Shown piece by piece: positions 1-64,000 of a DNA stretch of 64,000 bases. Each line of letters starts with the position of its first letter. Positions within the stretch are counted from its first letter, which is position 1. The translations under genes were made by a program, and so were the position numbers. Origin of the DNA: Paraphysomonas bandaiensis (Eukaryota > Protista > Chrysophyceae). The notes beneath the pieces are model-generated. The model was not told the DNA's origin. It did not search any database and worked only from the letters and a program-made list of their open reading frames with translations. The stretch lies in NCBI GenBank assembly GCA_965644295.1, contig CBFFRP010000241.1, positions 62,001 through 126,000 of the forward strand. Reading direction: 5' to 3'.

Positions 1-2797
1 TAGATTTCAGAGCCTCGTCTTCGGACCGAACAAGCTCCTGAAGCTCCTCAAGGGAGAGCGCCTTGCCCGCCTGTGTAGCACCGGCAGGTCTGGCTGACGC
101 TGATGCGGAAGAGTCGTCTTCAATAGTAGAGACAGAAGCAGAAGTGGTAGAGGCAGAAGGTTCCTCAACATCTACAGGAGTACTGGTGAATTTGGGAGCT
201 GCTGCAGGAGATCTTGTCGCACGAGTGAACACAACAAATCCAACGACAGCAACGGCGGCTACAAGAGCAGCGTATCCAGCGAAGGCAACATAGGAAACAT
301 AATCAACCGACTCCTTAGAAGTTGATTCATAGTCTGTTGCAGAAGTGTCAGCGAAGTTAGTAACCATATCAGGCTTATCCATGGTAACCATATTGACTTC
401 CTTGGATCCAGAAATTTTCAAACCTACAAAGGAGACCGATGTCACACTGTGAAGTCCAGAATTAGTTTCCTCGCTCTGAAGAGATCCCAAAACTGCGGTA
501 ATCTTCTCCTGAAAGGTAGAGGTTATCTGAGCTTCGAATGCTTCCAATTGTTCAGCATCGGCGAAGTCAATACCAGTCGCCTTAGAACTAACACCCACAG
601 AGAGAGTAACCCAAGTACCACTACCCTGGGTTACTGCCTTTGTAACCTTAACATTTTCAGCAGACACGAAAGAAATAGCATCAGCTATGGCCTGGGCAAA
701 GTGGCCTTCCTCAACATTTCCGAAAGATGAAGATAACCCGATAATGTGCAAGTCTACTGAAAAGTATTCAACGATGTCAACAACATTAGCACAGTAGCCA
801 TCAGCGTTCGTAGTCGAAAGGATCTCGCAGTTTCCATTCTCAACTCGGAAGATCATTTGGGAAGCAGCTGCGATAGAGTTGACAGCCTTGCAATAGGTGA
901 AGGTGTGAGTATCAGAGTAAGGGGAGAGAGCGCCACCAACACGGAGAATATAATCACCATCAGGATAATCTTCCCAGCACTGCTTGCCAGTGAGCTCTCC
1001 TGGACACAGAGTACCAACTGATAGCAGTCGGTGTGCTTTGGAATCGGAGATATAGTAGCTGGTTCCCTTGTGCTGAGTGTCAAACCACACCTCGCCACTG
1101 GTCTCTAAGGTCAACCACTGCCATGTGAGATCAACATCAGTATCCAAAGTAGGTGCAGGAGAGATGGTCGGGGCCACGGTAGAGTCCTTGCCTTTAAGGG
1201 CACGAGTGGCAGTTGGTCTGCTCGGACAAGTTTTACAAGTGATGTTAGAGGGAAGAGTGTGCGCAACTTTGCGGTGAGTAAATTCGGCATTCTCAACGTC
1301 CCAATGAAAGTCAATCTCAGTGTCCCAGTTGCCAGTGTACCAGACACCAGTCTTCTCCTCATACACACGCCATACGATTTCCCAGAAAAACTTGGCCTTA
1401 ACAGCATCAGGAACAGAAAACTTGTAGAGACCACCATCACTCCTATCAGTAGGACAGTAGCGGAACTGAGTAGGATTATAATAATCGCATCGAACGCCAA
1501 AGTAGTCTTTTTCACCTCCAGGCACATCGACAGTAAGCTGCGCAGTATCCCAGCCGTCACCAAAGTGGTCCTCAATTGAAACAATTAGACAGTCCCACGA
1601 AGAGGCCTCGGTATAGAATTTATAGGCATCATCAGTGGATGTTAGTATGGTAGCACCATTGAGGTCAACACCATAAAGCTCGGTACCATCGACGGAAATC
1701 GTCTGCTGCAAAGACCACTTGCCGTAGACTTGTTCCCTCTCAAACACAAACAACTCAATATCAGCATTTCCAACAACCATTCTGTCACCCTCAAGAGACA
1801 AGTAGTTGCCGAAGTTATCATCTGCTGTCGGAGTCGGGGCCCAGAGAACTTGCTGAACAGACCACTGGACAGGAACAGGTTTGCCTTTAGGTTTCAAATT
1901 AAACCTAGCGGTATTGGGGTAAAATACAGACACGGATCCCGCTGCGGTAGCAGAGTTGTCATAATCAGCATCAGCTGCACCAATAACAATGGTCTCGTCG
2001 TACAAGTCCGCATCAGTCATGTTACTGGAGACAGCCAGCACCTGAAGGTGGTCCCAATCTTTACCCTTTTCCCTGAAAACGGCAACATTCCTTGACGAAG
2101 CAAGCTCACTGATGTCGTCACCGACATCTGCGATCAGAGTATTGCCTGAGATCTCGACATCTTGCTCACCCAATCTGAAATAGTCAGTAGAAGAAGTGGT
2201 CATAGAACTTGTTTGTCTCCAATTGTAAGCGTCAGGAGTAGAAGGCTCGTAGATGTAAACAGTTCCACCGCCGTGATGAGTACCATTGCAGTTCTTGCAT
2301 CCAACAGCTAGTCGACGAATGTTTTCGCGGTCAACATCAAGAGCTCTTCCGAAGTCAGATCGCTCATTGAACTCAGCAGGGGGAGTCAAAGTCTGACTCA
2401 ATGACCACCTGTTAAACTCACCACGATAGATGTATACGCTACCAGCATCAACAGTTGCTCCAGTAAGATCAACTTCACCAACAAAGAGCATGTTTCCGGT
2501 CACATGATCGCCTCTGAGCTGATGAGAGATTCCATAACCATTTGCAGCAGAGATACTAGCAGGGGATTCAATGGCACCGATAATGTCTGATGATACATCA
2601 TACGCTCCATCTTCAGTTTGAAAGTAATGGAAGTCAATGTCAGCGCCATCAAGATGAGTGACAGCAGCGAGCCCACGAACTTTATTCATTTGACTCATTC
2701 CAGCAGCTGTAGCCCCTTCAGCAGCAAATTCAAAGGTCCCTTCCACTAATGTGGACGACAATAATAGCGCAGAAGCACTGATAGCAGATTTCATCAT
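1..2797 (-). CDS. Large type-I membrane/surface protein with FG-GAP-like (integrin-alpha beta-propeller-like) repeats; 3' end lies outside the window
   Basis: Manual translation from ATG 2797 (MMKSAISASALLLSSTLVEG, signal peptide) is open for 932 codons to the window edge, so it is absent from the ORF track. It has repeats such as AGSVYIY..WSLSQTL, DFGRALDVD, NFGNYLSLEGDRMVVG, a DHFGDGWD motif and a TM helix (VAFAGYAALVAAVAVVGFVVF) near nt 300-230. Confidence 0.8.
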   Translation of the reverse strand, partial: MMKSAISASALLLSSTLVEGTFEFAAEGATAAGMSQMNKVRGLAAVTHLDGADIDFHYFQTEDGAYDVSSDIIGAIESPASISAANGYGISHQLRGDHVTGNMLFVGEVDLTGATVDAGSVYIYRGEFNRWSLSQTLTPPAEFNERSDFGRALDVDRENIRRLAVGCKNCNGTHHGGGTVYIYEPSTPDAYNWRQTSSMTTSSTDYFRLGEQDVEISGNTLIADVGDDISELASSRNVAVFREKGKDWDHLQVLAVSSNMTDADLYDETIVIGAADADYDNSATAAGSVSVFYPNTARFNLKPKGKPVPVQWSVQQVLWAPTPTADDNFGNYLSLEGDRMVVGNADIELFVFEREQVYGKWSLQQTISVDGTELYGVDLNGATILTSTDDAYKFYTEASSWDCLIVSIEDHFGDGWDTAQLTVDVPGGEKDYFGVRCDYYNPTQFRYCPTDRSDGGLYKFSVPDAVKAKFFWEIVWRVYEEKTGVWYTGNWDTEIDFHWDVENAEFTHRKVAHTLPSNITCKTCPSRPTATRALKGKDSTVAPTISPAPTLDTDVDLTWQWLTLETSGEVWFDTQHKGTSYYISDSKAHRLLSVGTLCPGELTGKQCWEDYPDGDYILRVGGALSPYSDTHTFTYCKAVNSIAAASQMIFRVENGNCEILSTTNADGYCANVVDIVEYFSVDLHIIGLSSSFGNVEEGHFAQAIADAISFVSAENVKVTKAVTQGSGTWVTLSVGVSSKATGIDFADAEQLEAFEAQITSTFQEKITAVLGSLQSEETNSGLHSVTSVSFVGLKISGSKEVNMVTMDKPDMVTNFADTSATDYESTSKESVDYVSYVAFAGYAALVAAVAVVGFVVFTRATRSPAAAPKFTSTPVDVEEPSASTTSASVSTIEDDSSASASARPAGATQAGKALSLEELQELVRSEDEALKS

Positions 2798-4370
2798 GTA
2801 CTTATATATATACAAGTACTAGATCTCAACTCTTAAGATTATGACTATGAATGAGACTTATACATACACAAACTCCCACATCTAAAAATTTTAGGGGTGG
2901 TGTGGATACCCCCCCCATACATACACCCTCGACCCCTAAAAACATTCATAGATGGATTGAATTTCCGTCATCTATCTATTATATATCTTGAATAGATTTT
3001 CAGTTTGGGTTTTGTAGTTTTTCGATGGAAAATAGAGGAAATATTGATGGAAATATTAGAAAATTCAAATTTTGTTACTTATTTATGTTATCTTTAAAGG
3101 GTTTTTCAGTTTTTTTTTGTAGTTTTTACGTTGTAACTATATGAAATCGTCTGTTTTACATATATACCCCCGGACCCCCCTACAACTTCAGAATTCCATT
3201 CAGATGTCCATGCAATCTTCAAGAGTCCTTTCAGTCTTTCAGTTTGTCCATGCAATCTTTAAGAGTCTTTCAGTTTGTTAATATAGATGGATATCTTCTA
3301 TAGATATCGGCAGTTTATGCATACATCTTTGGAGGTTGTGAAGCTAGAGGATACAACACAACTATGCATATAAAGAGTGAGATATAGTGATGGGAACCTC
3401 TCTGAAGCGTTATAACAACCAAAGCAAGCCTTAGAGAACTCTACTGTACTCAGTAGAGGACGTGACACTAGATTATGTCCCTCGATATGTTCATAGTCGC
3501 GTACTGTACTACGGAAGGGTTTCAACGTGATTCTCCACATCCACAGGGATACGGCGTGTAATACATTCATTACAGGTCAAGTTTGACAGCACTATCCATC
3601 GAAATGGATTAGATTGATGGTCTACTGTGACTGACACTCGTATACTCTACATGTTATAGTCGGGTAATGATAGGATTAGTAATAGGTATGCAGCTTCTAT
3701 TTCAGGTTCTATGAAACAATGATATAAAGAGAGATAAACCTCAATGAAAGGACGACAATCACAATGCCTAGTCGGAAGAAATTGTAATAGACACTATAAC
3801 AGCGGCACATACATTAGGGCTACTTGGCTGCAGTCAACGATATTACTACGTAAATGAAAGACACTAATAAAACTAAAGAAAAATATAAATATACAAATTT
3901 GATGTGAAATTTGATCATCTTATCTTGACCAATGCATCGTATTACATTATACCAGATGACTAAAACCCAGAAACACCAAGAATATTCTTATTTCTTTCCA
4001 TTTTCTTCTAAATTACTATGGAACTTTGATTATTATAGATCACATTGTGGAAGATGCTAGGTTATTCTATATGAGTTTTCAATTATTGTGTTCTCTTTAC
4101 GCCACATGTCATACCCATAATCGCATGCATCCCAACATATCAATGTAATGATGAATCCCTAAGCCCTTGATTGATACATATTGCCCCATTCCGAGAGCAC
4201 ACCCTAGTGAAGTGCTAGTGTTGACTAGTGACTAGGCTAAGTAACGTATAGATTGCTTATAAAATCTCAGCGTATTCTTTGAGTGTCGACACCAAGCAAG
4301 CTCTACCTAGATCTACACTATACTTGCTAGTGTATATGTGCTTACGTGAACCCCCTCACATACTAGGAAA

Positions 4371-4842
4371 TTGAAAGTCTTATTATTAGCAGTGGGCGTT
4401 AAAAACCTACACCAACTTAATAGCTAGATGAATGCTAGACAAACTAGTTAGACCTCTACCTCTAACTAATCAGTACACACCTTTTTTATCCTACTATTTA
4501 ACGCTACGGAAACTGCTTGTGCGTCGCCGCAAGCACCAAGGTGCTACCACTTCCTTAAGGTGAACATCCCGGATGATGCTTGACTTCAGCAGGCAGCCCA
4601 ATACCCCGGTTATCCTTCAGGTGGGCCCTGTCCCGGATGCCTGTTTATTCGTCAGGGCCCAAAGACATCTATACAAGTGACACTTATTGGTGTCCCTTGT
4701 ACCACACAAACATTCGGCTATGAGTGGGCAGAAGAATATCTGCTGACTATGTTTACGGCTCAGGTTAGTTTCCCGGAGAAATATCTCCGGTACTTATCCC
4801 CCAGAGCACCATGAAAAGGTGCGAGTCCGACTTTGTTGAGGG
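4371..4842 (-). repeat. Dispersed structured repeat family, copy A (possible non-LTR retroelement 3' UTR or SINE-like)
   Basis: Highly similar to 60081-60610; shares its core and 3' terminus with 12440-12810 and 20495-20762. Confidence 0.8.
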
Positions 4843-5456
4843 CGCATTCTAGGGAAGGGGAGAGCGGCCAATATCATACCACACCTATACTGAGTCATGC
4901 ATGGTCACGAGAAGATCCGCGTAATCTTTGTTAGGTAAAGGGAAGGTACGAAGGTATGCGAATTACATATATATAAATCCCGCCTAATCTTAGCAAAGGT
5001 GGAGCGCAACAGAGTCTGCGTGTGATCTATGTGGTAAGCTACGTTGGTACACGGGTAGTCGGGTGGTATACCAGCGAGCCTACACTATGGCCACGCCATC
5101 GGAATGGGACATATACACATAATACATATATACTAACTAAAAAGCTTTTGGTAAAATAAGCAGTGGCTACTATATGCTATAAATTGCATACACAAGATAC
5201 CAGTATCTTGAAAATTTCAATACGCTCTCTAACCTCTAACCGGCCGAATAATACATAAACCAATAGCACAATATGAACATACTAATCAGAAAAATGCAAC
5301 TCGATGTATTGTTCTTGTTCCTTAGCCCTACTGTAGAGGCATACTATGAGGTGCTGATGCCACAGCCTAACATACCACATGGTCCGCAAATTTATTTAGG
5401 GTATTCTTATTTATTATATGAATTTCACCTTTCAGCAAGATTGAATGTTCTCACAA

Positions 5457-6076
5457 CTACAGGTCATTCTCGGATGCAACAGCAGCTTTGAATGCTTCCC
5501 GCGCCTCAGATACAGGCTTACCACCTTGCTTGACCTTATGAATCTCTATTTCGAAAACCAAGGGTGTGTAAGGTGGTATGCGAGGAGGACTGCCACGCTC
5601 GCCATAAGCTAGGTCGTAAGGAATGTAGAGCTTCCACTTGTCGCCCTCGCCCATTAACTGCATTGCTTCTGTCCATCCCTGTAATATAGTAACATTAAAA
5701 AATCACAGTTATGGAATATAGCCAGACCTTAATCACTTGATTAGGGGCAAAAGAAGTTGTTCCTTGATCAAATCCTTTCCCATCGCGAAAAGTTCCTTTG
5801 TAAGTCACTTCACAAGTGTCAGATACACGTGGAGACTTTGCATTCGGGTCAGTCCCCTGGATAGAGACCGTTACATAACAAAAGTACACATCAATACTAC
5901 CAAACCTCTTTCAAAATCTCAACAAGCATGCCTGATTTGAGTGTTATAACTCCAGGTTCTTTGGATTTCTCATCTAAGAATTTCTTTCCGGTGCGCTTGT
6001 AGTACTTGTTCATATCAGCCGATGAGATTGCAAGCAATGCAAGCGTCAGTACGAAGATAAGGAGAGATTTTGTCAT
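5457..6076 (-). CDS. FKBP-type peptidyl-prolyl isomerase (Mip/FKBP_N type) with signal peptide; 3 exons
   Basis: Spliced: MTKSLLIFVLTLALLAISSA...GKKFLDEKSKEPGVITLKSGMLVEILKE / GTDPNAKSPRVSDTCEVTYKGTFRDGKGFD...PNQVIK / GWTEAMQLMGEGDKWKLYIPYDLAYGERGSPPRIPPYTPLVFEIE; two GT-AG introns. Confidence 0.93.
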
Positions 6077-6178
6077 TTCACCAGTTTTGTCTGTTAAAAG
6101 TTAATAGGAAAATATCTCTTGGGTGATGAGATCCATTGCTGCAACCCACACCCAGATTCCAGAAGCAACACCACAGCA

Positions 6179-6765
6179 ATGTATGTATGTATGTATGTAT
6201 GTATGTATGTATGTATGTATGTATGTATGTATGTATGTATGTATGTATGTATGTATGTATGTATGTATGTATGTATGTATGTATGTATGTATGTATGTAT
6301 GTATGTATGTATGTATGTATGTATGTATGTATGTATGTATGTATGTATGTATGTATGTATGTATGTATGTATGTATGTATGTATGTATGTATGTATGTAT
6401 GTATGTATGTATGTATGTATGTATGTATGTATGTATGTATGTATGTATGTATGTATGTATGTATGTATGTATGTATGTATGTATGTATGTATGTATGTAT
6501 GTATGTATGTATGTATGTATGTATGTATGTATGTATGTATGTATGTATGTATGTATGTATGTATGTATGTATGTATGTATGTATGTATGTATGTATGTAT
6601 GTATGAATGTATGTATGTATGTATGTATGTATGTATGTATGTATGTATGTATGTATGTATGTATGTATGTATGTATGTATGTATGTATGTATGTATGTAT
6701 GTATGTATGTATGTATGTATGTATGTATGTATGTATGTATGTATGTATGAATGTATGTATGTATG

Positions 6766-6797
<32 letters not shown>

Positions 6798-6866
6798 TGT
6801 ATGTATGTATGTATGTATGTATGTATGTATGTATGTATGTAGTATGTGTGTATGTATGTATGTATG

Positions 6867-6897
<31 letters not shown>

Positions 6898-6914
6898 GTA
6901 TGTATGTATGTATG

Positions 6915-6945
<31 letters not shown>

Positions 6946-6977
6946 GTATGTATGTATGTATGTATGTATATGTATAC
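6179..6977. repeat. (TATG)n microsatellite, about 800 bp
   Basis: Direct inspection. Confidence 0.99.
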
Positions 6978-7237
6978 ATGGGTCTGACTTCAGGATATTT
7001 CCAAGATATGTTCTACACAAGTCCTCTATACCATACATATTGTGAGGGAGAGCGGGTGTGAAAAAAACTTTTTTTTCTCTCTTCTTCAATCTTCTTTGAT
7101 CGCGATTACAAAACTTGCTCACCTACATTAAACAGTACCATAAACCCACAATTACCCATGATAAGCACTGCAAATCAAGGTGATTTCTTCTACAATGTGT
7201 TGAAGCAACCTTCTCTCACATGTTTGTCATTCGCAGC

Positions 7238-8910
7238 ATGTCATCAGACAGCCAAAACTCTGAAATAGAAGAAGGTCTGTGGGTGCGAGTAAAAATTGTC
7301 GCTTTGACTAAATTTCGAGAGGAAGCACAGGCATTCTCTGTAAATCGGTCCGAGTTAACTTCTTCGACAGACCAATTAACGATTTGGGTGAGAATTACTG
7401 CAATTACTGTTAAAGATGTTTTAATATAACATTGTTTTTAGATTCCAGGAGGTAATCTTTTTGAAGACGATAGTAATATCTGGCGTGTCAAAGGTCATGC
7501 ATTCTTGCATGCACTCGTTGAGGGCGTAGCGAGGCAAGCGTATAATCAAAAGTTATTGCCACCACTATCAGACTTCAACGACCAACTCAGGATAGACTTC
7601 AGCAGAGGTATTACTGTTCGAACTGCAACAAGTTCTGGTATCATTGGTAATTTCCACATGATCCCTCCCGATGGAGAATTGGACATACTAGACGCCAGAC
7701 AGATCACGATAGGAAGTGTTGTCGGGAAAACGCTTCCCACTATGTGGTGATTGCTGGTGTCCCGTTCCAAAATTGCCCAGACGATGTGATACTACAGAGA
7801 CAGCTCAGCTTTGTTGATTCTTCCCTTGCGCTTGTTAAACATAAACAGAATGATCTTCCCCTCTGTAAATACATGCACTCAAAATATTTCAAAGTTGGCC
7901 TGAATCATCGTCCAGGAAATGATATGAACACGTACTGGTCACCGGCAATGAAAGAAGCCATGACCGAGTGCAGTGAAGAGGGTCAAAGACTCTTCGAGCT
8001 TAATCCTCCAAAAAGTATGCAAAGTGGTATCCGTAAGCAGAGAGGATTTGGTCACGGTGGTCAATCAGGTCTTAAGCTTTCAACCGCCAGTGAACATGAT
8101 GCGGCGGACACATCGAGTCATTTGGAAGCACAAAGGAATCGCTTGCATATCGAGCGATGTCGTGCCAAAGCTTGGAGCAAGAAAGATTTGATTTCTGATA
8201 GCAAATTGAAAGATCTACTCGAGCTTCCCGAGGGCAAGAAAGTAAAGAGCTACTCGCAGTTAAGAACATACTTATGTGAATACTTTAGTACCCTAGAAGG
8301 TGAAGAACGTGCAGCTGAAGACCCGTTGGAGTATGACCCGACACTCGATACATGGGTTCTCAAGTTGGATTGGATGGGTCAAGGCTTCCCAAAATATAGT
8401 GACCTCAAGGGGGGTAATAAGCCAATACCTGCAGCCCGTGAAAATATCATATTCTCGTCGGTTCGAATAGGACCACACCCGCCACCACCACCGCCCCCTG
8501 CTCTACCAGCTCCTCCAGGTGTTCCAGCACAAGGTTGGCCTATCCCAATTGGTGTTCCCCCTGCTGGAAGTAGTGGCCCTTCTTTTGGTGTCCCTTTTCC
8601 CCTTCCACCAGACTGTGGACCATCGCCCTACGGGGTATACCCCCCTCCTATTTATCCAACTGGGGGTTTTCCTTTTCAGCAGCAGCTTCCTCCGTATTAC
8701 CCACAGGGATCTGCTCCTCGGCATTATCCGCATCACATGCTGTATGGCTACCCGCCAGAAAATTACCACGGCCACAGGGATTTTGATTATGCATCGCGTT
8801 ATCGCCAACAGCGATTTGCCTGGGGAGAAGGAATGCGAAAGGATGAGAGGGGTGAGTGGATAGCATATGAGGCCGAGTATGAAATTCCTTATCCTGCCGA
8901 CCCTTACTAA
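7238..8910 (+). CDS. Transposon-borne hypothetical protein (spliced; Pro/Tyr-rich C-terminus)
   Basis: ATG at the inner edge of the left TIR; a 54-nt GT-AG intron 7388-7441 joins MSSDSQ..LTIW to IPGGNLFEDD.. in frame. The junction to the 388-aa ORF (7744-8910) needs a second intron (candidate 7646-7702) or a frameshift. Confidence 0.65.
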
Positions 8911-9256
8911 ATAGAACAGATTGCAGTCAATCGTTATCTGCCGGGTCTCATTTATTTTTTATTTCGAATCTTGGTAATTTTTGGATGAATTTAACACATT
9001 CGAATCGAAATTTAGGTTTAGACTCACAAACCGATTTTCTTTTTTCTTCTTAGTATGCAACTGTATGAACTGATATTTTAAATTCTCCACAAACTTTTCA
9101 AAATTTTGTTTTTTTGATTTATTAATATTACTTGAATCTATTGCGTATAATTAATCATATTCTATCACGAAGTAGTAGCAAGCATATCACATTCAATCAT
9201 CAGTACATCTATATTAGTAACTAGTGAGTAGAGTATAGAGTATAATCTGCAAATGA

Positions 9257-10288
9257 TCAATAGTTACAGGCTTCGCACTGTTCTTTCCAAGTAACGGTAA
9301 TATCCACTCGATTGAATAAATTGCACGCAGTTTCGGCAGTACAGCATGACCACAAAGCTTCATGTAGTTGAGCTGCAAGTGGTTTATATGCGTACATAAT
9401 TCCCCACTTCTTTCTAATGTGCGCTTTGGCAAGATGGAATACGGGTTCAATTGGTGAAAAATCATAAGAATAAGGGGGGAGAAACACAACCATCACGCCG
9501 AATTCTGCACACATATTATAAATATCTATCTTCACGTGCGTCGAAGCATTATCCATGAGCAGCACACTGCGATCCCCAGGAAAAGGGTTCATGTGGGGAA
9601 AGATGTCATGTTCTAGGGCATCTAGAAATGTCTTATGATCAACATTTTCTTCGTGTACAGTAACAGCAAAAACTCCTTCGATAGACATTGCAGCAATGGC
9701 ACAACAACTAACTTGGGGATTGAAGTGGCCTATAACATCACCACTCACGAAGGCAGGGTAGCCATGTGGTGAACGCCCATATCGGCGTAGAACTTCTGCC
9801 GGCTTGAGATGTGATTCGTCCACAACAGCATAGCAGCGAGCTGGAATTTCATCCAATGATCGGGCCAAATTATTCTTATAGTAACGCCTCAAGCCCTCAT
9901 TTCTGTTGTGGGAAATTCTTTGACAAACTTTTACGGTATAGCCCTCAGTGTTCATGGCATGCTTCATTTGGTGCTCCAAGTACGCCACGCCGTACACATT
10001 AAAAACCTTTTCGCATAATTCTTCGTTGGAATAAGTTGAATTTTCTGCCAGCAACTCTTTAACAAAATTGATATGCTCGAGTGAAATGACAGTGTGGTGC
10101 GAATGGTGTGAAGACTCTGGTTTAACTGATCCAGTGTCCAGATATTTGTCCAACCACCTTCTAACTGTGCTTTGGGACACATCGTATTTCTCGTATATAT
10201 GATCTAGTGATGCGGCCACAGAATTTGTGATTTCCAGAGAGTGATCAAACACATCCAAAATTAAAAGACGGAAAGCCTCGGAATACAT
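9257..10288 (-). CDS. IS630/Tc1-family DD34E transposase, apparently intact (343 aa)
   Basis: HTH (VSQSTVRRWL), VVDES, LLMDNASTH, LPPYSYDFSPIE; 34 residues counted between the second D and E. Confidence 0.95.
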   Translation of the reverse strand: MYSEAFRLLILDVFDHSLEITNSVAASLDHIYEKYDVSQSTVRRWLDKYLDTGSVKPESSHHSHHTVISLEHINFVKELLAENSTYSNEELCEKVFNVYGVAYLEHQMKHAMNTEGYTVKVCQRISHNRNEGLRRYYKNNLARSLDEIPARCYAVVDESHLKPAEVLRRYGRSPHGYPAFVSGDVIGHFNPQVSCCAIAAMSIEGVFAVTVHEENVDHKTFLDALEHDIFPHMNPFPGDRSVLLMDNASTHVKIDIYNMCAEFGVMVVFLPPYSYDFSPIEPVFHLAKAHIRKKWGIMYAYKPLAAQLHEALWSCCTAETACNLFNRVDITVTWKEQCEACNY

Positions 10289-10685
10289 GTAAATATGGTG
10301 CTGCGAATGATAAACATGTGAGAGAAGGTTGCTTCAACACATTGTAGAAGAAATCACCTTGATTTGCAGTGCTTATCATGGGTAATTGTGGGTTTATGGT
10401 ACTGTTTAATGTAGGTGAGCAAGTTTTGTAATCGCGATCAAAGAAGATTGAAGAAGAGAGAAAAAAAAGTTTTTTTCACACCCGCTCTCCCTCACAATAC
10501 ACTACAGAGTAGCTGGCCCATCATGAGGAAGTATCTATGCACTTTCCTCCACAATGTCCTAATATCCGCCATCATATTCTTCTATGTAGGATATGCAGCA
10601 GTATTCGACAGACATACACACAGTAGTATCAGCACACACATCTCTCATACTTATAAGCAACCATCCAGATATACATACCCACACC

Positions 10686-11603
10686 ATGCCAGCCTACACT
10701 CCACCTCATAAACGACACAATGTTGTTGGAAAACTCACCCACTGCTGGACACGTAAGTCAGGTGAACCGGGTTACCTCGGTCCCATGGTGTTCCCATCAC
10801 CTAACGGGAGTGGTCTGGGTATGGTCGGTCGCCCTCATATCGTATTCAACACTCCCACACAATCAATCAAAGGAACATATGTGTTCAATTGTACAAGTGA
10901 TCAATTGAATATTGCTGTAGGATGTGAACCGGGTTATGATACTGATCAGCATGGTGACCCGACAACAGGAGTACAGATGCATCTCTGGATGAACGGGTCA
11001 ATCACTTTTAGGATTCGTCCAAGTTTAAGTGAGCATGATGTACTCTTTCGTATTGTTTTACCCATGAGGCCAACTGAGGGTAGTCGATTTCGTTTTGATG
11101 TACAGCTGCGGACTAAGTGGGAGAATTGTGTTTCCTTTCGTGTTGTTGAACTGCTGGAAGGCAATGTGGATGGGTACGATACTGGCCCCGTTGTTATATC
11201 AGTACCTGCATCTAGGAGACCAAATAATGGTAATGGTGTTGCCGCTATTTATAATTGTGAGAGCGGTCGTTATTCAACTCTTGAGTCTTTGGTGGTAGAT
11301 GGATTAAATATGATGCCATCACTCCTTGAGCTACTAAACTCCGGAAATAAATATCGATATGGAATTATTACGCAGCAGGAGAAAGAAAATGATACTTTTG
11401 ATTTGCACATAGATGTTAATCCTGGATTAAAAAATGCTACTACGGTGTGCCCGTTGGAATACGACCGTCGAAAAAGAGAAAAAAAGAATAAACGAAGGGA
11501 TGGGGATAAGGGCAAGCCTTTTTTCTACCCCAAACCCCTGCAAGGGGCTTTTTCTCCGAAAGTTTCCAATTACAACCGTTCCAATTACAACCGAAGGTTG
11601 TAA
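10686..11603 (+). CDS. Hypothetical protein; its 3' end runs into the AT-rich virus-like segment (probably truncated near 11465)
   Basis: Open frame from MPAYTPPHKR; composition changes abruptly after TTVCPLEYD. Confidence 0.55.
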   Translation: MPAYTPPHKRHNVVGKLTHCWTRKSGEPGYLGPMVFPSPNGSGLGMVGRPHIVFNTPTQSIKGTYVFNCTSDQLNIAVGCEPGYDTDQHGDPTTGVQMHLWMNGSITFRIRPSLSEHDVLFRIVLPMRPTEGSRFRFDVQLRTKWENCVSFRVVELLEGNVDGYDTGPVVISVPASRRPNNGNGVAAIYNCESGRYSTLESLVVDGLNMMPSLLELLNSGNKYRYGIITQQEKENDTFDLHIDVNPGLKNATTVCPLEYDRRKREKKNKRRDGDKGKPFFYPKPLQGAFSPKVSNYNRSNYNRRL

Positions 11604-11784
11604 TTCTCTCACTCTTGTCAATTTAACTTTATAGCTTATTATTAATAACTTAATTACTTTGTATATTATTTATATTCTTATAATAAAATTAATTACTTTT
11701 TTATATTATTTATATTGTTATAATAAAAAATTAATATAGACAGTAAAGTAGATTTAAAAGGTAGTGTTAATGGTAGAAGTCCAT

Positions 11785-12113
11785 AGGTTAGTTGCACTGG
11801 CTTTTATACCAAATCCAGAAAATAACATATAAATATAAGCCTTGTGTAGATCATATAAATAATAACACATTAGACAACAATGTTAATAATTTGAGATGGG
11901 CGACACGGGCGGAGAATAATTATAACCAAAAGTTAAGCAAAGCAAATAAATCTGAAACAAAAGAAAAAAGAAATGGGTTGCATCAATAACATTAGACGGC
12001 ATTAAAATCCACATTGGAAGTTTTGGTACAATAGAAGCAGCAAAAAACAAAGCAAGAATAAAAAGAGCGAATAAAGCCTTTGGGGTTTTCATAAATGCCT
12101 GTGAAAGAGAATA
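11785..12113 (+). pseudogene. HNH endonuclease with C-terminal AP2 domain (viral/phage type), frameshifted
   Basis: KPCVDHINNNTLDNNVNNLRWATRAENNYN (HNH_3 motif), followed in another frame by KWVASITLDGIKIHIGSFGTIEAAK..RANKAFG (AP2-like). Confidence 0.85.
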
Positions 12114-12439
12114 AGAACCCCTTACATAACAATAACAATGAATATAACGAATACGATACATAATCAATCAAAGACAATGTGCCTGATATGCACTCATAAT
12201 GAGATCATATTTCCTTTATTTCCATGCTTGTTACATATCACAATGATATAGACACAATGACAATGAATATTATGAATGAATATATATATATGTATATATA
12301 TACTCGTAGACACACAAACAACATACACAACAACACAAAAACCAACAATCGAGATATTTTATACACTGTAATATATTTCTGTCCGTCTCGCCGTGTACAT
12401 ATACTGGCCGTATTTCTGCGTACTATAAGTATAGTTACG

Positions 12440-12810
12440 TAACTACATATGGCCTTATTAAGGCTTTGATCAAGAGGTATCCCTTTGGGAGAAGCCCCTC
12501 GGGGTTGTGATCAGGAGGTCTCCCTTTGGGATGGGACTCCACTAAAAGCTTTGAGGAGACCCATCCTAAAGCGAGGCTTCCTGATGAAGCGCCCCAGTGA
12601 GTCCAAAGACACACATCCTGGCGAACATCACAAGCAACGTAAAAGAATGGAAGTGGTGGTACCTTGGTTCTTGTGGCGACGCACAAGCAGCTTCTGTAAG
12701 TTTGTACTGATTAGTTACGGATAGAGGTCTAAATAGTATGACTACCATTCCTCTAGCCACTATATTGGTGCAGAGTTTCAACGCCTATTGTTAAATAATC
12801 AGGCATTCAA
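12440..12810 (+). repeat. Structured repeat family, copy B (divergent subfamily), nested in the virus-like segment
   Basis: Shares ggaagtggt..ccttggt.cttgtggcgacgcacaagcag and the terminal aacgcctattg..taa..ag.cattcaa with the other copies. Confidence 0.7.
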
Positions 12811-14044
12811 TATATTGTGGATGATAACAAATAATCATATAAATAATGTATAAGTTACTTTCATTTAATTATAAGTTACTTTACTTATATAAGGGTCGTA
12901 TAAAATATAAATAATCAAATTGTAACAGTTCGAAACGATATTCCACTCATTTAGTATGTATATTGACTATTGGCCATATTTTCATACAATGAAAAACGGG
13001 TGGGGTGGGAAAAGAGGCAAGCCATTTTTTTTAACCCCAACCCCAATTTCAATTGGGGCTTTCTCTTCGCAAGCTTCCAATTACAACCCATTCGGGTTGT
13101 AATTCTCTCTCTTGCTAGTTTCTACTTATATACTATTATTTATATTCTTATAATAAAATTAAATACTTTATATATTATTTATATTGTTATAATTAAAAAG
13201 TAATATAGATAGTAGTAGATGTAATAGGTAGAGTTAATGGTAGAAACAGGGGGAGGAAAAAATAAAATATAAAATAATTAAAATTTATAAAGGTTGTAAA
13301 AAACCCGGATTCTACCTTGAAAACTACTAAATAATATAAAGGTGAATAATGCTCTATGCTCTAGGATGTGTTGTAGTAATATAAGGGCGAATAATGCTCT
13401 GGATGTGTTGTAGTAGTATAACATATATTTTTAAACCAGTCATTTTTTGCAACAACAACAAAATTGCAACAGAGAAAAGAATACTTGTAGTCACGTTTTC
13501 TGTTTAGCAGATTTTTATTAAACTAAGTTGAATTTTATATTTTATAAAAATATAGAAAACATTTTTTAAATATATAAAATCATTTAAAAAAATAATTATA
13601 TATATATATTATATATTAGTATATATATAATTATGACAAAAACAAAATCTGAAATCAACGGTGAAAAGATTGCAAAAGAAGAGAAGGAGCAATATATTGA
13701 CAAATATTTGCAACTTTACAAAGACGAAACAAAGACAAAGAACTTAAAAGATTATATAAAGAAGTTAACAGTTATGAAACATATATAAATAAGTAGGTCT
13801 CTGAAACTGTGGGAACCTTAAATACAAAGATGAGAATAAATGAAAGCACAATAAGAACAGATATAATTAAAAAACTAGAAAACAAAAGATTATGTGAAAG
13901 TTTTCTCTAAGTCAACAACTTACATTAAACAAAATATATTTCATGGATACGATAGTATGTTTTATGTGGTCATGTTCTACCATATGAGTATTCACAAACT
14001 ATTTTTATAAATACATTTGGGAAGTATTTTCCGGATCATATCAA

Positions 14045-14470
14045 AGCATGCTTTAACAAATACTCTGATAAACATACTTTAGTATGTGATAACACAATTA
14101 GCTAATCGAACTCCCATTCAAAATGAAATGATTATCGTCAATATCGATGACGGCTCCAAAGGTACACATTGGGCTGCCATATTTTCACAGGGTAAACGCT
14201 ATTTATATTTCGACACATTTGCCCTCGCGCCACCAACAAATATCGCGGCGTATATTAAACGTGTGAATGGAAACAAAAAATACCATACAATAATTCCAAA
14301 CTACAGGATCCTCGTGCAGAATCGTGCGATTATTGGCGCGCGCTCTGATTGGACTATATGAGAAAGCGATCCATTCTGACAAAATGGTCACTCACCCGAA
14401 TTCACAACATATTCACTTCACTATTCAATAATGCGGAACAAAACAAAATCATACTGCACAAACTATACTC
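14045..14470 (+). pseudogene. Adenain-like (peptidase C5) cysteine protease of Polinton/PLV type, disrupted
   Basis: IIVNIDDGSKGTHWAAIF..YLYFDTFALAPP; the shifted frame continues YNNSKLQDPRAESCDYW, giving the His-Asp-Gln-Cys order of Polinton/virophage maturation proteases. Confidence 0.8.
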
Positions 14471-14504
14471 CGGCTTTTTTAGTGCTCTACAAGTAAAAAG
14501 TAGA

Positions 14505-14970
14505 TGATCCGCAACGACATAAATCCACTACCCGAACCACGCCCACTGCAACACTCACGCATACATAGCGACGAAGGCAAGTCGCAGCCACCACTCATTC
14601 CCAGTAAACGCGTCTTTTTGAAGGAATGGAACAGGAAATAAAACGAATTCGGGACGAGAAACATGCGTGCGAATTTGTTAAAGCAGTTCGTACCCATCTA
14701 ATGTTGTTCGACAAATCGCAAAACAAATACAGCAACCGGATATTGCTGTGTAGGATGCAATGTGTTGAAAATTTCATCTTGGGGAAATCACGGGGTTTAT
14801 TCCGCGAACGACTTGTCATCGAATGTGTGTCCGAATTTTTCGGCGGTGACGAAGATATCATTTGCAAAATGATCTAACTCCTCATGCCAAAAATTAAAAA
14901 CTACAAATGGTTCCGCCGTAACATGAAGAAAGCAATTCGTTTTTTTGCAAACTTGCTTTGGACGAAGTAA
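14505..14970 (+). pseudogene. Small virus-like ORF remnant
   Basis: MEQEIKRIRDEK..ICKMI*LLMPKIKNYKWFRRNMKK; frameshift and in-frame stop; co-oriented with the protease. Confidence 0.4.
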
Positions 14971-15609
14971 CCTCTCACCTCACAAGAAAATCAATTCAAA
15001 TTGGATTTCGATATATCCTCCCACTCATACTCGCCGCCGTGTAATATATATATACTAGAAAGAAATATTAATCGGTTGACGACTCAAGACTCCATGTATC
15101 ACCCGTCAATCTAAAGTTTGATAGTATTATACATAATATAACCGGCGGATGCGATTACAATCCACAATCCGTATGATTGAATATCTCTTTGTTGTTGTCA
15201 CTGGTTCAGTATATAAAGTTGCGTCTTGAGTTGCTGGATATGCAACGTCATCTACATACCTCCATGTTGATCCATCATCGGAACCAGAATAGAACAAGCT
15301 TTCATTGTTCTTTCCTGTTGTGTGCTTGTTTCCTGTGTTGCTATCGATGTCAATCGCATCTTAAAAGGAAACTGTGTGTGTCCAGCATGGAGAGTTCCAC
15401 TAGTGCCTGTATAATCGCCGGGTGTTCATCATAAGCTTCACTAGATGGCATCGCATTGAACACACTGTCTCTGTAATTGTCGATATCATTCAGGTCAGTG
15501 TTATCATCAGAAAGGATCTACAGAGTCTTGTATCTACCAGATGAAGAGCATTATGCAGCCTGGACCAGCACTATCAGCGGAATAAGTTCTTGTTATATGA
15601 GGGTCAATC

Positions 15610-15941
15610 CGTATCGGCATCCTTTGTGTATTTTTGTACCAATATGCCTCTAATATTGAGATAATAATTATCTGTATTCCAATCGTAGTTGTATGTAGGT
15701 AATATAGAAGATTTTTGATTCAATTTATTTCCGAAACATTATATCATGAGATTGATACATACATACATGGACATGGACATGGTGTTGGTGAGTGGAGATG
15801 CGTAGCATCTTATTTTTCGGAAATAAAATGAAGCAAAAACCCTCTATAGTACTTACACACAAGTACGGCTGGAATACAGAAAATTGTTGTCTCAATATTA
15901 GAGGCATCTGAGAACAAAAATATACGAACGATGCCAATACG
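15610..15941. mobile_element. Fold-back/MITE-like element with about 135-bp imperfect inverted arms
   Basis: cgtatcggcatc..atgcctctaatattgaga.. versus ..tctcaatattagaggcat..gatgccaatacg; a third arm lies at 23042-23182. Confidence 0.7.
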
Positions 15942-16227
15942 CCAACTACGTAGCTACATCATGCATTATCACACTGAGAATGGTTGTGCATGTCGATTTT
16001 ATTGATCTATTTAATTGAAAAGTTATCGTTTTTTCATTAAAAAGTCACTTTTATTTTACTTTTCATTGAAAAATCATGGTTTTTCAATGAAATAAACAAT
16101 AATACAAAATATGCAGTGAACTCAGCAATGCATACATACATAGATAGAGATGCGCAGTCACAACACTCAGTAGCACCCACTAGAGAGCCATACACAGTGA
16201 TAAGTTACGCTGTCAATATGGGGCAGT

Positions 16228-19200
16228 ATGGGGATTAACAAGAGCAAAGGGGGATCCCATATACAGCCCACAGTCTCCTATGAAGCAGCGTCTCTTAGAT
16301 CACGTATCTACGGTACACTCCACCCATACATACACATACCTTCCCTCACACCTCTTAACAGGATGATAACAACGTTGTCTATCGTTCATATACAAGTAAT
16401 GCACCTAAGATACTACTTGAAACGATCAGTGCAAGGACTGCTACGGTATGTATGTGTGTATGTATGTGTGGATGCATGTATGTATGTATGTGTGTATGTA
16501 TGTGTGGATGCATGTATGTATGTATGTATGTATGTATGTATGTATGTATGTATGTATGTGTGTATGTATGTGTGGATGCATGTATGTATGTATGTGTGTA
16601 TGTATGTGTGGATGCATGTATGTATGGATGCATGTATAACTCTGATCAGTTTTCTGTTATATATAACACTCTACTTACAGATTATTCTACTGGTTACTTA
16701 CTTAACATTTGCGTTAGCATTTCTATTTGATTTAAGGAGTACAATAATTGGATTTAGGAATGGAAACAAAATGCTTTCATCTACTAGTTGTGATTCTCAG
16801 GGTATCATTATTGGAAACGAGAACGTAGACTATGGATGTACTCTACTAGTGGAAGATAACTCGAGTTCAACACAAGATGTCATATGGGTGGGCCATGTAC
16901 AGGGGTTCGATAACATCATATCTGTTGCACTACAGGCGAAGTATCGCAACATTTCAAGTATCAGTCTGAATGGTACTGTATTGGATGATGATGGGGAACT
17001 GCAAGGTATCACTATCCGATACGATGTGGCACTATATGCTTGTTATCATAATAAGGGTTGTGGATATGTGTCTAGTTCTGGGGAAGAGACCAGTAACAGT
17101 CACTGGAACAAGGTGCTGATGGACACTGGAAGAGAAGTGACTGTAGCAGATGTGTACAACATTGGGGATGACACTGCAACTGTACAGTTGATGCCGAATA
17201 CTTTTCAAAATCAGGAAAGTCTACCAGACAATGGTAAAGTGAAGTCTTATCTAGTATACGTGACGTATAAGGGACAGCAGCCATACTTTGTCAGCAACAG
17301 TAAGGTTGAATACAAGTTTGCGAACATTAATAGAAGCAGTTTCTTCGCCGCCCGCGTACTGCTCCAACTTTGTGTGTTTTTTACATTGCTTACAATCGTG
17401 GCTTATGTGAGGGGTCTTCTCGCACGATACAAAAGCCTCAGACACGCTTTACCTGAGCAACGTTGGTTGCTGTGGTACATGGTAGCCCTTGTGTTGTTTC
17501 AAAACCCTGTTTATTGCGTGATCACCTGGCAGTCCAAACCCTCACCAGAGGCCGTATACACCACTTATTTCTTAGATGCCCTGTCCCAGGCATCCTTCTT
17601 TACAATATGGCTTCTCTACTCCGATGGTCTTCGTAGGCAGTTCAATTACTACACTTTTTACGTTCCTAAGCTTGTAATGGGCTTGCTACTCTTTTCCACC
17701 AACTTAGTGGTGACCACACTACAGTTTCCTTCGATCTCTGTCGGTCTTAGTAGATCCCCAGTTACCGCCGTGTCTGAGTGGTCCTATAACACGAAGCTAT
17801 CCTTTATCGTATTTTCGCTCTCATTTTTATGTCTGCTTTTGTTGTGGACGATATGGTGGTTTTATTCTTTGTGGAATACAGGATCCTCTCTGTCCAAATT
17901 ACCGTACATGAGCACGCGCTATCTACAGCTGTGGTTCAGATTCTTCTCACTTCAGGCTACTCTCGTGACACTGTATTATGTATTTCAATACTTTGTTACT
18001 ATATATTATATCTTTAGCTACTCCGACAATACCTCCAGAATATCTTTGGAGAACATCACTGACAACGTTAATGTGAGTAGTGATTGGATAGAATATGTGC
18101 TCTGATAATCCCATAGACTCTTTTCCGGCAACAATCGCTCCTATTCGGAAAGGTGTTCTTTTTAACAGTGTATGCGATGATTCTTGCATTTTTCTTTTTC
18201 CCAGCGGGCATGTTAGATGAACAAATGGCGGCAGTAGCTGCGACTTATGTTGTCAATGAATCGGAGATTCCACATGTCTACAGGAGCAGAGAAAGAGTAA
18301 TACGCAACACAAAAGCCATAAGTCGATTCACTCAGGCCAATCCCAATGTATTTTGTGTGGATTTGGCCCTTGACCTGCTAGAAATAGCATTTCAGTCTTA
18401 TAATGATCCTAAGTTCTACCCTACGGACGGTGGATATGGTGTGATTGATGTTGAGAAACAGGGATACCGTCTACTAAACCACGCATACGACTCTGACCAT
18501 GATACTGTATGCTTCATTTTCAAGCACATCAAGAAAGCGCGGGTGGTCATAGCTTTTAGGTCATAACTGTTTGTTCTGAACTCTGAGCTGATAATTAATG
18601 TATTGCAGAGGATCTTGTAGTAAGAAGCACTGGTCTGCGAATTTAAACTATAGTAGGCGGCCAGTTAATCTCGCATCAATGACAATGCATGATCTGGACG
18701 CCTTAGACGGGCTGGAGGATGCACAGTCATGTCACTCAAACCAAGAAGGTATACAACGGTGGGATTATATGTAGCAATGATCTATTCAATTCGTCTTTTG
18801 GGCCTATACATGCTTTAAGTGACTGTACAATATGTATCAGGACGAATGTTTTCACGACAGAGCAGCTACATGTCCACCTCAGATGACGACTTGGATGAAG
18901 AGTCGAATATGCATGATGATAGGTATAGAAACCGACGTAGTATGCGGCAGTCATTGTTCCAGGTGAAAAAAGTGCTTTCTTTCGACTCTCTTTCACTTTT
19001 GTTTCATTTATGATGCAGAGAGGAATGTCCCAGGCAGCGAACTTGGCCGTAGATGCAACCACTGATATTTTCACTCTGGCCGCCTCTCACACTCCAGGGC
19101 TGCAGGATACTGTTAATACTCACATCCATAGTGGATTTTGGGAGGCGTATTTAACTGTCAGAATATTTATACACACCGTGTTGCGGCAGGAATTGGTAAC

Positions 19201-20247
19201 CAATCCTGCCCATATATTCTGCACTGGTCATTCTTTGGGTGGCGCGCTAGCTACTCTTGCTTCACTTGATCTCGCACTTCACACCATTCCCCGTGTGAAT
19301 GCCTACCTCAGGTCGAAAGGGTATGTACTTTTCAACAAATCGAAGTTATCCCGGTGATGTATTCACAGGCTTCAGATGACCGACGAAAGGGGACATGAAG
19401 GTGATATACCCCGCAACCACGAAACTGATCCAATTAAGAAGATCAAAATATGTATGTATAATTTTGGGTCACCGCGGGTTGGTAATATTCACTTCGCGAA
19501 AGAGTTGAATGACCTGGTGCCTAACAGCTTTAGAGTTGGTGTGTATATACGATGTTCGTTTTTACCTTAAACCCTAACCTTACCGTTGTCTTTGCAGTGG
19601 TAGATGGTGACATCGTGTCAGGAGTACCCCGGACTGGGTACAAGCACGCTGGGACAGAGATAATAGTCGATGCCATTGGTGCGGGAAGCATTATTGTAGA
19701 CCCCAGCTTTGTTGAGAAGCGCCTGCGCACACGAAACAAGACCTCTGTATCCTCCCATTCACTTTTTGTTTATCGTCGAGGTCTACAGGGAGTAAAGGCG
19801 GCAACGGAGTATACCCGCTTGTATATGACTGCACGCAGTGAACAGTTTGGTGTCGCTACTGACGAAGAAAACGTGCTCATTGCGAAGCAGATGAGATTGG
19901 CACTTGAGTCGGGGCAAATTGCAGTAAGACTAGCTGAGAGTGAGGCGCGCGAGACAGAGTCCCATATCAGTGAATCCAGTGACAGTAAAGACATCCATAA
20001 CCGTCATGACATGGAGGTCGAGGAAACGCGAGATATGGCAAGAAGTGTCGAAATGAAACAACGGGGCGTAATCACAAGATTTTTAGATGGCACTATGATG
20101 ATAGTGGATTATATATCTAATATTCTGGGGAGGGGTCGACTTCATCAAGAAAGTGAAATATCTCAATCTATTGTAGATATGGATAATCAACATTCACATC
20201 GAAAGTCCCCACATTTAGAAAGTCATGTGGACGACACGACATATTAG
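16228..20247 (+). CDS. Multi-pass membrane protein (TMEM181/Wntless-like region) fused to a class-3 lipase; multi-exon
   Basis: About 8 hydrophobic helices, then VIAFRGS, HSGFWEAY, GHSLGG, YNFGSPRVGN, DGDIVSGVP, YKHAG; short GT-AG introns link the ORF pieces. Confidence 0.85.
16447..16636. repeat. Compound (TATG)/(GTGTGGATGCATGTATGTAT) intronic repeat
   Basis: Direct inspection; starts at a GT donor and ends before the acceptor at 16680. Confidence 0.9.
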
Positions 20248-20494
20248 ACAGACAATACACTCTATGTTATTGTAGGACCGTAGATTTTTGTATTTGTGAC
20301 GCGACTATGGGTGTTTGAGCAACACCATTTGTGGCATTGATGGTCTTATCTTCATTTTCCATGTCTAGAGGTGATAGTGGATAGTCTTATGTTGCTACGA
20401 CCTTTACTATCTTCGCTTTATCTTTGTACTATAAAACTCCCATTTTTCTACATTTATGTACCCCCACATATCTTAATGCTTGTGTCAGTTCAAT

Positions 20495-20762
20495 AGGCAT
20501 CCAGGGTATTGGGCTGCCTGCTGAAGTCAAGCATCCGGGAATGGGCCCACCATAAGGCTTAAGGGCATTCGGGGTATTGGGCTGCCTACTGAAGTCAAGC
20601 ATCCGGGCTACTAGTTCACCTTGGTGCCTTGCGGTGACGCACAAGCAGCTTTCGTAGCGCCAAATAGTAGGTTATTAGAGTTAAGCAGTAGTTAGTTAAA
20701 CTGTTTTGCTACATTAGTTCTGACTCTTACACACTCATATTGCTAATAAAATCAGACATTCA
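20495..20762 (+). repeat. Structured repeat family, copy C (5'-truncated, internal 36-bp duplication)
   Basis: gggtattgggctgcct.ctgaagtcaagcatccggg occurs twice, then the core hairpin and the shared terminus gctaataaaatcagacattca. Confidence 0.8.
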
Positions 20763-21291
20763 CTACAAGATTAAAGTGTTAGGGCTAACTTTCGCACGCG
20801 ATATAGGCGTCTTTGGGATGAGACTGTAGGTCTGAAAGCTACTCGAAAAACAAGCAATAGAATTGAAGGCAATTGCAATGCCAATAAATGGATGTTTGAT
20901 TAATAATTGCAATTACTATTGTTGAATACCACTCACCAATTAATTGTTACGCAAGCCATCTTCTAGTGATGTTCAATCACCCGTAGTCGCGTCGAAGGTT
21001 ACTCCGCCAATCAACCACAATCAAGTATTTATCACATGTATTTATGCTTAATTACAATTCGCATAATATATATCAGTATACTCGCGACATGATGTCCACC
21101 AGTCAAGTAGTACAAAGTAAGATACACATAGACTGAAATAATGCCGCGATAACTACACACTGCTCTCAATAAAGTTCTTTCAATTCACTACATATCATCA
21201 CAAATATTTCAAAAACACAATTTATGGCCCAATAAGAGGGCTCTACACATTTATAAAATGAGAGTAACATTGGCCGTCGCCACGTAAAATA

Positions 21292-22636
21292 TCACAACAG
21301 TAAGTACAATTTTCGAGCAACACCGACAATAGCCGCGTATAGAATCCCAAGAGCATAGAAGAAAGGGCTTTCCGAAAAGTAAACTTCAGCGTTTTTGAAG
21401 TCAATAACAGTTGCTGTGGGAGAAGCAAGTATATTTCCCAGTGCACATGCCTGTTCAAAGTAGTCGTATAGCTCACCTATACCCGTCCAGCGGCAAACAG
21501 CAACCCCGCCAACAGCGAATGGGGCAACTGCACGACGCACATATTGTCCAGGTATATAGAGGTCGTCGCGACTTTGTTCTTTCTCAAGCCATGACATTGC
21601 CGGAACATACTCTCCAGAAAGAAACTGTGACATCTGAAGAGCACCCCGAATTACAAGGGCATCAATGCAACTGTCGATGGGGGTGATCATATGTTTCCAT
21701 GGGTACTCAATCTGGACATATTACTCAGTCACAACCGCACACATGCATAATCTGAACTATAAAACGCACCTGCGAGAGTCGAAAGACAAGTTGTCGTCTG
21801 GTTTGATCTGGAAATATGGGCGTATTATTCGTGAGTCCACCATCCAGACAGGGAAGGCCTCTGAAGTATCGGCACCAGCTCTTCTCTGTGATGTACGGGA
21901 TGGTACTACTGGCACAGCAGGCCTGCAAGAGCTCATCATTGCTGTGAAACTCATTTATGATTACATTCTTCAGTCCAGAAGATGTGATAACAGTGATGCT
22001 GATATGAAGCTTTCCCGTGCATATTTCGTATGCATTCTTCGGCATAGCTTCCAGTGCCTTTGGCCACTGTGATGAGAAAACATCAGGTGAGGTAAGAAAA
22101 CTCATAGATGAAATACCTACCAGGTCATCACAGTATACATCATGAAGATATTTTCGAGGGTTTTCAGCACATTGGTGATATGATTCGATGATAATTGCAG
22201 TCGGTATCCCAGCTGCAATGAACAATGCCGACCACGCACCAGCACTAGCGCCGGCAACACGAGCAATCTTCACATTATTGTGAGCAAGTTGTTGCTGAAG
22301 GATTGAAATACACCCACACACATAATAACATTTCATTCCTCCCCCGGATATAACGACATCAATCTCTGCAACTGGTCCAGGAGAGTCAGGGAATTCTGTT
22401 ATACTACCACTTTCGTGATACTGTCGACAAACCAGATCTCCAAGAGACTTTGAGGGTCTGAACACCTTTATTGATTTGGAGATGTGGTTAATAATTCTTT
22501 CCGTAAGTAATGTCGATGGTCGAACTAGATGACTAGGAACAGTGAGATCAATGAAAGTATCTTCGTTGTTGTCCTCATCTTCACATATTGAAAGTCCCAA
22601 TGAGTACAGTGAGTGGCTTGACATGTTAATGCCCAA
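21292..22636 (-). CDS. Patatin-like phospholipase (PNPLA type), with introns
   Basis: SGGGMK, GASAG, ASSTIP and LDGG motifs. Confidence 0.9.
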
Positions 22637-23041
22637 TACTTGATTGGTGCTGTTTGTATTGCACTACTATGACAGCTACAGATAACTCTCTTCATCTCAA
22701 TCCCATCCGGGCAATTAGAGGGCAGTGTGGAGGTTATGATGTGCATGGATATGCTATTTATGTATGTATGAATGAATGACGTGCGTCTCCGTGCAGCTTG
22801 ACGTCACTTGTAACCGTAATAGATGTATTCTCACCACTGTATTCACTGTATACTGCTCGACTCTCCTTTCGAACTACAATGTATAATAGATCCGTATTCC
22901 CATATATACAAAAGTGAGCAAAATAAACAAATCAAAAGTATAGAAATATAATTCTCAACATATGATTGGCTATTAACCATTCTTATCATCTGAAGTGTAT
23001 GAAGTGATTCTTACATACATATACATACACATACATATGCA

Positions 23042-23182
23042 CGTAGCGGCATCCTTTGTATATTTTTGTTCTCAGATGCCTCTAATATTGAGACAACAAT
23101 TATGTGTATTCCAGCCGTAGTTGTATTGCAATAATATAGAGGATATTTGCTTCAATTTATTTCCGAAAAATAAGATGCATAC
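23042..23182. repeat. Single arm of the 15610-15941 fold-back family
   Basis: Sequence match to both arms. Confidence 0.8.
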
Positions 23183-23427
23183 GCATATATACATACATAC
23201 ACATACATACACAGTCCATTAACGGCACATGACTACACAGTGTTATATAGAACGCTACACAGACGTTAAACAGTATATTGAAATGAACTGTGTGATCTAT
23301 GAGATTTCAATGAACATGACTGTATAGCATCAGAGAGATCAGAGTCAATCTCGCTCTATTAGTCCCACACCAGTCAGATATACATACCTCCCTACATATA
23401 CACACATATACACATATATACACATCA

Positions 23428-26400
23428 ATGGCCGAGGAAATCAATGTTCCAGCCTATCTAACTCTTCTCTGGGTCTTTCTGATTGTATTCGTCGTATACA
23501 TCATACGCTTATACGCTAATCCAGTATGCTTTTCATGGCATTCGGTATGCATCTATACACTGAACGCCTCTTATAACTATACGTGTATATATATATAGTA
23601 TATAGCAATATTTTTGGCCTACTTTTGTTCAATTGGTTTGCTTCTGATAGTTCCTTTAGATGGTATGAGATGATAGTTTATTCTTTATTACACTTGACGT
23701 TATCGTTGGGCAGTGTCGCTCACTGTCATTGGTCGGAGATCATATAAACTGAACGAAAACTACGAAGATAACAGTTCAAGTATGTTGGAATATAATACAT
23801 TATATATGTCTGCTTAATTGTATTAGCTCTGGTGACTATATACACTTGCTTCTTTCTCCCTGCTGCCATATTGGGGGGATTTATCATGATTTTACAAGAA
23901 CAGTATCTTCGGGAAGGTTTCCGCCGGAATTTGCATGCACACTACAAAGTAACATTGTTTCACAGGCCACTTTTCTGTAATGAGCCGAATTTATGCTACA
24001 TTCAGAACACTAGGGATGCAAACTGTTGCCGGTATTATTATTGGGGCTATTTTATTCGGAGTTCTGGTTGGCGAGAAAGTAGTGAAACCCGATGCAGAGG
24101 CGCTACTATTAACAATAGTGCTAATTAGCAACACGTGCTATCTGATAATTTTGATGATATTTATGGGATATGGTCTTGTAGCCTTCCCAATACACCTGTG
24201 GGAAAAGGGAGATCTTCGTCGAGAACTCAGTCGCGTGGAGCAGAAAGCTGCCTACAGATTCAAAACCCTGGGAGAGGCGAATATAAATATGGGTATGGCG
24301 GTGGCGGACGTCCTCAAGACTGAAGAAGCGGTACGTTACCTAACGTATGTATGCACATATGTATTTTTTTATTACTCTCATGGATACACTTGTTCAGTTG
24401 GAGACATCATCTAACTCTGCTCTCAAAGCGGCTGTTAAAGTTCTTGTCAAGGGTGTGGGAGAATATGCTATTCACACAACTTCCTGACATCTTTCATCCT
24501 TTTATGCAGAGTGCCCGCAGGGATTTTCTTCTTCAACTTTAGGGAAGGTGGCGATAGATTCAAATAAAGTGATCACTATCAACTCACTCGCAAAGCTTCG
24601 TGGAAGGTTATACTATGTGAGCAATGCTTATATGATGGCGCAAGGCAAGGTGGAGGAAGCCAAAGTGAACGCGTATAAGTACGAGGATATTATCCGTGCG
24701 ATGGGTCGACAGGATGGTGTTCGTCGCATTCAGTGGTCTTTCACTGCCGAATCTTCAGAGGCCGAGTTTATGTGGGAGGTTACATACAAACCCGTTTTAT
24801 ACCGTGTGGGGTCAGTGGTAGCAGTTTTCATGTCTTTGTTTTCGTACCTGGGAATACTTGGAACCATGCCTAACATTGCCAGGGTAATCAGTGTTTACCA
24901 TCATGCCGTACATAACGGCATTACATCTGGATTGGGAATCTGTGTATTTGTATTGTTCACGCTGCTGTACACTACATACGTGGCCATGGTAGGAATACAA
25001 AATTTGAACAACTCAAAACATCACCCTTACCGTTGTCGATTTGTAGTGGTCGATATTCCAGATGCGCATCGCCGATATAATGGAGCTGTTGCCAGGTCGA
25101 AAGACTTCTCCCATCTCTCTTTCGGTTAACGCTAGGGTCTGCGCCAAGTTCGCTGCCCCGCTCTGCTTTTTTTACCTTGGGTGGATTTTTGAGAACGGAA
25201 TTAGGACAGGTGCGTGGACAGAGGGAGCCGATGGATCCACACACCTGACTGCCTTTGCCCGCTTCTACCAGATTCAGGTTATACCTGTCATAGGTTAGTA
25301 TCATTTCAATGTTTTGGTCAAACAAATCTTTGATGATTGAGCCCCTTTCTAGGTGATAGTTTTAACTTGGTGTTTCCTGTTATTATATTTGGCACGTCTG
25401 CTCTTGTTGCAACGAATACTATCAACCGACTCTTAGTATTTCTTAAGCTTGAAAAATTTCAATTCGGCTCAGAAATATTGACTGATGATCAATTGAGAGA
25501 GGGTCGCAGACAGCTAGCGAGGCACAAGCGGTTGATGGAGCGTTCTGCTCGTCGCTCATCTCTAAAGGCTCGCATTGAGTTGGCTAGAGGAGGGGGTGCC
25601 AGTGTAGTAGTCGCACTGCCAACATCAGTAAAGTCACTCTTCAGTCCGTTCTTCTGCTGGCGTATTAGAGGTTAGTCACATATATACAAGGCCTGGACGT
25701 TGTAACTGTGTGTACATAGAGCGTGACGTGTTAGAGGGACAAAAAGACTTGGAATTAGTCACAGTTGAGGAGGAAGACGTTTTACCAAATAGTATGTGGT
25801 GTGTTATGGTGTGTTGGAGAATATGATCATAAGTTTCAGATTTAAAAGGTTGGGGTGAACGCAAGGATAGCAGTATGAGAGGTTTCCGGACGTGGCAGCG
25901 ACGATATTTGGTTACTAAAGAACCAGGAACACTATTTTTTTACAGTGATGCCGAAATGGAAAAGGAGATGGAAGCCAGGCTTAACCTTCATGAAGTGATA
26001 ACGTTCTTGCACCTCGATGGGAAGGATAACACTACTGTTCGTATCGAGCTTCCTGACACTGAGATCAACCTGCGGTTTCAGACAGTCGAGGATGCTGCAG
26101 TATGGGCATTGGGGCTCGATGAGTGGAAGGAATATGCCTCGCTACACCGTAAGTGGGGTTCGCAGCATGCCATATTTGTATGTTTGTATGTATATATACA
26201 TCAATATGTAAATGATTAGCTTTGTGCAGAGTCACTTGCTTTGTGCAGTACAGCGGAGCAGTTAGACCTGAGTGACTTGTGCAGCTTTGACGAAGAGAGT
26301 GGCCAGAATGTGTCCGAGTTAACCACTTTCAGTGCACAGGAGGCCGTACTTAAATCGTTAGATACCGTTGGACCGGACAGTGCTGGAGAGGTATGCAATC

Positions 26401-26977
26401 GCAAAGTACTTGGCTTGGCCAAGTCTCATCAAAGATTACCACCTCCAATGCTTGTTACTTGCTCGGAAGATTTGTTCCAGAGGCCAGATCCTCTGGAGGG
26501 CTGGCTGGAAAAGAAGCAAGGTGCCATTGTTTTTCAGTGGCAGCGCTTGTACTGTAGAGTTCTGCCGTCCACTTTAGAACTAGCCTGCTATTGCTCTGAT
26601 AGGTTGTTACAATGCACGCTTTGGATTTACGACTTGGCTTACATATTTTTTTATTAGGATTGACGAAAAGGCAATGACAACGATAGACCTGAGACATATT
26701 ATGTCGGTTGACAAAAAGCATGAGGTGAACATTATATTTTTAACCTGAAAAGTGTATAACATCCAGTTGTGATTAAGGGGGAGAGTATAGACTCGTCAAG
26801 ATTTCATATCGAAACACAGGAAGGGGATTACTATCTTAAGGCAATGTCGCATGAAGAGGGAGAGAGGTTAGCGGAGTTTCAGTGTATATTGAAGTGATAT
26901 AAAAGCGTTAAATTGTTTGCAGATGGGTGAATGGACTTCTTGAATGGAGAGACTTCGCGCTATTCAGTGTTGAATAA
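23428..26977 (+). CDS. LMBR1-like membrane protein with two C-terminal PH domains; multi-exon
   Basis: LLIVPLD, ISNTCYL..MGYGLVAFP, SLSVNARVCAKFAAPLCFFYL, FNLVFP (LMBR1/LMBRD2 hallmarks); PH motifs WQRRYL..LFFY..W and LEGWLEKK..WQRLY. Confidence 0.87.
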
Positions 26978-27389
26978 ACTATAAATCAGCACACAACCAC
27001 TGTTGTGCTATTGTTGTACCGTAGGAAGTATCTCTCTTATTTCTTGGTTACGGTAATTTGAAGTTCAGATATTGTACAAATTGCTTGTGTTTCGTAAATA
27101 ATATCAGGATACACTCCTGTGAGTGATATTGTGGGAGTAATATATTATAAATAAGTATTCATATTAATTAAATACAGAACTAGCTAATAGATAGATGCCA
27201 TTTGTACTGTGTTGAGTGCAGATGAAACGCTAATCACTCCAAGATAGATTAAAAATCCACTGTTATGCATACTTAGATATACAGTACTTTTGATATAAAC
27301 AAAATAGTAAATCAAATAAGAACGTAAACAGTAAATACAGTAAAGAATGATGGCACAAATGCTATTATAAACGAAATCGACAGTGATGA

Positions 27390-29367
27390 CTACGAGGATT
27401 CATTAAGTAGTTGATTAGTTGTATCTGTCATATCACTGTGTTGTACGTACTTAGACTTCCGTATGTCCTCGCTGTCGTCAATCTCCGATATAATATTCGG
27501 TTCACCACGCCCTCGAACAGCTAGAGTGTCCCATGAAGATGATGCCCTTACCAACCCATGATGTGCTAATTTCCGAAAGGATAGACCACTATTGTTTACA
27601 AATCCGCTACTAGTAGAAGATCTGCTGACGCTGCTGTCTATACTTCCCAGCCCTATGCTCTCATACCAGACCCTTTCCTCCCCGTTTACACATGAGTTAG
27701 ACATACGCGCACGCAATGCTTCCATCCATTTTTGCCGCACACCCTCATTAGTCGCCGCAAGTAAAATTACCACAGATCCTGTGCTGTCAACTATCTCAAA
27801 GGGGTGCTCGAAAGACAGCATGTCGGGTATGCGCACAAAGCAGTTATCTATTGACAGCTCTCTCGCCAATCGGCCACGCTTATAGCATGCTAGGACACCA
27901 CTTCGTCTCAATTCAAAGTCACGCAGCTTCCACATGACTTCTCCGCGGCGGAACAACCTCCCACTAATAACTGGTAAGTCTACTGCAGTCGGAGGGCCAA
28001 TGCCCTCTTGACTGTGGCGGTGCTCATAGTGATGCAAATTAATCAGAGCTAGCTGGTGGGTCAGAGCGGCTAACCATAGCTCTCTCATCCGTGCCGAAGG
28101 AGCATTGAATACACAGACCATTTCACGGGAAAGCATTGAATCAAGAGCTAGCTCCACACGCGGAGGAAGACTCATACCCTCACCAATACGTAGAAGTCCA
28201 AAAAGGAAATAATGTTGTTGCCCAAGATCCACTGGATCATGCAGATGAGAGAGCATCACTGCTTCGCACCCCTTAATAGGATACGATACATGCGATTTGT
28301 AATTGTTTTCTAGTTCGACATTTATAGCGAAGTCAGTCAGTGTAGCATGTCCCTCACACCACCTTTTCCTGTAATGACTCTGCCTTTGAATCGAAGAAGA
28401 AAATATACTCCCTCGGGGATGCAAGGAGATAAATTTCTCTAGTGCGTCTCGGCAAGTGAATAGATGCTCTTGTTTAACCACAGTGCGCATCCATATTCTG
28501 CGGCGAACGGTACATCCATGGGAGGGGCTGGATGTCCACTCAGTTGAATCGAATGAATCGCTATATTGCCAACCAGCTGGGTCCCGACCTGGATGCACAG
28601 TAAATATGTAGTCATGGAGGATAGTCCAGCCCGGTGTAGGAATGCTCTGGCAGGGATCTACCGGTTTAAGACATTCTAGGGGTACCGCAGTCAGATCAAG
28701 GTTCGGATCTGCACAGGACCACTGAGGTGGGTCACAAGGGGTCAGGTAATACCCTTCAAATATTTCCCGGTGGGATCTCTGGCACTCCAACACTGTTTCA
28801 ACCCTAAAAGGAAGTCCATGTAATGCCAGACGAATAAAAGAAGGATTAAATGATCGAAATTTTGTTGTGTAATCACTTGTAAGACTCATCACTCGATGAT
28901 GTTGACTGACTTCCACTAACACTCTCTGCCACAGACGTTTCCTAACACAGATTCCATCTTGAAATGAATCTGACCACTCATCATCAAATGATGTGCTATA
29001 CTTCCATCCATTAAGATCAGTATGATGTAGTTTTCTATATACACTCCAGCTATGACTCACTGCATAGTTCACTGGGACCTCCATGGTCTCATAAGATCCC
29101 ACAGTCTCTCCTGTGATCGTCTCATAACCCTCTGGATCATCATCAAGTAAGTTTTCTTTATGAAAGTGTAATGAATCATTCGAACACCATAGTGATGATG
29201 TATGTATGTATGATTGTAGACGTTGATGTTCCCAACACTCTTGTTTGATCGCATGAATCCCTTCGTCACTACACAGCAACACATGGAACCATCAAGATAG
29301 AGATATGGATAGTATGAAATGAAGATACTTACTTTAAATAACAGACAACTTCATCCGCATCTTCCAT
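27390..29367 (-). CDS. Dysferlin (DysF/Pex24)-domain plus PH-domain protein
   Basis: ECWEHQR, DLNGWKYSTSF..VRKRLWQR, DPAGWQYSDSF..VRRRIWMR, followed by two PH-like domains; short first exon MEDADEVVCYL. Confidence 0.8.
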
Positions 29368-29443
29368 TCTTGTTGTGTATATATGAGTCTCAACCACCTC
29401 CCATTAAACCAAATCCATAAACAACAACCAAGCCAAGATCCAA

Positions 29444-29713
29444 CATACATACATACATACATACATACATACATACATACATACATACATACATACATAC
29501 ATACATACATACATACATACATACATACATACATACATACATACATACATACATACATACATACATACATACATACATACATACATACATACATACATAC
29601 ATACATACATACATACATACATACATACATACATACATACATACATACATACATACATACATACATACATACATACATACATACATACATACATACATAC
29701 ATACATACATACA

Positions 29714-29747
<34 letters not shown>

Positions 29748-29818
29748 CATACATACATACATACATACATACATACATACATACATACATACATACATAC
29801 ATACATACATACATACAC
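29444..29818. repeat. (CATA)n microsatellite
   Basis: Direct inspection. Confidence 0.99.
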
Positions 29819-29894
29819 TTACATACGTTCAGCGCACTCGCGATATAGCACGATTACCATCCGCGAAAGGTTTTTAACATAAAAGTGGCAGTAT

Positions 29895-30942
29895 TTATAT
29901 AAAAATCACTGTTTTTACTATAAAAACTCTATTGGAACGGTTTCTGAAAGATGTCCCCTTTTTGCGCTTGGAATTCGCTTTATTTTTGGAAAATCGGGTT
30001 TTTGAAGCCGCAAGCTGAACAGACTCATCGATAGGGTGCATCTGCAGGTTGATCGCCAGTTCACGATACGTCATATTTTCTTTGGATACCAGGCCTTGTC
30101 GAATGCGTGATATGAGATCTTGGTCACTTATCCGATGACCATAATTAATCAGCTTGTGTCGGAGCTTTTCGACAGCGTTAAGAAAGTTGATTATCGACTG
30201 ACCTTTTTTGATTTTTATACTCTGGAATTGTCCAACAATCAGATCGGTGATTACATCGTTAGTCGTTTTTTCTTTGAAGTGGTTCAACATATCGGTCCAG
30301 GCGGTTTTACCGTCTCCATCGGGGACGTTCTCCAAAATCCCTTCAGCCTCTTCATTCTGACCAATGATAGAGCTTGCAATGACTGACCATAGGTAGTTAT
30401 TACCTTCATCATAATAACGTTTCGCATCCTGATACTGTTCGAGTCGATACTGGTAGTCCTCGTCATCTGAGTTTCTCCTGCTTCAGGCTCGATTGGGTGA
30501 TCGTTCTGTAGAGTATAAACGATCTTAGGCTTGCGATAGAACCATGCACGGCACTTATTCTGCCACCTGGAGAAGTTCTTCGCATCAAATTTCGGCATTG
30601 AGTCCTTTCGTTTGTCGGTTGTCGAATCCGAGTCAGTTGAGTCGTAACTTGTAACTTTAACTACCACTCGCTACCAAATAAAGAATTGATCTTTATAATA
30701 GTAAAACAATGTTGTGATTATTAGAGTGTAAGTAATGAACACGATAGAGTGAGAATTATGAATAACAATATAGAACATAACTATCATGCACAACGGAATA
30801 GTTAGAAGTGTAACTGATAATGACGACGTTATGATGACGATCATGTATCTTCAACAGATACTCTCTCTAATTCAGTTCATGATATATTTCATTGAACATT
30901 ATAACTCACAGATACAATCTTGTATTAAGTTGAATCCTAATA
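29895..30942 (-). mobile_element. Ty1/Copia 5' fragment: LTR (30679-30942), PBS and frameshifted gag
   Basis: 264-bp LTR matching 36881-37144; PBS TGGTAGCGAG; gag motifs PKFDAKNFSRWQ, DGDGKTAW, ISDQDLISRIRQGL. Confidence 0.85.
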
Positions 30943-30983
30943 CCTTATAATGCGAATCGGAGTAAAGGTGGCCGGCTTCCTAC

Positions 30984-31081
30984 TCTCCCATACAGCCATG
31001 ATAGATTGGGATTAATACTACTATTTTATACGGATTCTATGACTAACGAGTCTTTATGTCTGTCATGGCTGTATGGGAGAG
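30984..31081. repeat. Small hairpin/MITE-like element with 23-bp inverted repeats
   Basis: ctctcccatacagccatgataga ... tctgtcatggctgtatgggagag. Confidence 0.6.
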
Positions 31082-31094
31082 GCCAGTTCTGCTA

Positions 31095-31960
31095 CGTCGT
31101 AACAGGAAAATAACTTCCTTACGACAAGCTTGTGAGTGGGTCATGGGTGCTGTAGAGAAGGTGTACATGCATCTATTGCTGCCATTGCCTTTTAACAAAG
31201 TAACTCGTGCTACTAGCTACTAGACTAGCTTGTATTCATAGATTATATAACTATCCTGTTCGCTCCACTGGTATAAGTCAAATTCGTAATACTTTCTTAT
31301 AAACATACATATATGCGCTATAGAATGTAATACGTAGTAATTTGCATAACTCTAGTAATAACTTAAACTGTTATAATCTGAAAATCACTTCTTATTTATC
31401 ACTACTTTCTCCTTTACCAGGGACATCATGAAAGTCATCATCATTATTTGCTGTTGGACCATAGATGCCTTTTCTCGTCGTCGTTCCATTTCTTCGCGTC
31501 GTTGTTCCATTTCTTCTTCACGTCGTCGTTTCTCTTCTCGTCTTCTCTCTGCTCGATCCTCTTCGCAGAGCCTGTGAGCTTCGTCTCTTTGTTGCATGTA
31601 CATCATCATGTGAAACATATTATTATCTTCAGATTTTTCCTTCAAAGCACGGTCTATACTCTATACTAAACTTTTTCGTAGTCACCGGTGACTGTCCATG
31701 AGCAGAATTAATCAACTGTTGCTCAATTAAACCAACTCTTCCCGTGGTATATGTAGTCGAATTTAAGTCAGCAATATCACTCCCGTTATCCTCATCATCA
31801 TCAACATCATCATCCACCTCCTCTTCGTTGACCAATGAGATGTATTGAGCTCCTCTTTGTTGCTATCCTCATCAACGTCCTCTTTGGAGAGCTACTCTTT
31901 GCTGGTCACTGGTCAGCGTAGTGGGTTTGGCTATCTTGTGATCTCAATGACTGGTACTAA
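31095..31960. mobile_element. PIF/Harbinger remnant: transposase C-terminus (+, to 31302) convergent with a decayed accessory gene (-, from 31385)
   Basis: RQACEWVMGAVEKVY..LPLPF..HRLYNY.VRSTGISQIRNTF*; the opposite strand carries an MMMYMQQRDE..RRREE..QQQIMMM low-complexity tail typical of Harbinger second genes. Confidence 0.65.
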
Positions 31961-33150
31961 AAATAGAATCTACGGGTGTGTTTACTTACTGATTAATGAT
32001 ACTACTGTATTGCAATGCTATTGTTAGGCCGGTTTCAAAAACTCCATTAGTATTATCAATGGAACACTACCTAACAATAGTATTGAAATATTATGTTCTT
32101 ACCATCCCGTGATAATACGCATTGCATCACACCTGGTATCACATATCACTCTCAAATTGATAGCCAACTTGCTCAGCACCACCATGTTCCACTATTTCTA
32201 AGCAAAACGAAATAAATCGTGATAAATATCCCCGCCCAGAAACACATCTATTCACACTCACCTCAAAACTCACAACACGAAGATAACCCAAACTTCTTCA
32301 AGCGTGTTAGATTGCTGGTAGGATACTTAGCACATACGGCTCACTGATTCGTAATCAAAGATCGTTCTCTTTGACACTGATTAGTTCTTCGAAGTGAACT
32401 CCACAACGCTCTTGAAATATTGAAAATAGAGGAACGAGATCGCTGAGGTAGTGCATCCATTATGTGTCATCAGATTTTCTCTCATCTCATTCTGATTGTG
32501 AAGTGTACGACTTGTGGTTTGATCTCACTCATAGACATCACTCATATACACTGATATCGTAGATTACAGTTGAATAATACACACGTATAACCAATCAGAG
32601 TGTTGTCAGTACGTAACATACATGCATGTGTCGTCAGGTTGGGTTCATACTGCAGCTAATGCATGCATGTGAGTTGAGTGATACGATGTCATCATGCTGT
32701 CTATAGCTGTTGATACTCAATGAAATACAATAATATGACGATAGATTCGTGCTCAGCACCTCTGAATTAGTCTACCAGCATCATCCCTCCACCAGCATCA
32801 CTGCGAGCAGACATACTCAGACAAACCATGATCACAAGCGCATCCTGATGGACGACAGCGACAGATGGTTGAAAAGATGAAGATACTCACTTGCAACTTA
32901 ACGCAACACTGAACTGATGAGAGATCAAAGTGACGGTCACGAGAATGATAATGAAACAAAGCTGAGAGTGTGTTTGATCACCAACTGAAAAATAGAGTGT
33001 CTCTTCAAGATATGAAGGTATCTTATTGTGCTGATTGTGTGAAGTGATGAAGTGAGATGGTGTGATGTAGCGTGTATGTGTGTATAGTAGGATCATATTG
33101 TTGCTTCCATTCACTTCACTTTTCTTGTCTTCTATATACATATATATAAG

Positions 33151-33815
33151 ATGGATGATATTACTACAGCTGCTCATAAGGGTGATTGGAGTGGTGTGAA
33201 GAGATGCGTTGAGAGGGGTGATGATATACATACACGAGATAAGGTACACCACACACATACATACATACATACATACATACATACATACATACATACATAC
33301 ATACATACATACATACATACATACATACATACATACATACATACATACATACATACATACATACATACATACATACATACATACATACACACATACATAC
33401 ATACATACATACATACATACATACATACATACATACATACATACATACATACATACATACATACATACATACATACATACATACATACATACATACATAC
33501 ATACATACATACATACATACATACATACATACATACATACATACATACATACATACATACATACACACATACACACTTACACATACATACATACATACAT
33601 ACATACATACATACATACATACATACATACATACATACATACATACATACATACATACATACATACATACATACATACATACATACATACATACATACAT
33701 ACATACATACATACATACATACATACACACATACATACATACATACATACATACATACATACATACATACATACATACATACATACATACATACATACAT
33801 ACATACATACATACA

Positions 33816-33847
<32 letters not shown>

Positions 33848-35462
33848 CAGTGCTATACATGCATATACAGTGATATGAGGGCTCATGTGATGTTATTGTT
33901 GTTGTTTTATAGGATGGTTGGACGGCTCTTCACTATGCTGCCTATGAAGGTCACAGAGATATATGTGAATATCTCATAAGGGAAGGAGCAGATGTCACTA
34001 TAAGAGACACTGTAAGTTTCCCCCCTATACATACATGTACAGTGATATTTTTGTTGTTGTTTTATAGTGGGGTTCTACAGCTCTTCACAGTGCTGCTCGT
34101 TATGGTGACAGAGATATATGTGAATATCTCATAAGGGGAGGAGCAGATATCATTATAAGCGACGATGTAAGTATCCCCCCTTTACATACATATACAGTGA
34201 TATACATACATATACAGTGATATACATACATATACAGTGATATACATACATATACAGTGATATACATACATATACAGTGATATACATACATATATACATA
34301 TACAGTGCTATGAGGCTCATGTGATGTCATTGTTGTTTTATAGTGGGGTTCTACGGCTCTTCACTTGGCTGCCTTTAGAGGTCGCAGAGATACATGTGAA
34401 TATCTCATAAGGGAAGGAGCAGATATCACTATAAGAGACGATGTAAGTATCCCCCCTTTACATACATATACAGTGATATACATACATATACAGTGATATA
34501 CATACATATACATACATATACACATACATATACAGTGATATACATGCATACACAGTGTTAAGAGGACTCATATATAAGTATGCATATTTTATGTACTTCA
34601 GACTCATTATGTGAAAGACGGTATGAATATGCGACGATGTACAGTGCCACTTCTTTTGATGATGCTTATTATTTTGCAGTATAGAAAGACTCCTGTTGAT
34701 GTGGCAGAAGATGATGAGACGCGTAATGTCATCAGAAGTGCACATGTTAGTATGTATACTGTATGTTTGTTTCATCTTATTCGTAGAACCAGAGAGATGA
34801 CCTCATTGGATCATATGTGCATTGTATAGGCTGAGAGACAGAGACGGAGACAGCAAGAGGAGGAGGAAGCTGCTGCAGAGGTATGTGTGTGATGGTGATG
34901 TGGTTCTATGGCATGATATGTTTGATAGTATTGGTATGGTTGGTGTATGATGTAGGTGTCGAGAGTGTTTTTGATTTAATTGAGGTTGTGCGTATTGTAT
35001 AGGCTGAGAGACAGAGACGGAGACAACAAGTGGAGGAGGAAGCTGCTGCTGCAGAGGTATGTGTGTGATGTAGTTATATGGTATACATGTTAGATAGTAT
35101 TGGTATTGTTGGTGAAATATACAAGTATTTGCTATGTTTAGGTTATAATTGAGTTTGTGCGTATTGTATAGGCTGAGAGGCAGAGACGGAGACAAGTGGA
35201 CGCCCCTGCTGCAACTGCCTTGACGGGGGATGTGGATGAACGTTATTTGTGTGTAATTTGTAAGGTTGAGTGCTTTCTGCATGTCTGCATTACTGTGCTC
35301 ATGTTTTGCGTTATATGTGTACAGGAAAGAGAAAAGAATGTAACGTTGCTTCCCTGCAGACATGTATGTTTGTGTCACGAAGTCTGCTCGAATGTTGAAA
35401 GCATTGTAAGATGTCCATTGTGCAGTGAAGTTATAGTAGAGCGAATGCGTATTTTCATATAA
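33151..35462 (+). CDS. Ankyrin-repeat / coiled-coil / C3HC4 RING protein (putative E3 ligase); about 9 exons
   Basis: Exons DGWTALHYAAYEGHRDICEYLIREGAD, WGSTALHSAARYG.., WGSTALHLAAFRG.., three AERQRRRQ exons, and CVICK/EREKNVTLLPCRHVCLCHEVC..CPLC. Confidence 0.9.
33251..33850. repeat. (CATA)n microsatellite in intron 1 of the ankyrin gene
   Basis: Direct inspection. Confidence 0.99.
34181..34306. repeat. 20-bp intronic minisatellite (tatacatacatatacagtga)n; similar array at 34458-34556
   Basis: Direct inspection. Confidence 0.9.
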
Positions 35463-35750
35463 TGCGAAAAGCGTCAGGGCTGGGTCTAGTCCTTGACCTA
35501 TGTATAATTGCAAAAATAATCCATCAATATTGATATTGTTAAAGTAGCTCGCAATATATTGTAGTCAATTTTTCTTCTTGTCGTACACCGGAAACATTTC
35601 ATTTGTGGTATGTACTTCCAATATACGTGAACGCAGCAAAACTTATTGTATTGGTGTTGCGCAAAAGTATGCATTCTACTACACTTAATATGCTGTTGTT
35701 TCTGACAGCTGTGTCCGCCCCCAATTTCACCTATATTGTCAACTAGTTGA

Positions 35751-36626
35751 TAGTTATATACTTATCCCCATTTTGTTTCAAAAAAAGTTTTTTTTGACCT
35801 GATTTTGACTCAACAGGGCGCTCATATCAGCACCGGGCAAATATAGACATTTAACTTCAATATTCGGTTCAACAGAAGCTCACTTTTATCTTCATTATGA
35901 TAATGACTGTCATATGTACGTGATTTCATTATAGTACACAATTATAGAGAAACCACAATCATGAGCGAAACACCAAGAGCAGATCATCTAACTCCAAGTT
36001 ATATTCCATCCTTCGACTGCTATAGAAGATCACAACGATGTCAGTGCAAGTGATCTGTCTTCATATCCAGGACTTCGAAACAACTTCAAGAACATGACAG
36101 GAGAGTTTAAGTACCATATCTGATGCTATATAGGTGGTTAGGAGCAGTTGCAGCCAGTTCTTTCAGGGTTTGAGCCATATCGTGCTTCTCAGGATATTGT
36201 GTGTCTCATATCATACACACATCTTTCGATCAGGTGCAATTGCAGAGGTAAAGCCTGCTGTATATAAATGTGATGATGATGCTAATGAAGGCAATAAGAA
36301 GCCTCTCTTTCACCTTCAACTGTTCACGTTTATCATCACACTTACAGTATATACATATCATTGATTTGAAACTATATGAGTTCTCATTTGTGTTGTTCTT
36401 AATGTTAATCAGGGAACATCTATTTCTTAATACAGCAAGCATGCTACAAAGAGCTATACAATCTAATATTAACTTTTCAACGTCATGAGGATAAGCTACA
36501 ATTTAACCTAGGGATAAGGAGTATTGTCCCTTGTCTAAATTTTAAAACTCGGGCTTTTCGCCCTCGTTTCAAAATTTTGAGCGCGGGACGATATAGCCTC
36601 CTTATTACCCGTGGTTAAATATAACT
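35751..36626. mobile_element. Non-autonomous element E1 (about 880 bp), possibly Crypton-like
   Basis: Near-identical inverted copy at 41548-42409; TAGTTATAT..ATATAACTA ends; subterminal hairpin ctcgggcttttcgccctcg. Confidence 0.65.
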
Positions 36627-36880
36627 ATATATACCTATACACACAGCTATTGCTCCATTCTGAGCGCGTACTTAGGTCGATCCGGGTGGGTACTTAACTA
36701 ATACTTGATTAAATCCCCTAGTCTACGTTATTTGCTGGCTACCTACTGAACCCAACTAGTTATGTTGAGTTCTACGGTATGATGTGATACATATTGTGCA
36801 ATTGAAGTGAGTTAATAGTATGTAGTATGTACCAGAGACGATATCAACCCATAGTTGTAACGGGTGAATATAGTTACAAA

Positions 36881-37650
36881 TAAAGAATTGATCTTTATAA
36901 TAGTAAAACAATGTTGTGATTATTAGAGTGTAAGTAATGAACACGATAGAGTGAAAATTATGAATAACAATATAGAACATAACTATCATGCACAACGGAA
37001 TAGTTAGAAGTGTAACTGATAATGACGACGTTATGATGACGATCATGTATCTTCGACAGATACTCTCTCTAATTCAGTTCATGATATATTTCATTGAACA
37101 TTATAACTCACAGATACAATCATGTATTAAGTTGAATCCTAATACGCCCCCTCAATGAAATAATCAGTGAACCGTAGAGAGAATATGAACTTATACACAC
37201 TGAGAGTAAAAACCAGAGTAGCAGTCACTAGTCAATAATAAGCGAACTGCAGAGATGCCATATTGTGAGACCATCCTTCTAGTCCAGCATCATGTATTGA
37301 AAAAATGTAAAAAAAAATGGTAAAAACTCCGTGTAACTCAAACTAGCCATCAAGGTCGCTTGTGGCTTGGAAATTGTGATATAAGGGTCACTGAGGTTGT
37401 TGATTGCTTTCTGTTGCTGCTGGATGGGATGTCGAACCCAGCTCCCCCCATCAACGTAGTTCACAATGTGGTAAAGTGATTTGCTCCTAGTGGTTTTGTA
37501 AGGAGGTCGGCTTACATTGACTTTGTGGATATATGATCAACGGTCATAATGTTCTCCGCAATATGTTCTCGGATGAAGTGGTATCGAATCGCGATATGTT
37601 TTGTACGTCGATGATGAGTAGGATTGTAACATAATTGGACTGCATCTTTA
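36881..37650 (-). mobile_element. Ty1/Copia 3' fragment: RNase H remnant, PPT and LTR (36881-37144)
   Basis: NPTHHRRTKHIAIRYHFIRE..ADLLTKPL with stops; PPT GAGGGGGCG directly before the LTR. Confidence 0.88.
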
Positions 37651-37695
37651 TGAGGCGTCAACTATCCATATACCACAAAAGACTAGTGAGGTTAG

Positions 37696-37805
37696 TATGC
37701 TACAAGGGGGGCTCTAGAGGACTGTGTGTGTGTGTGTATGTGCAGCCATATGCTACAAGGGGGGCTCTAGAGGACTGTGTGTGTGTGTGTATGTATACAG
37801 CAGCC
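37696..37805. repeat. Tandem duplication of a unit of about 53 bp
   Basis: tatgctacaaggggggctctagaggactgtgtgtgtgtgtatgt..cagc occurs twice. Confidence 0.9.
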
Positions 37806-37814
37806 TGCATCTTA

Positions 37815-38346
37815 GGCCACTAATTATAGTGAGACAAAAGACAAAAAGACAAAAGACATTTTTCTGGAAAAATGTCTTCTGAGCATGAAAAGCTGTAGTT
37901 ATAGGAGGACAAAAGACAGAAATCCGTCGAAAGACAAAATGTCTTTCTGTCTTCGGCCGACAGAAAGACATAAATATGAGCAAATTTATGTCTTTTTGTC
38001 TTCAAGGACAGAAATCGAGAGTGGAAGACATTTTTACACAATGGAGCTTCATTAATAGTTATACACCTCATAAACAGCACCAGGCGCAATGATTTATAGT
38101 CTCAAGCATTGGCAGAAGCTTGCCATTGCTTTGGCAGGCATGGAGACCCATGGTGTCAAGACCACGACGATTACAGAGCTTGGAGAAATATGTCTGTGAA
38201 ACTACTTACGACACGCCGCACTCCTGTCAACAATGAAAGCACTGACATCTACATCAATGAAACCGTATCCCTGACCGAGTATATTCCGGCAGGAACCATA
38301 ACTATTATCAGATTGTGAAAGGTGAAGAGTGTGTGTTGATTTAAAC

Positions 38347-38377
<31 letters not shown>

Positions 38378-40028
38378 CATACATACATACATACATACAT
38401 ACATACATACATACATACATACATACATACATACATACATACATACATACATACATACATACATACAATAAGGAACTCTTTGGAATCAACTCTGAAACTA
38501 TTTGGAAGAAATAAACAACACTGGAAATAAAGAAGGAAGTCAGTCATTAATGAGTGCACTCCAGATTTTGTTATCCTTTTGAATAAGGTATATATATCTT
38601 ATAATGTTATTCAATAGTAATATTTGTTGATGCAGGACGAAACAATACCGTCAGGCGTGCAGATGAGAGAGTTGCTCGTCAAGACGGTGGAGCTCTCCTG
38701 GAATCGTAAAGAAGCTGAAAGGATAAGAAGAGAGCTGGCATAACTCTCGAAGGCGAGGACAATGACACTAACAGCAACGCCAACCAATGGTAACTATCTT
38801 GGTCCGATTGATTGTCTGTTATCCATGCAAGTTCTGTTTGTTTTATACATATGTTGTTACTCTATTATACACGTTAGTTATAATGACGTTTGTCAGTGTC
38901 AGTTTTAAATTCACAACTTTGTTTATTACAATTGACTAATAATTATCACATGATCTAACTGTAAGATGCATTTAATCTTGCATGTAATCACAGATATATT
39001 GAATGGGATCTAACTACACAAACAACTGAAATGTAGTGTGTGTTGTACATATAACATATTGGCAACATATTGTAATAAACTAAATATACACATTCAACTT
39101 CAATATTGGGTTAACAGAAACTCACTTCTATCTTAAGTATCAATTATGATATTGGCAGTCATATGTATAGATATCGTTATATTACAAAATTATAATAATG
39201 ATGTCAGTGCATGCGATCTATCTTCATAACCTGGACTTCGAAAAAAGAGCAAGAATATTACAGGAGAGTTTAAGTGCCATATCTGATGCTGTATAGGAAG
39301 TTAAGGGCAGTAACACCCAGCTCTTTCAACCCAGCTCTTTCAAGGTGTCTGTCACCACGTCGTGCGTATCAGGATTGTGCGCCTCATCTTACTATCATTC
39401 AAATCAGGTGCACTCGCAGAGGCTGAGCGTGTTTATATAAATGTGATGATGATGCTAATCAAGGCAATAAAAAGCATCGTGCTTGAAACATTTGATACGT
39501 AATTCGAAAACGCGTTCTGAATTTCTTGCCTGATGCAGTGTGACATGGTATATAATACAATACCAAAAGTCATACCTTCACAAGTTGTGGGATCTCTTAT
39601 CCTTGCATCCCTCAGCAGGAATCCCCATGGCGTCTTATCGTAGTCAATCCGTTCGTAGACATTTCTTCTTGCAATTATACGATCCTCACTAGACACTCGA
39701 GATTGCTTCAAGAGCTGTTTGATCAAGGATGCCCTCTTCTTTTTATGCAGTGACAACTTCCGGGACAATGCACACACGCGAAATATCATGCTATCAACTT
39801 TACACAGTCACTGTCAATGCTTAATGCTTTGCTTCGCAATATATTCAGTGAGATCAAGCGAACAGAGAATGAAAAGAAATTTGAATTTAAACACAAAAAC
39901 ACTGTTTTGTCTTTTGTCTTTCTGTGTGCACTATAATTACGGCTTCGTTTGCACCCGACAAAAACAATTTTCTTGAAAAAAAATGTCTTTTGTCGTTTTG
40001 TCTTTTGTCTCCACTATAATTAGTGGCC
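37815..40028. mobile_element. Internally deleted PIF/Harbinger DNA transposon
   Basis: TIRs GGCCACTAATTATAGTG(G)AGACAAAAGACAAAA; TTA TSD at 37812-37814 and 40029-40031; subterminal AAGAC repeats; transposase N-terminus on - (KTPWGFLL..KKFRTRFRI); decayed accessory gene on +. Confidence 0.9.
38347..38467. repeat. (CATA)n microsatellite inside the Harbinger element
   Basis: Direct inspection. Confidence 0.98.
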
Positions 40029-40720
40029 TTATCTTCGGATGAAGACACACTTCACTTGCTATTTTTGCTGTATGAACAATGAAGGGATCTGATTGGTGTA
40101 CTCGGATTATACTGCTTTGTATACTGCATATTGCCTATATGTATATGCTGTATAATGGTCCTGGAATACGGACTGTACTTGGTGGTGATGTGTTTGCAGA
40201 GTGTGTTGTATGACACAAGGTACATAAGTACGCAATGATGCAGTTATAGGTACATGTAGGGACTATCACTATACAGCTGCTGTATTATGTATTACTGCTG
40301 AACGCTGATTGGCTAGTCACTGCATTTTTGGTCTGTGGTTGTTGAGTTGGTTTAAGGCTCTTCCTATAGGCCTCTACGTGAATCTTCCAGAAGGTGGATA
40401 TCTCCACAAAATTTGTGAAATGTTGCTGAATTTTCTGTAGAATATTGTTCTTTGTTCTCTGCTGTGTTTCTAGATGGTTCATAGAATGTAAATGGTTCTG
40501 TATGAGTTGTTTGTGTTCTATGTGCTGTCATTATTAAGTTACTAGCCTTGCTGTTAACACGTTTGAGGAGGTGTCTTCAGATAAGTGCTTGGGGGTGCTC
40601 AGGCAGTTGCAGGGCATAGTAATAAGCATATTCATCTCTACATTTGCTATTTTCTTGTCATATTTGCATATTCGTTTCATATATATAGCTGCACCTGGTG
40701 TTATATCCCGGGTTAGGTTA

Positions 40721-41147
40721 CATAAGAGAGTAAAGAAGTGATTATTATATGAAACTGAATTATGAATAATACACATCTATACAATATCAGCGGCTCTAAA
40801 CTTAAACCCAACGATCACATTTCCCTACATTGTATTCCTTACTACAAGTATATACCTTATATATAATATATATATAATAATCACTTCTTTATTCTCTTAT
40901 ATGAGTGAGTGTCTATATCTATGTATAAAGCACCACACTCATATAAGAGAATAAAGAAGTGATTATTATATGAAACTGAATTATGAATAATACACATCTA
41001 TACAATATCAACGGCTCTAAACTTAAACCCAACGATCACATTTCCCTACATTGTATTCCTTACTACAAGTATATACCGTACTACACTTAATATATAATAC
41101 AGGACATATACATATATATACTCTGTATATAAGTGGATAGTCCTACA
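40721..41147 (-). mobile_element. Rearranged LTR related to the chromovirus at 46560-52090
   Basis: Reverse complement begins TGTAGGACTATCCACTTA and aligns along the 46560 LTR; 40721-40856 is a direct duplicate of 40940-41077 with a short inverted segment between. Confidence 0.8.
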
Positions 41148-41524
41148 GTATGTTGATTCTGCCAACAATGTTGCAGATGTTATGACTAAGCCCCTACGCA
41201 AGACAGAATTTAGACATTTCAGATCAATTCTTTTTGGTTGCTCTCATTAAATGCTTGTGTGCTGTGATATTATTGTGTATTAAGTATAGATATGCATTTC
41301 CATATCATTCAGAACGTACGCTTAGTTTAAGGGGGAGAGTTGAAGTATAAACTTCGCTTCCGTAGTTTCCCTATTGCATACGTACGACGTATCTTGAATA
41401 AATGGATATCACATCGCATGAATGCATATCCACACACTTAGTACAATGTATCGACATGTTACATCTGTAATCTCTAATCATTATTTACAATTAATTCACC
41501 AAGTCAATACCTTGTAGTTCAACT
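41148..41524 (+). mobile_element. Second Copia 3' fragment: RNase H end, PPT and short LTR (41338-41524)
   Basis: YVDSANNVADVMTKPLRKTEFRHFR; PPT TTAAGGGGGAG; candidate LTR bounded by AGTTGAA..TTCAACT. Confidence 0.75.
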
Positions 41525-41547
41525 ATAGTAAACCGGCTAGTAGGTAG

Positions 41548-42409
41548 TAGTTATATTTAACCACGGGCAATAAGGAGGCTATATCGTCCCGCGCTCAAAA
41601 TTTTGTAACGAGGGCGAAAAGCCCGAGTTTTAAAATTTAGACAAGGGACGATACTCCTTATCCCTAGGTTAAATTGTAGCTTATCCTCATGACGTTGAAA
41701 AGTTAATATTACATTGTATATCTATTTGTAGCATGCTTGCTGTATTAAGAAATAGATGTTCCCTGATTAACATTAATAACACAAATGAGAACTCATATAG
41801 TTTCAAATCAATGATATGTATATACTGTAAGTGTGATGATAAACGTGAACAGTTGAAGGTGAAAGAGAGGCTTCTTATTGCCTTAATTAGCATCATCATC
41901 ACATTTATATACAGCAGGCTTTACCTCTGCAATTGCACCTGATCGAAAGATGTGTGTATGATATGAGACACACAATATCCTGAGAAGCACGATATGGCTC
42001 AAACCCTGAAAGAACTGGCTGCCACTGCTCCTAACCACCTATATAGCATCAGATATGGTACTTAAACTCTCCTGTAATGTTCTTAAAGTTGTTTCGAAGT
42101 CCTGGATATGAAGACAGATCACTTGCACTGACATCGTTGTGATCTTATACAGCAGTCGAAGGATGGAATATAACTTGGAGTTAGATGATCTGCTCTTGGT
42201 GTTTCGCTCATGATTGTGGTTTCTCTATAATTGTGTACTATAATGAAATCACATATATACGACTGTCATTATCATAATGAAGATAGAAGTGAGCTTCTGT
42301 TGAACCGAATATTGAAGTTGAATGTCTATATTTGCCCGGTGCTGATATGAGCGCCTGTTGAGACAAAATCAAGTCAAAAAAAGCTTTTTTTGAGACAAAA
42401 TAGGGATAA
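41548..42409. mobile_element. Non-autonomous element E2, inverted copy of E1, right end clipped
   Basis: Reverse-complement match to 35762-36626. Confidence 0.7.
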
Positions 42410-42557
42410 TCTCATATATTTATGTGACATAAGCTTTTAGTGCATATGCTTACTTTTTAAGACTTATGTCTAGTTCTAGAAATATACTTGCTGATATTAG
42501 GAGCAGTTACTTATGAGTGAACAAACTGTACTTATAAATAATAAACATATCTTATTA

Positions 42558-45038
42558 CAGTTCGTTCACTCATAACTATCAGCAAGTATATTTCTAGAAC
42601 TAGACATAAGTCTTAAAAAGTAAGCATATGCACTGAAAGCTTATGTCACAAAGATATATGAGACAAAGTTTTAGCTTCTACCTACAAGCCGTTTTACTAT
42701 ACCGTTAAGATAAGTGAAAGTGAACAGTTCAAAATTCGTGATTTTTACCCTTACAAAATATGGCCCTAATCCATATCACCATTCCTGTGAATAGTGAAGT
42801 GTACAGCCACCTCAGATGGGTTCTGTACATCTTCCATTCCTTTCAGACATAAACTTAGGGTTATTTGCTAGTATATTCTCTCTATTGTCATCGTCAGGTA
42901 CAGTTACATTGTCATACACACCACCCAACAAATTATCCTGTCTGAGCCAGATATTCATACAATCATGCGCATGTCTAACCAAAGAATCACACTTAATCGT
43001 TACAGAATGCTTTTTGAAGAAGTCTTGTATCCACTTCATGTCTCTACCAGAAAAGTACCTTCGTCCAATGCTATTTTTGATGTTTGCCCAGTAGAGTTCT
43101 ATCGGTTGGAAATTACACATGTAAGGTGGGGTAAATATCACCTCCCAACCAAGCTCTGCAAAGCGACATTCTACCCAAGTCAGCAAGTCGCGAGGCTTGT
43201 AATCAGCTAGAATGTCGTGAACAGCCTCTTGAAGCTCCCTGAGAGATGGACCTGCTGGAGAATTTGGAAACCCTCCATGCCTAGGCACTTCAAACTGAAG
43301 CAGCGTGCCATTCCTGTTGACAGTAATACGGGACCCCCTAGGCAGACACTTGCGCAAATGCAGCGTACACTCACTCTTGCTGAGACGATGTGGGTTAATC
43401 ATGCCTCCCATATGGTAGGGGGCATTGTCCAATACTAGTATGCAAGGGGTACCAGGATACTTTCTCTTCCATGTTGGAACAAAACAACAGTTAATCCATT
43501 TCTGAAACGAATCGAAATTCATGGCAGTGTGGTAGTCTCCTGATTTTGTATAGAGGAAGGACCACAACGTCGACCATAATTTACCTTTTTCATTCTCTAA
43601 TTGCCAACGAATTGCACCATCAGAAGTAATTGCATCGACAATTATCAAACGATCTCCCTTAGACGACTTTGTTCCTTGCCGTGTCACTCCTTTGGGTCCT
43701 ATGCCAGTCTTCCTGCTATGATATCTCCACACCCATGTCTCATCCATGTATGCAATGCAGGCACTCCCTTGTTTTTCCTTTTTAATTGCATCTGTAGAGA
43801 CGCTAATGTTAATACACACCATAACAAGTAATAAATGTTACGGTATCACAGCACATACATCATCATCGGTTTTTGTATATAAAATAACAAAATTTCTTCA
43901 ACAATAACGTACCACTATACAACAGCATAAATCGTCGGATTTGCAGTGTTATTTTTACTGAAGTAGTGTTATACGGAATGACACCATTAACATAATCAAA
44001 GTCAAAGCACATTCGTTTTCGTAAAGCGGTGTATGACACTTTGATGTCAAATTGGTTCTCGAGATACCGATGCAGGTCCGCATATGTATGCCTTACACCA
44101 TCCCGCAATTCATTCATAATGTAGTCATGACATGAAATAAGCATCTCTTTCTGAATTTTCATGTGCTCATAAACATAGGCCTTGCTGCCTGTACCTCGAG
44201 TTGGTGCTATACTGCACGGGGTACAGTACACTTCTTGACCATTTGTGTCATACTCCTGAATGATATGTCCAACAGTCGTGTCGCTCATCTGTAATGCGTC
44301 AGCAGTAAATTTAATGGCTGCGGTGTGATTGCTTGCTCTCTTCTTCATAATAACATTAGAATAGATGCGTAAGACATTAACAACATCATCGAATGATGCC
44401 AATTGGCCCTGAGGTCGACATAGCTCCTCCCGAATGGCAACAGCCCTGTCTCTGAAGTCACACTGAACTTCTGCTTTTTCCTCCACCACCTCAGGGTCTT
44501 CTTGGACTAATTCTTCCTCTATCCCTACTGGACGTCGCCTTGCACGTAATTCTCTTTTCTCTCTATTCTTCCTGCCTTTTGACCGTGCATTGTATCCACT
44601 GCAGACCTCTTTCCACGGGATGATTTTCTGACAGATTTTGATCTTTTGTTAATCGCCATGTTTGAAACAAGCAGGCCCTTAAATAAAAATACCCAACGTG
44701 AGATTGTCACCAGTGATGTTGCGATACTTACCACGAAATATGGAGTTCGTTTGAGGTGAAATGCAAAATATATATTTTGCACGCCACCAGACCTCGAAAA
44801 TTTTGGGACCACTGTGTTGGCATCATTCTAATATTGGACATAGAGTATGAATGAGATATCTTAAGCATGCAAATGGAAGCCTGTGACCTGATTGACAGTG
44901 TCAAGGCGGTTTGGAAGGGTGTGTGGGAGCAGTCGTGGTGAAATTGAGAGATTTCCTGAAATATTATCAAACTCAATAACTGAAAAAAACGTAACTGTCG
45001 ACCGTTTTTTGAGCAGTTAGTTATGAGTGAACGAACTG
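42558..45038 (-). mobile_element. Tc1/mariner-related DNA transposon of the long-spacer (Sailor/DD82E-like) type
   Basis: TIRs CAGTTCGTTCACTCATAACTA; TA TSD at 42556-42557 and 45039-45040. Confidence 0.9.
42812..44659 (-). pseudogene. DD109E transposase, one intron (about 43794-43913), with an N-terminal frameshift near 44600
   Basis: YMDETW, KGDRLII, GDYH..MN, LVLDNAPYH, TPPYMCNFQPIELYWA; the ATG 44659 frame stops at 44525 while the -1 frame continues into the 43863-44489 ORF. Confidence 0.82.
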
Positions 45039-45379
45039 TACTATTATGAAAACTTCTTGCAAACCACTCGATTAACATTTCGGGACAAATTAACATTAAA
45101 AATACTCGTAGAATATAGCTTTCATTCAAAAGTCCCAAATTTGAACATATTCCCCACGTTTGTCGTAAGGTTGCCTCACTACAAGTTTAGCCTTTTTATG
45201 CGAGATCATAGAGCCACAGAAGATAAAGAAGACGAGAAGACGACGCTAAAAACAAAATAAAGACGACGATGCTGAATTTAATATCTCTATCAATGCCAAA
45301 GCTCCCCGAGAAGTGACACACATATTGCAAATATAACCTATGTGTTAAATTAAACTGTCTGTTCGGAAAAAAGGACAAC

Positions 45380-45825
45380 CACACTGTGCAACCAATACAC
45401 GTCATGCACTATTGTTTCTCAGTGAGTCTCTTGCATGCATTCGGCTCAACGAGAGAATATAAGTGTAGCATATACAACATTCCCATCACACAACCAAGCA
45501 TACTATATTCACTCAGCTAACACACGTAGCAGCAGTATTACTGTACAACATATACCCATCACACAACCAATACACGTGATGTACTATTGTCTCTCAGTAC
45601 AACATGAGCCTCTTGCACGAACTCGGCTCAACGAGAGAATATAAGTGTAGCATAACCATATACAACATACCCATCACACAACCAATACACGTCATACACT
45701 ATCTCTTGGTGCACCCTGCCTGAGCATACTATATTCACTCAGCAAACACACGTAGCAGCAGTATGACTGTACAACATATAGACACTGTGCAACCAATACA
45801 CGTCATGCACTATTGTTTCTCAGTA
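45380..45825. repeat. Complex local duplications of the 3' end/3' UTR of the adjacent kinase gene
   Basis: caaccaatacacgtcatgcactattgtttctcagt and cggctcaacgagagaatataagtgtagcat recur. Confidence 0.75.
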
Positions 45826-46559
45826 CAGCTAACAGCTCTCTAAACGTCAAGTCTATCAATTTTTTTTGGTTGCTGGCCAAGCGTTGCCATTGAGCTGAAT
45901 ATGTATCCTTTTCCAAGGATAGCACCGCAAGATAGAGGCGATCAAGCTCAACTCCAAAATGTAAATGCTCGCGTCCAATATACTCAATTAGTGCAGTTTC
46001 AATATTTTCCACGAATTTTTCTTCGTCAAGGCAATGAGATGCATCCCAGTCAATAATTTTAATCTCAACCATACCAGCGCTTTTATTATGTAGCCACATA
46101 ACATTAGACAGGTAGAGGTCCACATGAATCACCCCGGCTCTGTGAATGCTCTCAACCGCTTCAGTCAAGGCTTTCACATATAAATCATAAACATCTTCGT
46201 TTGTGATTCGATTTGGGGCTCCAATCCGGAAACCAAGCTTCGTCAGGTCTCTGTATATTAGCTGATAACACTCATTAGACGCGTTATCAGGTGTACGAAT
46301 AGACAACGGATACTCCGCGAAGGGGCGAGACTCGGGAGATGCGTACACCAGGTTAAGAGACTCGATCATGTGGTGAATGCCCTTCTCTATGTCAAGATGA
46401 TCTGCATTGTGCACGGCAAACAAACCCAGCCCATGTTTATACACATCACGAGACAACGTCTTAATATAGTATGCACCATCAACATCCAGCCGAAGTGGTG
46501 CACGCACAGCACTTGAAGGTTTGATGCTCTGAAGTAATTCGTAGAGTTTCTCGCAGTGT

Positions 46560-49500
46560 TGTAGGACTATCCACTTACATATAGAATATATACGTGTACT
46601 TGTCCTGTATTATATGATTAGTAGTACAGTACTGTATTGTATACGTGTACCATGTAGTTAGGAATACAAACTGTAGGGAATGTGATTGTTGTTGGGATTA
46701 GAAATAGCCGTTGATATTGTAGACAGTATTATTAGCCGTTGATATTGTAGACAGTATTATTCATGATTCATTATACGATAATAATCATTATTTTGTACTT
46801 CTGTACTTGAGTATTGCTTTGCACACATACACATATGTATGCAAGCCCACAGTAATATTACTTTATAAGTAGTACTCAATCTCTGTGATATAACAATATT
46901 ATGGGGGAAAGTAAGAGAAGCAAGATAAGAGCAGCTCCTCAAATAGAGGAATTGTTAGCTGCTTCGGGTTCTTCGTCTAAAAAGACAAAGAGAGAGAGAG
47001 AATCCTCTCGAAAACGAGCAAGAGATGTAACTACATCATCTCAAATGCAATCTTCTCCTCAAACTGAGACATCAGTAGAGGCGGAAGGAGAATTGAGTGG
47101 AGTATCATTTCGTGAGCTCTCTTCTTCTCAACCAAAGAGAAAGAAGCAAAGGAGTGGAGATCCGCACCCCAACAGGAGTGAGCGCATTGACTTGAATGAA
47201 GTCATTGCGACGGAATCTACTCCACATGAAGTAATCAATACCGACTCTATTCCCTACTTAGGTAGTGTGCAAGATGAGGATATCATCGAATTTTGTGAAA
47301 ATCTCTCGAAAAGAGATCCTAAAGGGACAAAATTCATAAGGTCAGAAATCATGGCACCAACAGTGCGTGATATGCTTCAGTTCCAGCGACAGCAGGATTT
47401 TGGAGATGAGTCTGACGAGGACTGGCTAGATCCAAACATTGTAACTACTGAGGAATTGATTCAGTGGTTAAAGCAAGCCTTTCTAGAGGAAGAGGAGCGA
47501 TACTCTGATACATTGGAGCCTCTTCCTAGGTTCATAGATAATATCATTGGACCAAAAGTTAAGGTGGATATTCATGTTCCTAAAGTATTCTTAAAAGAAT
47601 ATGGACGTCTGAATGAGCTTTATAAGCTCATTCCGGAGGCAAGTCTCACAGAGGTAGCCTCGGATACCATAGTCAAAACCCTCAAGAAAAACATCAAACT
47701 TGTGGGCGGACATTCCTTCAGAAAGGATGCCAAAGAGAAATTTATAGCGGATATAGGCCAGGGTCAATCTGCACCAAAAGATTTCGGAGCATTCTGTAGA
47801 AAGGTGCGAGAGCTTAACAATGACTATAGTCAAGCTGTGAGAAAAGTAAAGAGGATGGAAACTAAATTGGATTCCAAAGAAACATCTAAGTCTAACAAGA
47901 CTAAGAATACAAAAACTTCATCCTCCAGCTCATCCTCAAGTACTAAAGCAACAACTGATACTAAGGAAGCATGTTGGATATGCGGTAATCTTCATAAAGG
48001 TGACTGCACCCGCAAAACCTGTGCATGGGCTAACCATGAAAAGAAGCCATGGAAAGATTCCACACAGGGCAAAAAATATGCGGCTATGGGTTGGAGTACC
48101 TGCCCTTATGTGGAGAATCCTGATGGTCCTCCGAGATCGAAAACAAGTAAGTTATCATGCCCTAAGTGTTTATATATAAATGCTATTGACATGAATAATG
48201 ATATGCTCGATGTCTTTGTATGTCCTAGAGCTGATGTCAATGTACAACAGGTAAAGGAAAATCTAAGGGCTAAAGCCTTATTGGACACGGGGGCTACTGG
48301 GAATAATTTCATTAACCAAGAACTTGCTGATATGTTAGTTGCTAGGTATAATATTCCATTGCACGAGTGTAACATTAAAATTTGTAGTGCGCTTGATAAT
48401 GCTTGTTGTAGTAGCAAGCAATATATGATAATAACTATAAGATTAACTGATGAGTATAACAATACTCTTGATATTGAGTTGCAATGTTTGATAATAGATA
48501 GCACCTTTGATATCATAATTGGTAGAGAAACTATCAAGAAATATAGATTAGTTGATCATTTTCCATCTCACTTTATGGAAAGAGAGTTAGCAGGGAAAAT
48601 GCTAGCTACGGCCGCGGGCCATGCTGAGAAGACTCAGCTTCTCTCGGAACATATTAGTGAGAGAGCCACATGTTATAATAACATGGAAACATTAAGGCGC
48701 CAAGCTAAGGAACACCTTAGTTATAATAATAATTTACTTACAAGTAATAGCTTGGTTAGTACTATGTATTCACCTCCAATATCATCCATGCGTATAAGTG
48801 CATATGAAAAGGAAGATATAGGCGAGATTAGAGATAACTATCTGGAGTCAATTCCAGAAGAAATAGTTACAAATACTCAGGAAAAGGTAGAAGGTACTAC
48901 GTTACCAACTAAAATCTCTGGTCCCGAATCTTTACAAAGGAGGGTGAGAGAAATCCATGAAATCTATAAGGATAGATTTAAAACCACAGTGTCGGATATG
49001 CCAATGGATGTCCCACCTTTTGAATTAGAGGTAGATAGGGATGCCTGGGAACAACCAAAGCATTGTGGTCCACCACGAAAGATGGATCGAGTACGACAGT
49101 ATGCTTGTAAAAAGCAACTCGATACATTTGTGGAGCATGGAATAATACAACCAAGTACGGCTCCTTATTATAGCCAGGTATTATTAGTTCCCAAACCAAA
49201 TGATAAATGGCGATTCTGTGTAGACTATAAAAGTCTAAACAAGCACACACAGAGGGAACGTTGGCCAATACCTAACATCAAAGAAATGTTAGAACGTATT
49301 GGGTCTAAGAAACCCAAATATTTCATAATTCTGGATTTAGTATCTGGTTATTACCAGGCTAAAATTTCAGAGTACTCGAGGAAGTGGACGGCATTTATAA
49401 CCTTCTGGGGAGTATTCGAATGGCTCCGACTACCCATGGGTTTGAGTGGTGCTCCATCATACTTTCAACGAGTATTAACAACAATTGTGCTTGCCGGGTT

Positions 49501-52090
49501 GATTATGTTCATATGTGAATTATATCTAGATGACCTGATTATATATGCTTCTACAGAAGATGAACTAGTTGAAAACTACATTAAAGTTCTAGAACGCTTC
49601 AGGAAATACAATGTTTACATTAATCCTGAGAAAGTGAAAATAGGAGAGTCCGAAGTACAATATGTAGGACATACTCTAAATGAGGAAGGGTTACACTTTA
49701 CTAGAGAACGTCTGGATAGTGTATTAAATTTCCCAAAGCCTGAAACTATGAAGGGTCTAAAATCTTTCCTCGGATTGGCAAATTATTTTCGGGATCACGT
49801 GCACAACCACTCCTTAGTGGTGAGACCGTTAAATAAAATGCTTCTCAACTATCATAGACGTAAACGTCTACAGTGGACAGAGGATGCCAATGAAGCATTT
49901 GAAAAGATCAAATTGATGATTCATGAATGTCCAACATTATTTTTCATTGATGACGAGTCACCAATATACTTATTGACCGATGCATCTGATTATGGAATAG
50001 GAGCATACCTCTACCAAGTAGTAGATGGTGTAGAACGTCCAATAGGATTTCTCAGTAAAACATTCGATGAAAGAATGATGAATTGGGATACACCTCAGAA
50101 AGAAGGATATGCTATATACTATGCCTTAGATAAATGGGATTACCTATTAAGGTATAGATATTTTACGATCAAAACAGACCATAAAAATATTACTCAGTTG
50201 AAAACTGATTATGCTAAGGATAAGAAAGTTCAGCGATGGTTGAAATGTTTCCAAGCATATGATTATGATCTATGTGATATTAAAGGATCTGATAATGTTG
50301 TTGCTGATGCATTTAGTAGACTATGTGCATTAGAATCTGAAATGAAAACAAAATGTGCTTCCCTAATTCCCGATATTAAAGTTCCACACAAGGAATGGGA
50401 AATTATTAAAAGATTTCATAACAATGTTACAGGTCATCATGGTATTGATCGTACAATACAAAAATTACGAGACAATGGTCATAAATGGTCAAAGCAAGGG
50501 GCACATGTGACAAAATTTATTAAAACTTGTCCTTGTTGTCAAAAGATGAGTAGAATTAAACCAATAATTAATGCTCATCCCTTTACTGTCTCAACATATG
50601 GCCCGATGCAACGAATAGCAGTGGATTTTATTCAGAGTCTGCATCCAGATGAGGATGGATACACTAATATATTAGTGATTATCGATTCCTTTTCTAGGTG
50701 GGTAGAATTAATCCCTACTAAGAATCTCACTGCCATGGCGGCGGCAAAGGGATTGCTTCAACACCTGGGTAGATATGGAGCACCTATTGAGATTCATTCG
50801 GATCTTGGACCAGCATTTGTGGATGATTTAACAAAATCATTGATAGAAATGGTTGGAAGTAATCAATCATTTTCGATGGCGTATTCTAAAGAAGAAAATG
50901 CTATAGTTGAACGTGCTAATAAAGAAATTTTAAGGCACTTAAGGAATATTATATTTGATAAGAATGTACTAAATAATTGGTCAATGTATCTACCTTTAGT
51001 ACAAAGAATTATGAATTCTTCTAAACATAGAAGCACCGGCGTTACTCCCGCTAGTATTCTATTTGGGAATGCAGTAGATTTAGATAAAAGTTTATTCATT
51101 GAACACAATGAGAACTTGGACGGGAACGAACAAAAGCTATCACATTGGATAGATAGAATACAAAAGGTTCAGTCCACTATTATGGATGTTGCAAGACGAA
51201 ATCTTCGCAAACATGATGAAATCCACATGGCAACTGCACCAAATATACAAACAAAAGAATTTCCAATAAATTCTTATGTGTTAGTTGAGCATAGACAAAA
51301 TGCTTTACGTCCTGGACCGGCAAGTAAGTTATTACCATATCTTAAAGGTCCAATGCGAGTAGTCAATGTTATTGGAGATAAATATACTCTTCAAGATATA
51401 GTTACTAAACGTAATAAAGACTATCATATAAAGAAATTAAGGGAATTTAATTACGATCCCTCTACTATTGACCCCTTACAAGTGGCATGTAAAGATGGTG
51501 GAAACTTTTATGCTATTGACCATATTTCAAAAATAAAAGGTCGAGCTAAAGGTCCGAAAAGTCAAATAAAATTTCTAGTACATTGGATAGGGTATGAAAA
51601 ACCTACATGGGAACCATGGGCTAACGTTAGAAAAACGTATGCTCTACAAAATTTCCTAACTCAACATCCTGATGAAAATGTAAGAAATTTACTACCTCGA
51701 AATGTGGTTTATTCTTCTGATGAAGAAGATTAATAACAAAGTTTACAGAATTGAGTGTCAATATAACACATTAACACATCAATTATAAGGGGAGGTAGTG
51801 TAGGACTATCCACTTACATATAGAATATATACGTGTACTTGTCCTGTATTATATGATTAGTAGTACAGTACTGTATTGTATACGTGTACCATGTAGTTAG
51901 GAATACAAACTGTAGGGAATGTGATTGTTGTTGGGATTAGAAATAGCCGTTGATATTGTAGACAGTATTATTAGCCGTTGATATTGTAGACAGTATTATT
52001 CATGATTCATTATACGATAATAATCATTATTTTGTACTTCTGTACTTGAGTATTGCTTTGCACACATACACATATGTATGCAAGCCCACA
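46560..52090 (+). mobile_element. Intact Ty3/Gypsy chromovirus LTR retrotransposon
   Basis: 292-bp TG..CA LTRs at 46560-46851 and 51799-52090 with no differences seen; 4-bp TSD GTGT; PPT AAGGGGAGGTAG. Confidence 0.97.
46901..51733 (+). CDS. Gag-Pol polyprotein (Zn knuckle, protease, RT, RNase H, integrase, chromodomain), 1610 aa
   Basis: CWICGNLH..C, LLDTGA, WRFCVDY, LPMGL, YLDD, TDASDYGIGA, GHHG..CPCC, IHSDLG, VERAN, FLVHWIGYEKPTWEP. Confidence 0.97.
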   Translation: MGESKRSKIRAAPQIEELLAASGSSSKKTKRERESSRKRARDVTTSSQMQSSPQTETSVEAEGELSGVSFRELSSSQPKRKKQRSGDPHPNRSERIDLNEVIATESTPHEVINTDSIPYLGSVQDEDIIEFCENLSKRDPKGTKFIRSEIMAPTVRDMLQFQRQQDFGDESDEDWLDPNIVTTEELIQWLKQAFLEEEERYSDTLEPLPRFIDNIIGPKVKVDIHVPKVFLKEYGRLNELYKLIPEASLTEVASDTIVKTLKKNIKLVGGHSFRKDAKEKFIADIGQGQSAPKDFGAFCRKVRELNNDYSQAVRKVKRMETKLDSKETSKSNKTKNTKTSSSSSSSSTKATTDTKEACWICGNLHKGDCTRKTCAWANHEKKPWKDSTQGKKYAAMGWSTCPYVENPDGPPRSKTSKLSCPKCLYINAIDMNNDMLDVFVCPRADVNVQQVKENLRAKALLDTGATGNNFINQELADMLVARYNIPLHECNIKICSALDNACCSSKQYMIITIRLTDEYNNTLDIELQCLIIDSTFDIIIGRETIKKYRLVDHFPSHFMERELAGKMLATAAGHAEKTQLLSEHISERATCYNNMETLRRQAKEHLSYNNNLLTSNSLVSTMYSPPISSMRISAYEKEDIGEIRDNYLESIPEEIVTNTQEKVEGTTLPTKISGPESLQRRVREIHEIYKDRFKTTVSDMPMDVPPFELEVDRDAWEQPKHCGPPRKMDRVRQYACKKQLDTFVEHGIIQPSTAPYYSQVLLVPKPNDKWRFCVDYKSLNKHTQRERWPIPNIKEMLERIGSKKPKYFIILDLVSGYYQAKISEYSRKWTAFITFWGVFEWLRLPMGLSGAPSYFQRVLTTIVLAGLIMFICELYLDDLIIYASTEDELVENYIKVLERFRKYNVYINPEKVKIGESEVQYVGHTLNEEGLHFTRERLDSVLNFPKPETMKGLKSFLGLANYFRDHVHNHSLVVRPLNKMLLNYHRRKRLQWTEDANEAFEKIKLMIHECPTLFFIDDESPIYLLTDASDYGIGAYLYQVVDGVERPIGFLSKTFDERMMNWDTPQKEGYAIYYALDKWDYLLRYRYFTIKTDHKNITQLKTDYAKDKKVQRWLKCFQAYDYDLCDIKGSDNVVADAFSRLCALESEMKTKCASLIPDIKVPHKEWEIIKRFHNNVTGHHGIDRTIQKLRDNGHKWSKQGAHVTKFIKTCPCCQKMSRIKPIINAHPFTVSTYGPMQRIAVDFIQSLHPDEDGYTNILVIIDSFSRWVELIPTKNLTAMAAAKGLLQHLGRYGAPIEIHSDLGPAFVDDLTKSLIEMVGSNQSFSMAYSKEENAIVERANKEILRHLRNIIFDKNVLNNWSMYLPLVQRIMNSSKHRSTGVTPASILFGNAVDLDKSLFIEHNENLDGNEQKLSHWIDRIQKVQSTIMDVARRNLRKHDEIHMATAPNIQTKEFPINSYVLVEHRQNALRPGPASKLLPYLKGPMRVVNVIGDKYTLQDIVTKRNKDYHIKKLREFNYDPSTIDPLQVACKDGGNFYAIDHISKIKGRAKGPKSQIKFLVHWIGYEKPTWEPWANVRKTYALQNFLTQHPDENVRNLLPRNVVYSSDEED

Positions 52091-53390
52091 GTGTGCACTA
52101 GCTTTCGAGATATAGGCGGAGGCAATCTGCCTCTCCACAGGGTCCGAGAGGTCCAAGTGTTTGCTGAGGGGGATATACGTCGGGAAGGACTCGTCCAGTA
52201 CAATAGTCACTCCGGCAACAAATGATAAACCGGTATTACCAATGACTGGAATTATGCATTCACTACTCGGAACGCCATCGTTGAACAATTTCATTGCAAA
52301 ATTAGTTGCAGTTACTGCAGCTTGCGCCACTGCGGGCATCGCGGACGATGCTGCGCTTTTATGTTCAATGTCAGACAAGAAATATTTCCCAAAGCGATGA
52401 TGAGAATCTTCGTAAGAGGGGGGGGCAGCAATACCATCAGCAAGCCCCCGGGAGTCCAGATTTTTTTGTCCATTGTCCTCAACGCCTTTATACATCTCCT
52501 CCACAGCTGAAAATTGCTGATGCACTCCGCCGGATTCAGTTTCACCCCATGTTTGCAGTCCCATTTTCTCTCCATAGAGTCTTAGTCGAGGGGCTTTTGA
52601 CACTTCTTCATCAGTTGGAACCAGACGACTATGTAAACTCTGCTCTAACTTGTAATAAGTGGGGTCAAATCTAACTGATGTGGGCAGAAAGCCAAAACCA
52701 CTTGGCGCACTGCTACAAAATATGGAAGAAGAATTTTGGCATTTTTCGGTTACTTCCACATTCTTTGAGATACGTAACGAAGATAGAGGGATTTGGATAC
52801 TGATATCTGCCAGGTTTTTTTTTTCCTTCTGGAGTTCCATAACATACCTCTGGAGTTCCCTAACATATCCCTGGAGTTCCCTAACATATCCCTGGGTATT
52901 CAAATATGTTGCTTCCAGTCTATCTCTTCGTTCGAGATCACCTTCTGCTTTAGCTTCCCTTAGATCAGCTTTAGCTTCCCTTAGATCAGCTTCAGCTTCC
53001 CTGAGATCAGCTTCAGCTTCCCTGAGATCAGCTTCAGCTTCCCTGAGACGAGCTTCAGCTTCCCTGAGACGAGCTTTGGTATCATCAACTTCTTTCTCGA
53101 CAGCATTGACTTCGTTCTCCGGATTGTTCATCATTAACTTTATATGGAGCTAAAGATTGTCGGGGTTGAACAGTCCTCTGGCTGATAATGAGAGACAGAC
53201 ACACACAGGCTTCCACTTCCTTCTCATCTCGATTCAAAAAATCCATCCGGGAACTCCTACGTACCGTACCGTATAGAATCACATCACGTGGACGTGTTAT
53301 AGTGACCCCCATCCATCAACTCAAGTCAAAAAATGATGAAATTCCGAATTCCGCATACGATCCTCTTTTTTTTAGTTCAACACTTCGACT

Positions 53391-55008
53391 CATACATACA
53401 TACATACATACATACATACATACATACATACATACATACATACATACATACATACATACATACATACATACATACATACATACATACATACATACATACA
53501 TTCATACATACATACATACATACATACATACATACATACATACATACATACATACATACATACATACATACATACATACATACATACATACATACATACA
53601 TACATACATACATACATACATACATACATACATACATACATACATACATACATACATACATACATACATACATACATACATACATACATACATACATACA
53701 TACATACATACATACATACATACATACATACATACATACATACATACATACATACATACATACATACATACATACATACATACATACATACATACATACA
53801 TACATACATACATACATACATACATACATACATACATACATACATACATACATACATACATACATACATACATACATACATACATACATACATACATACA
53901 TACATACATACATACATACATACATACATACATACATACATACATACATACATACATACATACATACATACATACATACATACATACATACATACATACA
54001 TACATACATACATACATACATACATACATACATACATACATACATACATACATACATACATACATACATACATACATACATACATACATACATACATACA
54101 TACATACATACATACATACATACATACATACATACATACATACATACATACATACATACATACATACATACATACATACATACATACATACATACATACA
54201 TACATACATACATACATACATACATACATACATACATACATACATACATACATACATACATACATACATACATACATACATACATACATACGTACATGCA
54301 TACATACATACATACATACGTACATACATACATACATACATACATACATACATACATACATACATGCATACATACATACGTACATACATACATACATACA
54401 TACATACATACATACATACATACATACATACATACATACATACATACATGCATACATACATACATACATACATACATACATACGTACATACATACATGCA
54501 TACATACATACATACATACATACGTACATACATACATACATACATACATACATACATACATACATACATACGTACATGCATACATACATACATACATGCA
54601 TACATACATGCATACATACATACATACATACATACATACATACATACATACGTACATACATGCATGCATACATACATACATACATACATACATACATACA
54701 TACATACATACATACATACATACATACATACATACATACATACATACATACATACATACATACATACATACATACATACATACATACATACATACATACA
54801 TACATACATACATACATACATACATACATACATACATACATACATACATACATACATACATACATACATACATACATACATACATACATACATACATACA
54901 TACATACATACATACATACATACATACATACATACATACATACATACATACATACATACATACATACATACATACATACATACATACATACATACATACA
55001 TACATACA

Positions 55009-55038
<30 letters not shown>
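53391..55038. repeat. (CATA)n microsatellite, about 1.65 kb, with a central block of CGTA/CATG variants
   Basis: Direct inspection. Confidence 0.99.
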
Positions 55039-55039
<1 letters not shown>

Positions 55040-55112
55040 CCAGCAGGCCATGCAATCATCACCATAACCTCGAGCTCACTGTACTCACAATTATCCTCCC
55101 CATCCCTTAACC

Positions 55113-57370
55113 ATGCTTATATTTCGTAGCTCATGGTGTATATTTTTGTTGGGTGTATTCATCGGTATATTTTTTTCTATTGTATGTGTATCTCTTATGG
55201 ATGACAAGCTCCTTCTAAGAGACTCCTACAATCCACCCCCCCACCCTCTTATATCCTCTCATACACTCTCTCAGAAGACACAAAGAGTAACACACTCATC
55301 TCTTATGAAACAGAATGAAAGTAGATTGCAACAGGAATTGTTTTCTCTCTCTGTCGGTCATTCTGAGGCTACTCCTCGTATATATTTGGATTGGCCAGTA
55401 GATGACCGTCTATTTACTCTAGAGAACTACAAGGTATATCTATTAATCTTAATAGTAGCCTCTTATGAGTTGTATATAAGGCACTTGAGACTCTGCTCAC
55501 AGTCTATCCGAACTCTGTTGTTCGAGTGATATTGCCAGCTCCTAATGACGCCTACTCTCATAAGATTGGAAATATGCTCTCTGCTAATCATTTTATAAAA
55601 TATAATCGTCGTAAGTATGATATACGAGTAGTACCTGTTGGTCGGATGCGTGGACGGAGCCTTCAGGCGGGAGAGGGATACTGGTCCAAGTGGTCGGAGC
55701 AGTGTTGTGCAAGTTGTAATGCTGCATGCAGAAGGGCAGATCATACGCAACCCTTTCACCTTCTCACCTACATACGTATAGCTAGACTGTGGCGGCTCGG
55801 AGGAATATTTGCAGACTTTTCTTTCTTTTTTCTTGCGCCCTTAGACTCGTCAGTGGTAGAAAATGGAGTATATATGAATCCATTATGCATAGATGAGGCC
55901 CATAGAGAGGACTGGCATCGACAACAGTCCAATAGCGAATGGAGATCCACAGAGTGCATAACTAGCACCCTCATGGTTTTCAATACCCCGCGTAGTGACG
56001 TTCTGGCTTGTGTACTGCGCCGATATGACGATCCCATTTTCTTACGGTGTTTAGAGGAAGATGACCGTTTTGAAGGAGCTCTTTGCGTGTCGGCCGCATT
56101 TTCTGGCTGCTTTGATCAGGAGGCTGTGACGAATGAATTGCTGAAAGGATCGGAGGGAGTGTTAGAGGATTTTGGTGGAGATGGTATTGCTGCTACCGGT
56201 GCGCTGTTCTCGTCTAACTGGTCAATACCTGCACACAAGAGAGTAGTTTGGATGGGGCAGGCGGCATGGACCGGCCATTGGACCCCTCTTCCTTTTCCCT
56301 CGAGGAGCCTCTTAGCCGCAATCACTGACCGCATCAATCTAACCCACATTCCTGTATATGAAGACGACCCCGCATGTCAAGTTACATGCAGCCGATTCTC
56401 TGAGCAAGTCCCTGTGCGACGATACAATGAGATACAGCACCTCTCCACTGGTACTGCCATGGAGAGATCTTCCTGTGCGCCTACTGTTATCGTCCCAGGC
56501 TTCTTGAAGAGTGCATCTACATTTTTATTCGGCGCAATAACTTCACACCCTCAGATATTGCCTCCCCTTAAGGGCTCTATGTTGAAGGAAACTTACTGCT
56601 ATCACCCTAATCCTCCGCGCAAGATCCTGCAGCGCACTTGGTGCTTTCCCTATATTGAACCTGGGGAGAACTTCCTAGGATCTGATGGAACTGTGGTGTA
56701 TGCTACAGAGCCATCCGTCCCGATGACTATTAGGAATGATAACCCCAATGTTAGAGTAGTATTTGCAATTCGTCACCCTGTGGACCGTGTCTATTCCAAC
56801 TACAAGTTTTCGTACGAGACTTTCAAGCAAAAAGGATCTGTGGATGAGGCTGTTATACCGGGATTGTTGCCTGGTTCGAAGTTTAGCATCTTACGTGAGA
56901 TGGTACTAAATGGTACTAGTGCAGAGGACCTAGTTAGTTACTATTACACCCAACCTTTCACAGAAGGGGGGGCTGTGGGTGCGCTATTCATGCATTCGAT
57001 TGTTCTCCCGGCCATTCTACACTACCAGCACGTCCTGGGCTCTGACCGAGTGATGGTGGTCAACGCAGAGGATTTATCGGTGAAGAATATGACGCGGGTA
57101 CGAGAAATCATGAATAGAGTTTATTCATTTATAGGAGTGTGTCCGTATGAGCTTCCAGACCAAACTACAAGATTAGAAAGTAAGGTGGTGTTGGAATCTT
57201 CGAAGGAAATGACGCAAGAGGGATATGCTAGATTGAATCGATTTTTCTCTCCTTTCAATGATGCTCTCGCCAAATATATTGGAATCAATGTTTCCCACTG
57301 GAGTAGGATGAAACCGTCATCGAGATTACCCCACGGTAATTTGTCACGTCTGTGGTTTGAGACTGATTGA
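55113..57370 (+). CDS. Type-II membrane protein: GT32-like domain plus PAPS-dependent sulfotransferase; intron 55434-55480
   Basis: N-terminal TM; YIRIARLWRLGGIFADFS; 5'-PSB PGFLKSAST; 3'-PB RHPVDRVYSNY. Confidence 0.85.
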
Positions 57371-58453
57371 ATTGCCACAGAGATGTTATTTTAATAGATT
57401 CTTATAGATGTGTCGTTTGATGTAACTTGATTTTTCAAACTGTAGTAGAAAGTAAATAAACATTTTCAGATATATTTTGTGTGTAATGCATATACAGTAC
57501 ACGCCGCTGAGTTTGTATTTTACTGTGAATCGATAATTAAGCTGACTATACTTCTCCTCACACCAAATATATAAGGAGGAGAAATAAGAACCTCTATGCT
57601 CAATAAAGATATAATGAGCACATCAATATTAGCTCATATACACTGAACAAACACTACGACTAGTGGCTCTGTTTCTTACATATGGGTTTATGGTATATAG
57701 TTTATATCTTTATATATTTTGGGTACTTTGTGTATTTTATTGAAGTTCGATAGACGATAGTTTTGTATTGACTTCATTAACATCAATCGCTAGCCTCATA
57801 ATGTTTGCACTGTTATCGATCACAGTGACACTTATAACCGCGCCAGCAATCACATCGCCTGTATATATATACTATGGTGTAGTCCGTATGTCCGTATGGT
57901 ATGAGTCATAGTAACCTCGAAGTGTAAGTTTACTAATTGTGTTGGCATGTTAATGTCACAGAGCTACTCATCTGCGAGTATGCAGTTTGGTATAGGATCC
58001 TTCTCACTATGAACAGCTGCAGTGTGTATATATCACTCTGTAGCTATGAACTGCTGCATACATACAAGCAAATCTATGAGTTCATTCATGAGTTTTAGGC
58101 ATCAAATTGGGACAAACGGGTCGAGGGGCATCCGCATATTATGGAGAGTGCGTGTTTTTCTCAATATTATTTCATAAGATCATATAAATCGCAGATATTA
58201 TTGTAAACCAGAGATATTTTGTACACATGGTTGTGAATTTTGATCCTTGATATCCCGGAAATGGCATTTTGAGTCCAAACACAATCAAAATTCTCTGGAT
58301 TTTTACGAACAGATATGATTAAAATCCAAATGAATGGATGAAAATTTAGGGCTTTTTATGTTCTCCACAGAGTCACTTAAACAGAGTTGAGTCACTTAAC
58401 TCTTGCTGGCAGTCCTTCATATACATACATACCCACATAACACACTCATTAAG

Positions 58454-59479
58454 ATGCATAGCAGAAGAATCACATCATATAACATCTTAAGTTCACATTT
58501 ATCAGATCCCAGTTATTTTACACACTGTAATTCATCATATTTAAACCCCAATTATCGCTTTCAACTCATATGTAAGAAGCTCGACAGAGAGACTGCCTTA
58601 AACTCCATCATATGTCTACAAGAAGTCAGTATTCAATGGGCAGGAATGTTTCATGCATATTTTTCAAGTCGACAATATCATTTTATTACAGCATTGTATG
58701 GTGGGAAGCATAGCGGCTATATGGGGGTTGCTATCGCTGTACCGTTACATGCATATGATCTTATCAATGTCGATATTACTCGTATAGCTGATACAAAGAA
58801 AATGTTATCTACACCAATTCAAAGTTTTATATGGAAATTATTCAATCCAATTATGAGTTTTATTGGAAATCTTATTGGATTGAAATCAAACCCATCGCCA
58901 TGGGAAGTATCTCAAGATCGGAAGAATCAGATGATCTGTGCTCAGGTCAAATGCAAGGATAGTGGTGAATCCTTCTTTGTAGGAAACTATCACATGCCTT
59001 GTGTTTTTAAGATCCCTCAAGTGATGACCATTCACTGCAGTCTTGCAGCTCAACATTTGCAGCGACTAGCTGGGTCATCTCCCTATATTCTTGCCGGTGA
59101 TTTTAACATCAAACCAACCTCTACAATGTACCAGTTGCTTACGCAGGGACAAGCCGAGGTAAATTCGACTGGGAAAAATCCAGATGTACCGGATGTATTA
59201 CCCGGAGACAGCTGGCGGGCAGAGGTACAACCCATGCGTAGTGCCTATATGGAAGCTACAGGGAAGGAGCCGGATTTCACAAACAATGCTCGTATCCGGG
59301 ATGATGAGCCATTCATCGATACTCTCGATTATATTTTCCTGTCCGACCAGTGGAGTGTAAAATCTGTTGAGCAACTTCCTCATAGAGATAACATTCAAGG
59401 CCCACTACCCAATGGAACGGAGCCCTCAGATCATATTCTAATAGCTACTGACTTAGTCCTGGATGCCCAGAAAGACTAG
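58454..59479 (+). CDS. Endonuclease/exonuclease/phosphatase (CCR4/nocturnin/PDE12-like) protein
   Basis: SYNILS, CLQEV, GDFN, LDYIF and PSDH motifs. Confidence 0.92.
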   Translation: MHSRRITSYNILSSHLSDPSYFTHCNSSYLNPNYRFQLICKKLDRETALNSIICLQEVSIQWAGMFHAYFSSRQYHFITALYGGKHSGYMGVAIAVPLHAYDLINVDITRIADTKKMLSTPIQSFIWKLFNPIMSFIGNLIGLKSNPSPWEVSQDRKNQMICAQVKCKDSGESFFVGNYHMPCVFKIPQVMTIHCSLAAQHLQRLAGSSPYILAGDFNIKPTSTMYQLLTQGQAEVNSTGKNPDVPDVLPGDSWRAEVQPMRSAYMEATGKEPDFTNNARIRDDEPFIDTLDYIFLSDQWSVKSVEQLPHRDNIQGPLPNGTEPSDHILIATDLVLDAQKD

Positions 59480-59610
59480 CTTATGATAGACATGATACAT
59501 CTTTAATACTGTGTTTGAATATTTAAAATCAGGCTACTTGGTTAGAGTGTTTGCAATCTCAAGAGAGTCAAATGCAGCTAAAAAAGTAAATATGATGTTA
59601 CAAAACTCTC

Positions 59611-59712
59611 CCTCTACAAAGTCGGACTCGCCCCTCTTCGTGGTGTTCTTGGAGATAAGTACCGGAGATATTTCTCCGGGAAACTAACGTGAGCCGCAAA
59701 TATACTCAGTAG
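59611..59712 (+). repeat. Structured repeat family, 5' fragment (copy E), inverted relative to copy D
   Basis: Matches the reverse complement of 60510-60610. Confidence 0.8.
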
Positions 59713-60080
59713 TAGAGACAGTTTGTAATGCAATAAATTCTTCTAATACAACTATTATTGTGACTTTTTTATTTTGTTTACTACAATAAATTAATCTTTG
59801 AATGCATAGATATGAAACTTTTTACCGTGATTAGGTAGTACCCCGACTTGTATCCGTCAGCTATGTCTCGTGTCTCGAAATGTGAAGATTCTATCTGCAG
59901 CTTTGAATTGAGAGGGAGTATTGAGTGTTGACTTTTGCTGCTGGTATACAATTAAAAGCTATATTTTAACATATTCGAATTATAACCGTTAGTTTAAGAA
60001 TAAGCAGTGGTTAATGGTTAACAGTAGTACACATGAATAATTTATGAATATATGAATTTAGTTAGCGAAACTGAAATATA

Positions 60081-60610
60081 TTGAAAGTCTTATTATTAGC
60101 AATAGGCGTTAAGAATCAGCCCCAGTTTAAGTAGCTCTAGATAGACGTCTACCTGTTACTACTGTAACTAGTACAAACTATATTATCCTACTATATAGAG
60201 CTACGAAAGCTGCTTGTGCGTCGCCGCAAGCACCAAGGTGCAACCACATCCGCTCTATCGCTCAAAGCAAACGCAGTGAGCAAGCAGAATGTTGAGTCCT
60301 TAAGGTGAACATCCCGGATGCTTGACTTCAGCAGGCAGCCCAATACCCCGGTTACCCTTCAGGTGGGCCCTGTCCCGAATGCCCTTGAGGTGGTCCCATT
60401 TCCGGATGCCTGTTTATTTGTCAGGGCCCAAAGACGTCTACACAAGTGACACTTATTGGTGTCCCTTGTACCACACAAGCATTCGGCTATGAGTGGGCAG
60501 AACATTATCTGCTGACTATGTTTGCGGCTCACGTTAGTTTCCCGGAGAAATATATCCGGTACTTATCCCCCAGAACACCACGAAAAGGTGCGAGTCCAAC
60601 TTTGTTGAGG
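60081..60610 (-). repeat. Structured repeat family, copy D
   Basis: Aligns with 4371-4842 with two insertions. Confidence 0.85.
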
Positions 60611-61028
60611 AAAACTGAAATACTTTGGCTGTATAAGATCTGATAATATTGATTGGTAGTTGAGAGAATATAAAGTATAAATGTAGCTAATATCAATGTA
60701 TGATGAGAGATGTTGATTATTGATTAGAAGTTTACTAATTGAATATTGTGTGAGTTCAAGTTTAATTGCTAAAGCTATTTCACCATCCAAATATGTCAGA
60801 TGTGGATACAGTATTTTATTGTTCAACTTTAAGTAGAAGGAAGACACAATAGAGGAAAAATTATTATTCATGCATTGAGCAGTCACGTTTAGCACGATAT
60901 CAATGTTGCACATCGTAAAAACTGCAGTGTCTTACAAAAACTGACAATACATTCTTTGCGCACTCATCAGTTGAGGATTATTACTCGTAATAACGATTCC
61001 AAATTTAATAATCTCACAGTCCACGCTC

Positions 61029-63099
61029 TTACTTGCTTTTCTTAGAGCTCATATCAACGGAAGCTGCGACAGTGGCAGCCGGCCCCGACAGTTTAGCACC
61101 CTTCCTCTTCTCGAGCCCGCTGGTAGCGGGAAAGGTGTCCTCAGTTGATACATTTTCAGGTCCACTCTTGCCAACTTCACCGTACAGGTTATCGTAGTAC
61201 TGATCCTCCTGCACCTTTTTCTTGGCAAATCTATAGCATCATACCATATTAATCACGTTGGGTGATATATCGCTTCGCTAAAACTTACTTCTCCTTGTAT
61301 CGTTGCCTCTGAGCATGGATTCGGTCCACTATTACCGGGGCAGTCAGCTCATTGGCTGAAGGGACCACATGTAAGATACCCATTTCCCTAGGCAGCGCGT
61401 ACGGATCTCTCTGATATGGGTACATGGGAGGTGCCAGAGTTGTACCAGGGGTGCGGTACTCCTCGTCAACAGGGTCCCATCGTTCCCCCTATGTATCATA
61501 CATCAGACGGTGTTAAGAGACCAACAAATACATTATCTACATATTATTGAAAACAAGGGGCATTTACCTCAGGTTGGACTGTTCCACGCACCACAGCAAC
61601 GATGCGCAGACTAGCCAGCATCATTTTCGACACGACGTAGGGTGCATCCAACAGGACATCGTCCACATACTTACATCCCAGTACAGAGAGAGATCGCTCG
61701 TGCATGTTCATGAGAGGGTAGTTGAGACCACGGTGGCTATTAACAACAGCATCGCTGTGTACCCCGGCAATGACGTAGTCCCCATATCTGAACACAGTCA
61801 TATACCAAATCGATTACTACACTTTACTCACTTTCTGGCCTTCTCCAACAGAGCAACATGACCCGAGTGAAACATGTCCCACGACCCAGCAACATACACT
61901 ACCCTGGCGTTGGGACCCGGAGCCTGCACTCCCGCCCCAAATAAACGAATGATATGGGAAGTCGTTAGAAAGTCCGACTTTCGGTCAAATCCAGGGGTAA
62001 GGTCGCTTTCCGTATCAGCATTACGAATTGCAAGTTGTTTCGTCACATCCTCGGCATCATCCAGATTTTCACTGCAAGTACCGTGAGAGAGTTACTACAA
62101 TACGTGATTTGGTACCTGAAAGAAGAAGAGTGATGAGACCGAGTCATCAGTAGCATGCGGCCCACTATGTCGGTGGTAGAGATGCCCTCCGTACGTGGGA
62201 TTGTCAGGTATTTGCCTTGAGAACGAAATAATGAGGTTAGCGGCATGACAGGAAGTCTACACTCACCCATTTTCTGCGCGCTTTCGTATACATCTTTCCC
62301 ATCCACGATACATGGATCGTCACCGTGAACCACATAGTCAATATTATACTCCTTTATGACCCATCGTAGGTACTCGTCGTTCATGATGTACGGTACACCC
62401 GGTACAACCTCATCAACGAACTTGCACCCTTCCACACACTGCAAACGCTCTTGATCGTTCATCACTGGAGCACCTTTGCATTGGGTGATGGTTTCGTCGC
62501 TATTTACACCTACAATCAGTTTGGTGCCAAGTGCTCTTCCTTTACGAAAAGCATTCATATGCCCATAGTGCATCATATCGAAGGCCCCATCCATCCATAT
62601 TCTAATCTCCTTTCCCTCATTTATATTATGCAGATCAGATGATTCTAAAGTCAGTAACTTTTCTTCCAAATCTCTTACAATTTGTTGAGCCTAGACAACA
62701 ATAATTATACATACACGCATGATGCCGACACTGAGATTTTCTTCACAATCTATACGTTAGTTAGCCTAGTCAACACTAGCACACTAGCACTTCACTATGA
62801 TACGCTCATGGAATGGGCGTATGATACACAACACTCACCTTATTGAGTTTACTCTCCAACTCTTTCCTGTTCCGTAAATGCTTTCGACCCAACCAGTACC
62901 AGTAACTGAATAGAGTTAAAACAATCGCACTGCATGATAGAAGGAATTGTTCTGCATCCGGAGTATGATTTTCAGGGACGCCGATGGTTGTTAATACAGT
63001 TGCGATGGTCTGAACACACAGAGTTGTGAAGGGGCTCTCTAATACACGATCGACTAGTCTATCCACCACCCCCCATGGGATGTAACTCAGTATATTCAT
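61029..63099 (-). CDS. PCYT2: Ethanolamine-phosphate cytidylyltransferase (two CT domains, N-terminal membrane anchor); multi-exon
   Basis: WMDGAFDMMHYGH, VVHGDDP, RTEGISTTDIVGRML; second domain YVAGSWDMFHSGH, PLMNMHERSLSVLGCKYVDDV. Confidence 0.93.
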
Positions 63100-64000
63100 A
63101 GGTAAACTATAGAAGGGAATGGTTAGTTGATCATTGTTAGAAGGGTTGAGATTGAGAGCGAGGGAGGGAGATGGTTAAGATGAGCGATGCTTGATAGACA
63201 CATACATACATACATGCTGCTGTACACTGTACTGGAGATCTGTATGGTACACGATACGTATATAGAGCAGTACAGTAGCTATGCATACATACATATGTTA
63301 TCTACTGATACATACAGCCAACAGTACATACATACATACAGCAGTACATTACGTACACACATACATGCAGACATACATCCAATAGCATTTAGAAAACACG
63401 GGTTTATGTCCTACTTTTCAGTGTTAAATACCATATTTCTCAAAATCTTCAAGATTTTTTGAAATTTCTAGAGTATTTCAACAATTTTCGGTGGTTTTGT
63501 ACCACTATGCTCAACTGCTGTATCCACTGCAGGATATGATGAGGAGATTCTTATAGTTGCAATGCAGTCAACTCGTAATTGCAAGCAACTATTAGTGACA
63601 GTGAAATTGAGATTGACGGAGACTTGTGGTGTTACTTCTTATGTACCTGCGATCACTGGGAAGCTGTTAATGTATGGATATATACGTAAGAGTCTCATGA
63701 CATGGAACACCACTAATGCATGTGTATGAACAGAGCACACACTAATATATGAGTGCAATAGCACTGCAATACGTCACAAGGACTCATAGAACATGAGGAA
63801 ATGGTAGACTATAAGCTCCATGAGGGGTGGGAGTGTCTCGTTACAGCACCTGTACGGATTTATCATATACATCATCGCACTTTGTAGTTTTTCCCAACTC
63901 AGCAATCCGTAAGATGCTTTAAAGTATTCCGGGCGATCTATTCTGCAAGATATAATGCTCTTCCCAAGCAGCTCACAGTCAAGGCTGTGTACCGGTTGCT

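Follow-up and report, generated by a model that had tools for sequence, protein, structure and literature searches.

A transposon of the IS630/Tc1 type (DD34E) occupies positions 7040-10497 of the window, by which we mean the whole 64,000-nucleotide stretch of DNA that was analyzed, and is flanked by a TA dinucleotide on either side. It carries two convergent genes, a transposase gene and a second gene referred to here as gene 2, between long terminal inverted repeats (Table 1). The initial annotation had described such an arrangement, and all of its coordinates proved correct, as did its account of the repeats as long and near-identical and of where their borders fall with respect to both start codons. 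In the window copy the arms mismatch only once (7226 G vs 10311), through a substitution private to that copy. The outer 40 nt of the end contain a conserved A-run/T-run motif. When the TA is counted, the arms extend over 7038-7238 and 10299-10499, 201 nt each. Homology between them stops 2 nt past a CAG, at a point that corresponds on the left to the A of the gene 2 ATG (7238) and on the right falls short of the transposase ATG (10288) by 10 nt. The window copy and the other 11 full copies in the genome are alike in their TA flanks (12/12), and a near-perfect inverted repeat of 199 nt that recurs at 13 loci vastly exceeds what chance would produce. Between the two genes, RNA contigs from the two sides stop at 9058/9157 and 9109/9166, and they merge in X1 and X9.

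Table 1. Features of the two-gene element, in window coordinates
Feature	Position	Strand	Evidence or remark
Left TA target-site duplication	7038..7039	.	TA bounds 12/12 full copies
Left terminal inverted repeat, 199 nt	7040..7238	+	Pairs with right arm, 198/199 positions equal
Shared non-coding leader exon, minimum extent in RNA contigs	7127..7179	+	X1 record 1, X5 records 9/10
57-nt GT..AG intron of left end repeat (5′ UTR intron of gene 2)	7180..7236	+	Spliced RNA contigs
Gene 2 coding exon 1, 50 codons	7238..7387	+	Gene model; identical to P0008 residues 1-50
Gene 2 internal intron, 54 nt	7388..7441	+	Joint 7386>7441, skips 54, in X1, X4, X5
Gene 2 coding exon 2	7442..8910	+	Frameshifted here; 493 codons in intact copies
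Spacer holding the ends of both convergent transcripts	8911..9256	.	RNA contigs from each side
Transposase gene, 343 aa, DD34E, intact in window copy	9257..10288	-	ORF, Pfam, NCBIfam
Right terminal inverted repeat	10299..10497	-	Inverted-repeat pairing, arm alignment
Mirror 57-nt intron (5′ UTR intron of transposase gene)	10301..10357	-	Spliced RNA contigs
Right TA target-site duplication	10498..10499	.	TA bounds 12/12 full copies

The transposase matched Pfam DDE_3 (E 1.4e-18, 67.6 bits, with a cut-off of 28.6) and the NCBIfam IS630 family (102.8 bits, with a cut-off of 100). Its catalytic residues D157, D246, and E281 are invariant across four lineages, with 34 residues between D246 and E281. 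At the N-terminus, a paired-like helix-turn-helix DNA-binding region may be present, with matches to HTH_23, HTH_32, HTH_33, and PAX (E 2e-4 to 7e-3, all under the curated cut-offs). The element has the DDE_3/DD34E transposase, the TA duplication, and the terminal inverted repeats by which IS630/Tc1/mariner elements are defined.

In intact copies gene 2 encodes a protein of 543 aa, and this protein is seen uninterrupted in P0008, which derives from a spliced JGI transcript contig. The gene is broken in the window copy by a 13-bp deletion after position 7686, causing a frameshift and a premature stop at 7748-7750. The deletion is private to this copy, being found in none of the 11 other full copies, and the 13 nt are present in contigs of all four RNA runs compared. 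The window copy represents a variant of somewhat greater age whose gene 2 is inactivated yet transcribed, as the deletion allele itself is represented by a protein from the MMETSP transcriptomes (P0003). The C-terminal tails of gene 2 proteins are of low complexity, Pro/Tyr-rich in the window family and Arg/Ser/Asp/His-rich (RS-like) in the related lineages L055, L058, and L059. Tails of this sort are typical of nuclear RNA-associated proteins.

A scan of six pieces of gene 2 from four lineages gave no Pfam family above noise, and P0008 and P0002 had none to E 5. A weak match to the LOTUS domain of Oskar (E 0.02) was gone when a family profile was used, and we treated it as chance. Searching the ESM Atlas by features with gene 2 returned scores of at most 0.78 and no lead. 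Two AlphaFold2 models made from shallow alignments were poor (mean pLDDT 59.8 and 50.8). Foldseek found no match in the PDB at E 0.001 or better, and the best result of a wide search with VIA-align had a Z of 4.9. No fold was assigned to gene 2, and the outcome is not counted as evidence for a new fold. A complex predicted for the transposase and an N-terminal portion of the gene 2 protein scored 0.00 in a run made without controls, a result that counts neither for nor against binding.

A spliced leader common to both mRNAs

According to the initial annotation, the inner part of each repeat consists of a non-coding exon followed by a 57-nt intron, and RNA contigs from independent studies confirm this on both sides. 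Splicing in the left repeat (joint 7177>7235, skips 57, GT..AG) was present in X5 record 11 and, via the mirror arm, in X4 record 8, and splicing in the right repeat (joint 10300>10358, CT..AC) in X1 record 4 and X5 record 12 and, via the mirror arm, in X4 record 7. The spliced transposase leader was also found in four further Logan runs (L083-L086), and transcript contigs L075 and L076 carry the leader exon from element position 1 with the left-end intron spliced out. Including the internal intron of gene 2, three introns (7180-7236, 10301-10357, and 7388-7441) are spliced in RNA contigs from different studies (X1, X4, X5). Both mRNAs begin with one leader, spliced at the same sites. Splicing had also been expected to rid the leader of an upstream ATG. 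Removal of 7180-7236 does take out two upstream ATGs (7195 and 7220), but a third, at 7158-7160 in the leader exon, survives in both mRNAs, where after splicing it opens 17 codons in the gene 2 mRNA and 25 codons in the transposase mRNA.

The left limit given for the leader in Table 1 probably reflects a de Bruijn bubble, arising from a C-run variant at 7155-7157, and not the start of transcription. Logan contigs stop at de Bruijn branch points, of which one lies in the shared exon, 30 nt in, and another is the bubble of the C-run variant. Their ends therefore carry no information on where transcription starts. It is plausible that the end repeat holds the promoter, since neither start codon has any other element-borne DNA upstream of it.

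Alternatively, the end repeats may not be promoters at all: transcription would come from the flank or from weak cryptic starts, the identity of the two arms up to the start codons would have some other cause, for example multiple transposase-binding sites or gene conversion between the ends, and the intron would be merely tolerated. Several contigs are consistent with this. Ahead of the spliced leader, L075 and L076 contain 146 nt of (TACA)n flank along with the entire outer end repeat; X1 record 6, a Logan contig, leads out of the end repeat into unique flank; and X9 record 13 has the end repeat joined to flanking sequence. Because L075, L076, and X1 record 6 read into the flank, some RNA, or contaminating DNA, starts outside the element. 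The initial annotation had named transcripts that start outside the repeats or are unspliced as evidence against its model, and alongside the spliced forms there are indeed these read-through contigs and one unspliced form of the transposase leader (X1 record 3). Moreover, six of 12 copies in the genome sit in (TACA)n tracts, which are possibly transcribed on their own. On the other hand, the same spliced mRNAs are found in cultures and in ocean metatranscriptomes, despite the 12 unrelated flanks in which 12 of the copies lie; the outer 87 nt of the end repeat are without any contig in X4 and X5; and assemblers can fuse rare read-through or DNA reads with abundant spliced reads. The position of the repeat end, which adjoins or enters both coding regions in five lineages, also argues against this alternative, since binding sites alone need not be so placed. 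That the end repeats are not promoters is, in our judgment, quite unlikely, and we retain the end repeat as the putative promoter.

Genome copies, recent mobility, and related lineages

The genome contains 26 matches to the outer 140 nt of the end repeat, which make up 13 elements of 98-100% identity. No MITEs of the family were found among these genome copies. In most copies, homopolymers such as those at 8640 and 9474 differ from the intact form through indels of one base. Since the runs are intact in all Illumina-based contigs, we take these indels for assembly errors; should they be genuine, functional copies would be few. In contigs from Tara and other ocean metagenomes, the element is 99.9% identical and neither reading frame is broken. 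The family has moved recently, as one strain has an insertion where the assembly has an empty TA site: the flank abutting the end repeat in a Logan contig of X1 (a run whose kind was guessed as RNA) matches an empty TA site in this assembly. For one contig of X9 the flank had no counterpart in the genome, and the flank of the metagenome contig L062 is a repeat with at least nine copies and is uninformative on site occupancy.

A search with the gene 2 protein among 1.84 billion representatives returned six matches, the query's own included. Gene 2 homologs are convergent to a DDE_3 transposase in L058, L059, L055, and L087; L061, a short contig on which no transposase gene was called, also has a homolog. 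Across lineages the transposase shows identities of 64, 54, 45, and 33%, and gene 2 identities of 43, 32, and about 20%. The initial annotation had suggested dN/dS as a gauge of selection on both reading frames. Within the family, copies differ too little for such a test, and dS between lineages is saturated, so that codon-position identity was used instead, and this does point to purifying selection on gene 2. Between the window family (lineage A) and L058, gene 2 has codon-position identities of 0.51/0.59/0.32, and the randomized third positions indicate that the gene has been kept by selection. For the same pair of lineages, dN is 0.68 for gene 2 and 0.30 for the transposase.

These comparisons bear on whether gene 2 is a captured host gene or an inert passenger. 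The protein has no known transposon-related domain, as might be expected of a passenger. However, the genome holds no host paralog of gene 2 outside the element family, and both genes are present in 13/13 copies, none of which has unrelated filler in place of the second. In addition, homologs accompany the same transposase clade wherever context exists, and their frames are intact across lineages, with third codon positions randomized. We consider a captured host gene or a passenger hardly credible. The initial annotation had cast the second gene as a partner of the transposase, and these observations support the view that it is a conserved partner specific to the element, not filler.

Features of the end repeats recur in the related lineages as well. 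L058 has AAG/GTAATT...(58 nt)...CAG directly upstream of the transposase ATG, while the end repeat of L087 includes a GTAAGT...YAG stretch, the ATG, and the first four codons of both genes. In L055 and L059 the end repeats stop 4-70 nt before both ATGs. Counting the window family, there are five lineages in which the boundary of the repeat falls directly ahead of both coding regions or slightly within them. The position of the internal intron of gene 2 (IW/IP) is also found in L058 and L059.

Interpretation and significance

We think it probable that the locus holds an autonomous, recently active two-gene cut-and-paste element of the IS630/Tc1 type with dual-role end repeats and an accessory second gene, in a host that is a diatom-like marine alga bearing silicon transporters. 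The outer part of each end repeat is the transposon end, and the inner part, as the RNA contigs show, supplies a first exon without coding sequence and then a spliceosomal intron of 57 nt ending 2 nt before the end of the repeat; the promoter would also lie within the repeat, in an arrangement like that of maize MuDR. The second protein would be an accessory factor for the element's own propagation, and by analogy with MURB or the Harbinger Myb-like protein it may aid the transposase at the ends or in nuclear entry. We infer an accessory role because gene 2, under purifying selection, has remained with this lineage of transposases across deep divergence and is found nowhere else.

It could also be that gene 2 acts on the host or on regulation and not in transposition, as an anti-silencing factor comparable to VANC of Arabidopsis VANDAL elements, as a splicing or RNA regulator of element transcripts, or as a dose-limiting inhibitor. 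Such functions would suit the low-complexity C-terminal tails and the lack of any DNA-binding domain detected in gene 2 by Pfam; evolution about twofold faster than that of the transposase is likewise what host conflict would lead one to expect. Conversely, the partner protein of PIF/Harbinger elements works in transposition itself. The same applies to the partner protein in MuDR (PMC10401008). We regard a host-directed or regulatory function as fairly unlikely, and an accessory role in propagation as the preferred explanation.

A broader proposal is made only tentatively, as possible but somewhat doubtful. The related lineages may together form an undescribed eukaryotic clade of IS630/Tc1 elements, in diatom-like marine protists, that needs a second protein of new fold and has end repeats acting as symmetric expression modules, comprising promoter, leader exon, and spliceosomal intron, to which certain lineages would add the start codon. 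Were this the case, one repeat sequence would control both genes, and the balance between expression and transposition might depend on splicing within the repeat.

Tc1/IS630 elements, on which tools such as Sleeping Beauty are based, are textbook one-gene transposons. A second protein kept through deep divergence would imply that transposition in the Tc1/IS630 superfamily is not always a one-protein process, and that a MuDR-style layout, with identical ends and two inward genes, arose independently in another superfamily, with an end-repeat intron in addition. An apparently active element with a compact module of leader and intron could also give a mutagenesis or expression tool for diatom research, and a preference for (TACA)n would bear on genome dynamics in this ecologically important group.

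Comparison with known transposons

No description of a two-gene element like this one was found in the literature searched, the coverage of which was incomplete. The element shares with single-gene DD34E elements (Tc1, IS630) the transposase family, the catalytic triad, the TA duplication, and terminal inverted repeats. Typical members of that group, unlike the window family, have one gene, far shorter functional ends, and no end-repeat intron. The (TACA)n insertion context recalls the Tc1 consensus, a TA among alternating purines and pyrimidines.

Extra genes within the same superfamily are also carried by the ciliate TBE/Tec elements and by Fanzor-carrying Tc1/mariner elements. No TnpB/RuvC, kinase, zinc-finger, or recombinase family turned up for gene 2 in Pfam scans, and a second gene of the Fanzor/TnpB type is ruled out by the lack of any Pfam family to E 5 (P0008, P0002) and of any fold match. 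To our knowledge, a symmetric two-gene layout driven by end repeats has not been described for TBE/Tec or Fanzor elements, and it is by description that we set them apart. PIF/Harbinger elements resemble the window family in being cut-and-paste transposons, and in them a second, non-catalytic protein is needed with the transposase, a requirement that here is only suggested. Membership in PIF/Harbinger is excluded by the duplication of TA instead of 3 bp, a transposase of DDE_3 and not DDE_Tnp_4 type, and the lack of a Myb/SANT-like domain in gene 2.

Both maize MuDR and the window family combine a transposase with a lineage-restricted second protein, the two genes being convergent between near-identical end repeats of ~200 nt. 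The two differ in their transposases and target sites, with a DDE_3/IS630-type DD34E enzyme and a TA duplication here and a MURA-type enzyme and a 9-bp duplication in MuDR, which excludes membership of our element in MuDR/Mutator. Their second proteins have no detectable relation. In the window family, moreover, a spliceosomal intron of the end repeat is used by both mRNAs, and an intron of this kind is not known for MuDR. The end repeats of MuDR, of 150-250 nt, hold the promoters of mudrA and mudrB, and MURB is required for insertion (PMC10401008). In both systems the end repeats lie directly upstream of both genes; in the window family the shared repeat-derived leader is observed, and the repeats may contain the promoters as well.

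Structure of the element and splicing of its leaders

The element is bounded by a 201-nt inverted repeat (window 7038-7238 paired with 10299-10499) that begins and ends with TA; without these bases, the element proper occupies 7040-10497, with end repeats of 199 nt. The limits agree with those in the initial annotation: the repeat stops 2 nt past a CAG, which on the left places its end on the A of a start codon (7238) and on the right 10 nt ahead of the ATG at 10288. Direct comparison of the arms in the window copy reveals one mismatch (G at 7226 versus 10311), which is private to this copy within the family. In addition, both end repeats of the window copy are longer by one C/G than those of the other copies, at mirrored positions (7155-7157 and 10380-10382); both alleles are present in RNA contigs of runs X1 and X5. 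The two ends of one copy seem to be kept alike, through sub-lineage descent or conversion.

The initial annotation had placed within each repeat a non-coding exon followed by an intron, the latter a 57-nt GT..AG stretch (7180-7236, with its mirror at 10301-10357) that is present as described. Logan contigs of four sequencing runs from four studies (X4 and X9, recorded as RNA libraries; X1 and X5, only guessed to be RNA) were aligned to window 6985-10560. For the left leader, X5 record 11 joins 7156-7177 straight to 7235 onward, skipping 57 nt with GT..AG ends, and the joint recurs in X4 record 8, by way of the mirror arm. The right leader joint (10300>10358) occurs in X5 record 12, X1 record 4, and X4 record 7. 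Contigs L083-L086, from four more runs, pass from the end of the leader exon through 12 unique bases to the transposase ATG, and both introns are spliced out in the JGI transcript contigs L075/L076, which encode the complete gene-2 protein, P0008 (543 aa). The gene-2 intron is skipped by contigs of X1, X4, and X5; X1 also contains an unspliced transposase leader. Given spliced joints on both sides, the central prediction of the initial annotation holds: a shared non-coding exon and an intron, used by both genes, make up the inner part of each end repeat. Its expectation for upstream ATGs was borne out in part. Splicing removes two of them, but the ATG at 7158 stays in the spliced leaders, where it opens short out-of-frame reading frames, 17 and 25 codons long, overlapping both genes' start codons.

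Gene 2 of the window copy is frameshifted by a 13-bp deletion after 7686. These bases are present in the other 11 full copies, where the product is 543 aa if the frame stays open, and in contigs of all four aligned runs; the deletion allele is nevertheless expressed and spliced (MMETSP protein P0003). Other indels between copies scatter without pattern and are confined to homopolymer runs (C6/C7 at 8640, G5/G6 at 9474). Since C7 and G6, the lengths at which both frames remain open, occur in all metagenome and RNA contigs based on Illumina data, we read the homopolymer indels of genomic copies as assembly errors. The transposase passes the NCBIfam IS630 cut-off (102.8 bits against 100), and its D157, D246, and E281 are invariant across four lineages, with 34 residues separating the last two. 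Its transposase family and target duplication place the element in the IS630/Tc1/mariner superfamily.

Features of the window element, its relatives and its surroundings (G000, host genome; C numbers, its contigs; L numbers, loci; identities are to the transposase of the window family)
Feature	Location	Strand	Evidence or remark
Gene 2 start and 50-codon exon	window, from 7238	plus	gene model
Gene 2 internal intron, 54 nt	window 7388-7441	plus	RNA contigs
Gene 2 second exon	window, after intron, to 8910	plus	gene model
Transposase ORF, 343 aa	window 9257-10288	minus	Pfam DDE_3 1.4e-18
(GTAT)n microsatellite, about 950 bp	window 6019-6975		just left of element
336-aa open reading frame	window 10593-11603		immediately right of element
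Relative, 64% identical	L058, metagenome contig		two-gene layout
Relative, 54% identical	L059/L060, metagenome contigs		end repeats at least 156 nt, perfect
Relative, 45% identical	L087, metagenome contig		gene-2 profile match 6.4e-13
Second family in host genome, 3,682 bp, 33% identical	L055		end repeats 187 nt
Gene-2 homolog alone	L061, short Logan contig		no transposase gene called
347-aa DDE_3 family copies	G000 C2:67643, C32:46640, C78:165121 and 170409, C185, C259, C297:766497, C388, C433 (two)
Nested hAT-like element, non-autonomous, 1,034 bp	L014:2951-3983 (G000:C217)		in intergenic spacer of one family copy

Transcription, gene-2 relatives, and end-repeat design

The contigs give no transcription starts. 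Those ending at 7156 and 10381 cover exactly 30 nt of the shared exon, the point at which 31-mers are expected to break, and the contig end at 7127 would fit a bubble from the C-run variant. L075/L076 span the whole outer repeat plus 146 nt of (TACA)n flank, and X1 record 6 extends out into unique flank, indicating that some RNA, or contaminating DNA, spans the element's end. A promoter within the end repeat is plausible: no other DNA carried by the element lies ahead of the two start codons, copies at unrelated sites express the same mRNAs, and the design is conserved across other lineages. In L058 a 58-nt GT..AG stretch lies just upstream of the transposase ATG. The L087 end repeat reaches into both genes, taking in their first 13 coding bases as well as a GTAAGT..YAG stretch; those of L055 and L059 end 4-70 nt ahead of both ATGs. 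The L055 family (L055:1532-5213) sits between 932-nt inverted-repeat arms of 99% identity (L055:570-1501 and 5498-6429; G000:C249) and thus either belongs to a larger palindromic structure or is nested within one. The host genome also contains another DDE_3 transposase family, whose copies, at least 10 in number, all have an open frame of 347 aa.

Relatives of gene 2 are few. The host genome has no paralog outside the element family; among 5.8 billion proteins a word-based search returned nothing but the gene-2 protein itself, and among 1.84 billion representatives an exhaustive HMMER search returned six proteins, counting that of the query. The homolog adjoins an IS630-type transposase wherever its context is available, convergently in four of five lineages. 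Gene-2 identity across lineages drops from 43% to about 20%, with the IW|IP intron position and several motifs persisting. Between the window family and L058, identity at the three codon positions is 0.51/0.59/0.32 for gene 2 (dN 0.68, dS saturated) and 0.68/0.81/0.41 for the transposase (dN 0.30). These values show long-term purifying selection on gene 2, whose protein evolves at about twice the rate of the transposase. The codon-position signal, together with homologs beside the same transposase type, upholds the earlier view of gene 2 as a conserved partner.

Copies, insertion sites, and mobility

The host genome searched (62.5 Mb, 669 contigs) encodes several silicon transporters and has about 40% G+C, which marks the host as diatom-like. 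It contains 12 full-length family copies of about 99% identity, 3,475-bp copies among them. A thirteenth, of 4,516 bp, is interrupted by the nested hAT-like element, which has an 8-bp duplication (CTAAGAAG), ends starting CAGGGATAGGG, and a remnant of the hAT C-terminal region. The outer end repeat has exactly 26 genome matches, corresponding to 13 elements, with no solo ends or miniature derivatives among them. At G000:C375:41222-44505 (L015-L017; 76-91% identity) lies an old, rearranged copy in which stop codons are numerous and part of gene 2 is duplicated in inverted orientation.

TA lies on both sides of all 12 full copies, and their flanks are mutually unrelated, so that they represent separate insertions rather than haplotype duplicates. 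Half of them (6/12) are located within (TACA)n/(TGTA)n microsatellites, suggesting that the element targets TA within such tracts or that the tracts are safe havens. In an X1 contig, its kind only guessed as RNA, the end repeat abuts a flank that corresponds, in the assembly, to an uninterrupted TA site on C432; this locus is an insertion polymorphism. The element also occurs at 99.9% identity on ocean metagenome contigs (Tara Oceans and other projects). The flank in one of these (L062:1-536) is repetitive in its own right, with nine or more genome copies of 90-97% identity, several at contig ends. Copy identity, the separate TA-flanked sites, the C432 polymorphism, and the ocean contigs together show that mobility has been recent, and it is probably ongoing.

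The second protein and comparison with known systems

No fold or domain was assigned to the gene-2 protein by Pfam scans, ESM Atlas, AlphaFold2 models, Foldseek against PDB, or VIA-align. Its C-terminal tails are of low complexity (Pro/Tyr-rich in the window family, RS-like in further lineages), a hint that the protein is nuclear and associated with nucleic acid. The main alternative to the accessory role favored here is that the protein is regulatory or anti-silencing. We commit to an accessory role, in which it would act as a factor in the element's own propagation, by analogy with two second proteins of other transposons. One is the partner protein of Harbinger. The other is MURB of MuDR (PMC10401008). 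The literature searched, incomplete in coverage, yielded no account of an IS630/Tc1 element that has two genes and carries a spliced leader within its end repeats. MuDR's defining transposase family and its 9-bp duplication are both absent from the window element, although the two resemble each other in layout.
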